Origin: Euprymna scolopes
Lineage: Eukaryota
NCBI GenBank assembly: GCA_053919585.1
Contig: CM132788.1
Reading direction: 5' to 3' (one strand)
Length of the DNA: 64,000 nucleotides
Shown: piece after piece, positions 1 through 64,000 of the stretch
Numbering within the stretch: the first letter of the stretch is position 1
How the letters are laid out: every line of letters starts with the position of its first letter
Program-made: the position numbers and the translations under genes
The notes under the pieces: model-generated
Told to the model about the DNA's origin: nothing
The model's database searches: none
The model's input: only the letters and a program-made list of their open reading frames with translations

Positions 1-120
1 ATTAAAACATTTTATAGCCGACCATTTTTTTCTTACTAGCTAAATTAACCAACTAATATCTGACATAATGTTTCCAGTTTTTGTTAAATAAAAAAATGCA
101 TATTTGTATTTATTTGCGTG

Positions 121-121
<1 letters not shown>

Positions 122-194
<73 letters not shown>
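122..194. repeat. (TA)n microsatellite; one of many (others near 8622-8685, 10473-10557, 13878-13935, 14504-14576, 16387-16552, 24244-24298, 29761-29821, 30828-30884, 46508-46567, 60103-60154)
   Basis: Direct dinucleotide run. Confidence 0.98.
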
Positions 195-571
195 GTATTT
201 GGATAGTATTATATTTGCATGTATATGCATTTGCATAAGATTATATTTGTATATATATATTTAAAAAGTGTTTATTTTTATATGTATTAAAAAAAAAAAC
301 TTAATGTGATTTTTAAAAAATGGCTTTTTTGGAACACATTATATCACTGTATTGATACTTCGTTTTTGACCAATGGGAATGAAGACCAAATTCCCTCCCC
401 AAAAAATAACCCCCTCCCCAAAAAAGAAAAAAACATGTTATCTTATTTGTTCATTTATTTGTCTATTTTTATTTTCATTTTTTTCCGTTACTCAAGTCAA
501 ACCAAATTGAATCCAAAAGGACTTTTCCATTATATCAAAAACGGGGTTGTAAAAATGTGCTTGACTTCTAA

Positions 572-871
572 TGGCATAGTAATGTTATTGGTGCCACATC
601 ACCAATATTTGGCACAAGACCGAGAAAATGGGGATCAAAAGCAAGCTCCCCTAAAGGAGGGACACTCCTGAAATTACAAAAATTGCCTGAGTAGCCCTGA
701 AGCGACAAGCAAAAAACTTACCCTATCCGAAAGCCGGGTGGTAAGGCATGGGAGGGTGGACCACGTGGGTGATATCCAGTCGGTGTACCTTAGTCTGATA
801 GGTGCTCCCCTGTCTCTCAGCAGCTGAAACCGCTAGGAGACACATCTCATCACGAGTAATGGAGTATGCCA
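572..871 (+). other. GC-rich structured island, probably the 5' UTR of a non-LTR retroelement
   Basis: Closing helix TGGCATA(572-578)/TATGCCA(865-871) and internal stems GTGCCA/TGGCAC, GGGGA/TCCCC, AGGAG/CTCCT, CTTACC/GGTAAG, GGGAG/CTCCC, TGTCTC/GAGACA. Confidence 0.35.
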
Positions 872-1099
872 CCAATGATTTCGACGATCGTTTTATAACC
901 ATAATTATAATTACCAACCAATCAGAAGCTTCCAAAGTTACTATAAATATTGTCGAATTTTGCATACAATCAGTTTGCGGGCATCTCTCACGAACTGCAT
1001 TTGATTCTTCGCCGCCATCTTTGTAACTAGGAATTACTTTACACTCAAGACTGGAACTGCACTGATTCTTCACCGCCATCTTTGTTCAACATAATATCT

Positions 1100-3590
1100 C
1101 AATACTTCAGATCAGGGGCTACGGTTAGAATGTAATTGAGAGACCATCAATGAAGATTAAGAACAAAGCTATGTTCAAGATAAATTTGTGAAGAAGATCA
1201 ACGTGTACACATGTAGTTTCGGAGTTCTTGTATAAAACTCATGGTGAGCAAAGATTCGAAGATTGAGAAACAATTTGTTCATATTCTATAATAGAGAATT
1301 TGGTAGAATGTGTCTTTAAGCAAACCATTGTTAAAGGCATTTTATATTACATTAGTAAGGAAACCATCCTCGTCAGATTCATTAATCCCATTTGAAATTA
1401 CCCCATGTACATAAGCTGTTAATCACTATGAGCGGAGATGATACTTCTTGTCTCTCAAAATGTAGTTATTGTGGTTGAAAATGAATCTGTTTAGCACAGA
1501 TTCAAACAACGAGGTTCAGAATGTTAATTGTTTAATATTGAAGAACAGCAAATCGATCCTATGTATTTATTAGGCTGAGCAAACGAATGGAACGTTTTGA
1601 AGGAATTCTATTTTAGGCAATGATTGGAGAACTTTGGAAATAATAGTTACAAAATTCGGTTGCAGCTATTTGCGTATTATGAGTGGAATATTCTCAAGAC
1701 GATATGGTTTGTTTACGTTAGTTTTTTTTTTAAATAAATGTGGCAACATCAAGAACATATGTGGATGCTGCTCAGAATATATTCGGTTTTTGAAGAATTG
1801 TTTAAAGATAACCCATATCACATAGGATTGAATTTTGTGCCAAGTTCTAAGAAAAGTGTTAGGCTTTGTAAGATGATGTCGAAATCACGTCAAGTCCTTT
1901 GATGATGGTCGAGATAGAGGGTCCACATTTGTTCCGAATCTTCTTTGTTATTTGTTAAAGCTAATGCCGGCAATACTAAATTGACTGAGAATATGACGCT
2001 TCCCGGTTATGTATTATTATTTTACAGTGATTGCTGGCAGTTCTAGAAGCGACCAGTTTCAAAACATCTATTACGTTTAAAACAATTGTTTTTTCACAGG
2101 CATCAGCACATTATCAAGATCAAGAGGTCAGTCGAGGATAAGGGTCAAAGAGTGGACAATATAGTAATCAATTCGGTAAATCTGTAAACTTATATGGAAC
2201 GGCTCATCAAGAATTTGTTTACGTTAGACTTGTGACATAGCGGAAAGACGTTCACTAGCATACTAAAGCTGATGGGTCAATGTTGGATATGAAAATATAT
2301 AGGCCGACGTTTAACGAATCAGTTTTATCAGGTACTATAATCGTATTTGTGATATAAATATTCGAAATCTGCAAATGACAGTCAGTCTAAATTTACCGTC
2401 TGATTGTGAGGAATATTTAAGAGTGTATTACTCCTGATTTTAATCTTTGTTATTTACAAGCTGGTAATTAGAAAGTATTAGCGGAGAGGAAACTGAGGAT
2501 GGGCATAGTTAAACACATGTAAGAAAAATTCTAGAAGCCGTGCAAATTGTCCGTTTGCACCGGATACCAGAGTGGTTTTTATAGCTATTTGTGTTAGGTC
2601 ATAATAAAATAAAAAAAATTATCACAAAACCCTCCTTCGTCATCTGCTATTTTTGATAAAACAAGTGGTGCAAAGTTGTGGACATGGAAGTCTCCACACA
2701 TTTAAAATATTGATTGAGAGATGATTAATTTGCTTAAAAATACTCTCAAAAATACCTACCCAAAAATGCAGGTACGGTACAGGGCAAATATAAATCGTGT
2801 GTTTTGATATGTGAAAAACATGTGCGGAAGGTCTCAAGAATTGTATATCGGTGTCTTATTCGGACCTACGTCCGGCAAAAAATGACTTCGTCTGAGGGCT
2901 ATAAAAAGCCGATATCACAGTCATCCAGCGATTAACTGCCAAGGTTGATTTGGTAACAATTTATTTCGAGTCGTTTCAACGGAGTCTCTCGGAATAATAT
3001 CGTGCCATTTCGACGGAACTGTTCAGGTTCGACAAGGCGGGGTGTTCGAGATAGTGTCGGGTCGTTTCGACGGAATGTTGCGGATTGGACTCGCGTTCGA
3101 ATCAAGGAAGTTGTTCAGGGTCGTGTTGTTCTGGAGCATGTGGATGGAATTGTTCAAGACTACGTATAGGGCATCGATGGGTAATCGTTTATTATTCAGT
3201 GTAATTGACGATGGGCGCAATCGTACTGCCGCGTGTAATATCATTTTTTGTTTCTCTTCATTAGTGAAGAATCAATAAATGCTACTCAAAAGCACATATA
3301 AAGATGTTTTAGATGTTCTCATAAAATGTTGATACAAAATCAACAGCTTCCGAGTCCATGACCATCTTCAAGGTCGGGATTGGATGTGAAGTTAGAATAT
3401 CCTTTGATGGAGAATCAGCAAAGGAAGTAGTTTAGTCCATGCTAGTTTTAAACAATAATAACAGGTCAGGATTGTTGGTCCGTAATTAAATTATACCTCT
3501 GGAGTTTTTAAACGTAGACTTGTTGTTAGAGAAGAAGATCTTGTAGTCGGTGTTTACATTGGAAGTTGGGAGTATGGATTTGCTTTTGCT
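1100..3590 (-). mobile_element. Highly decayed Penelope-like retroelement remnant
   Basis: Minus-strand fragments resemble PLE motifs: IIVPDK (~2320), FIFNHNNYILRDKKY (~1445-1490), YMG (~1405), D-D-G-F-like RT motif (~1365), and FSII..IFESLL GIY-YIG tail (~1250-1300). A decayed hammerhead-like TTGAAGATGGTC..GACTCGGAA lies at ~3345-3372. Confidence 0.4.
2087..2240 (-). mobile_element. 3' tail fragment of the CR1/L2-group LINE
   Basis: Similar to 4340-4510 (CACATTATCAAG...GGATAAGGG...TATATGGAACGGCTCAT) and ends in poly(A) on the minus strand. Confidence 0.8.
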
Positions 3591-3739
3591 TGTAATTATT
3601 ATATATATGTTGGTAGGTTTATAGTATATGTCAGTTGAGTTCTTTTATAGCAAGGCTGAAAGGGAAGCGAAAAACAAATAAGTACGAAGAAGTATCCAAG
3701 TTTTAGGATTCTATTTACAAATAAGAAACACACACACAC

Positions 3740-3773
<34 letters not shown>

Positions 3774-3776
3774 GTA

Positions 3777-3808
<32 letters not shown>

Positions 3809-4493
3809 AGTAAAACAAATAATAAGTATACTCTTAAATACATAATAGAAGTGGGTCAACGCAAAAAGTAAAATAAAGGAATACTGAACGAAGAATGCCT
3901 CATAGGGAAGACAGTGATCTTACTGTTATTTTGCAATACAAGAAGTATCTTAAGTATTTTATGCATAAGTTTTTTTTTTCGGAAACTGAGAGAAGCTACT
4001 AAAAGCTAATTACTGGTTCATATCAGTGAATATATCAGAAAATATATCACCATCCCGCAAAAAATCAAAATTGGATTTCGCCAGATTCGAAGCAAGGACA
4101 GCTGTCTACAAAATACTCACTAATACCATACTCCCCGCATATTTAACCCTTTTAAATCTACCGTGACTCAAAAATAAAGTTGTTTTTAAGTGTTTCCTCT
4201 GATTATTTAGTCCTGAATTCTAAAGTCATAACGTCATTGGAGGCACGACGTCGTATGTTCTAATGAGTCACATTAAACAATGGACGAGAGTTTGATTGCT
4301 CTATGTAGAGTGATATTAATATATTTTTTTCTTTTTTTTTTTACAAAGGCATCACCACATTATCAAGGCCCAGACGCCACTCAAGGATAAGGGTTAAAGA
4401 GTGTACGGTAGAAATTGGTCAATATAGTAATCATTAGTAATGAAAATTTGGTAAATTTAATAACTTATATGGAACGGCTCATTAAGAACTTAT

Positions 4494-6506
4494 TTACTTT
4501 AGACTTGAACACAACCATATTGTAGTCAGCCGGAAAGCAGGAAAACGGAAGACAATTCCACAGGCATGCAGTTCTAAGAAAGAAGCTTTGTTCATGGAAT
4601 CTACGTTTAGGTTTAGGCACAGATAAAGAGTGGGGAAATTATTGATAGTGTTTACAGCTAGACGAGTGTTTCTTGTGAAAGTTTGGCGAGTGGGGACCAT
4701 AGATTGAAGCTCAGTTGAACACTTTCCATGAAAATAACGATACATCAGAGACAAACTCGCAACATCTCTTCTGTGAGATAGAGGTTGCAAGGAGGAGAAA
4801 AGGACATCTCCTACGAGGCTACGAAGTCTATTTTGAACTCTATCAAGGCAGGACAAGTCCTTTCTAGCAGCTCCTGCCCAGATGTGGCAACAGTATTCCA
4901 TCCTTGGATGTACCTGGCTCTTATATAGATAGAGAATAGCATCAGCAGTGAGATATCTACTGGATCGATAGAAAGATCCCACCATTTTTCCAGCGGCTTT
5001 GGCAACAGATTTGATATATGTGTTCCATTTAAGATCAGGAGTAATGGTCAAGCCCAGAAGCTTGTCAAAACTTGAGGCCTCCTGAAGACGAGAGCCATTC
5101 ATTTCAATTGATGGCAAATGTGGATCAGAATGTTGATGATGTAAAGAGAGAAGCTTGGTTTTAGATGGATTAAAAGTAACCAGCCACTCCTTTCCCCATT
5201 GTACTACGTGCTCAAGATCAGAAGAGAGAGAATTGGAGAGAACTTGGTCGTTTACTGTCTTAGATGTGGTACCATAAATGGTAGTGTCGTCAGCATAAAT
5301 GTCTACAAATGATGTAAGGATATGATTTGGAAGATCATTAATGTAGATCAGGAAAAGAGTTGGGCCCAGGATGGATCCCTGAGGGACACCGGCATTAATA
5401 CTGTGAGCTTCTGATTTTTGCCCCTCAACTACTACTCTTATGAACCTATCAGAAAGAAATGATTTAATAATTGAGAAGACTTTTCCAGCATTACCATAGC
5501 TAGCGATCTTATGAAGTAAACCTTTATGCCATACCCTATCAAAGGCTTTAGATATGTCAAGAGCAATTGCCCTAGAAAGATTGCCACCGTCGAGAGATTT
5601 GCTAATCCTATGCGATATAACTGTAAGGACATCTGCTGTATATCTTGCAGAACGGAAACCATATTGAGTGTCACTAAGAAGGTTATTTTTGTTGAGATGT
5701 TTGATTACTTCTGTATTTAACACAGATTCTAGAAACTTACTCATGACGCACAGGAGACTTATTGGCCTGTACTGAGAGGGGGATGAGCGATCACCTGAAT
5801 TCTTAAATACAGGGCATACTGATGAGATTTTCCAGGGCGATGGGAAACTAGACTCCTTAAGACAACGTTTAAAATGTTTTGTAAGTATGGGCGCTAGTTC
5901 AGGTTGAAGTTTTTTGAGTACTATAATTGGAATACCATCAGGACCAGTTGCTTTACTCGAATCAAGGTTTTTGATTAGCTTGGCAACATCACGTACAGAT
6001 ATACGTATATCACATAGCGTGTATTCTGATACAGGAGGAAATATTGGGGGTTGGCGGTCTTGGTCGCAAAGGGTAGAATTAGCTGCAAAGTTCTTGACAA
6101 AGAGTTTGGCTTTGTCTGATGCTGACGAGATTACCTCAGGTCCATTGATAATAGTTGGAATGGAGCACACGCTTCTGTTCAGGATTCTGTTTGCTATTTG
6201 CCAAAACTGGTGGGAACCAAGCCGCTGTTCAGCTACTTTCGACTTAACAGATTGAGCATACAACTCTCTTGCGTTCCTTATTACTTTCTTACAATGGTTG
6301 CTGGCAGTCCTGAAAACGGCTTTAGTTTCCATACATCTGTTACGTTTGAAGCAGTGGAAAAAGTGATTTCTGTGTGCAATGGCAGCAGCACATTCTGGAG
6401 AGAACCATGACTGGCTGTTAGGTTTTTGCTGAAACTTTTTAGAGGGTATGAAATAGTCAATACCTACAATTAACCATTCAGTTAGGTCTAATACTGTAGA
6501 GGACAC
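4494..6506 (-). pseudogene. LINE reverse transcriptase region
   Basis: 670-aa ORF with a complete set of non-LTR RT motifs including YADD. It is frameshifted relative to the upstream APE and near its own C-terminus. Confidence 0.92.
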
Positions 6507-7381
6507 ATACTTTTTTTAAACATGGAATGCAGAGGTAGATCAGATATAAATGTACGGAAGCTATCCCAGTCAGCCTTAGTGTATCGATATACAGTACGAT
6601 GAAGAGGTACGTCTGGGGACTTATTACATTTCATTTTTATCTTAATTGATACAACAGAGTGGTCGGAAGATCCAAGAGGCGACAGAACAGAAACTGAACA
6701 TAGTTCAGGGCAAGTTGTGAGAAAAAGGTCTAGTAGGCTCGCATACTGACCGTCATTATCGGGCACACGGGTAGGTTCCTGAACAATCTGAGTGAGGTCA
6801 TAGGCAATGGAGAAATCATGACAGAACCTCCCCTCATCATCAGTCTTGTTTGAGTGGGTCAACCATTCGACGTTGTGAAAATTGAAGTCTCCACATACGT
6901 GAATGTTAGCTGAAGGATAAGTAGAATGGACTTGGTCAATTTTCTCAGATATGCTTTGAAAGATAGTAACTCCGCTGTTGTGGGGGCGATAGAGAGTAAA
7001 TATAAATGCAGTAGTGTGAGCTAAAGCAACCCGGAAGCACATATAGGGTAAGTTAGGATCTTCCCTGGAGATGTCCCTCCCACATGGAAAGCTATCTTTA
7101 ATATAGGCACATATTCCATGCCCATGGCGATCTTGGAGGTCAGATTAAGAAGTTAAGTTAGAGTATCCTGTAATTGCAAACTCATCTAGGGAAATAGCCT
7201 GTCCAATGCCAGTTTCACTTAAAAATAAAAGGTCTGGTTTAGTCTCCTGTAATTGGGTTTCAACCTCTGGAAGGTTAGAACGAAGACCCGTGATGTTGGA
7301 GAAGGAGACATGGTAGTAGGGGTCTACGTTGGAAGTTGGAGAACCGGGTTTAATCGTGTATTTTTTCTTGAAACTTGTCAT
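6488..7381 (-). pseudogene. LINE apurinic-type endonuclease domain in two frames
   Basis: ORF 7145-7510 carries HVSFSNITGLRSN and LFLSETG; ORF 6488-7042 carries LYRP, GDFN, LDLFL and GSSDH. Confidence 0.88.
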
Positions 7382-8619
7382 GATGAAATTTTGGAATTTG
7401 TGGACTAGGTCGGCAGATTTACTTAGAGCAGGACAGAGAGGGGAAACTAAGAGAGAAAAAGAAACGAAGATTTTTTTTTTGTAGCACATGATAAGGTAAA
7501 GCCGTAACAATTACCCACTAGTATGGCATCGAGAGGCCCCACCAGAAGCTACTGCATGGTCCAGATTCCATTCACCAAATGGCAATACAGCAGCCCCAGT
7601 ACTTTGCACCTGCTGATAGGACAGCCTCCTTAGTGGTTAATCCAAGGTTCGGGTCCCTGACTATCAGGCGGATAACGTCAGCCCAGACAAAACGTTTACC
7701 TCCAGCACCCTTACTAGTGACATGGCTACAAGGATAGACATAGAAACAGAAAATTTCCACCAACTCTGCCAACTGTTCGCGCAATAATACTGCCAACCTA
7801 GAAAACAGCTTTTTCTTCTCCCTTTGTCAGAAAAATCACTCATTTTGTGCTAATTACGTTAGTGTACGACTATGTAAAGTATGTCAGGAGCATATTTTTC
7901 TTTACTAATCCGTATAAAAAGTTTATTTTTTAGACCGCGAAATCTAAATAAAAACACATTACATATAAATAGTATAACTATACAGATATGTTGTTCTTCG
8001 TAAAAGCAATAGTTTACATTTATAATTCTAATACAAATTGAAGGCTTTTATGATGTAATGTAGTTGTCCGATATTCACAAACACTACGTATTACAAATGG
8101 CTAGATTTCGGCAATAATTTGTCAAATGCTCTCCTTCAAGAGGTTAATTGTGTCTGTTTATCAACATATATATCGGATATTTAATATTCCTGGAGGAAAT
8201 AATCAAATAGGGTACAAATAACACAAACACGGTTAGCTGATTAAAAGTAAATTTTCTTAAATTATTGGTTTACTGAATGTTTAAAAATTATTTTCAAAAT
8301 ATATTTGATCAATTTGCGAACGCTGTCCGTGTTACAGTTATATAAAGATTAATTGCTAAATAAAGCTTAACTCCAAAAGTTTACTTAATATTAATGTCCC
8401 AAGTAAGCCGCCTGTAAATAACATAATATATATATATATATATATATATATACATGTGTGTGTGTGTGTGGGTGTGTGGGTGTGTATGTGTGTAGGGGGT
8501 GTGGGGTGTACGTGTGTGGGTGTGTGAGTGTCTTGTGTGTGTGTTATTTCAGAGGCAGCTTACTTGAGACATACATTTTTTTAATTACAAGGTTAGCAAT
8601 AATTTAATAGTAATATATA

Positions 8620-8685
<66 letters not shown>

Positions 8686-8688
<3 letters not shown>

Positions 8689-9771
8689 ACGACGTATCCT
8701 AGTCCTACTGGGGACGGTAGAGATGGGTGACGTAACGAAATATATAAAAAAATAAAGTTTCCCAGGTTCCTTGATAATGCGTTGTTATGGGAATGGGACA
8801 ACCGTCCCGAAGACAACAATAAAACCAAATGTACTGGACAACGAAATCACATAAGAAATAACGAGGACAAATATCATCGAAAAATTAACAAACTTTTATT
8901 TATATAAAAAAATAAAATAAAATTCAAGAAAATAAAATTAAATATGCCTAACGAAATGAAAGGATTTAATGATTCAAATTCTACTGAGAGAAAATATATA
9001 TTAACAGGCAATGTTCACATAAAACAAGAAATTATCTGCTCAATTAGATACAGGTTATAGGGTAAGAGAGAGATGTTGGAGAAATGAAAGTTTTGATTGA
9101 AAAACTCACTTTGTGTCCTCTTAAATGTGACCTTTCTTTCGTCTCCTTTTTATATATATTTCTTTCCTGTAAAATGTTTATGTTTGATTACGCTCACGAA
9201 GGTTAATTTTCATATTTTTGTCCTTCGGATGATTTATGTTTCATTACGCGCGTGCGTATTAATTGCTCCAAATATTCGTTTCCGAAGCTCATCGAAGTCC
9301 TTGATTTATAGTAAAAGTTCGACTGCTCCATGATTCCTTCCTTCGCTGGGTTCATTCTTTTATTCGGTCAATATTCTATTTCTCCCGCTGGTACTCGGCT
9401 GGTGCTGTTGATATTTACCTCCGCGACGCCGCTACCACGTCGTCGCCGGCTTCGCCAACCGACCTTCGCTGACTTACGTCTTATCTCTTTGAAGCACGAA
9501 GCTCCACTGCGTGTTGACAACTGTTTTCAGACCCCTCTCTCTATATGCCATCTATCTCTGTCTTTCTCTTCACATTTCTCTCTATATATACGGTTTACTT
9601 CTCTTTATCTTTCTTTTCTCTTTCTTTTTACACTCTTCGTTCACAGTATCTCTGTCTCTCCCTACTCCTCCTGTTCGCAGACCTCCTCCTCCCCTTTTTC
9701 TTCTGTGTTGTTTTAGAAAATGTGACCGAGCAGACGTGAATTGAATCCTTTTTGGCGCGAAAAATGATACA
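8686..9771. mobile_element. Possible solo LTR
   Basis: ~1.09 kb segment bounded by TGT...ACA next to a TA run, with non-coding LTR-like composition. No TSD or internal domain seen. Confidence 0.25.
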
Positions 9772-9850
9772 GTGAATAAAATATACTGAAAATATATCTC
9801 CTATCGGCTAAATATCAAATAATGTATTATACATTTTCATAAATGTATCA

Positions 9851-10268
9851 TATTGCGATTCCGGCGTTGCCAGAGTATTTGGAGATGTGTGTTGAGCAAA
9901 AAAAGAAATGATCAATTTTTTATATTTGACCCCTATTAGGACCCCCTAAAATTTATTGTTTTGTGATCAAATTAATGTATTAAGTTATATCACTGTCCAA
10001 TGAATCTATATCTAACATTTAAGGTGTTTAGACCGAAAATTGTCGGAGGAGTTTTGTAGAGTTCTCAAAGGTCTAATGGTTGAACTTTAACCCCTTAACA
10101 ACCAAATTTTTGACCGACAACGGATAACAAAGACTTTCCCAAATCTCTGTACCCTGTATATCAAATGTCGAGTCTGTAGACTTACAATTGACAGAGTTAT
10201 TGCGTAGAGAAATGTACACACACAGACACATAGACAGACATTTTCACTTTTATATATATATATATAGA
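9851..10268 (-). mobile_element. Non-autonomous Helitron (family A)
   Basis: Minus strand starts TCTATATATA..AAAAGTGAAAATGTCTGTC and has a decayed GGCAACGCCGG hairpin at its 3' end; colinear with 29822-30251. Confidence 0.75.
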
Positions 10269-10286
10269 TAGATAGATTTATAAAGA

Positions 10287-10470
10287 TCTATATATCTATA
10301 ACAGTTAAAATGGCTGTGTGTATGTGTGTATGTCTGTGTATCTGTGTGTATGTGTGTATGTGTACATTTTCCATCGCAATAACTTTAATGTTAATTTTCA
10401 GTCTACATACTCGACATTTGATATATAGGGTAATGAGGTTTGGGAAAATCTATGTGATCGGATGTCGGCC
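10287..10470 (+). mobile_element. 5' part of Helitron family A, head-to-head with the previous copy
   Basis: TCTATATATCTATAACAG start, then (GT)-rich tract and ACTCGACATTTGATATA..GGGTA..TTTGGGAAA, matching the reverse complement of 10130-10260. Confidence 0.7.
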
Positions 10471-10471
10471 A

Positions 10472-10550
<79 letters not shown>

Positions 10551-10873
10551 TATATATTTAAAAAGATTTTTAGTAGTATCAAAATGTTAATAAATTTTTA
10601 AAAAGGGTAGGTTGAGTCATTATCATAATTTTGAGGAAGATCGATGGGGGGGTATAAATAGACAGGAAAATAGTCAAAGGACTATTCGACTATAATAAAA
10701 ACAAAAAGAACCTCGAGGTACCGTTTGCTCCACGGTTGTCAAGAGATTACGTCGTTGTCATTAAAATAAAACAATTTACACAAAATTGAAAATGGAGGAG
10801 AAGGGATGTCTGAAACTAAAAAACAAAATTTCTACATCGGGTGAATTAAATGAATGAATAACCGTGATATATC

Positions 10874-11040
10874 TTTTTTTTTTACATGGGTGTCACCACT
10901 TATCAAGGCCCAGAGGCCACTCGAGCATAAGGGTTATAGGTATACATTAATCATTGTTATTTTAGCATAGTAAACAGTGGGAATTTTGTAACTTGGATTA
11001 CTTAGGGGGACGATTAAATTAGAACTTGTTCACATTGGAC
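10874..11040 (-). mobile_element. 3' tail of a related CR1/L2 subfamily
   Basis: CACTTATCAAGGCCCAGAGGCCACTCGAGCATAAGGGTT matches the LINE 3' motif; poly(A) present. Confidence 0.65.
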
Positions 11041-11580
11041 TTTTTCTTTTATTTTCATAGGTATCAACACATTATCAAGGCCAAGAGGCCACTCAAGGAT
11101 TAGGGTTAAAGAGTGTACAGTAGAAATTGGACAATATAATAATAATTAGTAATGAAAATTTGGTAAATTTGATAACTTATATGGAACGGCTCATCAAGAA
11201 CTTATTTACGTTAGACTTGAAGACAACCATATTGTAGTCAGCCGGAAAACAAGAAAACGGAAGACAATTCCACAGGCGTGCAGTTCTAATAAAAAAGCTT
11301 TGTTCATGGAATCTACGTTTAGGTTAAGGCACAGATAAAGAGTGGGGGGAATTATTGATAGTGTTTACAGCTAGACGAGTGTTTCTTGTGAAAGTTTGGC
11401 GAGGGGGACCATAGATTGAAGCTCATTCGAACACTTTCCATGAAAATAACGATACATCAGAGACAAACTCGCAACATCTCTTCTGTGAGATAGAGGTTGC
11501 AAGGAAGAGAAAAGGACATCTCCTACGAGGCTACGAAGTCTATTTTGAACTCTATCAAGGCTGGACAAGTCCTTTCTAGC
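11041..11580 (-). mobile_element. 5'-truncated copy of the CR1/L2 LINE
   Basis: Near-identical to 4340-4868; encodes LDRVQNRLRSLVG..RRDVASLSLMYRYFHG. Confidence 0.93.
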
Positions 11581-13876
11581 ATATTTCAGAACTCAGAACA
11601 AAAAAAAGTGAACTTGCCTGCAAATAAGTGCAAAAATACGAAATAATGACGCATTGTAGGCATGTTTTTTTTGTAAATCAGAGCTCTTTAAACAGTTCTA
11701 ATTTATTCGACAGTTTATTTTTCCTAGAGAGCGATAGTTTGCGCATTAGTATAGTTACGGCCTCTAAAATATTTAGATATCGTTTAGAATGGGCCTTGTG
11801 TACAATGGAAAAACAAGTGTCGGACGATCGGTACCTCGAGGTTCTTTTTTTATTATAGTCGAATAGTCTTTTGACTATTTTCCTAATTTTTTCTCCCCAT
11901 CGATATTCATCAAAATTCTAATAACAACTCCACNNNNNNNNNNNNNNNNNNNNNNNNNNNNNNNNNNNNNNNNNNNNNNNNNNNNNNNNNNNNNNNNNNN
12001 NNNNNNNNNNNNNNNNNNNNNNNNNNNNNNNNNNNNNNNNNNNNNNNNNNNNNNNNNNNNNNNNNNNNNNNNNNNNNNNNNNNNNNNNNNNNNNNNNNNN
12101 NNNNNNNNNNNCCTAAAAAAAGCAAAAACTTGTCAGTCCCTAAATTCACCTAGCATTCCTTGTTTATTTGAAAAAGTAGTTATCACAAAATTTAAGGATA
12201 GGAATGCACTCTTAAATAAGAAATAGAACACCTCAATAAATTGTAGAAATTACAAATCGCATCTGCTTTCTCGTTTGCTCATTTTTCCTTAATAATCCCG
12301 ACTTTGACTCCAACACGACCAGATGCAATATCCGACAGTCAAACACCTAGCCATCCAAATATACTTCACTAAATCTAAAACCACACAATTCTTGGGTAAA
12401 CATATTAAAAAAACAAAACAAACAAACACCTAATGCTTGCAAGCAAATTTTCTACAATAGTATAAATAGTTTATAGTCTAACCCAATCCACCCATAAGCC
12501 ACAGGATTTATAATCGGCATATGCATGTATGCCACCCGCTAAAAATACATTTTGCCCTCAAACTTCGTTAAAATTATTCACCCGTAATATAAATATCAAA
12601 CTAATATTCAGCTTAGTGGTATACATGTTGCTCTGCTCGCTGTCCATGTGTAAACTTTGATCCTTACAAAAAAATGGGATAACATCTGGTACAACCTGAA
12701 CATGAAAAATAAAATAAATAACACAATTATCTAGTATCTGAAAATATACACTGCAAATATATAATATTTGTCTCCCTAAAACCAATGGTTATATTTCCAC
12801 CAAAGTGAACCCCTCTAATTAAACTCTGTGAAATTGTAAACCTCAATGTGGACACATCTTCCATATACCACAACCACTAAGTGTGATTGAAATCTAAAGG
12901 ATAAATGATTCACGACACCATATGATATAGTCGTTGAAAATAACTCCAGATAACACCTGTATGCATCTGCTGCGGGGGGGTTATGTAACATATCGGCATA
13001 TGGATACATGGGCACAACTATTTACAAATTTATATAATTGCTAGTAGGTAACTGTGAAGAATTCCTAATCACCATTTTATTTAAATAATTATTATCTCTT
13101 CCATAAAAATGACTGCAAGTTTAGTAATGACATGTATTGTGAGTTTTACAATTACTATCATTATGAAAAGTTTTAATAACAAATTTTTACAAATACACTA
13201 ATTCATAAACCAACATTAAATCACAACTGAAATAGTAATAAATATTAGGGTGATCTAGTAAAAACCGATTTCGTATAAGTGAGAGAAAATGAATCTAATA
13301 CTATCAAACATATGATGCCACCACACTCTCCCCTTCTCTTTTTCTTCTTTGTTCCTTATTTCCCCCTTTTTTCTTCGCCATTCACTCTACTCCCTATTCC
13401 TTCCTTTCACTTCCTTTTTATGCCTCTCATTCCCTCTTTCTCTCCTCCACCGTTAACGAGAAATCCTAATCTTGTCGCAGATATAAATAGAAAAAAATAA
13501 AATAAAACAAATAATAAAAAAGGAATTTAAGATACAATACCCCTTTAAATCTAAGACGGGCACCGGGCAGTAGACAGGCTGAACCGCATACTAGTTTAAG
13601 ATAACATCTACATAAGCTTTGGGTATAGAACCTAACTCCTCAACCCCCTAACCATAAAATGGTATTACCTTACACCAACATGAACATTAATGAATAAAAA
13701 CACGTTATAAAATACTAGAAGACTGACACATGCTCATGATTGTTTAGTAACAAATTACTGCTAATATAAAGACAAATTCAAAATGTAACTTGTTTTACTC
13801 CCGTATTGAGCACTCTTGTATGAGACCTCGTTTTAGTTATCTGGTTACCCTACTTTTGAAAGATAGCAGTCTCAAG

Positions 13877-13936
<60 letters not shown>

Positions 13937-13982
13937 GAGGTTTGGTTAGCATGCAAGAGGCTCGGGTTTCGAATCCTGAGTT

Positions 13983-14040
13983 CGGATATATCTTACTGAT
14001 GACCCCAATTGAGGGCGAAACTCGCGTCTTGTTCTTCCGG
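13983..14040 (+). ncRNA. Type I hammerhead ribozyme, copy 1 (stems I and II partly decayed)
   Basis: CTGATGA 13996-14002, CCC-AATTGA-GGG, GAAA 14017-14020, C-TCGC-G, GTC 14026-14028. Confidence 0.7.
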
Positions 14041-14323
14041 TTGTTTGACTTCCATGGCTCTTGTGGGCTGCGACGTTGTTTGGCTGTGGAATTAATTATA
14101 TACAGTCTCTCACATTCTGAAAATCCTATCATAAGTTGCTCGCTTGGTTAGCATTGCTGGATGGCGTCGTCCTTTCGAGTTAAAACTCCTACTTGTGAGA
14201 CATCGGCTCGCGGTTATTAGCTGATTAGATGACCGCGTCCCTTGTTGAGATAGGTAAATTTCACAGTCGGATTTCGGCGCGGTTTGCTGGATCTGTATTG
14301 GTTAATAGTAATTCTTGTGTGCA

Positions 14324-14391
14324 GGGCGTTTGCTCGGTTGGCAGAGTGCTTGCATTGCATGCAAGGGGCTCGGGGTTCGAATCCTGAGTTC
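14324..14391 (+). promoter_or_regulatory. tRNA-Ala(TGC)-derived head with Pol III A/B boxes (not an intact tRNA)
   Basis: D-arm GCTC/GAGT, anticodon arm CTTGC-ATTGCAT-GCAAG, B-box GGTTCGAATCC. The acceptor stem does not pair. Confidence 0.8.
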
Positions 14392-14448
14392 GGATGTGTC
14401 TAACTGATGATCCCAAATGAGGGCGAAACTCGAGTCTTGGACTTCTGG
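14391..14448 (+). ncRNA. Type I hammerhead ribozyme, copy 2
   Basis: Stem I GTCTAA/TTGGAC, CTGATGA 14404-14410, CCC-AAATGA-GGG, GAAA 14425-14428, palindromic ACTCGAGT, GTC 14434-14436. Confidence 0.85.
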
Positions 14449-14503
14449 TTCTTTGACTGTCATGGCTCTTGTGGGTAGCGTCGTTGTTTAACTGTGGAAT
14501 TTA

Positions 14504-14577
<74 letters not shown>

Positions 14578-15099
14578 CCGCTATCAGATAAAACAAGCTT
14601 TATATCCACAAAGTGACCTATGGCGTTTGGACAGTTCTCATAACGATTACGTTTTTAGTAGCAGAACCATAACGTAAAGGTCAGCTTCCAGAAAACACAA
14701 CAGGTTCTGGAAGCTGGGTGACAACAAGTCTCCCCAGACATCCAGCTCTCTCCGCCTCTTTCGATAGCATTTGCAAATGTATTTGCATCATCGCAACAGC
14801 CGCTTACCATTGACTTCTCGCTGGTAGTGACCATTAGTTTATATTGGAATTTGAGTAGCACTCAGCCTCCCCAACGTCCCAGTTATCTTGGCGTTTGTCC
14901 AGCCGACGTCTGCTTAGCGCTCGCTCGTCGGTCTTTCAGTCCTACTCGGCCCTTTGGTATCACTTTTTTATTGGAGGGAACGGTGATCAAACAATGGGGG
15001 GTGCATGCTCGGGGTGTGGAACTTGTAAATATGCAGCTTTGGTGCCTTTCATTGTCTGTAACGCTTATTCGTTATATTGTCTTATTGTATTATTCTCCG

Positions 15100-15560
15100 C
15101 ATTCAAGGGGTTTCCTTAATATTTCAGTCATTTACATTATTGTTAGTCGTTGTACTTTTGCAGTTATTCCTCTCATTCCAAATTCTGACATTCTTTTTTT
15201 CGAAGTTTTTAGGAATTATTCCTAGTGCTCCTACTATTATCGGTACTATTTTGATTTTCGTCATAATCCAAATTACTTTTAACTCTCTAGCTACCTCTGT
15301 GCATTTGCTTCATTTCTCCTTTTCTTTCATACTCACCCTGTGGTCAGCTGGTACAGGAAAGTCTAAGATTTGACAGGATTTTTCTTACTTGTTAATTATT
15401 ACGACATCTGGTCTTCTTGCTTGGATGGGTTTGTCCGTCTGTATGTCCATGCCCCATAGGAATGTGTGTTTCTCGTTTTCGAGTATTGTTACGGGTTTAT
15501 GCTTGTACCATTAGTCTGTACCCTAAAAATTCAGTGGTTTGCACAGTTCCCAGTGTACTG
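15100..15560 (-). mobile_element. R4/Dong-like non-LTR 3' fragment (restriction-like endonuclease)
   Basis: Minus translation: VHWELCK..WYKHKP..ILENEK..LW..IQTDKPIQARRPDVVII..ILDFPVPADHRV..KEKEK..VPIIVGALG. Confidence 0.85.
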
Positions 15561-15563
15561 CCC

Positions 15564-15600
<37 letters not shown>

Positions 15601-15603
<3 letters not shown>

Positions 15604-15745
15604 TCCACATTCAAACAACGTCGCAGCGCACCAAGCCACGACTCCCAACAAACCGCATGCCCAAGACAGAAGTCTCGCCCTCAGGTGACTCATCTGTTAG
15701 ACATATGCGGACTCAGGATTCGGAACAAGAGCCTCTTCCATGTGA
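15601..15745 (-). mobile_element. Decayed inverted copy of the hammerhead retrozyme
   Basis: Reverse complement reads AAGAGGCTC..CCGAATCCTGAG..GTCTAACAGATGAGTCACCTGAGGGCGAGAC..GTCTTGG..GCTGCGACGTTGTTTG..GTGGAA; the core is mutated. Confidence 0.8.
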
Positions 15746-15757
15746 GGCGAGAAATTG

Positions 15758-15895
15758 GCATACGTCTAACTGATGAGCCCACATTAAGGCGAAACTCGAA
15801 TTTGGACTTTCGGTATGTTGGCCGCTCTTGCTGTTGTACGCTACAGCTTTGTTTGAGAGTGGGAATAATTATATAATCCCTCACATTCGGGGAAT
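15758..15895 (+). mobile_element. Further retrozyme copy with hammerhead core
   Basis: GTCTAA CTGATGA(15770-15776) GCC-CACATTAA-GGC GAAA(15791-15794) CTCGAAT TTGGAC, with the cleavage triplet altered. The tail matches 14090-14123. Confidence 0.75.
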
Positions 15896-16386
15896 ACGCA
15901 CACACACACATATATATATGTATGTATATATATATATGTATATATATATGTATACATACATATATATATATATATATTCATCAACACCATATTTCTATAT
16001 CTGTTGACACAGTTATGAAAAAAAAATAATGCACTCATCGTACAGTATTATAAAACAGACATTACATACACAATCTTATATAACATACGTCCAACAAAAT
16101 TCCTATAATATAGATTACATAAATATAAAGGAATTAGAGATAACATCTGTTGCATTCATTCTATAAACTATTGCATGATATATCTAATATATATTGCACA
16201 ATATTTTGAAGTATCATATATACCTGAAAATATGATACACAGGAAATCTGATGGAACACCAAAAAAGAAACAGTTGCTTGAGACACTATTTTATCTGAAC
16301 GAGTTTCTCTTATTTTCTTTCTATCTATCTTTATTTCTCTTTCTTTCTCTTTCTCTCTCTCTTTACACGCACACGCGCACCCACAC

Positions 16387-16461
<75 letters not shown>

Positions 16462-16499
16462 CATATTTATACTATTCCGAATTTTACTCTGTTTATAGA

Positions 16500-16557
<58 letters not shown>

Positions 16558-17494
16558 AACTCAAATCGTTTTTTCGGATTATAGTTTTCTATTTAAAAAA
16601 AATTCGGAGCATGCGTGATCGCATAAAACAATCTTTGAAAGCTTCTTATACCGACAATGTATTAGTGTTTAAAGTATTTAAATAACCACCAAACTAAATC
16701 ATATATGTTTTTCTATCATTTGCATTTTACGAGTTGTATTTGTTTTACTGCAAGTTGGAATGATTTTCAAGCAATAACTTTTTAGTAAGAATAGAAAAAG
16801 TTTATTACATTAAGTAAAATCCTCTGTGCGACTAACTAAAATTCTGCCCTTTATATTTTAATTTTTAGTAGTATTTCCAATGTTATAGCACAGTATAACA
16901 TTTAATTGCAACTTGAAATTCTTTTAAAACGGTTATTTCTATTTTTAAAAAAATTACAAAACACTACTCCAAAACTAATTAGAGTTTTTTTTTTATAGTA
17001 ATGCGACCAATTTTTCATACGATTCTTTAATTAAAAAACAAAACAAAAACACTTTCTTTTATTTTAAATATTTTTACAGTTAAATATTTATTTTATTCAT
17101 TTGTATACTACGATTTGAGAAGCTAGGACAAATTCAAACATTTTACACTACAAACACCTTAACAAAAAGGGAGCAACTATTTTGAACAGGTAAAGTGTTT
17201 GCATCTAAAAACGTTTAAATGTCATCTTTTTTATTTACTTTTTTTAAATAAAAAAAAATGATTTTTCATATAACTGAATAAAAAAGTTTTAAACTTTCCT
17301 AAAAATAAAAATGGTAGAAACAACAAATAAGTAAATGAAAATAGAAAACTACAATTTTTAGTCACGTGCAAGCGATTCTATAAGTCACTCCGTCGGTCGG
17401 TCGGTCTTTCGATCTATCCGTAAGATTTTGTGCTTGGCCATTTTGGTTATGATCAAAGGTCTGTTGCTAATAGATGTTGTTCTTAGCTTATAAA

Positions 17495-18846
17495 GTTTTT
17501 CTTGGCCTTTTACGCTAAAATCTAAGTGTAGTAACTGTTCCAACAGATAGTGCAAGCAAAGATCATATATGGGGGCAGCCCCACATATGAGACCTTGGTC
17601 AATGTAGGGGCGACCCTTCATACCAATAGTCACTATCCAGCTCCCCTACTCCCCGGGGAGTTCGTCCCCATTTCCCCTTCACTCCTAACATTAAAAATCG
17701 GCCTTGTGCCTTATTTGCTCGGTGGGGGAGCAAATAAATACCCATTTCTTGACCTTTTGGCCAAGATCAAAGTGTAGCATCTGTTCCGGAAGATACTGCA
17801 AGCAAAGACCATATGTGGGGGGCAACCCAACATATAATACCTTGGTCAATGTGGGGGCAACCCTTCATACCAATTTTCACTATCCAGCTCCCCTACTCCC
17901 CAGGGAGAGTTCCCCCATTTCGGCTTCACCCCTCACATTAAAAATCGGCCTTGTGCATTATTTTCTCAGTGGGGGAACAAATAAATACCAACCCCACATA
18001 TAAGACCTTGGTAAATGTCGGCCAACTCTTCATACAAATTGTCACTATCCAGCTCCCCTACTCCCTGGGGAGTTGGTCCCTATCTCGCTTTCACTCCTCA
18101 CATTATAAATTGGCCTTGTGTCTAATTTTCTCGGTGGAGGAGCAAATAAATACCCTTTTCTTGGCCTTTTGGCCAAGATCAAGTGTCGCATATGTTCCGG
18201 CAGATACTGCTAGCAAAGACCATATGTGGGTGCAACCCCACATATAAGACCTTGTTCAATGTAGGGGCAACTCTTCATAACAATTTTAACTATCCAGCTC
18301 CCCTATTCTCGGGGAGTTGGTCCCCATTTCCCCTTCACTCCTCACATAAAAAATCGGCCTTGTGCCTAATTTGCTCGTTGGGGAAGGAAATAAATACCAA
18401 CCCCACACATAAGACATTGGTAAATGTAGGGGCAATCCTTCATACCAATTGTCACTATCCAGCTCCCCTACTTCCCGGGGAGTGGTTCCCTATTTCGCTT
18501 CACTCCTCACATTGAAAATCGGCCTTGTGCCTAATTTTCTCGGTGGAGGAGCAAAAAAATACCCTTTTCTTGGCCTTTTGATCAGGTGTAGTATCTGTTC
18601 CGGCAGATACTGCAAACAAAGACCATATGTGGAGGCAATTCCGCATATAATACCTTGATCAATGTACGGGAACCCCTTCATACCAATTGTCACCATCAAG
18701 CGCCTCTACTCCCCGGGAAGTGTGTCCCCATTTCCCCTTCACTCACATTAAAAATCGGACTTGTGCCTAATTTGCTCGGGCGGGGAGGAAATAAATACCC
18801 TTTTCTTGGCCTTTTGGCCAAGATCAAAGGAGAGTATCTCTTCTTA
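17495..18846 (+). repeat. Higher-order tandem repeat (~245-bp and ~166-bp units) containing U2 snRNA 5' fragments
   Basis: The anchor CC(A/G)CA(T/C)AT recurs at ~17579, 17826, 17993, 18236, 18401 and 18641. Confidence 0.92.
18150..18197 (+). pseudogene. U2 snRNA 5' fragment (other copies ~17499-17540, 17738-17786, 18559-18600, 18795-18846; remnant 17433-17458)
   Basis: Copy consensus TTCTTGGCCTTTTGGCCAAGATCAAGTGTAGTATCTGTTC compared with U2 TTCTCGGCCTTTTGGCTAAGATCAAGTGTAGTATCTGTTC. No Sm site or 3' domain. Confidence 0.9.
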
Positions 18847-19506
18847 CTTCATGCTGTACTTATGTTTGTAACTTTGTGATATAAAGTGGGGGATACGTTT
18901 TCTGTATTAATTTAATGTTAAATGATCACCTACTGTACAATCAGTCCGTCTCAAAGTCATTCAAGTCATGCTCCAGATCATTCAAATAGTTTTGGAAGGA
19001 TTCCAGTTATTTTATAAGCATTCAAATCATTCTTAAGATCATTCAATTCATCCTTAAGTTCATTAAAATTATTTGAAATTCATTTACGTTTTATTTATTA
19101 AAGTCATTTCAACCCATTTTTCGGTCATTTTAGTTTATCTTTAATAATTTAATGACAATCATACATTCACACATTCATTCATTACACGAGAGCGTTGGAC
19201 TAATTGCTATCGCTCTTGTTTTAGGTAAAGTATATTACTAAAGCTTTCATGGAACCTATTATTCTTAATATATATCTAACATTAAACTCTGCAATTAGCG
19301 TCGCATACTTTTTCAGAGAATTTGTTGTTAAGCTCAAATATCCGCTTTGTCAAAAAATAAAAATACACATATTTTTTCACAGGAACGAAGAAATGTTAAG
19401 ATACGAAATTAGGGAGTTACAATAATCAAAAAGTGTGTGAGCACTTTACGGTGATGCTTTAATAAAATAAAACACACGAACACAATAAACACATACAAAC
19501 AAACAT

Positions 19507-19877
19507 TGTAGCAATATTTTAGACGTGTCATTGGGTATGATTCCACACAGTCGGACGATTCTATTTATTAAGAATGCTGCTAGGAACTGACGAATCAAAT
19601 TTTTTCACGTTCTGCTACCAACCAATCAGAAACCAGAATTACTCCATAAATTACCTTTTCTGTAGCAATTTCGCATGTTCTTTCTATCTTGACACGGTAA
19701 GAATATTTTGCTCTGTGGAACTGTCTACTGCAAACCGGTAACCTCTCCAGACGTGTGCGTAAAAACGAACTATCCAAAACTGTTCTGTCTACTGAAAACC
19801 AGTCACCTCTCAAGACTTGTTTAGAGCAACGAACCATCAGAAAACTGTTCTAAAACTAAACATGCCTTACACTTCCA
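19507..19877 (+). repeat. 5' LTR (TG...CA) with an internal ~63-bp duplication
   Basis: Colinear with 24463-24834. Confidence 0.85.
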
Positions 19878-19879
19878 GA

Positions 19880-19893
19880 GGTTATGGGCCCAG
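19880..19893 (+). promoter_or_regulatory. Primer-binding site GGTTATGGGCCCAG
   Basis: The copia-type PBS complementary to an internal fragment of initiator tRNA-Met, 2 nt after the LTR. Confidence 0.85.
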
Positions 19894-19899
19894 TGTGCA

Positions 19900-22800
19900 T
19901 CTTTATTTCGATGGATCCGAATAAAAATTCGAATTGTGGCAAGTTAAATTTCTAAGATATCTACGAATCCAAAAGCTACACATAGTACTTCAAATACAAC
20001 CTCAAAACAGAAACGACCCCGACTTCGTTGAAAAGAACGCAACTGTCTTTGTGGAATTAATACAGTGTTTAGAAAATCGAAGTCTATCACTAGTAATGAG
20101 AGAAGCCCTAGACGATGTCTGCAAATCATTGAACATATTGAGACAGCATTATTTATCGAAAGGAAAACCCAAACTTATTTCTTTATATACTGAACTAACC
20201 TCTCTAAAACGAATGGAAGCTGAAACTATTACGGATAATATTATAAGAGGCGAAACAACTGCAAATTCTTTAAAAATGTCTGGTGAAGTTATAAGTGGCA
20301 GTCTGTTAATTCCCATGGTCCTTAAGGGATTACCGAGTTATTTCAAGCCATTTAGCACCGTAATAACACAGAAAGAAAACCCCATGCCTTTTAACCAATT
20401 CAAGGTAGCACTTAGAAGTAACGAAGAACCTCAAAAGCTGACCACAGGAAAAAAACGAACCCACAAATATCATGGAATTTAAAAATACACAAACATAAAA
20501 GCACCAACATTAAAGTGTACCCATGCCAGGAATAAACACCGCAACTTTGCAAAAAAAACAATTTTTCTCCCAAGAAAAATACAAAAATTATTTGCTATAA
20601 TTGTGGACGACCTAATGGCAAGAGTTTCCAATGTAGACACAGGACTCAAAATGGCGACTAAATTAAAAATGTAGAGAGCTCTGTTAGCAGACACACATTT
20701 TTATTTTTGTGTACGTTTGATGCTTCAACATACTATAATAATTTTCTTGTCGATTGTAGGGCCACGGCACATGTGATTACAAAGGAATCTGATTTTATCC
20801 ATTTTTACCCCAACTTTAAGCCATGAAATCATTTTGTAGAACTAGCTGACGGGAGTCGAGTAAATTTGAAAAGAGACAATGCTAAAGAACAAAAAGGTGA
20901 ACAATGTTTCAGTATTCTAGAAAACGCACTTTTAATCCCAAAATTTAAACAAAATATATTTTCTGTACAAGCTGCCACAAAACAAGGTGCAAATATAAAC
21001 TTTAGCCCAATAAATCAAAACTGGTATACCCGAATTGAACTGTATTCGACATTAAAGAAAATGGAAGGCTATATCATTTAAATAGCGTAGAACTATCGAG
21101 AACCGCCTGCCATGATCTACAGACATGGCATAACATTCTTGGACATTGCAATATTCTTGATATCAAAAAGTTGCCGACTGTAGTTGATGGAATGAAAACA
21201 CAAACATCAAAAAACTTCAACTGCGACGTCTGTACGCAAGGGAAAATGACAAACTATCAAAGCAACATACCAGACAAGAAGGCCAAAACATCATACCAAT
21301 GGTGCATTGTGACTTGAATGATCCCGTGGAACCGATGACCAGAGAACATTATAGATATGTGTGTAATTTCGTAGATGACCATTCAGATTTAATAATGGTT
21401 TACTTTTTAAAGAAAAAATCTGATACCCTGCTAGCAACAGAAAAAATATTTAGGCGACATGGCTCCCTATGGTGAAGTCAAGTGTATTCGCTCTTACAAC
21501 GGTACGGAATTCACCAATAAAGACTTTGAACTTTTACTAATTAACCATCATATCAGGCATGAAACATCAGCTCCTAAATCGCCACACCAAAACGGGACTG
21601 CTGAAAGAGCGTGGCGGACACTTATTGAACTGGCAAGATGCCTACTCATTGAATCAAAACTCCCCAAAAAACCTCTGGACCCACGCACTTATGGTGGAAG
21701 CCTATATACGCAACAGGTGTTTTAACAAAACACTATCTAAACCTCCATATGAATCTTTCTGTGGTAAAAAACATAATTTAAGCAGACTGAATATATTCGG
21801 TTTAACTTGCTTCGCATATATAGATAAAAAGAGTAAATTGAATATTAAAGCTGACAGAGGTATATTTCTTGGATACGATAAAACTATCCAGCCCATTTAG
21901 TATTTTTTCAAGAGAAACATAAAATAAAAAGAATCCGATGTGTAAAATTCCCAGACACGGTAAATTTTACAAACGAAAACCCTCATATGAAGAAGATGAA
22001 ATTATATTTCCTCAAATAATTAAAACAAAAGAAGACAATAAAAATGACGGCGGCAAGAGTATTAATGATGATGATGATGATGATGATGATGACGATGATG
22101 AAGTCGAAAGATATCCCCCAAAAATAGAAGGCAACCCGACTTTTTTGTGGTCGATAATATAAAAGATTATCAAATCGACTTTAACGGAGCAAGTTATTTA
22201 GAACTTTGTGATGAATGGAAAATTGCCATGAAAAAAGAAATAGATGCCTTAACTGAAAATGGTACCTATGCGGTAGTGCCTCTCCCAAAAGATAAGCATG
22301 CCATTTCTACAAGATGAGTGTTTACAAAAAAAAAAAAAAAACTACAGCATCAGGCGTATAACAGTACAAAGCTAGATTTGTTGCTAAAGGGTACTCTCAG
22401 ATTTACGGTATAGAATATTTGTCTACGTTTTCACCGACCATAAACCTAACGACAATCAGAATTTTACTGCAAATCGCATCTCAATATGACATAACCATCA
22501 ATTAAATGGGCGTAAAAATGCTTATTTGAATGCCATAATAGACTGGGAAATGTATATTTCCCCTACTATTACTATTATAATGAAAAATAAAAATAGCGTG
22601 CGGCGACTTAACAAGTCAATATATGGTCTAAAGCAGAGTGTTCAGTGTTGGAATACAGTATTTCATGATTATATTATTAAACAACAATTTAGACAATGCG
22701 CTGTAGCCCCCTGTTTATATACAAAGACGATAAACTACTGATTTTGGTTTTGTGGGTCGATCATATTTTTATCGCATCAAAGTGTGACATTATGTTACCC

Positions 22801-23660
22801 GATGTTAAGAACAAATTAAGTAAAAGATTCAAAATGACCGATCTTGGCAAAATGTCCGGGTTTATAGGGATATAATTTACTCAAAGCAAAGGACTTGTTA
22901 CGATGTATCAATCAAGATACATCGACAAAATACTATTACAATTTCGAATGGGAGATTGCAAGAAACGCTCTTCCCACGTCGCAAATGATATTAATAAAAA
23001 TATAAACACAGAATCTGAAATGATAAATGACAAACAATACCGCGAAATTATAGGTAGTCTTACATATTTAATGACTTCAATTAGGGCCGATATATGCTAT
23101 ATAGTAACAAAAACTGTAACAAATATTATTACGACCGACAATGAAGGATTTAAACAGAGCTAAACAAGTCCTGCGTTATTTATAGGAACAAAAGAACAGA
23201 TGTTAGTATATAGAAAATCAAAAAAATCCCCTAAAATTTGAAGTATTTTCGGATTCAGATTTGGGAAACGACGAAGATCGAAAGAGTATATCTGGATATT
23301 GTTTAAGACTCTCAGAAAATGGGCCTATTATTTCATGGACATCTAAAAAGCAACAGATTGTATCTCTCTCTACGTGTGAAGCAGAATTAATCGCGATCAC
23401 ACACACGACCCATCTTATCTTAAGAATATCCTAGAGATGATTTTAGAACCAGAATCACCTAAAAACCTCGTAGTTATTAATTGTGATAATCAAGCCAGTA
23501 TAATCTTAGCACACGATAATCAACTAAAGATCTAATCATATAGATATAAAATACAATTTTATAAAAAACGAGGTGAAAAAGGAACCCATTATTTTGAATT
23601 ACATATCATCATCGCTGATGTATTCACGAAACCCGCAACAAGAATAATGTTATAGCGTTT
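19900..23660 (+). pseudogene. Copia gag-pol, multiply frameshifted
   Basis: gag ORF 19934-20482; CYNC knuckle ~20593; FLVDCRATAHV protease; WHNILGH..CDVC integrase zinc finger; NGTEF and SPHQNGTAER core; YKARFVAKGYSQ and LNKSIYGLKQS RT; SDSD and LSTCEAE..IADVFTK RNase H. Confidence 0.9.
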
Positions 23661-24213
23661 TTTTCTCAAAACTTGTTGGGGGATCTGACTGAATATTTTT
23701 CACGGCTCTGTATGTATATAAATTTCTATATATAAAAAATAGTCCTGGACAAGACGTTCGACTGTATCCATTTTATTTCTCTTAACACTTTAACCTATTA
23801 ATGCGTAATTAATACTTCTGCTGAAATAAAACAAAACAAAAAACAAAAAAATCACTTTAAAAAACCCTCTTTGTAATTTTCCTTTTCGACAAAATACTTT
23901 TTGCATGCTGGTGTTAGGGCGCGCAGAAATTACAATTGACTTTTATTTTTTTGTGCACAGTAGTTTTCTTTCTTATTTTTCCGAAATGACCTATCTTGTT
24001 TGCATTGTGTTCATTTACAACAAAACTCTTCAAACGTGTGCATATAACATGTATGTTTATTTTGATGTATATTTATTTATATGTATGCGTTTTTTCTCTT
24101 TTCTTCTTTTTTTTTACAAAACAGCATAATCAAATTTTAGAAAGGGCTTCTTTTTCACATACCAACCCCTTTTTAAAGTTAAAATATCTTCCATTTTTTT
24201 ATTTGTCTTCTCT

Positions 24214-24300
<87 letters not shown>

Positions 24301-24462
24301 TTTTGACATTCGAACACAATTAAAAGTGGCGTCTGTTTGCATGCTAAAATTCTAATATCCAAATTATTTCAAATTATTGTTTTGTATAATTAAATACAAA
24401 ATATATATTTGTCTTTGAACAGAACGAACACAAGGAACTTCCCCATTACAAAAAATAGGGGG

Positions 24463-24834
24463 GTTCAATATTTTGGACGTATAATGGGGTATGATCCCGC
24501 ACAGTGGGGTTATTCTATTTATAAAGGATGTAGCTAGGAACTGACGAATCGAATTAATTCACGTTCTGCTACCAACTAATCAGAAACCAGAATTGCTTCA
24601 TGAATATTAAACCTTTTCTGTAGCAATTTCTCATGTTTTTTCCATCTCGACACGGTAAGAATATTTTGCTCTTTGGAACTGTGTACTGCAAACCAGTCAC
24701 CTCCAAGGACTTGTGTGTAACAACGAACCATCGGAAACTGTTCTGCCTACTGCAAACCAGTCACCACTCAAGACTTGTGTGTAACAACGAACCAGCGGAA
24801 ACTCTTCTGAAACTAAACATGGCTTACACTTCTA
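24463..24834 (+). repeat. 3' LTR preceded by a purine tract (24450-24463)
   Basis: Matches the 5' LTR and ends CTTACACTTCTA. Confidence 0.85.
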
Positions 24835-25189
24835 GAAAAACACGCACACAAACGACAGTAATGAATGATGCATTTTATGTATTGTTTGCCGTGCAGAATT
24901 AGATCGCTTTTACTGCACACGCACACATACACACACACACACACAAACACAAACGGCTCTGATTTTCTAATCATTAATATATTTTTAAGCAGTGCGGAAT
25001 AATATGTCTGTTAATGTCGCAATATTGTATTTTTAATAATCGTTTGTTCATAAAGTTCATATTCGATTACTGGAAGATCAGAATGTTCAGAGCTTAGCAT
25101 ATCAGAATAAGAGAAATATGGCATTTTGCAGTTATTGTTATGAATCAGAAAAAAGGGGGAAGCCACTGTATGTCTGTGTGTTCATGATT

Positions 25190-25520
25190 CAATTATAATG
25201 CGGGTAACAAGTGTAGAATTACGTTCGGTGTTTACTGGGTGAGGGCTATATCTCTAGAAGAAAAGATCATGCCTCTTTTCTCAGAAGCAGGCGCGATTGT
25301 AATGGTGTTGCTCTGAGGATGCAATGTAGCATTTTTCAACGATTTCCTGTGCATATAATGACACCATTTTGTTATATAAGATATTGGCTAATAGTATAGA
25401 CATATTAAATGTTTATGTGGCATCTGTTCGTTCAAATCCTCTGTACATTGGTAGATAGGGTAATTCCTGCTATCATTTTATTATATAGGCTATAACAGTT
25501 TTATTTTAATTTTTGATGTG
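25190..25520 (-). repeat. Dispersed repeat; inverted partner at ~27530-27870
   Basis: Shared blocks AACAGATGC, CTATTAGCCA.TATCTTAT, GAGCAACACCAT.ACAATCGCG, TCTACACTTGT. Confidence 0.7.
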
Positions 25521-26100
25521 TAAAGAAATACTAACACTTAATGAACATATTTTGATTATAAAGTGTATAATTTAGTTATAAAATTAAAAAAAAAATAAAA
25601 ATGCTTGGCGAATATTCCTTTTTTATATTTGCTTTACAAAATTTTCATTATATATTGTGTTTATCATTTATACCTTAAAACTGGTCTGCCGTAACTTCCG
25701 CTGAATGTCTTTGATAGCAAAATAATGCGACTCTTAATGAAAGGGTATTTTGGCATTGTGATAATTAATATGTCTAAATTCATAATTATGCATCGAACGG
25801 ATACCATAATACTTCGTTCGACATCTTATCATTATAATATACAATAAAACATCTGTCAATTATTATTTTAATATCTATATGAAATTAAGAGAGGATAATA
25901 ACACAGATACAGGGAGTATAATCAAGGTATACGTAAAAACGAGTCCGAGTATTCTTTCTATCTTTATGTTGTTCATTTCTACATTTACGCGAACTTTTCT
26001 CTTAGGTTTCGTTACAATATACTGTGTAGGCATTACTTCTGTATACTAACTATTCCATAGCCAGCTATTACATGTACTGACCCAACGGGTCACGATTAAT

Positions 26101-26137
<37 letters not shown>

Positions 26138-26149
26138 CTAGATTCATCT

Positions 26150-26186
26150 ACTCTGATGAGTCGTAGACGATGAAACACGTGTCAGT
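26150..26186 (+). ncRNA. Minimal type I hammerhead ribozyme (Penelope type)
   Basis: ACT-CTGATGA(26153-26159)-GTCG TAGA CGAT-GAAA-CACGTG-TC-AGT; palindromic stem III; runs into an N gap. Confidence 0.75.
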
Positions 26187-26559
26187 NNNNNNNNNNNNNN
26201 NNNNNNNNNNNNNNNNNNNNNNNNNNNNNNNNNNNNNNNNNNNNNNNNNNNNNNNNNNNNNNNNNNNNNNNNNNNNNNNNNNNNNNNNNNNNNNNNNNNN
26301 NNNNNNNNNNNNNNNNNNNNNNNNNNNNNNNNNNNNNNNNNNNNNNNNNNNNNNNNNNNNNNNNNNNNNNNNNNNNNNNNNNNNNNNNNNNNNNNNNTGC
26401 CGGTTGTTTTCTCATCTTTGACTACTGCCCTAAGATTCAATTACCAAATGATGCTAGGTTACCGATTTAATAAATGATGCAGTCAGAAAATAGTATACAG
26501 ATATAATGATCTAGCGTATACCTGAAGAACACATAGTTTAGTGTTTTACAAACAAACAA

Positions 26560-26990
26560 ATGGTTGTTTTTCTCTTTTAGTTGACGTTTTTAATCCATTT
26601 TGGTTCAACCAATGTTTTATCACCCTAGCAGGGTTACAAAGCGCCCCGCCTTCCATGATTAGGGAGTTAACAATTCATTTTGGCACTAAAGAATATTTGT
26701 AGGAGTCCTTAATATAATCCTGAAACATATTTAATATAATTATTCACACACCATCAGGTCTGAGCGGTTATCACTCTAAATCTTACCCATACCATAACCT
26801 AAAATCCGCTCCCATTTTTCAGCGATGGCTGCAGTATTTCAAAGTAAAACTCTTGCCGAGGGGGCCTCAATAGTCATATCCTTCTATAGTCGGAAAATAA
26901 TTAAAATCGTTACTTATTAAAGAAAATGACATTGATCTAACAAGTCATAGGTATTTTCACCATCTCACGAGCCAAATCTTTTCTTCGCTT
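26560..26990 (-). mobile_element. Decayed Tc1-like transposase fragment
   Basis: Minus translation NVIFFNK*RF*LFSDYRR (cf. VIFSDESRF), VMVW..NRSDLMV, KHWLNQNG. Confidence 0.5.
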
Positions 26991-29369
26991 TCTACTGGTA
27001 GGGCGAAGATGAGGTTTCCTTTTTTGCAACTCCCCCATAGAAGCTCAGCTTGTGAAGATACCTGACAACTGTTCTGAGACTGACACCAGCTTGTGTTTCA
27101 ATGTCAGAGGCTCGTCAACATTTATGTTCACAAGACACAAGGTACTTTAATAGTCCCGGGGCGACTAAGATAAGGTTTTGTGCAATCTTTGTACTCTCTT
27201 CCGAATTGTCCCATCCCACTCTTTACAGTAGACATGAGTATCGGAATATTTTCTGCAATTTGGCGTTAATGAACTTGATCTTCATTATCATTTAGGATTT
27301 GTCCTCGCAGAATTTCATATAGGGCTGATGCTACGATGGTTCTTGATATGCTTCAATGTAATTAGAAAAAAAAATTAATAAGATTCTCTTAGTTATTTTA
27401 GCAATAGTATTGTCTGTAAATATTAATAAGCATACATTAGTTTTTATCTGTAAATATTAATACGTACACATTAATCCTAGGAAATCTAGAAAATGGGTAT
27501 GGCGTAAGAAATAATTGCCTTGGTTAATAGCTAAATAAAAATAAAAATGGTATCGCTTATATAATAAAATAATTACAGAAGTACCCCTCTGAACCAACGT
27601 ACCCTAAGTCTGCAACAACAGATGCTGCATACAAATTTAATATGCCTTCACTATTAGCCACTATCTTATGTAAATTTAGAATATCATTATAGAAACATTT
27701 ACTCGTTTTAAAAAAAATACTACATTACATCCTTGGAGCAACACCATCACAATCGCGTCACTGTCAGAGATAGGACTTCCTTTTTCCCCTCTAGAAATGT
27801 AGTCCTCCTACTATCACTAGTAGACACCGGGAGTAAATCTACACTTGTCACAGATAATAATGTTATATGCATCGTGACTGGACTTTAGGAAACATTTTTC
27901 ATAATGTCTATTATTTTCTGTCATGGCTGTGTACCAAGGACATTATTTATTATGCAATTCCCATTCAGTCAATACACACTCTTTTGAGTTTATTGTATGA
28001 TGTACAGTATCACCATGTGAATTGGTAAAAAGCCCTAATAATTTCATCGACTTTGTGTTTAGCTTTGCAACAATATTTTATAATATTTATTACTAAAAAA
28101 ACTATAGATTACTTTTCACATAGCTGTGTAAAGTTGTATTTTTTATCAATAGAATGTAATAATATTGTAAGGTCATTATTCGTTCGGCACGCAGTTCTTT
28201 TATAGTATTCATATAAAAGTAAAATAGTCTACAAAACTATATATTTTCTCCAACTTTATTGCCCCACAAAATGATAACATTTCTATTTCATCCTGTGAAA
28301 TGACGTTCGATAATATTTTTTTCTATGGAGCATTGATAATCGACATATTGCTGAGTCTGTTTAATCGGGCGCAGCTTTCCTNNNNNNNNNNNNNNNNNNN
28401 NNNNNNNNNNNNNNNNNNNNNNNNNNNNNNNNNNNNNNNNNNNNNNNNNNNNNNNNNNNNNNNNNNNNNNNNNNNNNNNNNNNNNNNNNNNNNNNNNNNN
28501 NNNNNNNNNNNNNNNNNNNNNNNNNNNNAATATATAATTTTTCATAAAAAAGATTAGAAAACAATTTTTGTTTGGAAATGTTTGTTAGTTTGTGGCTGTC
28601 GATTTAAGCCTCTCAGAAAAACCAGTCATCTGTTCATTATGGTTGCATAAAAAATGATTTCCGATGATGTCTATTTTTTATAGGTGTTTGATGGTCTCAA
28701 ATCATGACTAAAGAAACAAAAATGAGATCTATAAATGTGAAAACTCAACCGTAAGCTGTCACAAGACATTTTTTTTTTTATCTTAAGAGGATTAATTGAG
28801 TGGAAAGTTAAAAATCTGAAATATCAATTAATTTCCTGATTATTTTAGGAATCACTTCAAGAATGATTAGACGTCGCGTTGACATTCGCTACTCGAAACC
28901 AACATTTTTGACACTAGGATAAAAAGTGTCTCTCGAATTAATTAAGTTCGGCCCGTTTCTTTATTTCTTTTTTAAGTATGTTTATTTACGATCAATATTT
29001 ATTGCAGTATTGTGGGAAAAGTTATATCTAAGCTTCGTTACTTTACATGACTTAGTATTGTATGCATAGGGTTTAAGCAACGGCATGAAAATTCTTCAAT
29101 AGCAAAGCCTGTAACTTTGTCTGTTTGAAGTTGTATAAAATGTAGCAACATCATTCTTCAATTTTGAAAAGTCATTGACAAAATTATAAAACTTATAATG
29201 TAACAAAATATAAAACATAGCGAGAATGTCTTATTTATCATAGTTTGCAAACCGAACATATATTGGCATCTTTATACATAAACTATCAGTTGTTATAACT
29301 CAATTAAGTTATGCAGCCGGGAACTAAATGATCCATTTGAAGGTAATATAATATATATGATGATTGCAA

Positions 29370-29758
29370 CATCTTGTCAGACGAGCGCCACTCCCTCAGA
29401 CACTTAACGTCTATGAGACCAAAAATGATTTCCATCCCCATAGAACCATTTTTATAGACAAATGTCTGAGAGAGCATCAGAGGATGATGTTACAGAGTCT
29501 TAGCTTTGTACGAGAGCTAAGTCTCTCTCTCGGCTTGAGTTCCAGCAACAAGCAAGAGCAAGATATCCAGCAACAAGTTAAACTGCAGACCCATTAAATG
29601 CGGGCACTGGTCTCCCGCTTTATGTGTCTGTGTTTTTTTTTTAAATTAGAGATTTCCTTCTCCTAGAAAGTTTGCCTTCACCACGGCTTACGGGAGCCGT
29701 ATCCACCCCAGCACACTCATAGATACGCACAAACTCACACAGTGCTAGTTGCCCGTTG

Positions 29759-29760
<2 letters not shown>
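29370..29760 (-). mobile_element. Probable RTE-clade 5' UTR fragment
   Basis: Minus strand GGCAAACTTTCTAGGAGAAGGAAATCTCT resembles a motif I recall from RTE 5' UTRs. Confidence 0.3.
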
Positions 29761-29821
<61 letters not shown>

Positions 29822-29822
<1 letters not shown>

Positions 29823-30251
29823 TAGCATTTCAGCACGGCGTTCCCGGGTGTTTAGAGGTGTATGCTGAGCAAAACAAAAACAAAAAAAAACGGTCATTTT
29901 TTTTTTAATTTGACCCCTATTATGATTCCTTAACATTTATTGTTTGGAGCTCAAATTGACGTATTGAGTTAGATCCATGCCCAAGGAACCTATATCAAAA
30001 ATTTCAAGTGTTTAGACCTAAAACTGTTAGAGGAGTTTGGTAGAGTTCTCAAAGGTCAAATCGTTTAACTTTTTGACCCCGTAACAGACGCATTTCTTGC
30101 TATAAAACTGATCACAAAGATTTTCGCAAATCTCAGTACCCTGTATATCAAATTTCGAGTCCGCAGACTAAAACTTGACAGATTTATTGGGTACGGAAAT
30201 GTACATAGACACACAGACAGACAGACACGTTCACTGTTATAGATGTATAGA
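29822..30251 (-). mobile_element. Complete non-autonomous Helitron (family A)
   Basis: Minus 5' TC, 3' CCCGGGAACGCCGTG..GCTAG, inserted between A and T; homologous to 9851-10268. Confidence 0.82.
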
Positions 30252-30303
30252 TGATAACAATATTTAGAATAATAATAAAAAGTTTAATAAGAAGAATAAG
30301 AAT

Positions 30304-30344
<41 letters not shown>

Positions 30345-30824
30345 TTTGTTGTCAATCATAACTGATATGAAAAGGAAAAATGGAAAAAGATTGATGGGAA
30401 AGGTTGGTGATACAGACTCAAAGTGATCCAGAAAGAATAAAAAGCAAACCGCCCGTAGCCAATCCTTCTTTTTCCTAGTTTGCTTGAGTCGATCTGTAGG
30501 GATTTTTGCTAATAAGATAAAGAATCTTTTTTTCTCCTGTTATTAATTTCTTTATTAAATCATTTTATTAATTACTTTTGATATGAAACGAAACTCTCAT
30601 AGAGATTAGATAAAACCGTGAAATTAGAATTAATAATATCAAATAATTATTAATCATAAATTGTCTAACAAAGAATTATGGAAATACAGCATTCTTATGA
30701 CTCATCTGATGAATGTGTATTTCTACTATATTTATAGACTCTATCCAAATTATCTTTTGCATTAAAAACTTAAATGAGAGTTTACCGTCTTGATGATAAT
30801 TCAGGAGTGGAAAATGTATAAGGA

Positions 30825-30889
<65 letters not shown>

Positions 30890-32984
30890 TTCAATAATCT
30901 ACAAAACTATATCAGGATGATTTTAAGATTTAAATATTAGACCACGTTTATATTTTTAATTGTTGTGACACACACTCCCTATATAAAACTCAGTGAAATA
31001 CACACATGAGAATGTATGTTTTAAAGCAAACGGCAATATAACGTTGCTGTTAGATAATTTATCGGCGATTACATTTTGTATATTTAGATAAAAATATAAT
31101 ATATGGTTATATTTCCTGTATGTCAGTTAGTTGGGCTTCATTTCGAAATGGATCCATAATTGTTAAAATGCCAGAATGGAGAGCCATATTTTATTTAAGG
31201 TGGGTTGAAGTACACTTATAAAAGCCCGTCTGGCTGGCGGAGTTTTACAGTTAAGTTTTAAACGGTGTCATCGTAGCTCGTTTATAGACAAGTTCTAAAT
31301 AGGATTATCGTGTTTCTGTCTCGCCAAATCTAAAACAATGGCAACTGCCGCAGACGTAGATTAAGTTAAATAGAAACATTTTATTTTAAATTAATCTAAT
31401 CTCTTATATTAGCTAATTTGTCCCGAGATCAGGTTGCTAATTTACACATAGAACGCACTTGTGTCCCTCTTGGTTCAATTTACTAATTATTTTCAGTGAA
31501 TTGTTTATAATGTCATGTCGAAATAGTTAAGTCAGTTTACCAATATAGTCACTGCTTATCTGCAATATAATGTTTTGAAAAATTTGGTTTGTTAAATAGT
31601 TCAGGCTTTTTAAAATAAAATTTTCTCGTAGTGACACCAGTTTTTATTTGTTTTTAATTAGGAACGTTACTATTAAACTCATATATATTTGTAATAGTCT
31701 CACAAGATGTAGAGTCGGCATTCAAATTCTCCGAGATTATTATTCTGGGAGACCGATAAAGAAACAATGAAAACCATATATTTGCTCTGTAGCGTATAGT
31801 TTTGATTCGAGCGTCTTTTAATTCGCAATTAGACTTTAAAAAACACAGACTCTAATTTCTCAACACATGCAAAACCTCCTTGATAATAAAATGTTAATGT
31901 TGTTTCAAAATAAATTCTATGAAATACACTAACTTAAAACACACATTAATTTTATTAACTGTTAAAAAATTGATAGAATTTACATATCTTCATAATTATA
32001 AACGACACCGTAAAATAGACACAAATCATGAATAAAATCTTAACGTTGTAATCACACTCATAGTCTCTAGGTAGCAATACTTAATAAGCTCATGTGTCTC
32101 ATTTTGCATTAAAAATCAACTCTTTTAAACTTGTATTTTTTTGGTCAATACTTTTTTCTATTCCTAATCCTAATTGATCCGTTGATATGACAGTTCAACT
32201 AATGAAATTTCGCCACGACTAGAAGCATCTCTCTATTCGGTCGCATCTCTTAGAACACCTTATGACCTTATCGACACTGCTATTTTCGAGTCCAAATCGC
32301 ATCCTTTTAAAACTCCATTTTATTAGAGAAGACCACCATTCATTCATAATTCCAATTTATCAGCTGACAAGGAAGTTACATCAATGTAAAGTTGCAGCGT
32401 CCGTCTGTCTTAATATCAGCAAGAATATGAGGAACAAAGATATATGATTTGTCATAAAGGTCTGTTCATTTCTGCCGAGGCGACCTATTCAGCTAGCACT
32501 AGCAGGGTACACGCGATGATATTTCTATTACGCTAACAGATCGAATATATTTCGTCAGCTAAAAAAAAAGAATATATCTTCTTCTGTAACACCATTTCAG
32601 AGTGTACATGAAACGATGCTGAAATTTAAAGAGTGGCAACTGATTCAAATTCATTTATTTCTTTATTTCAGTACAAAGATATTTGAGTGTCTGTGCCCAT
32701 TAACAACCCATAGGCTGTTCTCATTTTCAAATATCAAATTCACTTAAATATATGTACGTCGACATGTATAAAAAACATGGCGGTGCGCATTACTTTTTTA
32801 CCGATATGAATAAAATTTTGGGTGTACGTGTCTGTGTATATGTTAATATTAAACCGATAAAGTCTTAAACAACTCTAACTTCATGCTGAATTTAAAAGTA
32901 AATTATGATTCACCAATAATTGTTTGTAACGGGTAAAGCCTTTGTTTTTTTCGATAAATAACACGTGATGACATACACTGGCAG

Positions 32985-33665
32985 GAATAGAGAGGAGTAT
33001 ACAAAACGGCAACTGAAGGCAAGACTAGAAGGATTGAAATAACATAAGAGGGCGGACAGGTACATAGAAGAACTGAACCAGAACTACATTGACAAGGAGG
33101 CTTCACTTCAATGGCTTAAAAGTGACAAATTTCAATTTGACGAAGAACGCTTAATTATAGCTGCACAAGATCAAGGCTTACTCATAAATGGATTTAAGAA
33201 AATCGCTGGTCTACAAAAGACCGACCAATACAGATTCTGTCACTCGGCTGTTTAAAGCCCAAGCCACCAAATGTCTGGATGCTAGATCCTTCTATCCGAT
33301 AATCATTACATTGCCCGCCACAACAAAGTATGTAGATACTTACACTGGAAGATCTGTGGAGAGAGGCAACTACATAGGTCGTCGAACATCTGGGAACATG
33401 GTCCACCACCGATAACAATAAACGGAAAAGTGACAGTGTCTACGACAAAACATACAGACAGGCAGATACATAAAAGACAAGGCCATGAAGCCAGATTAGT
33501 AATATGGAACAATCCCGAAATAACTGCTCTATTTATCGACGTCACAGTTCAAAATGACGTTGGCCTTAGTAAAGCCGAACGGGAAAAGGTAACGAAATAT
33601 CAGGACCTAAAAATGATCTAAAAACGACACGGTCTTTTAAAAAATAAAAATTATGCCGGTTGTGT
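32985..33665 (+). mobile_element. R4/Dong-like non-LTR fragment (zinc knuckle + REL endonuclease)
   Basis: DKEASLQWL..EERLIIAAQDQGL..RFCH..SHQMSGC..YIARHNKVCRYLHWKIC..IWEH..LFIDVTV..AEREKVTKYQDL. Confidence 0.85.
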
Positions 33666-33932
33666 TCATATAAAGCATTCATCTGTTCTTTTTATAATAA
33701 ATGTTCCGTGTCCAAAAAGAAAGATTTACTGCCAAATTTCTTTTAAAAAAAAGTGCAAGTTTTCCTGAAAAAAAAAACAAAGAAACTTTCATCTAACATT
33801 TTATGGTAAAAAATTAATGTTGTGGGAGGGAAAGAACTTTTATTGATAAAAAATTGCAAAAAATAATAAAAAGTAAATAACTGAACAAATGCAATTTCTC
33901 TTGAGGAAAGTGTTTCATTTAAAAAAACTGAA

Positions 33933-33962
33933 CCACAGCAACGCGTGGCTGGGTACAGCTAT
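33933..33962 (+). mobile_element. Helitron 3' terminus (family B)
   Basis: CCACAGCAACGCGTGGCTGGGTACAGCTAT, near-identical to 40973-41000. Confidence 0.65.
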
Positions 33963-34327
33963 TTAGGAAAAATAATTTATTATTTTCGAAATTTCCTGCT
34001 TGTCTCATTGGCTGAGAACTGACATAGCCATTATTCAGGAATAAACAAAATACTTAAAAAATGAACGCGCTAGACCTTAAACAAAATAGTGTCTCTACAG
34101 GAAGTCATATTTTTTATAAATAAACCAACTAAAACATCTTAACTTATTATAATCGTACTTTTACGTATTAATACCTTCACCGTTACATACGCAGCCATTG
34201 TCGCCTCGAAACATGTTAAATCAGTTCATATATAATGCGTTATCATATGAATTATGGACCCATGTATACCAAAATATGTCAAATTACTGCATTTGCACGT
34301 ATAAATGTATATTTACGCATGCGTAGT

Positions 34328-34575
34328 GGAGCACATATCACGGTGCCAAGCCGGTTTTCGCCAGATCACCGAAGCCTGGGCACCACCAGATGGGTGACCA
34401 TTTGGGAAGTCGAGGCGCTGTATGTACCGCTGTATGTACTGAGAAACTGAGGCGGTCTATCCTTCTCTCGGGTATAGATGGGACTCTCTTAAACCGCGGT
34501 AGACACCCCGTATTGTGATGGCGTCACGAATAAAAATACTCTTGATAGAGTGAAATTACACTACACTCTCGTGTT
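34328..34575 (+). mobile_element. 5S rRNA-derived SINE
   Basis: CATATCACGGTG..CCGGTTTTCGCCAGATCACCGAAGC[del]CTGG..GATGGGTGACC..TGGGAA..GCGCTGTA aligns to 5S rRNA and is followed by a non-5S body. Confidence 0.7.
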
Positions 34576-34930
34576 GTGAGTTTAATCTCGGCCGCGGCCG
34601 TGCTGGATAGATGGATTAGAGCACTAACGGTCGTCTTACCCGTGTCAAGATCCAACATTCNNNNNNNNNNNNNNNNNNNNNNNNNNNNNNNNNNNNNNNN
34701 NNNNNNNNNNNNNNNNNNNNNNNNNNNNNNNNNNNNNNNNNNNNNNNNNNNNNNNNNNNNNNNNNNNNNNNNNNNNNNNNNNNNNNNNNNNNNNTAAAGA
34801 GCAGAGTATATTTTAATGAATTAGTAAATTCATTAATACAATTAAAATAAAAGAAAAGAAAACAGTGCTCGTTGTAATGTAGATAGATAATAGTCTTACT
34901 ACGCATATATATCCTAGAGCTATTTGAATA

Positions 34931-35591
34931 AGTAAAATGATTGATAATTTATAATAAAAATTAAAATAACACTTAAAAATCGGGTTCATAATGAAAACAA
35001 ACAAAAGTAATAAATTGTACGATCGTTTCGGAAAAAATGTTTTTATTGTGCTTGACAATAATTTTACGATATAGTTTTTTTGAAACAAAGTCTCCTCATC
35101 AGCAAAAAATATTGGGTGTTTTTTTCCTAAAGACGACAAAATAAACCTATCATTTTTGTAAGTAATGCAGATGTATCTTTTAATGATCGCCTTCTAAAAG
35201 TTGTACGTATCATTGCCAATGCATTCATTGGGGTGGAGGATGTAGTTTATGAATGCTTGAAAATGTTGATATATACAAACTTTCCATAAAGGTATTGACG
35301 ATGATACGTACGATTTCAGAAGGCGAACCATTAAAACATATATCTGTTTCTTAAAAAAATGTACGGGTTATTTTTGGTGTCTTTAGAAAAAAACACCTAA
35401 TATTGTTGCCGATGAGGAGACTTTATTTTAAAAGAAAACTATATAATAAAATTAGTGTAGAAGTCTCATTGTCTATCATAATAAAAACATCGTTTCTGAA
35501 ACGATCGTACAATTTATTGATTTTGTTTGTTCTTCCTTATGAAACCGATTTTTAATTTCAATTTTAATTAAAAATTATCAATCATCTTACT
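34931..35591. mobile_element. Foldback/MITE palindrome
   Basis: ~290-bp arms (e.g. AATAAATTGTACGATCGTTTC / GAAACGATCGTACAATTTATT) around a ~70-bp spacer. Confidence 0.8.
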
Positions 35592-35611
35592 GATATATCT
35601 AAGTATATAAA

Positions 35612-35642
<31 letters not shown>

Positions 35643-36570
35643 CCGTATATGTATGTATGTATGTATATATATATATGTATATATCTATATATATAAAAAT
35701 GTAAAGTTAGTTCGTTCTAAAGAAATAAAACCATGTTTATACGTTACCAATTTATTTGAAATTTTCAGACAACCAATTTTTAGAGTCGAGGTATGCTTTT
35801 ATGTTATTAAAATAAATTTACCTAATTAAAATTAAAATATTAAATAAAATAAATATATTTATTTATCGGTTCTGCGAATCTGTTCTGTTGATAAAACTGA
35901 ACTTCCGGTTCGATTCATTTCACAGCCACGATTTGAGGAAAGGTATAATTTTCTGTTAACTCGATAAGTAAAAAAACAAAAAACAAAAAAAACATATTTC
36001 ATTTGTTTATCTTCCTAATTTTTTAATTTACACATCTTTTCTTTATTATATAAGGCAAAAAAAAAAGTTTGGTGCTTGCATTTGAGATTTTTTTATATAT
36101 AAGATTACTCATGCAGAGAGTGATCCGTGCTGAAATAATGTTATTATTTAAAAAGTCATTCTTAACATGGGGAGGTAAGGATGTTTTGTACCTATTCTGT
36201 ACTTTAACCTTACAATTGAATAAAAAAAATCGTAAAACGTTATTTAAACGTGGAAATATGATTTAAAAATAGCGCGGCTCTCTGCATTAGCACCATTTTT
36301 ATTTATTGTTGTTGTTTCACGAATTTTCGGCCAAATATTCCTCTGCCCTTCATGAAAAGAAGTCCTTTTATAAATGTTCAGTAACTTTTTCCTTTTATTA
36401 TTCTTAAAGAGTCAAACTTTTCTTATTCATGAAAGGAGTTAAGCCTACGTAAATAAATAAATGTTTGTACACGTGACAAATTATCAATAAATGGTTTAGT
36501 TACTTTTTTTAAAAAATGTAAAAGTGCGAAAGGCGACGTTACGTTGTACAAACATTACTCCCATGCTTTA

Positions 36571-37705
36571 TTTCTATACTTATAGGTTTTTGGATTTTTT
36601 TTTCACTGGATTATTATTGATTGGCCACTAATTAAACAGATTATTAAAAACAAAAATGTAAAAAAGAAATCATTATTTCGACATTTGAAAGTGGTGCTGT
36701 GCTCACTTTTTAGTTACAACGTTCTGATAAATCAGTCACCTATTTTGTAAGCAATAAAAACGCGGTATATCAAAACCATAGAAAGTAAAAATAACGAGTC
36801 TCTACCGCATTTGTAACTCAGAAATATATTTGTTTCGCAAAGAAAAAAAATAGAGAGAACAGGACTTTTTTTAATTGTTTTCATGAAAATAAAGTTTCGA
36901 GATTTTATTTTATTTTTTTTACTTATCATAATAAAAAAACACACACAGTTTGTGTGTGTTTTTTTAAATTGTTTTTGTGAAAGGTGAGTTTTTTTTCAAA
37001 ACTTTTGTTTTGTTTCTTTTTCATTTTTTAAAAGTATTATAAATTTCACTAACATGCTGGAGAAATGTTTAATAATTTGGTATTTTTTTAGATTAGGTCC
37101 ACCTCCACTATTTTCCTTTCAATGACGACATTTATAGGTTTCCGAGTATGCTGAACACGCAAATTGAATTGAAATTTTGCGGAAATAAATAGTTGTATTA
37201 TGAATTGTATTCTTCGGCGGCCATCTTTTTACGTGCACACGCGCCATAAACAAATACACACACGTAAAAAAGATGGCCGACAAAGATTACAATGCATAAT
37301 AAAACTTTTTATATCTTGATAACTACTTATTTCTTCAAACTTTCGATGCGATTTTCGTATTCAGCATAGTCGAAAACCATTTCAAGTCGTCATTTAAAAG
37401 AAAATTGAGGAGGTGGAGTGGACCTAATCTAAAAATTTACAAATAATTTTTAATCCCGTACGCCTCCCGATACATTGCTTCGTCAACATGCGACCATTTT
37501 TTATATCTCCCGAAGACACTTCCGTATTTAGAAAAAATAAATAAATAAAAAGTGACCGATTTACCAGAACGTGGTAACTAAAAAGTGAGTATCCCTTTCA
37601 AATGTTGAAATGATTTTTTTTTCAATTTTTTTTCATAATCTGGTTAGTGTTCAATCAATAATAATCCAGTGAAATAATTTAAAAAAAAAACTATCAGTAT
37701 AGAAA
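36571..37705. mobile_element. Nested palindromic MITEs (outer arms 36571-36745/37545-37705; inner arms 37075-37240/37260-37445)
   Basis: TTCACTGGATTATTATTGATT / AATCAATAATAATCCAGTGAA; TTTAGATTAGGTCCAC / GTGGACCTAATCTAAA; GGCCATCTTTTTACGTG / CACGTAAAAAAGATGGCC. Confidence 0.8.
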
Positions 37706-37750
37706 CTCCACCACGTAAGTAAATAAATAAAAAATGTTACGTGCGCATGC

Positions 37751-38797
37751 GTAGCAGTATCAGAATTTTTGTAGGAATTTTTGAAACCCCTAACACGAAA
37801 CTGCGAATACAATATAAACATCTCGGAATTTCTCTGTTAAAAGTGGGTTATTTATTTTATTTATGGATTATACTTCCAAAATAAACTATTACAGTTGTTT
37901 TAAAAGTAATAGAAATATATATATATTTTTAAACATTAATGAATTTTCCGAACTCAATATTTTTCAATTTTTAAACTCAATATTTTTCGATTTTTAAATT
38001 TTAAAAATCTATCAAAATTTTTCTATTGATTCTATTTTTACGATATTTTCAGGGTCAATGTGAATTTTTATGTTCTTTCCAATAAATTGAATATAATATT
38101 TTAGACAAACGTTTTTTTTTAAATTCACGAACCCCCCCATACCAATTTTTAAGTGTCTATTAAAAAGTAAATACTTAATTTAGTAACCCGAAAGTAAATA
38201 TTTAATTTACTCACCAATTGAAGAGAAAAGGTCAATACATAATATATTCAAATTAAAAAAAAAAAAACACAGTGTTCTTTTAGAATTTTACCTGTAAAGT
38301 TTGAAGTTTAAAACCTTTTTTTTAAACCACGTTATTTTTTTTTTGTTTTTTTTAATGGAACCTTGGTCCTTGCTCCTTTAATTGACAAAAAAATTAGGGC
38401 TTGAATTACATTTTTCGAGGAGTTATAAGCTTGGAAAGACAGGGGGTCGAATAATTCACGCCTCCCATTTTGTAAATGTCTAATAATAATGAATTTAGAA
38501 CCCGATAAGTACATAATTATTTACTCACAAATTGAAGAGAAAAGGTCAATACATAACATAATATATTCAAATTTAAAACAAAAAAAACATAGTGTTCTTT
38601 TAGAATTTTACTTGTAAAGTCCGAAGTTTAAAACCTTTTTAAAAAAAACAGTTTTTTTTTTTTTAATGAAATCTTGGTCCTTGCTCCTTTAATTGAAAAA
38701 AAAATTAGGGCTTGAATTGCATTTTTCGAGGAGTTATAAGCTTGGAAATATGGGGTGGAATTATTCGCTATTTTCACGAAATTTCTGACACTGCTAC
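37751..38797. mobile_element. Non-autonomous DNA transposon with short TIRs and an internal ~313-bp tandem duplication
   Basis: GTAGCAGTATCAGAATTT / AAATTTCTGACACTGCTAC; 38185-38455 is repeated at 38499-38765. Confidence 0.6.
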
Positions 38798-39285
38798 TAG
38801 GGGGGTACTAAGGGAACGACCATTAAATAATTCTGCGGGTCGCCATGGAACTCAACGCCCAAGGAGTATCAAAATAGTTTTCATGATCTGAAGAAATTTT
38901 TTTCCGAAAAGCGGGTGATCACTTTTCCATCTAAATTTAACTTAAAATGAGCACCCACTTTCTGGCCACCTTGGGAAGGGGCATTTATTTTCGTGTTTAT
39001 TGGCTTAAAGGTTTTTTTTACGAGGCAGTTTGGTACGCGAATGCATATTTAACAGTTTTCGTTTATGCTCACGCATAGCATAAACCAAGGCTACGTCTGT
39101 GAAATGGAAAATAGTCCCAGAGTTCAGGGGTTAATACCATGCAAAAGAAATCAAACAAAATGACTTTTAAGCCAAGAAACACACAGAAAGAAAAAAAATA
39201 GCATCAATTTTTTTTCTATCGAATTCATTTGCTGTTTTTATTGAAAACTATTTTCCCCCGGATTTTTGATATAATTTTCCATTAA

Positions 39286-39852
39286 GGGCTGTGTGTCTCA
39301 CGTTCGTAAATAACAAAAAAAATTTTGTAGATTTTGGTGTGTTAAAAACGAATCTGCAAACCGTTTCCGTCACAAAGAAATGGTTTTTAGATATGGAGAA
39401 ATTACCTTTTCGAAAAAGTGGCGATCACTTTTCCATGTAAATTTAACTTAAAATGAGCACCCACTTTCTAGCCACCTGAGAGAGGGGGGATTTTTTCCCA
39501 TGTTTATTGGCTAAACAGCTTTCGTTTATGCTTACGCATAGCGTAAACGAAGGCTACGGCTGTTAAATGGAAAATAGTCCCAGAGTTCAGGGGTTATTAC
39601 CATGCAAAAGAAATCAAACAAAAAACTTTTTAGCCAAGAAACAGAAAAATGCCCCTCTCTCAGGTGGCCAGAAAGTGGGTGATCATTCTAAGTTAAATTT
39701 ACATTGAAAAGTGATCACCCACTTTTCGAAAAAGTAATTTCAGGAATGTCATGAAAACTTTTTTTTTGCAACGTAAATGGTTTGCAGATTCGTTTTTAGC
39801 ACACCGAAATCTACAATAAAATATTTCGTTATATATGAACGTGAAACGGGCC
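39286..39852. mobile_element. Kolobok-like MITE
   Basis: TTAA|GG ... CC|TTAA ends with long imperfect TIRs (AAAACGAATCTGCAAACC / GGTTTGCAGATTCGTTTT). A partial related copy lies at 38900-39185. Confidence 0.65.
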
Positions 39853-39984
39853 TTAAAGTAAAATAATACCGGATTTTTTTGAGCAGATTTGCCGTTTAGT
39901 TGTACAAATATCCTCACACCAGGTAATCACTAAAAGGGATTTTTAAAAGTCGTCACCTGTATCGAGCAAAAGTTTAAAACCACC

Positions 39985-40625
39985 GATTATATGCCAGCCT
40001 ACATCATGGTAACATATATTGAGTGAGTTCCTAACAGTATTTTTAGTTTAAACTCATTTTCCCAAAATTTCCCCAAACTTAACATGTTCGATACAGTCTG
40101 CCGCCATTTGTATTTTTCAGATATACCGATAAACATTGAATGTTTTTGAACGTATTATACATTACATAAAAACACTAAAATCTTATCCAGTTAGGTAGAA
40201 CACTTACTTTTCTTGCCTTTGATAACATTCTTTGTATCTGTGTTTAGTAATATAAACCCTTTTCATTTAATGTAACGTTTATTCGGCTCGAAAAACAGTG
40301 TTTATTGGTGTATTTTAAAGCTACAAATGGTGGTGGACACTGTTGATTACTTTAAGTTAGAGAAAGTGAGTTAAAACTAAAAAACTATACAAAATAATGT
40401 CAGAAACCTATCCATTATGCCAGCCTATGTCATGGTAACATATGTTCGGTGAGTTTCAGACACTGTTTTGTATAGTTTTTAGTTTTCAACTTACTTTCCC
40501 AAACTTAACGTATTCAACAGAATTCGCGACCATTTCTGTTTTTTGAGCCAATTAAACATTTTACATTACATAAAAACACTAAACAATTATCCAATTAGGT
40601 AGAAACGTAAATTACCTTACCTTTG
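39985..40625 (+). repeat. ~420-bp diverged tandem duplication
   Basis: TATGCCAGCCTA..TCATGGTAACATAT at ~39990 and ~40415; TACATTACATAAAAACACTAAA at ~40158 and ~40562. Confidence 0.7.
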
Positions 40626-41472
40626 CTTTCATTTATTTGTTTTTGGACGACTTTTTCGAATCTGTGTATAGTAACCCCCTCCCCCCACCATCAACCAAAT
40701 ATTAATTACTAAATCACATTTTTTAAAACAAAAAAAAATGCATTTAGCGTTTCAAAATTTTTGCTACGTTCGGCTTCATCCACTGATTGTTGGTCAAGTC
40801 CAAAACATGAATGATTGATAGAAACTCTCGAGGATCCAGATCAAATTCTGCAAGAGCACCATTTTTTTCAGTTTCGCCTTCTTTTTTACATTTTGCAGTG
40901 GATTGCTGTACTAATAAAAGAAACATGCATTTTCTCTTTTATTAAATTTTTCCATTACACCAAATTGAGCAACTGCAACGCGTGGCAGGGTACAGCTAGT
41001 ATATATATATATTTATAGAAAGATAACTAAATAGATAGATAGAGCGATAGATAAATAAATAGATAATGTATGGCTTATATCAATCACATGAGATATGTTG
41101 AGTCACAACGGGAAAAATTATTTCTGATGTACATAATTTTTGATTTCCGACCGTGGAATTAGATGGGATTCGTTATATTCCCACCATAACTAGGCATTAC
41201 TTGCATTGAAATTCAGCACGATTTGCTTCTATATGAGGAAGTAGGAAGAATTTGCTACGTTCGTTAAAAACTTGAGGAAGGAGACGATGACGAGAACTGA
41301 GAATATGTAATTGCCTTTCTTTTATCGGAACGACCGAACCGGAAATACGTAAATACACGTTTCCCACTTTGATGCGACAGAATTCTCAAATGACCCATCA
41401 CCTATATAGCAGATAGGCTCAATATAGTCAATCCTTTCTTCTCTTTCGATCACACGCACACACACACGCACG

Positions 41473-41516
<44 letters not shown>

Positions 41517-42372
41517 CATATTGTTACACTATATTTAGGAATCTTACGAATATTCTATTAGAGAAAAATATAATGCTTAATATAGTAGATAAAATTATAG
41601 AGAATTTTTATATATCTCGATATGAGAAAAAGAATATTCATCAATCTTTAGGCATGCCCTTCGCTGTCTTTCATCTCTTTAATATTCTTATGTTACATTG
41701 CGAAAATTACGCTCACGGCAAGAATGTTCAGTTTGGTATTATATCGCCGGATTATGACATAAAATAATATCACGTAAATATTTGCATGTATATTGTACTC
41801 TGAATTTATTCCAACCTATATATAGAAAAAGAACGAGAGAGAGAGAGAGAGAGAGAGGGGGGTGAAAGGGGGCGAGAAATAAAGCAATAAAAAACTAGTA
41901 ATGTCTTTATTAAGGTTTCTTCTTTATTTCCAGACTTCATCTGGATGAATATGAAATTTAGACAACAAACACACCAGTGCAAATATTTGAAAACATTTCT
42001 GTGACTTTGTTTCATTTCTGAAACGGAAAAAGACGTGGAAATATAATTTATATTCTTATAACATTTACCAATCATTATTTATGGAATTACAGAGCAATAC
42101 AGTGAATTAATGACAAAGCCTTATATACCAAAGTCTCTGATGTTGACCATGTTACACTCTATTCCTTTTATTCCGTTGATATTTACAATTCTTATCAGTA
42201 TCTGTTTCGTATCACAGAATCAATTAATATATTAACTAATGAATCCCTTTTGCCTTTAACTTATCAGAATAAATAGTAACAGTCAATCCATCAAACCACA
42301 GTAAAGTGCGTTTCACATGATTAAAATCCAAAAATTGGAAGAGACGCTGTAAATACGTTATAAAATGTTTAC

Positions 42373-42415
<43 letters not shown>

Positions 42416-45400
42416 GTATATATATATATAGAGAGAGAGAGAAAGAGAGAGAGGGAGAGAGAAAGATAGCGAGGNNNNNNNNNNNNNNNNNNNNNNNNNN
42501 NNNNNNNNNNNNNNNNNNNNNNNNNNNNNNNNNNNNNNNNNNNNNNNNNNNNNNNNNNNNNNNNNNNNNNNNNNNNNNNNNNNNNNNNNNNNNNNNNNNN
42601 NNNNNNNNNNNNNNNNNNNNNNNNNNNNNNNNNNNNNNNNNNNNNNNNNNATCGCATTCGCGAACTGGAAAGTTCTAAGAATATCGCAAACCTGTATGCC
42701 GCCTTTAAGGGTCTCTACTGCTAGTTATTTAAATATTTTAAATCCTCTAAAAGTGTTCAGTTGTGCTTGTGGCGGTTGATCTTGTCCTTCTCTTGCTATC
42801 CTCGTCTTAGGGAGTTTATACAATTGCAAAATACCGATTCATATTTCAGAAGTGTGTATTAATAATAGATACAATATATGAAGTAATTACATTTTTAAGT
42901 TTGTTGAATTTAAAATAAAATTATATACACATTTAAAAAGTCGCCCCAATAACAATAAGAATAAGATTCAAGTGTTTTTCTAGTAATAAACAGAACAATA
43001 TTTAGATGGAAAACAAATATTCGGGACATATTTTGTACCAAAGTAAAAGGACTTCGCTATTTCCTTTAATAAATTTCTTCGTGTTTTTACTTACTTCGTG
43101 GTGTTTCTTTCGTTAAATGCAAATATTGTACACACTTCGTTTCGTCACAATTGACATATCCTCGATAACTTCTGACAGATAATTCCAGATAACCTCTTGG
43201 AATAAAAAATTAAACAAAATTAAAACCGTAATATATGTCAACAGTTGTGCGAGAATATAATGTTTTACCGGTGGTTTGTTTAATTTTCGATTTTAGAGTG
43301 ATTAAGTTAAATAAGTGTTACGGTACAAACTTTAGTGAATATCTCTTAAAGGTTTAAATGGGCGAAAATGACGAGAATTTCCCGTGAGATTTATAGAGTA
43401 AATTGATCTCCTACCCAGAATAATATACGAGATATTTTAGCTAAATGTGTTAATGAACAAATATGTCATTATTATTAATAATATTATTGGTATTATTAGT
43501 AGTATCGGTTGCAATACTTGTTGGATTTTTTTTACATTTTTATATTTATAGTAAACTAAGCAACAAAAGGGTCATACGATATTTGGAATAATTAGAGAGA
43601 AAAATATGGCTATACTTTTTATAGATGGAATGCAGAGTCTAGTTAACAGTGGTCCTCTCCTTGGAAAGAATTGGTTTAATCGTAACATTATTTTGTATAA
43701 ACTCATTGCTAACTTTGAGACTGTCTTGTTTACTATTCTGTTCATACAATGCCTTTTTTATTTTGCATAATAAATCATCGATTCGTTTGTATCGATTACT
43801 AGTATTTTAAAGAGCATTAAAAACATATGCAGATGAAATAAATGTCGTCTCGCAGTTTTCAATGAATTACATGGAAAATATTAGGAAAAACACATAAAAA
43901 TATATACTTTTCTAATATACTATCATGTCCTAAGTCATAATTTATGTTTTGTAAATATATGAAAATATTCATAGAGAGTTCGTATAATCGCAGCATGTAT
44001 ATGGTATGTAGTGATGATTAAATTTATTTTCGATAGCATAAAACAAACCTTCCAAAAACACCGTCAAAATATAGTATGAACCAACGATGATTTTACGTTT
44101 TGCATTAAAATACATGGACTTTTCTAAAAATGAAATACCATAGTCGGAAACGCGTTTCCATTGGGTGAAAGTTTACTTTCTGGTACATTTTAATCGAAGT
44201 GTTTATATATATATTTATAATAGTAATATTTCTTTATCAATCTTCAATACTCCACGTCCAAACTTTTTGGTGTCAACAACAGTCATACATTCATGGGTGT
44301 ATATTTTCTATTTTCTATTTTACTTTTAGCTTGACATAAAGCCCGCAAACACACTTAGTGACAACTTAAATTTATATAATAGATTGCCGATTACTAGAGC
44401 TCATAACACCTATATGAGAGTACAAGCTCCAAAATACTCGTCCTAACATTCTCGTATAACGTGATTTAGGAACAATAACATAGATGATACTTCCAAGTGC
44501 CATGTCAAAAAAGGGGATCCGTTNNNNNNNNNNNNNNNNNNNNNNNNNNNNNNNNNNNNNNNNNNNNNNNNNNNNNNNNNNNNNNNNNNNNNNNNNNNNN
44601 NNNNNNNNNNNNNNNNNNNNNNNNNNNNNNNNNNNNNNNNNNNNNNNNNNNNNNNNNNNNNNNNNNNNNNNNGCAGAAGAGGATCAAAACAGACTGTCGA
44701 ATCTAACTATTTCCACAATGTATACAAAGCATTGTCTCGTATACAATATTGTATATTTGTATTTGTTTTACATTAAATATGACTTCGCCAAATGCTGCAC
44801 TTGTTCCCCAATAAATATACCTCTCTGACGAAAGTGGCAATCGCTGAAAGCACATCAACAAAATGTAACTTTCCGCAAATTCTAGAAATCTTTCTACTAT
44901 AATATATTTTCATCAAATTACTTGTTGCACGAGTTACCTCTCTTTTCTCTGTTTTACAAATCTACAGCTATACAGGAATCAAAATATTATTAACGTTGGC
45001 ACCCTTGATATATACCAGGTTATATAACGTGTGTATATAATATTAATAAGATGTCGTAAATATATATCAACAGATGTTTCCGAACCTTAATTTCTAGTGT
45101 CTACAGTGTCTTGCGATGTATGCATATGTATTATTTGATTGCATGCGTTCATGTTTCACATATTCTTTTGTTTACATTATACCAAATAAACGTTAGCGGG
45201 ACATTCCTTTACATTCCTTTACACACAGCGAATAAACATATTGGTGGTGTGCTTTTTATCATGACTGGAAGAGCATAGCAAGCTGCCTTATTTCCTGATG
45301 TTTTATGGAATTCAAAAAACACTTTGAAAGATTTGCTAATTCTTCTATTTTCTGGTAACATCAAGTGTATATCAGCGTATTTTCGGTAATAAAACAATAT

Positions 45401-45759
45401 TCTAACTTATTTTTTTTTAATTATATGAAATAAAGAGCATATCAAGTAAGCATCTAAAAATATATCGTAGTGACCCCAAATGGTTGATTTTTTTATAATC
45501 CCCGGACCCACCCTCAAACCCACGATTTAAATTATTGTAAAGCAGAGTCAACTCTATTTTCCTTAGTAGAGAAAAAGAAGCATGTTTTCAACACTCGAAG
45601 AAGGTCGGATGTTGCAGCGACCGGCACGTTGTGCTACTAATACCCTACATGTGAATAAAAGTCAGATTAATAAAAATAAAACAAGCATTCACATCTCCAC
45701 ATTACATCTCAAAACTTCAGAATGACAAGATAATCTGTTTGCTATGTTGCGATGTTGAA

Positions 45760-45811
<52 letters not shown>

Positions 45812-45814
<3 letters not shown>

Positions 45815-46484
45815 TTATTGAATAGCATGGGATTATTCTGTTTTACAATTTTCCTTTTTATCTTCTCCAATCTCAGAATAGTCGTTTTTGTGTTCTTCTC
45901 GAAATTGTATATGTTGGATCCATAATCGCGAGGGTTTCAACGGAAGTACTTCTATCATCCTCAGACATATTGTAGAAATAAATGTAGAAATTGAAGGGAC
46001 ATGCCTGCCACCATTTGGAATTTCGAGGAATCATGGTCGAAAATACAAGAGTATTGCAGTGTGAGAGAAATGTAAATAGGCTAAGAATACTTGAAGCATT
46101 ATACATTAAAACAAAGAAGCCTCAAATAAATAATATCAATTATGACTCAGCCAGAACGTTTTGAAATGTTTGGGATAAATTTTTGAAAATGTATATATGT
46201 GTTTGTATATATAAATGTGTTTAATATATGTAAAAAAAAAGTCCGCCTACCTAACTTGTAAGAAGCTACCACGTGACTAGGAAAAATGTATATATAAGTA
46301 AATTAAAAAACAATTTCTACATTTATTTCTAAAATATGCCTGAGGATGATAGAAGTACTTCTGTAGAAAGCGCTCGCGATTATAGATCCAACATATAAAT
46401 TTCGAGAAGAACACAAAAATGACTATTCGGAGGTTGGAGAAGGAAAATTGCAAAACAGAATAATTTCGTGCTATTCATTAATAT
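45812..46484 (+). mobile_element. 5'-truncated Penelope element: inverted pLTR + GIY-YIG C-terminus + pLTR with hammerhead
   Basis: 45812-45993 is an inverted copy of 46311-46484; 46020-46165 encodes RLRILEALYIKTKKPQIN; the core reads CTGAGGA(46340)-T-stem II-GAAA(46366)-GCGC-TC. Confidence 0.85.
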
Positions 46485-46505
46485 TTTTTAAATGAGAAAA
46501 TTCTG

Positions 46506-46567
<62 letters not shown>

Positions 46568-46568
<1 letters not shown>

Positions 46569-47530
46569 TAGACTACCCGTGCCCCGTTGGGTCAGTATAT
46601 TATATAAGCTATGGTATTCCTGTATGAGCGTGATACTTGTGACGTAAACCATTTTTTTTTACATAACAGAAACATTTCTATGAAAGTATATTGAAATGAA
46701 AAAAAGCATATAGATAGATTTCTATGAGTCGTTCTGTTTATTATAATTCATTATTTAAAAAAAAATACAGTAACTGAATTATAAGTGGTTGGTCATACTT
46801 ATAAGTAAATGTGCGCTGAACAGATACCATAAAACTTATTATAGTTTATTCAAATTTTGCTATATCTGTTTTTGTTTTTTTTTACATTGTTCATTTCTGT
46901 ATTACGTTTAAGTTATTTTAACTCCCAATCTTCCCATGTTAAATAATAATTTCGAAATAATAACGTTAATATTTCAGCGTCCTAATTGGTCTTTTGTTTT
47001 TAGCTTATTTTTACCCCCCTCTTCCCATGTTAAATAATAATTTCGAAATAATAACGTTAATATTTCAGCGTCCTAATTGGTCTTTTGTTTTTAGCTTATT
47101 TTAACCCCCCTCTTCCCATGTTAAATAATAATGTCGAAATAATAACGTTAATATTTCAGCGTCCTAATTGGTCTTTTGTTGTTAGCTTATTTTAAACCCC
47201 CTCTTCCCATGTTAAATAATAATTTCGAAATAATAACGTTAGTATTTCAGTATCCCAATTGTTCTTTAGATATTTTTCGCGTTTAAATTACCCAAATAAA
47301 CAATTGTTAATACGGCCTGCTTTTCTTTTAATAATTTTTACATCGTTCATTTCTGTATTACGTTTAAGTTATTTTAAACCCCCTCTTCCCATGTTAAATA
47401 ATAATTTCAAAATAATAACGTTAATATTTCAGTGCGCAAGTCATGCGCGTATGCGCAAGTGGATGCTGTAAACCGGAAAGTTGGTTACATACATCGTTAC
47501 AAGATCATTTGAGTTTTATGATTATATGTA
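46568..47530 (-). mobile_element. Non-autonomous Helitron (family C) with internal 91-bp tandem repeats
   Basis: Minus 3' end ACTGACCCAACGGGGCACGGGTAGTCTAG|T (related end at 26075-26100 on +). CTTCCCATGTTAAATAATAAT recurs at ~46930, 47021, 47112, 47203 and 47385. Confidence 0.7.
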
Positions 47531-47531
47531 A

Positions 47532-47574
<43 letters not shown>

Positions 47575-47785
47575 ACACATGCATGTGTGTATGTGTGTGT
47601 GTGCGTGTGTTTATATAAGTACAACCTTAAATTATTGGAAATACTGATTCTGTTATTTATTTATTTAAAATCAATATTTATGAGAAATATTTTCGTTGGT
47701 GTGAATCTAATATTCATGGCAAGATATATGTCTGTGTGTGTATATATATATGTGTGGGTACGTGTATATATGTTTCTATATATAC

Positions 47786-47816
<31 letters not shown>

Positions 47817-48583
47817 TGTACATATAGTAAGTTTGTGACAACGTTATGAACTATTCCATTTTCAAATATTAATGCTCACATTTAAAGTAAACAAAAATTG
47901 TTCATACATGACTCATTGAAATTGAAATGGGGTTCGTATTATATTAATTATATAATTAGTTTCAAATCTCCTGAATCTCCGAAGCTTAGCTTATATTAAA
48001 GCAAGAGGAAACTCGGGTTTATGTTTCATTAAATATTCATAAACACGGCTTTATCTTGTCTGGCGAATTGATAAGACGACATTTTAATTCAGTTTCTGAT
48101 TTATATAAAACGTACACATATTATGAACTAATAACGTCCGACTTACCACTGTTAAATCTTCTACACCGAAATATAATTTCAATTTTAAACGTAGTTTTAT
48201 TTAATCGTAAAATGGCCTTGGCTTTAGTTTATGTTATGAACATGTAATTGTTCCGTTTAAAAATTCTTGAAATGTTAGATCTTTGTCAGTAATTACTCAA
48301 TAATAAGTAAATATTGCTTTTTAAGTTCAGTAAAATGTAAATAAAATATGTTAATTTTGGCGTTTATTCCAAGATAAAAATGTACTACATATACTGATGT
48401 TGAACTTCACTTTTTTCATTTGACTCTTTTGGGTTCGGTAAGATGATGAGATATCCTTCATGACTGATACATGTACTTTATTTTTGTTACTATCTAGATT
48501 GCCACTTTTTTGGGAGCTGATTTTTCCTACATTAAAAGCCACACTTGTGTTTAATTCTGCGTAGGAAGGCTAGAAAACGAAGA

Positions 48584-48584
<1 letters not shown>

Positions 48585-48662
<78 letters not shown>
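48585..48662. repeat. (TAA)n microsatellite
   Basis: Direct trinucleotide run. Confidence 0.97.
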
Positions 48663-51489
48663 GAATATAATCTCTAGATTCTATAAAGAATATTATTTTA
48701 ATGTTTTACTTTGTAAAGTTTATAAAAGTGCACGTTGATAAATTTTATAGAACTTATTGTAACTTCATATTTAAAGTTTGTCAACATCGCATTGTTTTAC
48801 AATTTTTATTCCGGGAATATTATCGCTCCCTGGGTGTCCTAATACATATTAAAAAAAAACTCATTATGTTATAATTTTTGTCTGCTAAATTGAAGATGTG
48901 TCTAACTTAGTGTGATATTAAGATATATAAGTATCGATTTTTCTCCCTTTTATCTCAATATTACTTCTTTCATACTCTACGCATAATGGTACCTTAAGTC
49001 CACGATAAGTCCACGATTTAACCGTCTGTCTTTTTTCATACGGATGGATATCATGTAAATAAAGTATTTGGATTTACATTCGGCTGAGCTGATTATTTTC
49101 TCATATAATTCGATGCTGTTGTGTCAGCGACACTTATTCATGAGAGAAATCAGAAATATTCAATTTTAATATTAACTATATTAGATCGTAACATTTTTTG
49201 ACTCTCTATTATCGTGTTTCCTTATTAATAACAGGAACGAATATATGTGTGTATATACATACGTATTAATTTCTGTTATAGATATTACACTATAACTGTG
49301 GTATTCACCTCTTTAATTGAGTTCAATAAATCATACACTGTTTACACTTTGTTTTATTTCTCTAAATAAAATTGAAAATAGAAATATTTATTAGGTTGAA
49401 ATAACTTGGAAACAAATGCACAGTGATACGCATAGGTTAAGGAAAAGGGCTTGTTTTTTTTCTAGAGATTGAAGATTGCGCATTTACCGACATGTTTCTT
49501 AACAATGCATGGAGAGATTACATCTCAAATAAACGAAACATAAAAAATATGAAATGCATAAAAATAATTAATAAATAAAATAATATAATAACATTAGCCG
49601 GCGGCAGAAAATCTTACTAGGTTTCCTCATATAGTGTACTTAATTCTTGTATATGTATTACTTACATTATATACACACCATTATGTTTAAAGTTTAATAG
49701 TCCAGTATTTCTATATTTTTCTTATATATAAAAAAAATGATATTCTTTATACACTCTTTTGTTACTTATATAAATAGCGCCTCGTTTATTTTATATATGC
49801 CTATCAGGTATTCAAATTAATTTCATATATTTCCAGATCATACGAATGATGCCATTTTATATGTTTGTTAAACGGTTATCATTTAACGGAATTTTCGAGG
49901 TTACAAATAGAAATCGAGAATAACAAATTTATATGTTTATATAAAGAGTTTTACATGTATTATAACGATAAACCAATTGAAAATCTTGTATATGGTAAAT
50001 TATCAATCTTGATCGTTTTTTATAGCCAAATTGAAAATAAAATCCCGTAGAAAAGGAGAAAAATATATCAATGAAATAAATACAGTTCTGTGTCTTAAAT
50101 CTGAAACTAAAATCCTGAAGATTAGCAATATATTTACATTTTGAGGGGGATCCGTAGAAATATAATTATGTATTCGTAAAGATATTAATAAAAAAAAAAT
50201 TATACTCTTTCCTAATGATTAATTGCATATACCATTTATTCTGAGGAATTTTAATAATTGATTAAATTCTAAATAAAATTAAATTAACAGGTATTCTCAA
50301 GAAGTGTAATTTAAATATGCACGTCTGTCAAAAGATTAGATAGTCTAGCGTGAGCATGATATAAGAGATGTCTTACAGACAACTGACATAAATGTTTGGT
50401 TGATTTTAAATTATATTTGGATTTAAGGTAATACTACCAGAAGAAAATTCTCTCTTGGAACCATGGAGAGGATAACATACTGTTAAAACGCAATCTTAAT
50501 GTAGTGAGAGACGGACTATTGTCTTATTGATATGCTTTAGTGCACCCAAAATACCTACTGATTTTCTTTCAGATCATATTTTATTTAACTGTTAGCACTT
50601 ATTACAAACTTGTGCGTTCAGGTCCAATAGCTGAATATGTTTACTGTAACATTATATTAATGTTACCCAATAATTTCGCCTATCTTCCAAGTAACTTTGT
50701 GGTAACATAATAAATAAGTTAAAACTTAATGTCAGTTCTTATGAATACACAGTGTTCACTTTTTTGACAAAGTTCCTTCTCTATCTGGTAAGGTTTACCA
50801 GACTTTTAAAGTACTTTCGGAGAAACCTCATGGAAATTTTCAACATCTAAATTGAAATAGAATTTATGAACACAACAAAATTCCCACATAGTGCAAACAT
50901 CGACTTCTCGCTACTATCCTTTTTAAACAGTTCACACAATCAGGATTATTTCAACATGCGTAAGAACCTATATAAATGAAGCAAACTAATTAGGTAGCAA
51001 AAACAAGTAAGAGTTCATTATCATTTTGTAAAGTGAAAACAACAAAAAAAGTAAAATAGAAAGGTTGATGTCTCGACTCAAACACATAAAGTTGATAATT
51101 TATTTTTCGCTAAAATACTGTGAGCTCGCTTCAGTTTATTACGCTAATTAAGTTATCTTATACTTTGTGTCAGTCTGAGTTAAAATAAAAGTCGAATAGA
51201 AAACATAAGTATAAACTTAATTTCATATGCATCACTATTTTTTCTCTTAGTAATCTTATGTTTCTCGATCACCAATTTTTTTGCCAAATATCATCTATAT
51301 TAGTTATGCACTGAAACATATCTTCTTATTGATATGACTCTCCTCTAATTGTCAATGGTCATTAAGGAATATACAATTGAGAAATCAATACTTTCTAATA
51401 CATATTTGTATATATATATATATATATATATATACATCTATATACATATATTTATAGGTATATACATCTATACTTATACATCTATTATG

Positions 51490-52716
51490 ATTGCTGCATA
51501 CTTCCAGATGATTGCAGACAGATTGAGTTCTCCCGATCTCGACGTACATGTCATCTCAGATGACTCAGCACCACCGCCGCAGATTTGCACATCTCGAAGC
51601 AGATATGACATAAAATCTGAGAAATCTCCATTGAGTTGGCTTCCTCTGGAGGTTGAAGGGTATTCCTATAAAACAATCATCTTTATCATCACGCCAGATG
51701 TAGACTTGCAAACTTTGCTGCATAGTAAACAGATCGTTTGGTTCGGACTAATAGGTGCAAAGTTGACCTGAACAGGAGTTTTCTGCGACTTAAGGTGCTT
51801 GGCGTCGCCAGCTTTTGAGAAAAGCATGCGTTCACAAGTTTCACATTTCCAGAACTTGTGTGTCATGGTAAAGTCTATCAATTAAACCTTTGCGAAGCTC
51901 TCACTTCAGATTTCTGTGGGTCTGCTTTCTTTTCTCTAGAACATCAAAACTGTTACGTACATGCTTTCGCCACTTCATCCTTTGCTGAGTAAGTTCTTCC
52001 TACGTGTCGATGTTGATTTGTAAGACTTTCAAATTTTCTTTGTAGAGTTCATGAACCTCTTCCTAGACCTGTGTTTAGGGTGTTTGCCATTTCCAGCTCC
52101 TCATAAAAATTTTGTTTAGCGAGCCTTCAATCTATCATTTGAAATATATAGCCCACCCAAGGCCAGTGAGATCTAATTACAAAGGTCCAACACTAGAGAA
52201 GCGTGCTCTCTCAAGGACTTCTATATCGGGTACTTGCGCTTGCCACTTGATTTTTAAGATACGCCTCAAACATTTTTAGTGAAATCGTTAAAGCCTGTGA
52301 TGTAATGTTCATGTCTCCGATGAATACAACAGTGTGGTTAGAGCACAGGTTTGTAAACGTAGATCCCAGTCCTGTCTGTGATGTCTCGATCAGACCACGC
52401 TCTATTCTCCATCCTTCCAAAAGCTACAGACACCTTCTAAATTTGTCTGCAGATTTCAATGCAGAGGGAGACATCCCTCGACAGAAAACTAGTAACGGTA
52501 GACAAACGCATCAACTAATCCTAGTCGAGCACGACAAACCATGATGTTCAGTTCATGTATGACGAGCCCTGTGCAGGAGTTAACATTACCTTTGTTTAAG
52601 ACAGAATTATTCTCAGACCAAAAGGAAGTGCAGGAGTCAACAAATCTATTAATTATATGTTGCATATCAGTCTCTTTGTGCGACAAAAATAGTATTGTCT
52701 GCATACAGTACCTCCT
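51490..52716 (-). mobile_element. RTE-clade LINE 3' fragment, decayed
   Basis: LSHKETDMQHIINRFVDSC (post-RT region) and C-terminal C2H2-like fingers CETCERMLFSKAG..HLKS and CLLCSKVCKSTSG. Confidence 0.7.
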
Positions 52717-53129
52717 TTAATAAAACATGATGCAGCTTGGTTCTGACTTTAAACCTTCTAGGATTAAAAATGCGACCTGTGGTTCGAAACCTAAACATGA
52801 CAACCTTATCGCAATCCCGAAACNNNNNNNNNNNNNNNNNNNNNNNNNNNNNNNNNNNNNNNNNNNNNNNNNNNNNNNNNNNNNNNNNNNNNNNNNNNNN
52901 NNNNNNNNNNNNNNNNNNNNNNNNNNNNNNNNNNNNNNNNNNNNNNNNNNNNNNNNNNNNNNNNNNNNNNNNNNNNNNNNNNNNNNNNNNNNNNNNNNNN
53001 NNNNNNNNNATTTAAAGCATCTGGTTCTTAAATGAAATATGATATGATATGTTATATATATATATATATATGAGTGTATGCATGTAGACACGTGTATATA
53101 TAAACACGAAGAAATATGCATATACACAG

Positions 53130-53265
53130 GTTTTACAGTCAACGGAGAAAAAAGGCCAAAGACTCATCAATGCCGCTAGACTAGCATCTCCTCCAAACCA
53201 AGGATTGAACCTATAACCGTCGTGTTGACAGTCGGCAGTTCTCCAACTCGACCACGGAAGCGACG
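53130..53265 (-). mobile_element. tRNA-derived SINE
   Basis: Minus strand has A-box TGGTCGAGTTGG, a CTGTCAA anticodon-like loop and B-box GGTTCAATCC. Confidence 0.55.
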
Positions 53266-54246
53266 CCACCAAATAACCCGTCGGAATGTCTATTTAAAAA
53301 CACAATTTCACCCCACGTCCCTCCCAAACAGACTACTCATATTCACAGGATATACGCGCCACAATCGTTCAAAGTGTTAACTACACCCAAATATCTTATG
53401 AAACCATTAATTTTGACTCATGTGTACACATCGATTCTTTTTCAATCGGATGTGATGCCACTGACATATGTATACCGTATTAAATTAATAATGTTTTATA
53501 ATAAGCAGACACCCATGCAGATTCAAACAGACACGAATATATATACACATCTCTACATACACACGCATATACATAAATATACACTAAGTTAGTTGGGTTA
53601 TCAACGAAAAAAAAAAACAGTTGACATTAAAAACCGTCAGCCAAATTAGTTTTTTACAAGCGTAAGACTATAAACTATATATTTCAGTGATGTAGAAATC
53701 TACAAAAATAAATATTTTGGAACGGGTACAATTTTGACGCAGAAAAAATAAATAAAATACGAAGTAGTTGTTATACAGTGAATATAATTCTTTTTTTAAG
53801 CAAATACATTAAATATAAAATGTTTACGATAAAAAGGTCTGTTAGTTATTGCGTGGATTTAATTTATAAACTAGTAGGACCCGTAAACCGATATTACGCG
53901 GTGGTAGCTTGCACCCCCCCCCCGCGTAAAAATAAAAATACATCTGTTGTTGTTGTTTTTGTCGTTTGCAAACCGGCAATCTCGTCATGTAACAAAATTC
54001 ATAAGCATCAATATATACTGGCATATCGGGCTTTGCCATTATATGCATCCGAGATCAATATCTACTTTAAATTTTGGTGTTTATGCATTTTTTTGTACTG
54101 TGCTATTTGATATAAGTGTTTTCATGCTAAATTCAGCTTTCACACTATTTATTTTCTTTCAATTGTGAGGTAGATGAATATTTACAGGATACCCTCCCCT
54201 CACCATTTGTATTGCTCAACGAGTGTATTTATAAATTATTATAAAA

Positions 54247-55496
54247 CTAGCGGGGGCACCCGGCGTTGCCCGAGTGTTTGTTTCCGGGACGGGGCGGGGA
54301 GTAAGTAGGAAGGATCAAACCCGGAGTCATGAGTAAAAGTAGGAAAATAAAGTGTGAAAAAAAAAACATCTGCAACGTTAACAGTTCGGCCACCAAGAAA
54401 AGTCCATTCCAGTTGTTTAGGAAAAAAAAACGACTACGGTAGGTCGGCGCGAACGTGAAAATATAATGTGAATTGTCCAGCACGCTAACCACTACGCCAC
54501 AGAGCACTGCAGCTTAGTTTAGTGATTTTAAATAACTTCGAAGCCAAACCGGTGTTCTCTTCTCAACTGTTCCTTGTGAACGATCCACAAACGGTGTTAA
54601 GTGGTGGCAGGGGGAGGAGGAATGTATTAGAGAGAAAATATTTTACCACTTCCATTGATCTTAACCGATTTGGGCCGTGACTTCTCAGCAGAAAAAGTAT
54701 AGAAATCTAAGATTACCGAGGAATTTGAGAAATAATAAGCCTATAACACACCTCAGATATTGTTCTGCCGTTTGTGCATATTATATTTGCATGTAATATC
54801 TTGATTTTTAATCCTATTAACGTTAAAATCAGACGGCAAAAAATGAGTTCATTTTATTTATATAGAGAAGACTAGCGGGGGTACCCGGCGTTGCCCGAGT
54901 GTTTGTTTCCGGGACGGGGCGGGGAGTAAGTAGGAAGGATCAAACCCGGAGTCATGAGTAAAAGTAGGAAAATAAAGTGTGAAAAAAAAACATCTGCAAC
55001 GTTAACAGTTCGGCCACCAAGAAAAGTCCATTCCAGTTGTTTAGGAAAAAAAAAACGACTACGGTAGGTCGGCGCGAACGTGAAAATATAATGTGAATTG
55101 TCCAGCACGCTAACCACTACGCCACAGAGCACTGCAGCTTAGTTTAGTGATTTTAAATAACTTCGAAGCCAAACCGGTGTTCTCTTCTCAACTGTTCCTT
55201 GTGAACGATCCACAAACGGTGTTAAGTGGTGGCAGGGGGAGGAGGAACGTATTAGAGAGAAAATATTTTACCACTTCCATTGATCTTAACCGATTTTGGC
55301 CGTGACTTCTCAGCAGAAAAAGTATAGAAATCTAAGATTGTCGAGGAATTTGAGAAATAATAAGCCTATAACACACCTCAGATATTGTTCTGCCGTTTGT
55401 GCATATTATATTTGCATGAAATATCTTGATTTTTAATCCTATTAACGTCAAAATCAGACGGCAAAAAATGAGTTCATTTTATTTATATAGAGAAGA
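54247..55496 (-). mobile_element. Head-to-tail dimer of a 625-bp non-autonomous Helitron (family D)
   Basis: Near-identical units 54247-54871 and 54872-55496; minus 5' TCTTCTCTATATAAATAAAA and 3' CGGGCAACGCCGGG..GCTAG. Confidence 0.9.
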
Positions 55497-56950
55497 GAAG
55501 AGAAGAGAAGAGATGAAACACATTTACTCATTGCATTATTTCTATATTTGCTAAATATGAAGAATGTTTACACCCTCGAGAAACCATTTAAAATTATAAC
55601 TTTTAAAGGCTGCGGGGGTGTTGAAAACGAAAATAACATATAAAAATCCGGCGTGCGAGAAGTTTCCAAGATATAGGTAAATGTTAGTTTCTAAAAAGTG
55701 AAGGATCACGTTTCTATAATAATTAAAAGCGAAATGAGCACCAATTTTCTCGCTATATTTTTTGTGGGGAGGGAGGTCATCGTACAATGAACACTATTAA
55801 ACGTAAAATGAGCGCCAACTTTTTGTTTGGGGTGTGTGCAAGTTTAATCGATTATTAATCCCCCCCACCGCAGCCAAAAATGTGGTTGCTTATTTTATGG
55901 TTGTGTTCATTGTACGCTGACCCCTTCCACTATCAAAATGTGGCCATAAAGTGTGTACTCAAAATACGTTAAGTTATTAGCTCCTGCTTTTGTAAAACTA
56001 ACAGTATTTAACATTTTTGCTGGAATTTCAAACGTTATATTCGTTTTCAGCACACCCGAAACCTTTTTTTAAAACAAACATTTCTTCATGTATGTTAAAG
56101 TACGCGTTGGCCCTAATTGTAAACGTGTTTTTAAGGATTGGTTGAAGGTTGAAAGAATCCTTGTTTTTACCCTTTTTTGTTTGTATTTATTAAATAACGT
56201 GGGAAAGTGCTTGCTTACCGGAATCTTAAACGTGATTTTTTCCGGGGTGCTGAAGACATATATAAGCCGTAATTTTAAAGGATTGGTCGGAGGTGGAAAG
56301 AATCATCATATTTACCTTTTTTTGTATTTCGTGAAACACGTGTTTATGTGAAATTAATATTTAATGACATTCTCACATGTATACTAATAGGGTGATATAA
56401 TTTTATGCATCGATAGTGTGTGTATATGAACAAATATGGAAACATATGAATCGAATCTGAAACTGGAAAACCACATGAAACGAAATGCTATCGGATGCGT
56501 CCCTAGAATTACTATTTGGATATTTTATTAATAAAATAAAAGGTTAATTAAAATTGATTTTTAACCACATACTCGGTTGATGAAATGAAATAAATGTTAA
56601 CCACATTCTTACATGTGAACTAATATTGTGATTTAAGTTTTGCAATTTATAGTTCTCTCTCGGTATATATGTATATCTCTAACTTTCTCTCTTTCTCTCT
56701 CTTTGTCTCGGTGTCTTTCCCTCCCCCTGTATCCCCCTATGTATCTGTCTGTCTCCCCTTCTACCTGTATCACTCGCTGGTCGGTATAATCCTCAAGGTC
56801 GTAAGAAAAGAAAATACGGCCTAAGTAATCAAATAAAGACAGCAAATGTTGTTAGGGCTTAATTCTCCATATCGTTCTATCTCTGCCTTTCTCTCTATAT
56901 CTCTTTCTGTGTTCGTCTCTCTCTCTTTTATCCCTTCCTCTGTATTTCCC

Positions 56951-56994
<44 letters not shown>

Positions 56995-58424
56995 TTGACT
57001 CGCTGGTAGGTGTAATACGCGAATTAATAATAAAAAATGCTTACGGTCTAACTAAGTAAATATAGTTATAAATAAATAAAATATGTAGAAATAACAAAGA
57101 AGTGCTTGAGCAAGACTAAATGTTGAGCATAATTTCTTAATATAAATAATGGTTACGTATAAATCTGGCGACGTGATTATATGTTTCGAACTGTTCATTT
57201 AAAGAGTGGAGAAGCGAATAGCAGAATTGCAGAATGTATACTGATCAACCAATTAGCAAGGGTGATTTTCTTGCAAGAGATATGTTTGTGCCGATTACAG
57301 AATTAAACTGTACATCTATTCAAACGGTCCATTTATTTGGGTATGTCATTTCTACACTACCAAAATATATATAATCAGTGTATAATATTTTAAAAGGTGT
57401 GGATAGACTTATAAATTCACACTACTGTAACACGGCTTATTTCTCTTTCTGTCTGTCTCTCTGTCTTTCTCCCTCTATCCCACTCTCTGCATACTTCATA
57501 TCGATCTGTCCCTCCTCCGACATCAGTGAGCTATGTGTTAGAGTGTAATATCCTCACAAATAAACGATAAAAGTACAGTGTTTATTAGCAGAATAATTAC
57601 GTGAATTGTATAAATTGATCTAAGCGGAATAATTACGCGAATTGTATACCTTAAACGAAAGAATAGTGTGTAGTTACAGAAATGGCGGTCTGGTTTGTTG
57701 TTGAGAATTGTTTCTTTATTGTTGGAATAGCCGAATAGAGGAATTTCAGAATGCATAATTCTAAGCTAATCAGTTTTGTTGGATTTATGGACGGGGGAAA
57801 TCATAATTTATGTATGATATCGGGGTAAAAGTATGCGATCGTTTAGAAAATCTGTAATCAGTTAATGACGGCTAATATCTAGGAAAGTAAGAAAATATAT
57901 AAATGTACTCTGTGTAGAATAGTGTCGTAAGAGGAGTCGGTATAGAGAAGTTGAAATTTGAGCTACTTACTCTGTGGGGTGGGACAATGATGATCAGGGC
58001 GCTCTACAGAATAAAAGTAATATTTTAACATTACTAAGTAAAGAGCATGTAATTGCGTTCTGTAACTAGATAACGTAATGACTAATGGCGTAAACATAAT
58101 CATGTTTATGAATCATTTATTGTAAAACTACGACAGTTTTGTCCAAGTTGGAGGAATTGTGTCTGCTTTATAATATACAAGATCAAATTAAGCAAAAATA
58201 TGTTTGGAAAATATAAGCGGGATTTCTTTTGTTCCAAGTGAATTACGTTACTAAAAACGATTTGGAACATCGAATATCAAATATCAGTCCAAATCCTGTT
58301 TAACAACATTTAACAAGTTTGATATGTTGTGAAATAAAGGGTGCGTCTATTTTTTTTTGTGTATTATATCATAATGCGTAAATAACGAACACACACATGC
58401 ATACGCACACAGAAACCCCCCCCC

Positions 58425-58469
<45 letters not shown>

Positions 58470-60098
58470 GCGTGCGTGTGTATGTGTGTACGCTCATGTG
58501 TGTTCCTCTTTTAATGTGCCTGTCTGAATACCTGTGAGAGGAATTTTGTGGAATTAAATTTGAAATACATTCCTAAGTCTTTAGTTTTGCTTTTACATGA
58601 ATAAACATGCTTGCGTTTTAAAACAAATGACACAATTTTTTATGTGGGTTTAAGCAAATAATTACATATGAATACTTTAAAAATCAATAAAGTCAAATGG
58701 GTGTATAGTCTTAAACATTATGTTACAAGAACAAGTCGCCTCTTCTTGTGTGTAAATATGAGAAAGGATAGCCTAGGATTCGAACCTGCGAAGCTAGGAG
58801 TGGAATTGAGAATTCCAATCATAAGTTAAAATAAATAATACAGAATGTTACTGAAAATCGAATGTAGAACTAACCATTGTTTAGTTCACATAAAATAGTT
58901 AGATATCTGTTTATTGAAAAAGGGATGTTATAATGCAATTTTGTTTCTGTTAACGAAATGTAATTAAAATAAGGAATCCAGATCCGAACAATAGAAAATG
59001 TTCAACATATTTGTTAAGTGGGTTAGGAAAATTAGGTTTGAGAAAACGGTTGTAAACATATGAGGAACGATGCATGCTTGGACACATGAGGCGTGTTGGG
59101 CCACGGGATCGATATGCACGTGTTTGGTAATGCAATGATGTCATGGGTTCTCAATATAGAGAGATGTAGGTCAGTAAGTCAGTGAGTCAGAAGTCAGTGC
59201 GTCAGTGAGAAGTCAGGCCGGGACAGTCTCGGACAGACAGAGCTGACATCGAACCTTGGACGCGAAGGGGAAAAGAAAGAAATCATGTAGAGACTTTGAA
59301 TTCCTTGATAAAAGCACTTGACCGGTCGAATGGAATAAACGAACAACTTCATAATTTTTTATCTGCGTCTTCGTGTTCTGTTATTCAACAGAAAGGTATT
59401 GTGAATTTGTATTATAGATTTGTGTTCCACTCATCTGTATTCATAAGACTGTGTACAAACTTATCTAAGAATGTGTATCTATCATCTATCATCTTAAGAA
59501 TACGTCTTTCTCAGCAATTAGAAATAATGAGTGTTCATTTATTATGATGAAAGATCTGAAATCCTCATCTCGAAAGTATATGTGTTAAAGTACGATAAGG
59601 TTTGTAGAAACACTCCCATTATCAAAACTGTCAAAGGTATAAATGTAAATCTCTCTTCAATATCTCTATCAATCTATCTATATATCTATAATCTCTCTCA
59701 AGTATATTACATGCTCCTGGCTGTATTAAAACGTACCATCTCTCTCCTTTTATATATGCGCGATATATCTGCACAAAAATATGAACAACAACGAATATAT
59801 ACGTCATCTCTTTAATAAAACCCAGTATGCAAACAAATAAAATAAAAATATTTTACTATAATAATAAATAGCATCAAGCTAATTATTAAAATATATTTTT
59901 CTTTAATGTAATATGTACATAAATTTACGTTTGGATTTTCTTTGAATTAATGGTATATATAAAACTTATGCTGAAATAAAACGTTTATACAATTCGCCTT
60001 CAGTACGAAATATTAACTTGTGAAAGAGTGTATCTCTTTTATATATTAATTAACTTGGCTTTTACCAAACAAACGTACAGAAATATGACTTTCGTATA

Positions 60099-60156
<58 letters not shown>

Positions 60157-61759
60157 CTAATTGGTGCGTATTATAATTTATTAAAATTAAAACAACGTTT
60201 CTATATTAACTCCCATTCTTGACGTTATTCTCGCATTGCCTACGCATATTTCAAACATTTCAAAATACAACGCTACATACAACGCTCGGCTCTTTACAAA
60301 CATACTTCTATTGATATTTCGATGCTCAGAGTCCTGAAACAGAGCACGACAAGGAAAGATAATTGAATAGTTTTAGCACTGTGAAGCAGAGCCTGCTTAG
60401 ATGGCAAGTGCCAGTTTCAACTGAGTTCAGCTAGTCAAAAATGCAAAAATGCAAAAAAAAAAATGTAAGGAAGAACACTCCAAGCGGTTATCATTGATCG
60501 TGAGACCGTAAAATATGTGTGAATGAATTTTCCTTCTAATTTTATTTCATAATAATTATATTGTCAATATCACTATGAAAATAACGAGATATGATTAAAA
60601 TGAACATTTAAAATATGTTACAAAATATACATTTTGATATGAAAGTGTATCAACAAATTTAAACTATTTTTCGTTTTTAGTGCATTACATATATTCTGAC
60701 AATGGAATATCCTTGATAGTCACCCCCATTTTCGATAATACTTTTAACACATTGCTTAATAGAACTCGGGTAGAGAAACAAAGAAAGATACACACGTTAT
60801 GTCTGTCGACATTTTAGTTAACGTGTAACGTTAGAATGAGGTAAGCTATGCATCCAGTATACGTGTTTTCTGTATAAAAACTACTGGTGTACAATGTTTA
60901 AAAAGTTCCAGTGTTTCTTCATTTTTTTTAATTATGTTGACGCATATACCTTTTAGGACAGAAAGGTGCTTAACATATTTTGTTAAAAATTAAAAAAAAA
61001 CAAAAAAACAATGGTTTCCCTTTAAAAAGAACGTCGAAAAGAAGAAACGTACCCCTGTTACAATAACCAGCTATAATTATTGATTTGTTTTACAAAAATA
61101 TATCCTCCTAGACTGAGGCAATTTTTTTGGAGGGGGCCGTTGACAAATAATTTTTTAAAAATATTGTTGTATTGATAATCACTTTTCTCCGTGTTCGTTC
61201 GAGATATTTTGTTTGTATAATGAACATTATATTTTTCAATAAAATAACTAATTTTATTTAACACTAACAAATTCAATGTTTACCACTACTTTTTGGAGAG
61301 CGGAAATTTAAATAAATACTATTGTAAAATCTCCTTAATCGTGTATTTTGTAATATACATCTGTACATACTCGATATTTTCACAGGATTAAAGACACATT
61401 TTATGATAAGCATATTTATTTGGTTTCTTAACATGGTCCCTGCAAAATATCCCTGCGAATATTGTTTCGACTAAGAACCAATTCTTCTAGACTAATGCAA
61501 TTTTCACTTTAGACAAATATTTGCTTCTTTGTTTAAAATATATATTAGAACATTTTATATAGAAAATATCGTTTTCCTAATATATCAAATAGAAAATAAT
61601 ACTGAATACATTATTTCTTTTAAATTTGCATATGTCAAACGCATTGTAGACAGAGGCAGTGTGTTTCGTTAAGAATTTCAATGCTAAAAAAGCACAAGTC
61701 TGCATGTAACTTGAAACCTACATCGGTCGGGAGATAGAGATGTACTACTTTTTTTTTCG

Positions 61760-64000
61760 AGATCAAAAACGCATTAATGGGATTAATAACGGTGTTGTTT
61801 TTGGGTTTACCCTGATTAATTCTTTTTTTTTCCTATTTTTTGTGTGATATTCTGTTCTCCGGAGCTGTCTCTGGTATTGGCACATGAAAAGTGGCACACA
61901 CCGTGTCCATGATGTCCTCCTCGGGCGATCTGGTCACCTCACTGTTCGAGTATCTTTTCCGAATTTGGTTAGTGTGACGTTTGTGCACGAAGCCTGCCCC
62001 CTTAATCATGTCGACCATGTTGCCTATCTGTTTCTCAACCTGCCCGACTCTCAGAAAGTGTTATTATTTTTGTGAATCTTGTAGAAGATGCTTTCGCCAA
62101 CTTTATACCGTTTTTTTTGTTATCGGTTTTTGAGGTTTTCCCTATCCTAGTTTGGTAACAACTTGTGAAAACTCGATCTAAACTTGCGTCCGAACATAAC
62201 CTCAGCAGGTGTCTTCGACATTTCGATGTTTGCATTCGAAGTGAATCTGTAGACTTGTAAAAACTGTTGGATTGACTTATCCGTCGGCGACTCACTAGCT
62301 TTTTTCAGAGCTCTCTTGAGTGTGTCAATGAATTTTTGTCCATTACTTCTTGGGTGGTATGGCGGAAGAGTTATATGCTCGATTAGATGATCCCCGTAAA
62401 AATGTTTAAATTCGGTAGACATCAATTGCGTTCCATTGTTTGTAACAATGCAGTCTCCTACTCCAAACCTAGCGAATAGGTCATACAGTAAGTTGATAGT
62501 TACCTCGGATTTGGGATTCTTACATTGTAATACTTCCGGTCATTTAGATAGGTGTCTGCAACAATGAGATAGTAGAACCCATCTAGCGGTCCTCCAAAAT
62601 CTAAATGAATCCTAAACCAAGGTCGGTCCGGTTTTACCAACAGAATTGAGTTGGAGGAGCTTTCATAGCTAATGCGCATCCTCTACACTCCCTGATTTTT
62701 CCTTCTATATCCTTATCCATGGTTTACCAATAAACGAAAGAGTGCATAAGGCTTTTCATTCTTGATATACCTGGATATCCTACATGGAATTCATTGAGCA
62801 TTCTTTTCTGCAATGCCGCAGGAATTACGATCCTATTGCTATATAACAGGACGTTATCGCAAATTGAATAAATTTCTTCATCCAGTTCGTTATTGTTGAT
62901 CCTTTCTTTCGTGCGTATAATAAATTCGTTCACCTCTGCCTTACTCTTTATTTCATCAGGTGTTACTGGAAGTTCTCTTATTGTGTCACATAACGTATTT
63001 TATACTTCAACTTCCGCCTGAATGGCTGCTATTACCATATCCTCCAATGGTTCTATCTGCTTAGGTATTAACTTCGATAACCCATCTGCATGACAACATT
63101 TTTTAGATGTTACATACTCCATTTGAAAATTGTAATTCAGAAGTATAGTACCCAATCTTCGGAGTATTTGCAGTATGTTGTGGTAGACCTATTTTCGATC
63201 CGAAAATCGTTTGTGGTCTGTTTGTAACAGAGATTGCCTACCGTTCAGGAAAAGATGAAATTTCTTTACCGCGAATATAATGCTTAGTGCCTCTTTTTCA
63301 ATTTGTGAGTAGTTATTTTCGGCTGGCAAAAGTGATTGGGATGAATGTGCTATGATTTTCACTTTTCCATTATCCATGTTTTGTAAAATGCATGCTCCTA
63401 TGCAATAGGAGCTGGCATCGTTGCCACTATAAGTCACGATTGGGATTATAATGTGCCAGGAGCAAGTAAGACGTTAAAGTCGCTTTAATTTCCCGAAATG
63501 CTTCTTCGTATTCTTGCGTCCAGACCTATTTTTGGTCTTTCCTTAATAGTTCATTTAAAGGGGACTTTAGTTTATTCATATATGGCACAAATACATTGTA
63601 GTATTTCTAAGAAACGTTGTAAAGACGCAATACTTTCTGAAGTAAGCATACGCTTTATTGCACGCGATATATCTGGATTCGACCTTCTTCCATGTTTATC
63701 GAAGAATTGTCCCAAGTATTTTATTTTCTCCATGAAAAATGTAGATTTTTTCCTGTTTCACTTTAAATCCATAATCCTGGATCCATATGAATACCTGGTT
63801 TACAGGAGTTTGGTGTTGTTCTTTCCTAGCGCTTTTCATTACCACATCGCCCAGGTACTCTACTGCGAAATCAACCCCATTTAACATAATGCCCATAATT
63901 TGCTGAAAAATCGCAACGGCGATTTGACCCCAAAATGAAGTCTGTAAAAATTGCACAATCCCCTTTTGGGTATTAATACATAGCAGATTTAAACACTCCT
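61760..64000 (-). mobile_element. Ty3/gypsy pol fragment (RT-RNase H-integrase), disrupted; continues beyond the window
   Basis: AIFQQIM..EYLGDV (YLDD-like), DASSY..YSQIEKEALSIIFAVKKFH, EFHVGYPGISRMKSL..VYW, PPYHPRSNGQ, TPAEVMFGR, KRHTNQIR. Confidence 0.9.

What the first reader, a model, noticed from the sequence alone, without database searches (positions are those of the whole stretch)
17355..19220. Tandem array of U2 snRNA 5' modules inside a Helentron-type mobile element
Seen: five copies (plus one remnant) of ATACCC-TTTTCTTGGCCTTTTGGCCAAGATCAAGTGTAGTATCTGTTC inside a satellite-like array. Known: this is the U2 snRNA 5' end, covering stem-loop I, the U6-pairing region and the GUAGUA branch-point recognition sequence. 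HINE/DINE-1 elements capture host DNA and expand central tandem repeats. U2 is also targeted by Utopia and Keno retrotransposons and forms the head of SINEU elements. Inference: a rolling-circle DNA element captured the functional tip of U2, without its Sm site, and amplified it. It could yield U2-mimic short RNAs or act as a decoy target for U2-specific retrotransposons. I do not know this arrangement as described.
Basis: partly seen in the sequence, partly recalled or inferred. Interest (0 to 1): 0.85.

Follow-up and report, generated by a model that had tools for sequence, protein, structure and literature searches.

The report
Jumping element carrying U2-targeting retroelement chains
This squid repeat is a rolling-circle-type DNA transposon whose internal "satellite" consists of small retroelements that insert only into the U2 splicing-RNA gene, alternating with pieces of that gene, so one mobile element has spread another's landing site thousands of times across the genome.

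Summary
Window 17355-19221 carries five U2 snRNA 5' pieces plus one remnant, matching U2 nt 6-46/49. The family consensus is 42/44 identical to this squid's own U2 gene.

The stretch is one copy of a non-autonomous Helentron (HINE/DINE-1 type). It has T-run ends, a 12-nt subterminal inverted repeat, a 5' hairpin and a (GTCK)n microsatellite. It inserted into T5 runs without target duplication (two empty sites). At least 6,110 copies exist.

The interpretation needs a major change. The repeat unit is not an amplified "U2 tip". It is a 202-nt non-autonomous non-LTR retroelement (SINE_H), full-length or 5'-truncated, joined to a U2 piece that is its target or leader. The same unit and sister families occur outside HINEs in head-to-tail chains separated only by ATCTGTTC (U2 nt 39-46, the Keno/Utopia site). 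Intact endonuclease-plus-reverse-transcriptase LINEs sit at the same site in the real U2 array.

The U2 pieces decay neutrally, lack an Sm site, and their GUAGUA pairs with the retroelement's 5' end. A U2-mimic RNA is therefore unsupported. The "landing pad" idea is partly supported.

I found no description of this combination. Not tested: an autonomous Helentron partner, small RNAs, Repbase/Dfam.

The parts
17355..17369 (+). 5' terminus of the HINE: T-run (17355-17359) and 5' subterminal inverted repeat TTAGTCACGTGC (consensus TTAGTCGCGTGC)
   Evidence: Same start in 20 complete copies. The reverse complement GCACGCGACTAA sits near the 3' end. 6,110 genome matches to the 30-nt terminus at up to 3 mismatches, 0 in the control.
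17360..17377 (+). 5' inverted repeat (IR) hairpin AGTCGC-gtgcaa-GCGACT (consensus), its 5' side nested in the subTIR
   Evidence: Read from the alignment of termini. This is the DINE-1/Cg_HINE arrangement described in PMC4067079 and PMC7492417.
17390..17420 (+). (GTCG/GTCT/GTCC)n microsatellite of the left arm, variable in length between copies
   Evidence: The same GTCK/GTCY/GTCC motif class is reported for oyster Cg_HINE left arms (PMC7492417).
17427..17467 (+). Degenerate U2-like remnant in the left arm
   Evidence: Sequence: GTGCTTGGCCATTTTGGTTATGATCAAAGG..CTGTTG compared with U2 nt 4-46. Below BLAST and Rfam thresholds.
17499..17540 (+). U2 module 1 (U2 nt 6-46, 86%)
17544..17742 (+). SINE_H unit, full length (nt 4-202)
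   Evidence: 93% to the SINE_H copy of L076.
17746..17786 (+). U2 module 2 (nt 6-46, 90%)
17787..17989 (+). SINE_H unit, full length (1-202)
17989..18154 (+). SINE_H unit, 5'-truncated (36-202), directly after the previous tail with no U2 piece (the 165-nt unit)
18158..18197 (+). U2 module 3 (nt 6-46, 85%)
18198..18398 (+). SINE_H unit, full length
18398..18563 (+). SINE_H unit, 5'-truncated (36-202)
18567..18600 (+). U2 module 4, with an internal deletion in stem-loop I
   Evidence: 17.3 bits.
18601..18799 (+). SINE_H unit, full length
18803..18846 (+). Junction U2 module 5 (U2 nt 6-49), present in every complete copy next to the right arm
18847..19191 (+). Right arm (RF) of the HINE, origin unknown
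   Evidence: 85-90% identical in 27 loci. No significant similarity to the 5' ends of the U2-specific retroelements.
19192..19221 (+). 3' subterminal inverted repeat (window GCGTTGGACTAA, consensus GCACGCGACTAA), short palindrome and terminal ..CTTGTT
   Evidence: The empty sites place the end inside a T-run.

Best explanation
Window 17355-19221 is one old copy of a very abundant non-autonomous Helentron (HINE) of a squid genome.

Its cargo is a 5' fragment of the U2 snRNA gene (nt 6-49), fixed next to the right arm. Upstream of that fragment lies a head-to-tail chain of a 202-nt non-autonomous non-LTR retroelement (SINE_H). SINE_H belongs to a group of elements that integrate only into the 5' part of U2. 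The group also includes intact LINEs with an apurinic-type (APE) endonuclease and reverse transcriptase, at the Keno-type site.

Full-length units carry U2 nt 6-46 in front of them. Five-prime-truncated units follow the previous unit's tail directly. The U2 piece is therefore both the integration target and, most likely, the co-transcribed 5' leader of the retroelement. Every full-length insertion regenerates the site, which is how a tandem, satellite-like array arises.

The Helentron machinery then copied the composite to thousands of T-rich sites.

Shown: the HINE anatomy and empty sites; the U2 origin of the modules; the retroelement nature and U2 specificity of the unit; the copy numbers. 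Inferred: the order of events (U2 fragment in the HINE first, then retroelement insertions, or capture of a ready-made chain); that the array grew by target-primed reverse transcription; that the U2 pieces have no U2-like function.
For: HINE identity:
- Identical termini in 20/20 complete copies.
- 12-nt subTIR TTAGTCGCGTGC/GCACGCGACTAA, a 5' IR hairpin and a (GTCK)n microsatellite.
- Two paralogous empty sites show insertion into a T5 run with no target duplication.
- 6,110 termini in the genome.
- Helitron-type Rep domains are abundant in the genome, with open frames up to 1,603 aa.

U2 origin:
- 42/44 identity to nt 6-49 of the genome's own U2 gene, which forms a 764-bp tandem array on C9.

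Retroelement nature of the unit:
- The real U2 array is interrupted by 7.1- and 7.6-kb elements with intact ORF1 and ORF2 (APE + RT + zf-RVT). Their 5' junction lies after U2 nt 47.
- Copies of one such LINE are followed by U2 from nt 1, or by ATCTGTTC (nt 39-46) plus the 5' end of the next element.
- In L059 and L076, a copy 98.5% identical to the SINE_H reference (which one search also shows is 98.5% identical to the HINE unit consensus) sits in chains with sister families SINE_X and SINE_C. The copies are separated only by ATCTGTTC, and all share a ~60-nt tail ending AAATACC.
- Of 80 units in 20 HINE copies, 47 are full length and 33 are truncated, at nine different recorded start points (36, 37, 39, 40, 41, 54, 62, 71, 72, 78).
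- 45/47 full-length units follow U2[..46]. 28/33 truncated units follow a tail directly.
- One HINE array (L002) holds a SINE_X unit. L075 and L076 have different SINE families next to the right arm.
- The predicted junction 'tail + U2 nt 39-49 + right arm' occurs 335 times, 0 in the control. One of these lies 620 nt from a HINE 5' terminus.

RNA:
- PolyA RNA-seq reads join the SINE tail to ATCTGTTC plus another family's 5' end (646 reads), and U2 nt ..46 to that family (1,147 reads).

No U2 function:
- Modules are 94.1% identical to consensus, against 93.2% for the body and 93.9% for the right arm.
- GTAGTATCTG pairs with the unit's CAGATACTGC (read from the sequence; hairpin also).
Against:
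- The 3' palindrome of the consensus is only about 3 bp.
- The two LINEs examined share only a 14-18-nt motif and a weak overall similarity with the SINE_H tail (z 3.4-4.8). The true partner LINE is therefore unidentified.
- The K44 LINE tail was not found at the HINE junction (0 matches).
- Units within one HINE copy are no more alike (88.0%) than units of different copies (88.6%). Array differences may have arisen in a few master copies or by recombination, rather than by many insertions into dispersed copies.
- Truncation points cluster at nt 36/37 and 71/72, which could also reflect inherited duplications.
Confidence: 0.78

Rival explanations
1. One reading: the Helentron captured the functional tip of U2 and expanded it as a central satellite by DNA-level tandem duplication. 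The modules give U2-mimic RNAs.
For: HINEs are known to carry tandem central repeats (PMC4067079, PMC7492417). The 409-nt higher-order period fits duplication. Recurrent truncation at nt 36/37 could be one inherited deletion.
Against: The unit exists as an independent 202-nt element outside HINEs, chained at the canonical U2 nt 39 site. It shares its tail with sister families and its target with intact LINEs. The modules decay neutrally, have no Sm site or 3' stem-loops, and show no similarity to real U2 upstream regions. GUAGUA is sequestered in a hairpin.
Confidence: 0.08
2. SINEU-like reading: the mobile unit is the 245-nt 'U2 head + body + LINE-type tail'. The U2 piece is part of the retrotransposed RNA, not a duplicated target. 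The HINE merely received such copies.
For: 45/47 full-length units carry the U2 piece, and 28/33 truncated ones lack it. This is what 5' truncation of a head-bearing RNA predicts, whereas a target duplication would accompany truncated copies too. RNA reads fuse U2 nt ..46 to a retroelement 5' end. SINEs with U2 heads exist in crocodilians (PMC4494074).
Against: Outside HINEs the same unit is separated from its neighbours by only 8 nt of U2. No copy was seen at a non-U2 site with its own target duplication. This reading overlaps the best explanation (leader and target are the same sequence) rather than excluding it.
Confidence: 0.3
3. A local satellite seeded by a U2 pseudogene, not a mobile element.
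For: Tandem structure at this locus.
Against: More than 6,000 dispersed copies share the same two termini on all chromosomes. Empty sites were found.
Confidence: 0.01

Closest known systems
Cg_HINE / Pearl / DINE-1 non-autonomous Helentrons (PMC7492417, PMC4067079)
   Same: 5' subTIR with nested IR, a short GTCK-type microsatellite in the left arm, a central array of ~165-nt satellite-like repeats, a 3' subTIR, T-rich ends, insertion into T/TT without target duplication, and thousands of dispersed copies.
   Different: Here the central repeats can be traced to a U2-gene-specific non-LTR retroelement plus its U2 target. The right arm is long (~380 nt), and the 3' subTIR lies only 17 nt from the end. 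The origin of the central repeats in the oyster and fly elements is not known. Terminal sequences could not be compared, because Table S2 of the oyster paper is illegible in the held copy.
Keno (APE-type) and Utopia (RLE-type) U2 snRNA gene-specific non-LTR retrotransposons (PMC4640811)
   Same: Insertion in the 5' part of U2, with the downstream U2 sequence starting at nt 39 (ATCTGTTC..). Tandem insertions occur. The squid LINEs have an APE endonuclease and RT, like Keno.
   Different: The squid elements also use a second junction at U2 nt 1-6. They have short non-autonomous derivatives that form long chains. Their target is carried in thousands of copies by a DNA transposon. RT phylogeny with Keno was not done.
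U2_sat of Ciona, a U2-derived satellite occasionally hit by YURE elements (PMC4640811)
   Same: U2-derived tandem repeats that serve as a secondary target for U2-related retroelements.
   Different: U2_sat is described as a satellite, not as the cargo of a Helentron. Here the repeat unit itself contains the retroelement.
SINEU of crocodilians (PMC4494074)
   Same: A short non-autonomous retroelement whose full-length copies begin with a U2 5' fragment. No internal pol III promoter.
   Different: SINEU copies are dispersed, with a preference for a Mariner element. The squid units were seen only in U2 context, and their U2 piece coincides with the integration site.

Membership tests
Non-autonomous Helentron (HINE / DINE-1-like) | 11-15-bp subterminal inverted repeats, the 5' one a few nt from the terminus | tested here: met
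   TTAGTCGCGTGC lies 3 nt from the 5' end. GCACGCGACTAA lies 17 nt from the 3' end. Seen in the alignment of 20 copies.
Non-autonomous Helentron (HINE / DINE-1-like) | Short inverted repeat next to and nested in the 5' subTIR | tested here: met
   AGTCGC..GCGACT, 6 nt apart.
Non-autonomous Helentron (HINE / DINE-1-like) | Runs of T at both boundaries; insertion into TT/T-rich sites without target-site duplication | tested here: met
   Two paralogous empty sites (L026 internal repeat; L003 versus L014) show a T5 run split by the element and no other duplication.
Non-autonomous Helentron (HINE / DINE-1-like) | Palindrome (stem-loop) between the 3' subTIR and the 3' end | tested here: inconclusive
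   The consensus TGGCTATCGGCCTTGTT allows only a GGC/GCC stem. The window copy has a 6-bp AGAGCG/CGCTCT stem that overlaps the subTIR.
Non-autonomous Helentron (HINE / DINE-1-like) | Termini shared with an autonomous Helentron encoding Rep/helicase/endonuclease | not tested
   Helitron_like_N domains are abundant (6,421 candidates), but no DNA could be fetched to compare termini.
U2 snRNA gene (Rfam RF00004) | Full-length match at or above the gathering score, with Sm site and 3' stem-loops | tested here: not met
   Best hit is 37.1 bits against a gathering score of 46. Only model positions 1-46 align convincingly. Real genes score 161-179 bits.
U2 snRNA gene (Rfam RF00004) | Sequence identity of the 5' region with the genome's own U2 | tested here: met
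   42/44 over nt 6-49.
Keno-type U2-specific non-LTR retrotransposons (applies to the LINEs in the U2 array and, as dependants, to SINE_H) | Site-specific insertion in U2 with the 3' flank starting at nt 39 | tested here: met
   ATCTGTTC follows the 3' end in 13 of 30 copies of the K44 tail and between all chained short elements. U2 nt 1 follows in another 14.
Keno-type U2-specific non-LTR retrotransposons | APE-type endonuclease plus reverse transcriptase (not the restriction-like endonuclease of Utopia) | tested here: met
   Pfam Exo_endo_phos (E 2e-15, 9.5e-13), RVT_1 (E 6.5e-31, 5.7e-32) and zf-RVT in ORF2 of both insertions.
Keno-type U2-specific non-LTR retrotransposons | RT phylogeny placing them with Keno | not tested
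SINE dependent on a partner LINE | 3' tail shared with the partner LINE | tested here: inconclusive
   Only the GGCCTTGTGCCTAA motif and a C-rich patch are shared with the two LINEs examined (z 3.4-4.8). Three short families share a ~60-nt tail at 95-97%.
SINE dependent on a partner LINE | Variable 5' truncation of copies | tested here: met
   33 of 80 units are truncated at nt 36-78, at several distinct start points.

The most novel reading that the evidence does not exclude
A DNA transposon and a site-specific retroelement lineage form a consortium. The Helentron carries the U2 landing pad, with at least 8,376 dispersed modules against about 1,200 real U2 gene copies. This frees U2-specific retroelements from their scarce natural target. 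The retroelements in turn build the Helentron's satellite-like central array by repeated self-regenerating integration. This could be a general route by which the central tandem repeats of Helentrons (oyster Cg170-type, DINE-1) and some satellites arise.
Probability: 0.35. Interest if true: 0.78.

Novelty: new variant of a known kind. Interest (0 to 1): 0.62.

Why it matters
Two open questions in transposon biology meet here.

First, where do the satellite-like central repeats of Helentron non-autonomous elements come from, and how do they expand? In this family they can be read as chains of a site-specific retroelement and its target. That gives a concrete, testable mechanism.

Second, how can retrotransposons specific for a low-copy target such as U2 genes persist? 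Kojima and Jurka call this a poor survival strategy (PMC4640811). In this squid the target's 5' part has been multiplied and dispersed by another transposon.

The result also warns annotators that thousands of 'U2 pseudogene' hits in cephalopod genomes are transposon cargo.

Tried and rejected
- The Rfam U2 search of the whole genome failed twice. I replaced it with a U2-diagnostic pattern.
- I tested whether the right arm starts with the 5' end of another U2-specific retroelement. No significant similarity: z 0.2-2.0, with one weak value of 4.0.
- I tested whether the autonomous LINE family K44 sits at the HINE junction module. 0 matches at up to 3 mismatches.
- I tested whether the conserved ~60-nt stretch upstream of each module resembles the upstream region of real U2 genes, as another note on this window suggests (a PSE-like promoter). 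No similarity, z about 0. The stretch is the shared 3' tail of the retroelement families.
- I tested recent in-situ duplication. Units of one copy are no more alike than units of different copies, so this is rejected.
- Comparing subTIRs with the oyster Cg_HINEs was not possible. Supplementary Table S2 is illegible in the held text.
- Literature searches for Helentron or Helitron together with U2 or snRNA, and for Keno, found no description of this arrangement. Repbase and Dfam could not be queried.
Full report
**1. The observation**

The stretch 17355-19221 contains a tandem array with periods of 165, 247 and 409 nt (repeat finder). Five pieces in it resemble the 5' end of U2 snRNA, and a sixth degenerate piece sits in the left arm.

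Rfam's U2 model hits the five places at 37.1, 34.9, 34.2, 26.6 and 17.3 bits. All are below the gathering score of 46, because only model positions 1-46 align. No other family hits this stretch.

The genome's real U2 genes were located with a pattern that needs U2 nt 31-53. They form a 764-bp tandem array on contig C9 and score 161-179 bits. The family consensus of the module is 42/44 identical to nt 6-49 of that gene.

**2. The carrier**

A search of the 5.9-Gb genome with the stretch gave 18,048 first-look candidates. In 20 loci that hold both ends, the element starts and stops at the same bases as in the window.

The anatomy is as follows:
- The 5' end is a T-run followed by TTAGTCGCGTGC.
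- The reverse complement of that 12-mer lies 17 nt from the 3' end.
- AGTCGC..GCGACT forms a small hairpin at the 5' end.
- A (GTCG/GTCT/GTCC)n microsatellite follows.
- Then come the array and a ~380-nt right arm.

This is the layout described for DINE-1 and for mite, mosquito and oyster HINEs (PMC4067079, PMC7492417), including the GTCK-type microsatellite of the oyster elements.

Two paralogous empty sites were found among the loci held. In L026 the element sits in a 27-bp tandem repeat, splitting AATGTAA-TTTTT-ATAAYGC. The L003 site has an uninterrupted paralogue in L014, CAAGTGTTTTTGATATAG. In both, a T5 run is split and nothing else is duplicated.

The 30-nt 5' terminus occurs 6,110 times at up to 3 mismatches, and 0 times in the reversed control. 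Helitron-type Rep domains are abundant, with open frames up to 1,603 aa. I could not fetch those loci to compare termini. Membership in the Helentron group therefore rests on structure and insertion behaviour, not on an identified partner.

**3. What the repeat unit is**

The real U2 array is interrupted by insertions of 7.6 and 7.1 kb (L043 and L044). Both have an intact ORF1 and an intact ORF2 with an apurinic-type endonuclease, reverse transcriptase and zf-RVT. They are non-LTR retrotransposons of the kind known as Keno.

Their 5' junction lies after U2 nt 47. Their 3' ends are followed by U2 from nt 22 or from nt 1.

The 3' tail of one of them (K44) has about 1,720 candidates genome-wide. 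Downstream of 30 copies one finds either U2 from nt 1, or ATCTGTTC(T) (U2 nt 39-46/47) followed at once by the 5' end of another element. The nt 39 junction is the one reported for Keno and Utopia (PMC4640811).

One of the sequences that follow is plainly related to the start of the HINE repeat unit. Loci L059 and L076 then show the full picture. Short elements of 186-202 nt lie head to tail, separated only by ATCTGTTC. There are at least three families:
- SINE_C.
- SINE_X.
- SINE_H, which is 98.5% identical to the consensus of the HINE unit.

All begin C(G)GCAGAT(A/G)CTGCA, an inverted copy of the U2 target GTAGTATCTG. All end in a shared ~60-nt tail..ATCGGCCTTGTGCCTAATTTGCTCGGTGGGGGAGCAAATAAATACC. 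The two LINEs share only the GGCCTTGTGCCTAA motif and a C-rich patch with this tail, so the true partner LINE is still unknown.

**4. Anatomy of the HINE array**

With these references, all 20 complete HINE copies read as follows: left arm, then U2[6-46], then a series of SINE_H units, then U2[6-49], then the right arm.

- Of 80 units, 47 are full length and 33 are 5'-truncated.
- Truncation starts are at nt 36/37 (21 units), 39-41 (4), 54, 62, 71/72 (5) and 78.
- 45 of the 47 full-length units are preceded by a long U2 piece ending at nt 46.
- 28 of the 33 truncated units follow the previous tail directly.

Variable 5' truncation is the usual mark of target-primed reverse transcription. The link between the U2 piece and full length suggests that the U2 piece is the co-transcribed leader of the retroelement RNA as well as its integration site.

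One HINE array (L002) contains a SINE_X unit. L075 and L076 have different families next to the right arm, joined at the canonical nt 39 site. The predicted junction 'AAATACC + ATCTGTTCTTAC.. right arm' occurs 335 times in the genome and 0 times in the control. One such place lies 620 nt from a HINE 5' terminus. The same junction with the K44 LINE tail was not found.

**5. Age and selection**

Units of one HINE copy are no more alike (88.0%) than units of different copies (88.6%), and only 11 of 80 have their nearest relative in the same copy. There was therefore no recent in-situ duplication. The arrays were formed before or during the burst that spread the family.

U2 modules are 94.1% identical to their consensus. 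The SINE body is 93.2% and the right arm 93.9%. In the window copy only one of five modules still has an intact GUAGUA context. I see no sign of constraint on the U2 pieces.

**6. RNA**

Two polyA RNA-seq runs of the same species label were laid at 85% likeness. They give family-level cover of the whole element that falls to about zero outside 17343-19205.

- 646 reads run from the SINE tail into ATCTGTTC plus the 5' end of another U2-specific family.
- 1,147 reads run from U2 nt ..46 into that family.
- 311 reads join tail to ATCTGTTC.

Chains of these retroelements, with U2 leaders, are therefore present in polyA RNA. No discrete starts were seen at the modules, but such libraries cannot show small RNAs. 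The arms show an unexplained 5:1 strand bias.

**7. Mechanism proposed**

Shown: a Helentron-type non-autonomous element carries U2 nt 6-49 plus chains of a U2-site-specific retroelement. At least 8,376 HINE-type modules are dispersed over all chromosomes, against 1,235 matches to the real-gene pattern, most of them in tandem arrays.

Inferred: a U2 fragment came to lie next to the right arm. Retroelement RNAs that start in the U2 leader then integrated at or just before a U2 module, each full-length copy bringing a new module. The array grew this way, and Helentron transposition multiplied it. The alternative order, capture of a ready-made chain from a U2 locus, is equally possible.

**8. Comparison and novelty**

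HINEs with satellite-like central repeats, U2-specific retrotransposons, a U2-derived satellite hit by YURE elements, and SINEs with U2 heads are each known. I found no report of a Helentron whose central repeats are site-specific retroelements with their target. Repbase and Dfam could not be checked. I therefore rate this as a new variant of known kinds.

Noticed in passing
window 14398-14442 (+): Rfam Hammerhead_1 (type I hammerhead ribozyme) hit above the gathering score (36.9 versus 34 bits, E 1.2e-5). Another note of the scan reads the surrounding 13936-14505 as a retrozyme.
   Followed up: no
G000:C9 about 168.86-168.97 Mb (L035-L044): The real U2 snRNA genes form a 764-bp tandem array of well over a hundred copies. 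Intact 7.1- and 7.6-kb non-LTR retrotransposons (APE + RT) interrupt it. Their 5' junction lies after U2 nt 47 and their 3' junction at nt 1 or nt 22, so 26-47 nt of U2 are present on both sides.
   Followed up: partly
L054 and L061 (G000:C713): A second U2 array type with a ~558-bp period and a variant stem-loop I (GGCCTCTTCTGGCT), also carrying the K44-type LINE.
   Followed up: no
L063:1800-3300 and L071:1800-3300: Tandem arrays outside HINEs with periods of ~314 and ~243 nt. They are made of other short U2-specific retroelement families plus U2 nt 23-46. In L063 the U2 piece is preceded by an unrelated G+C-rich hairpin (CCCCCCGCTTCGGCGGCACGGGGG).
   Followed up: no
window 17679-17745 and equivalents: The stretch that another note calls PSE-like, about 59 bp upstream of each U2 start, is the conserved 3' tail of the SINE_H/X/C retroelements. 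It shows no similarity to the upstream regions of three real U2 loci.
   Followed up: partly
window 19205-19221 versus the SINE tail: The HINE 3' terminus (consensus ..GGCTATCGGCCTTGTT) shares the 11-mer ATCGGCCTTGT with the retroelement tail. About 0.02 such matches are expected by chance. Possibly the Helentron 3' end derives from a retroelement tail.
   Followed up: no
window 17343-17504 and 18801-19205: PolyA RNA-seq reads over the HINE arms show a ~5:1 first-mate strand bias, while the SINE/U2 part is near 1.5:1.
   Followed up: no
window 17131-17224 (-): Weak mir-927-like hairpin hit (27.4 bits versus gathering score 60, E 0.043) just upstream of the element. Probably chance.
   Followed up: no
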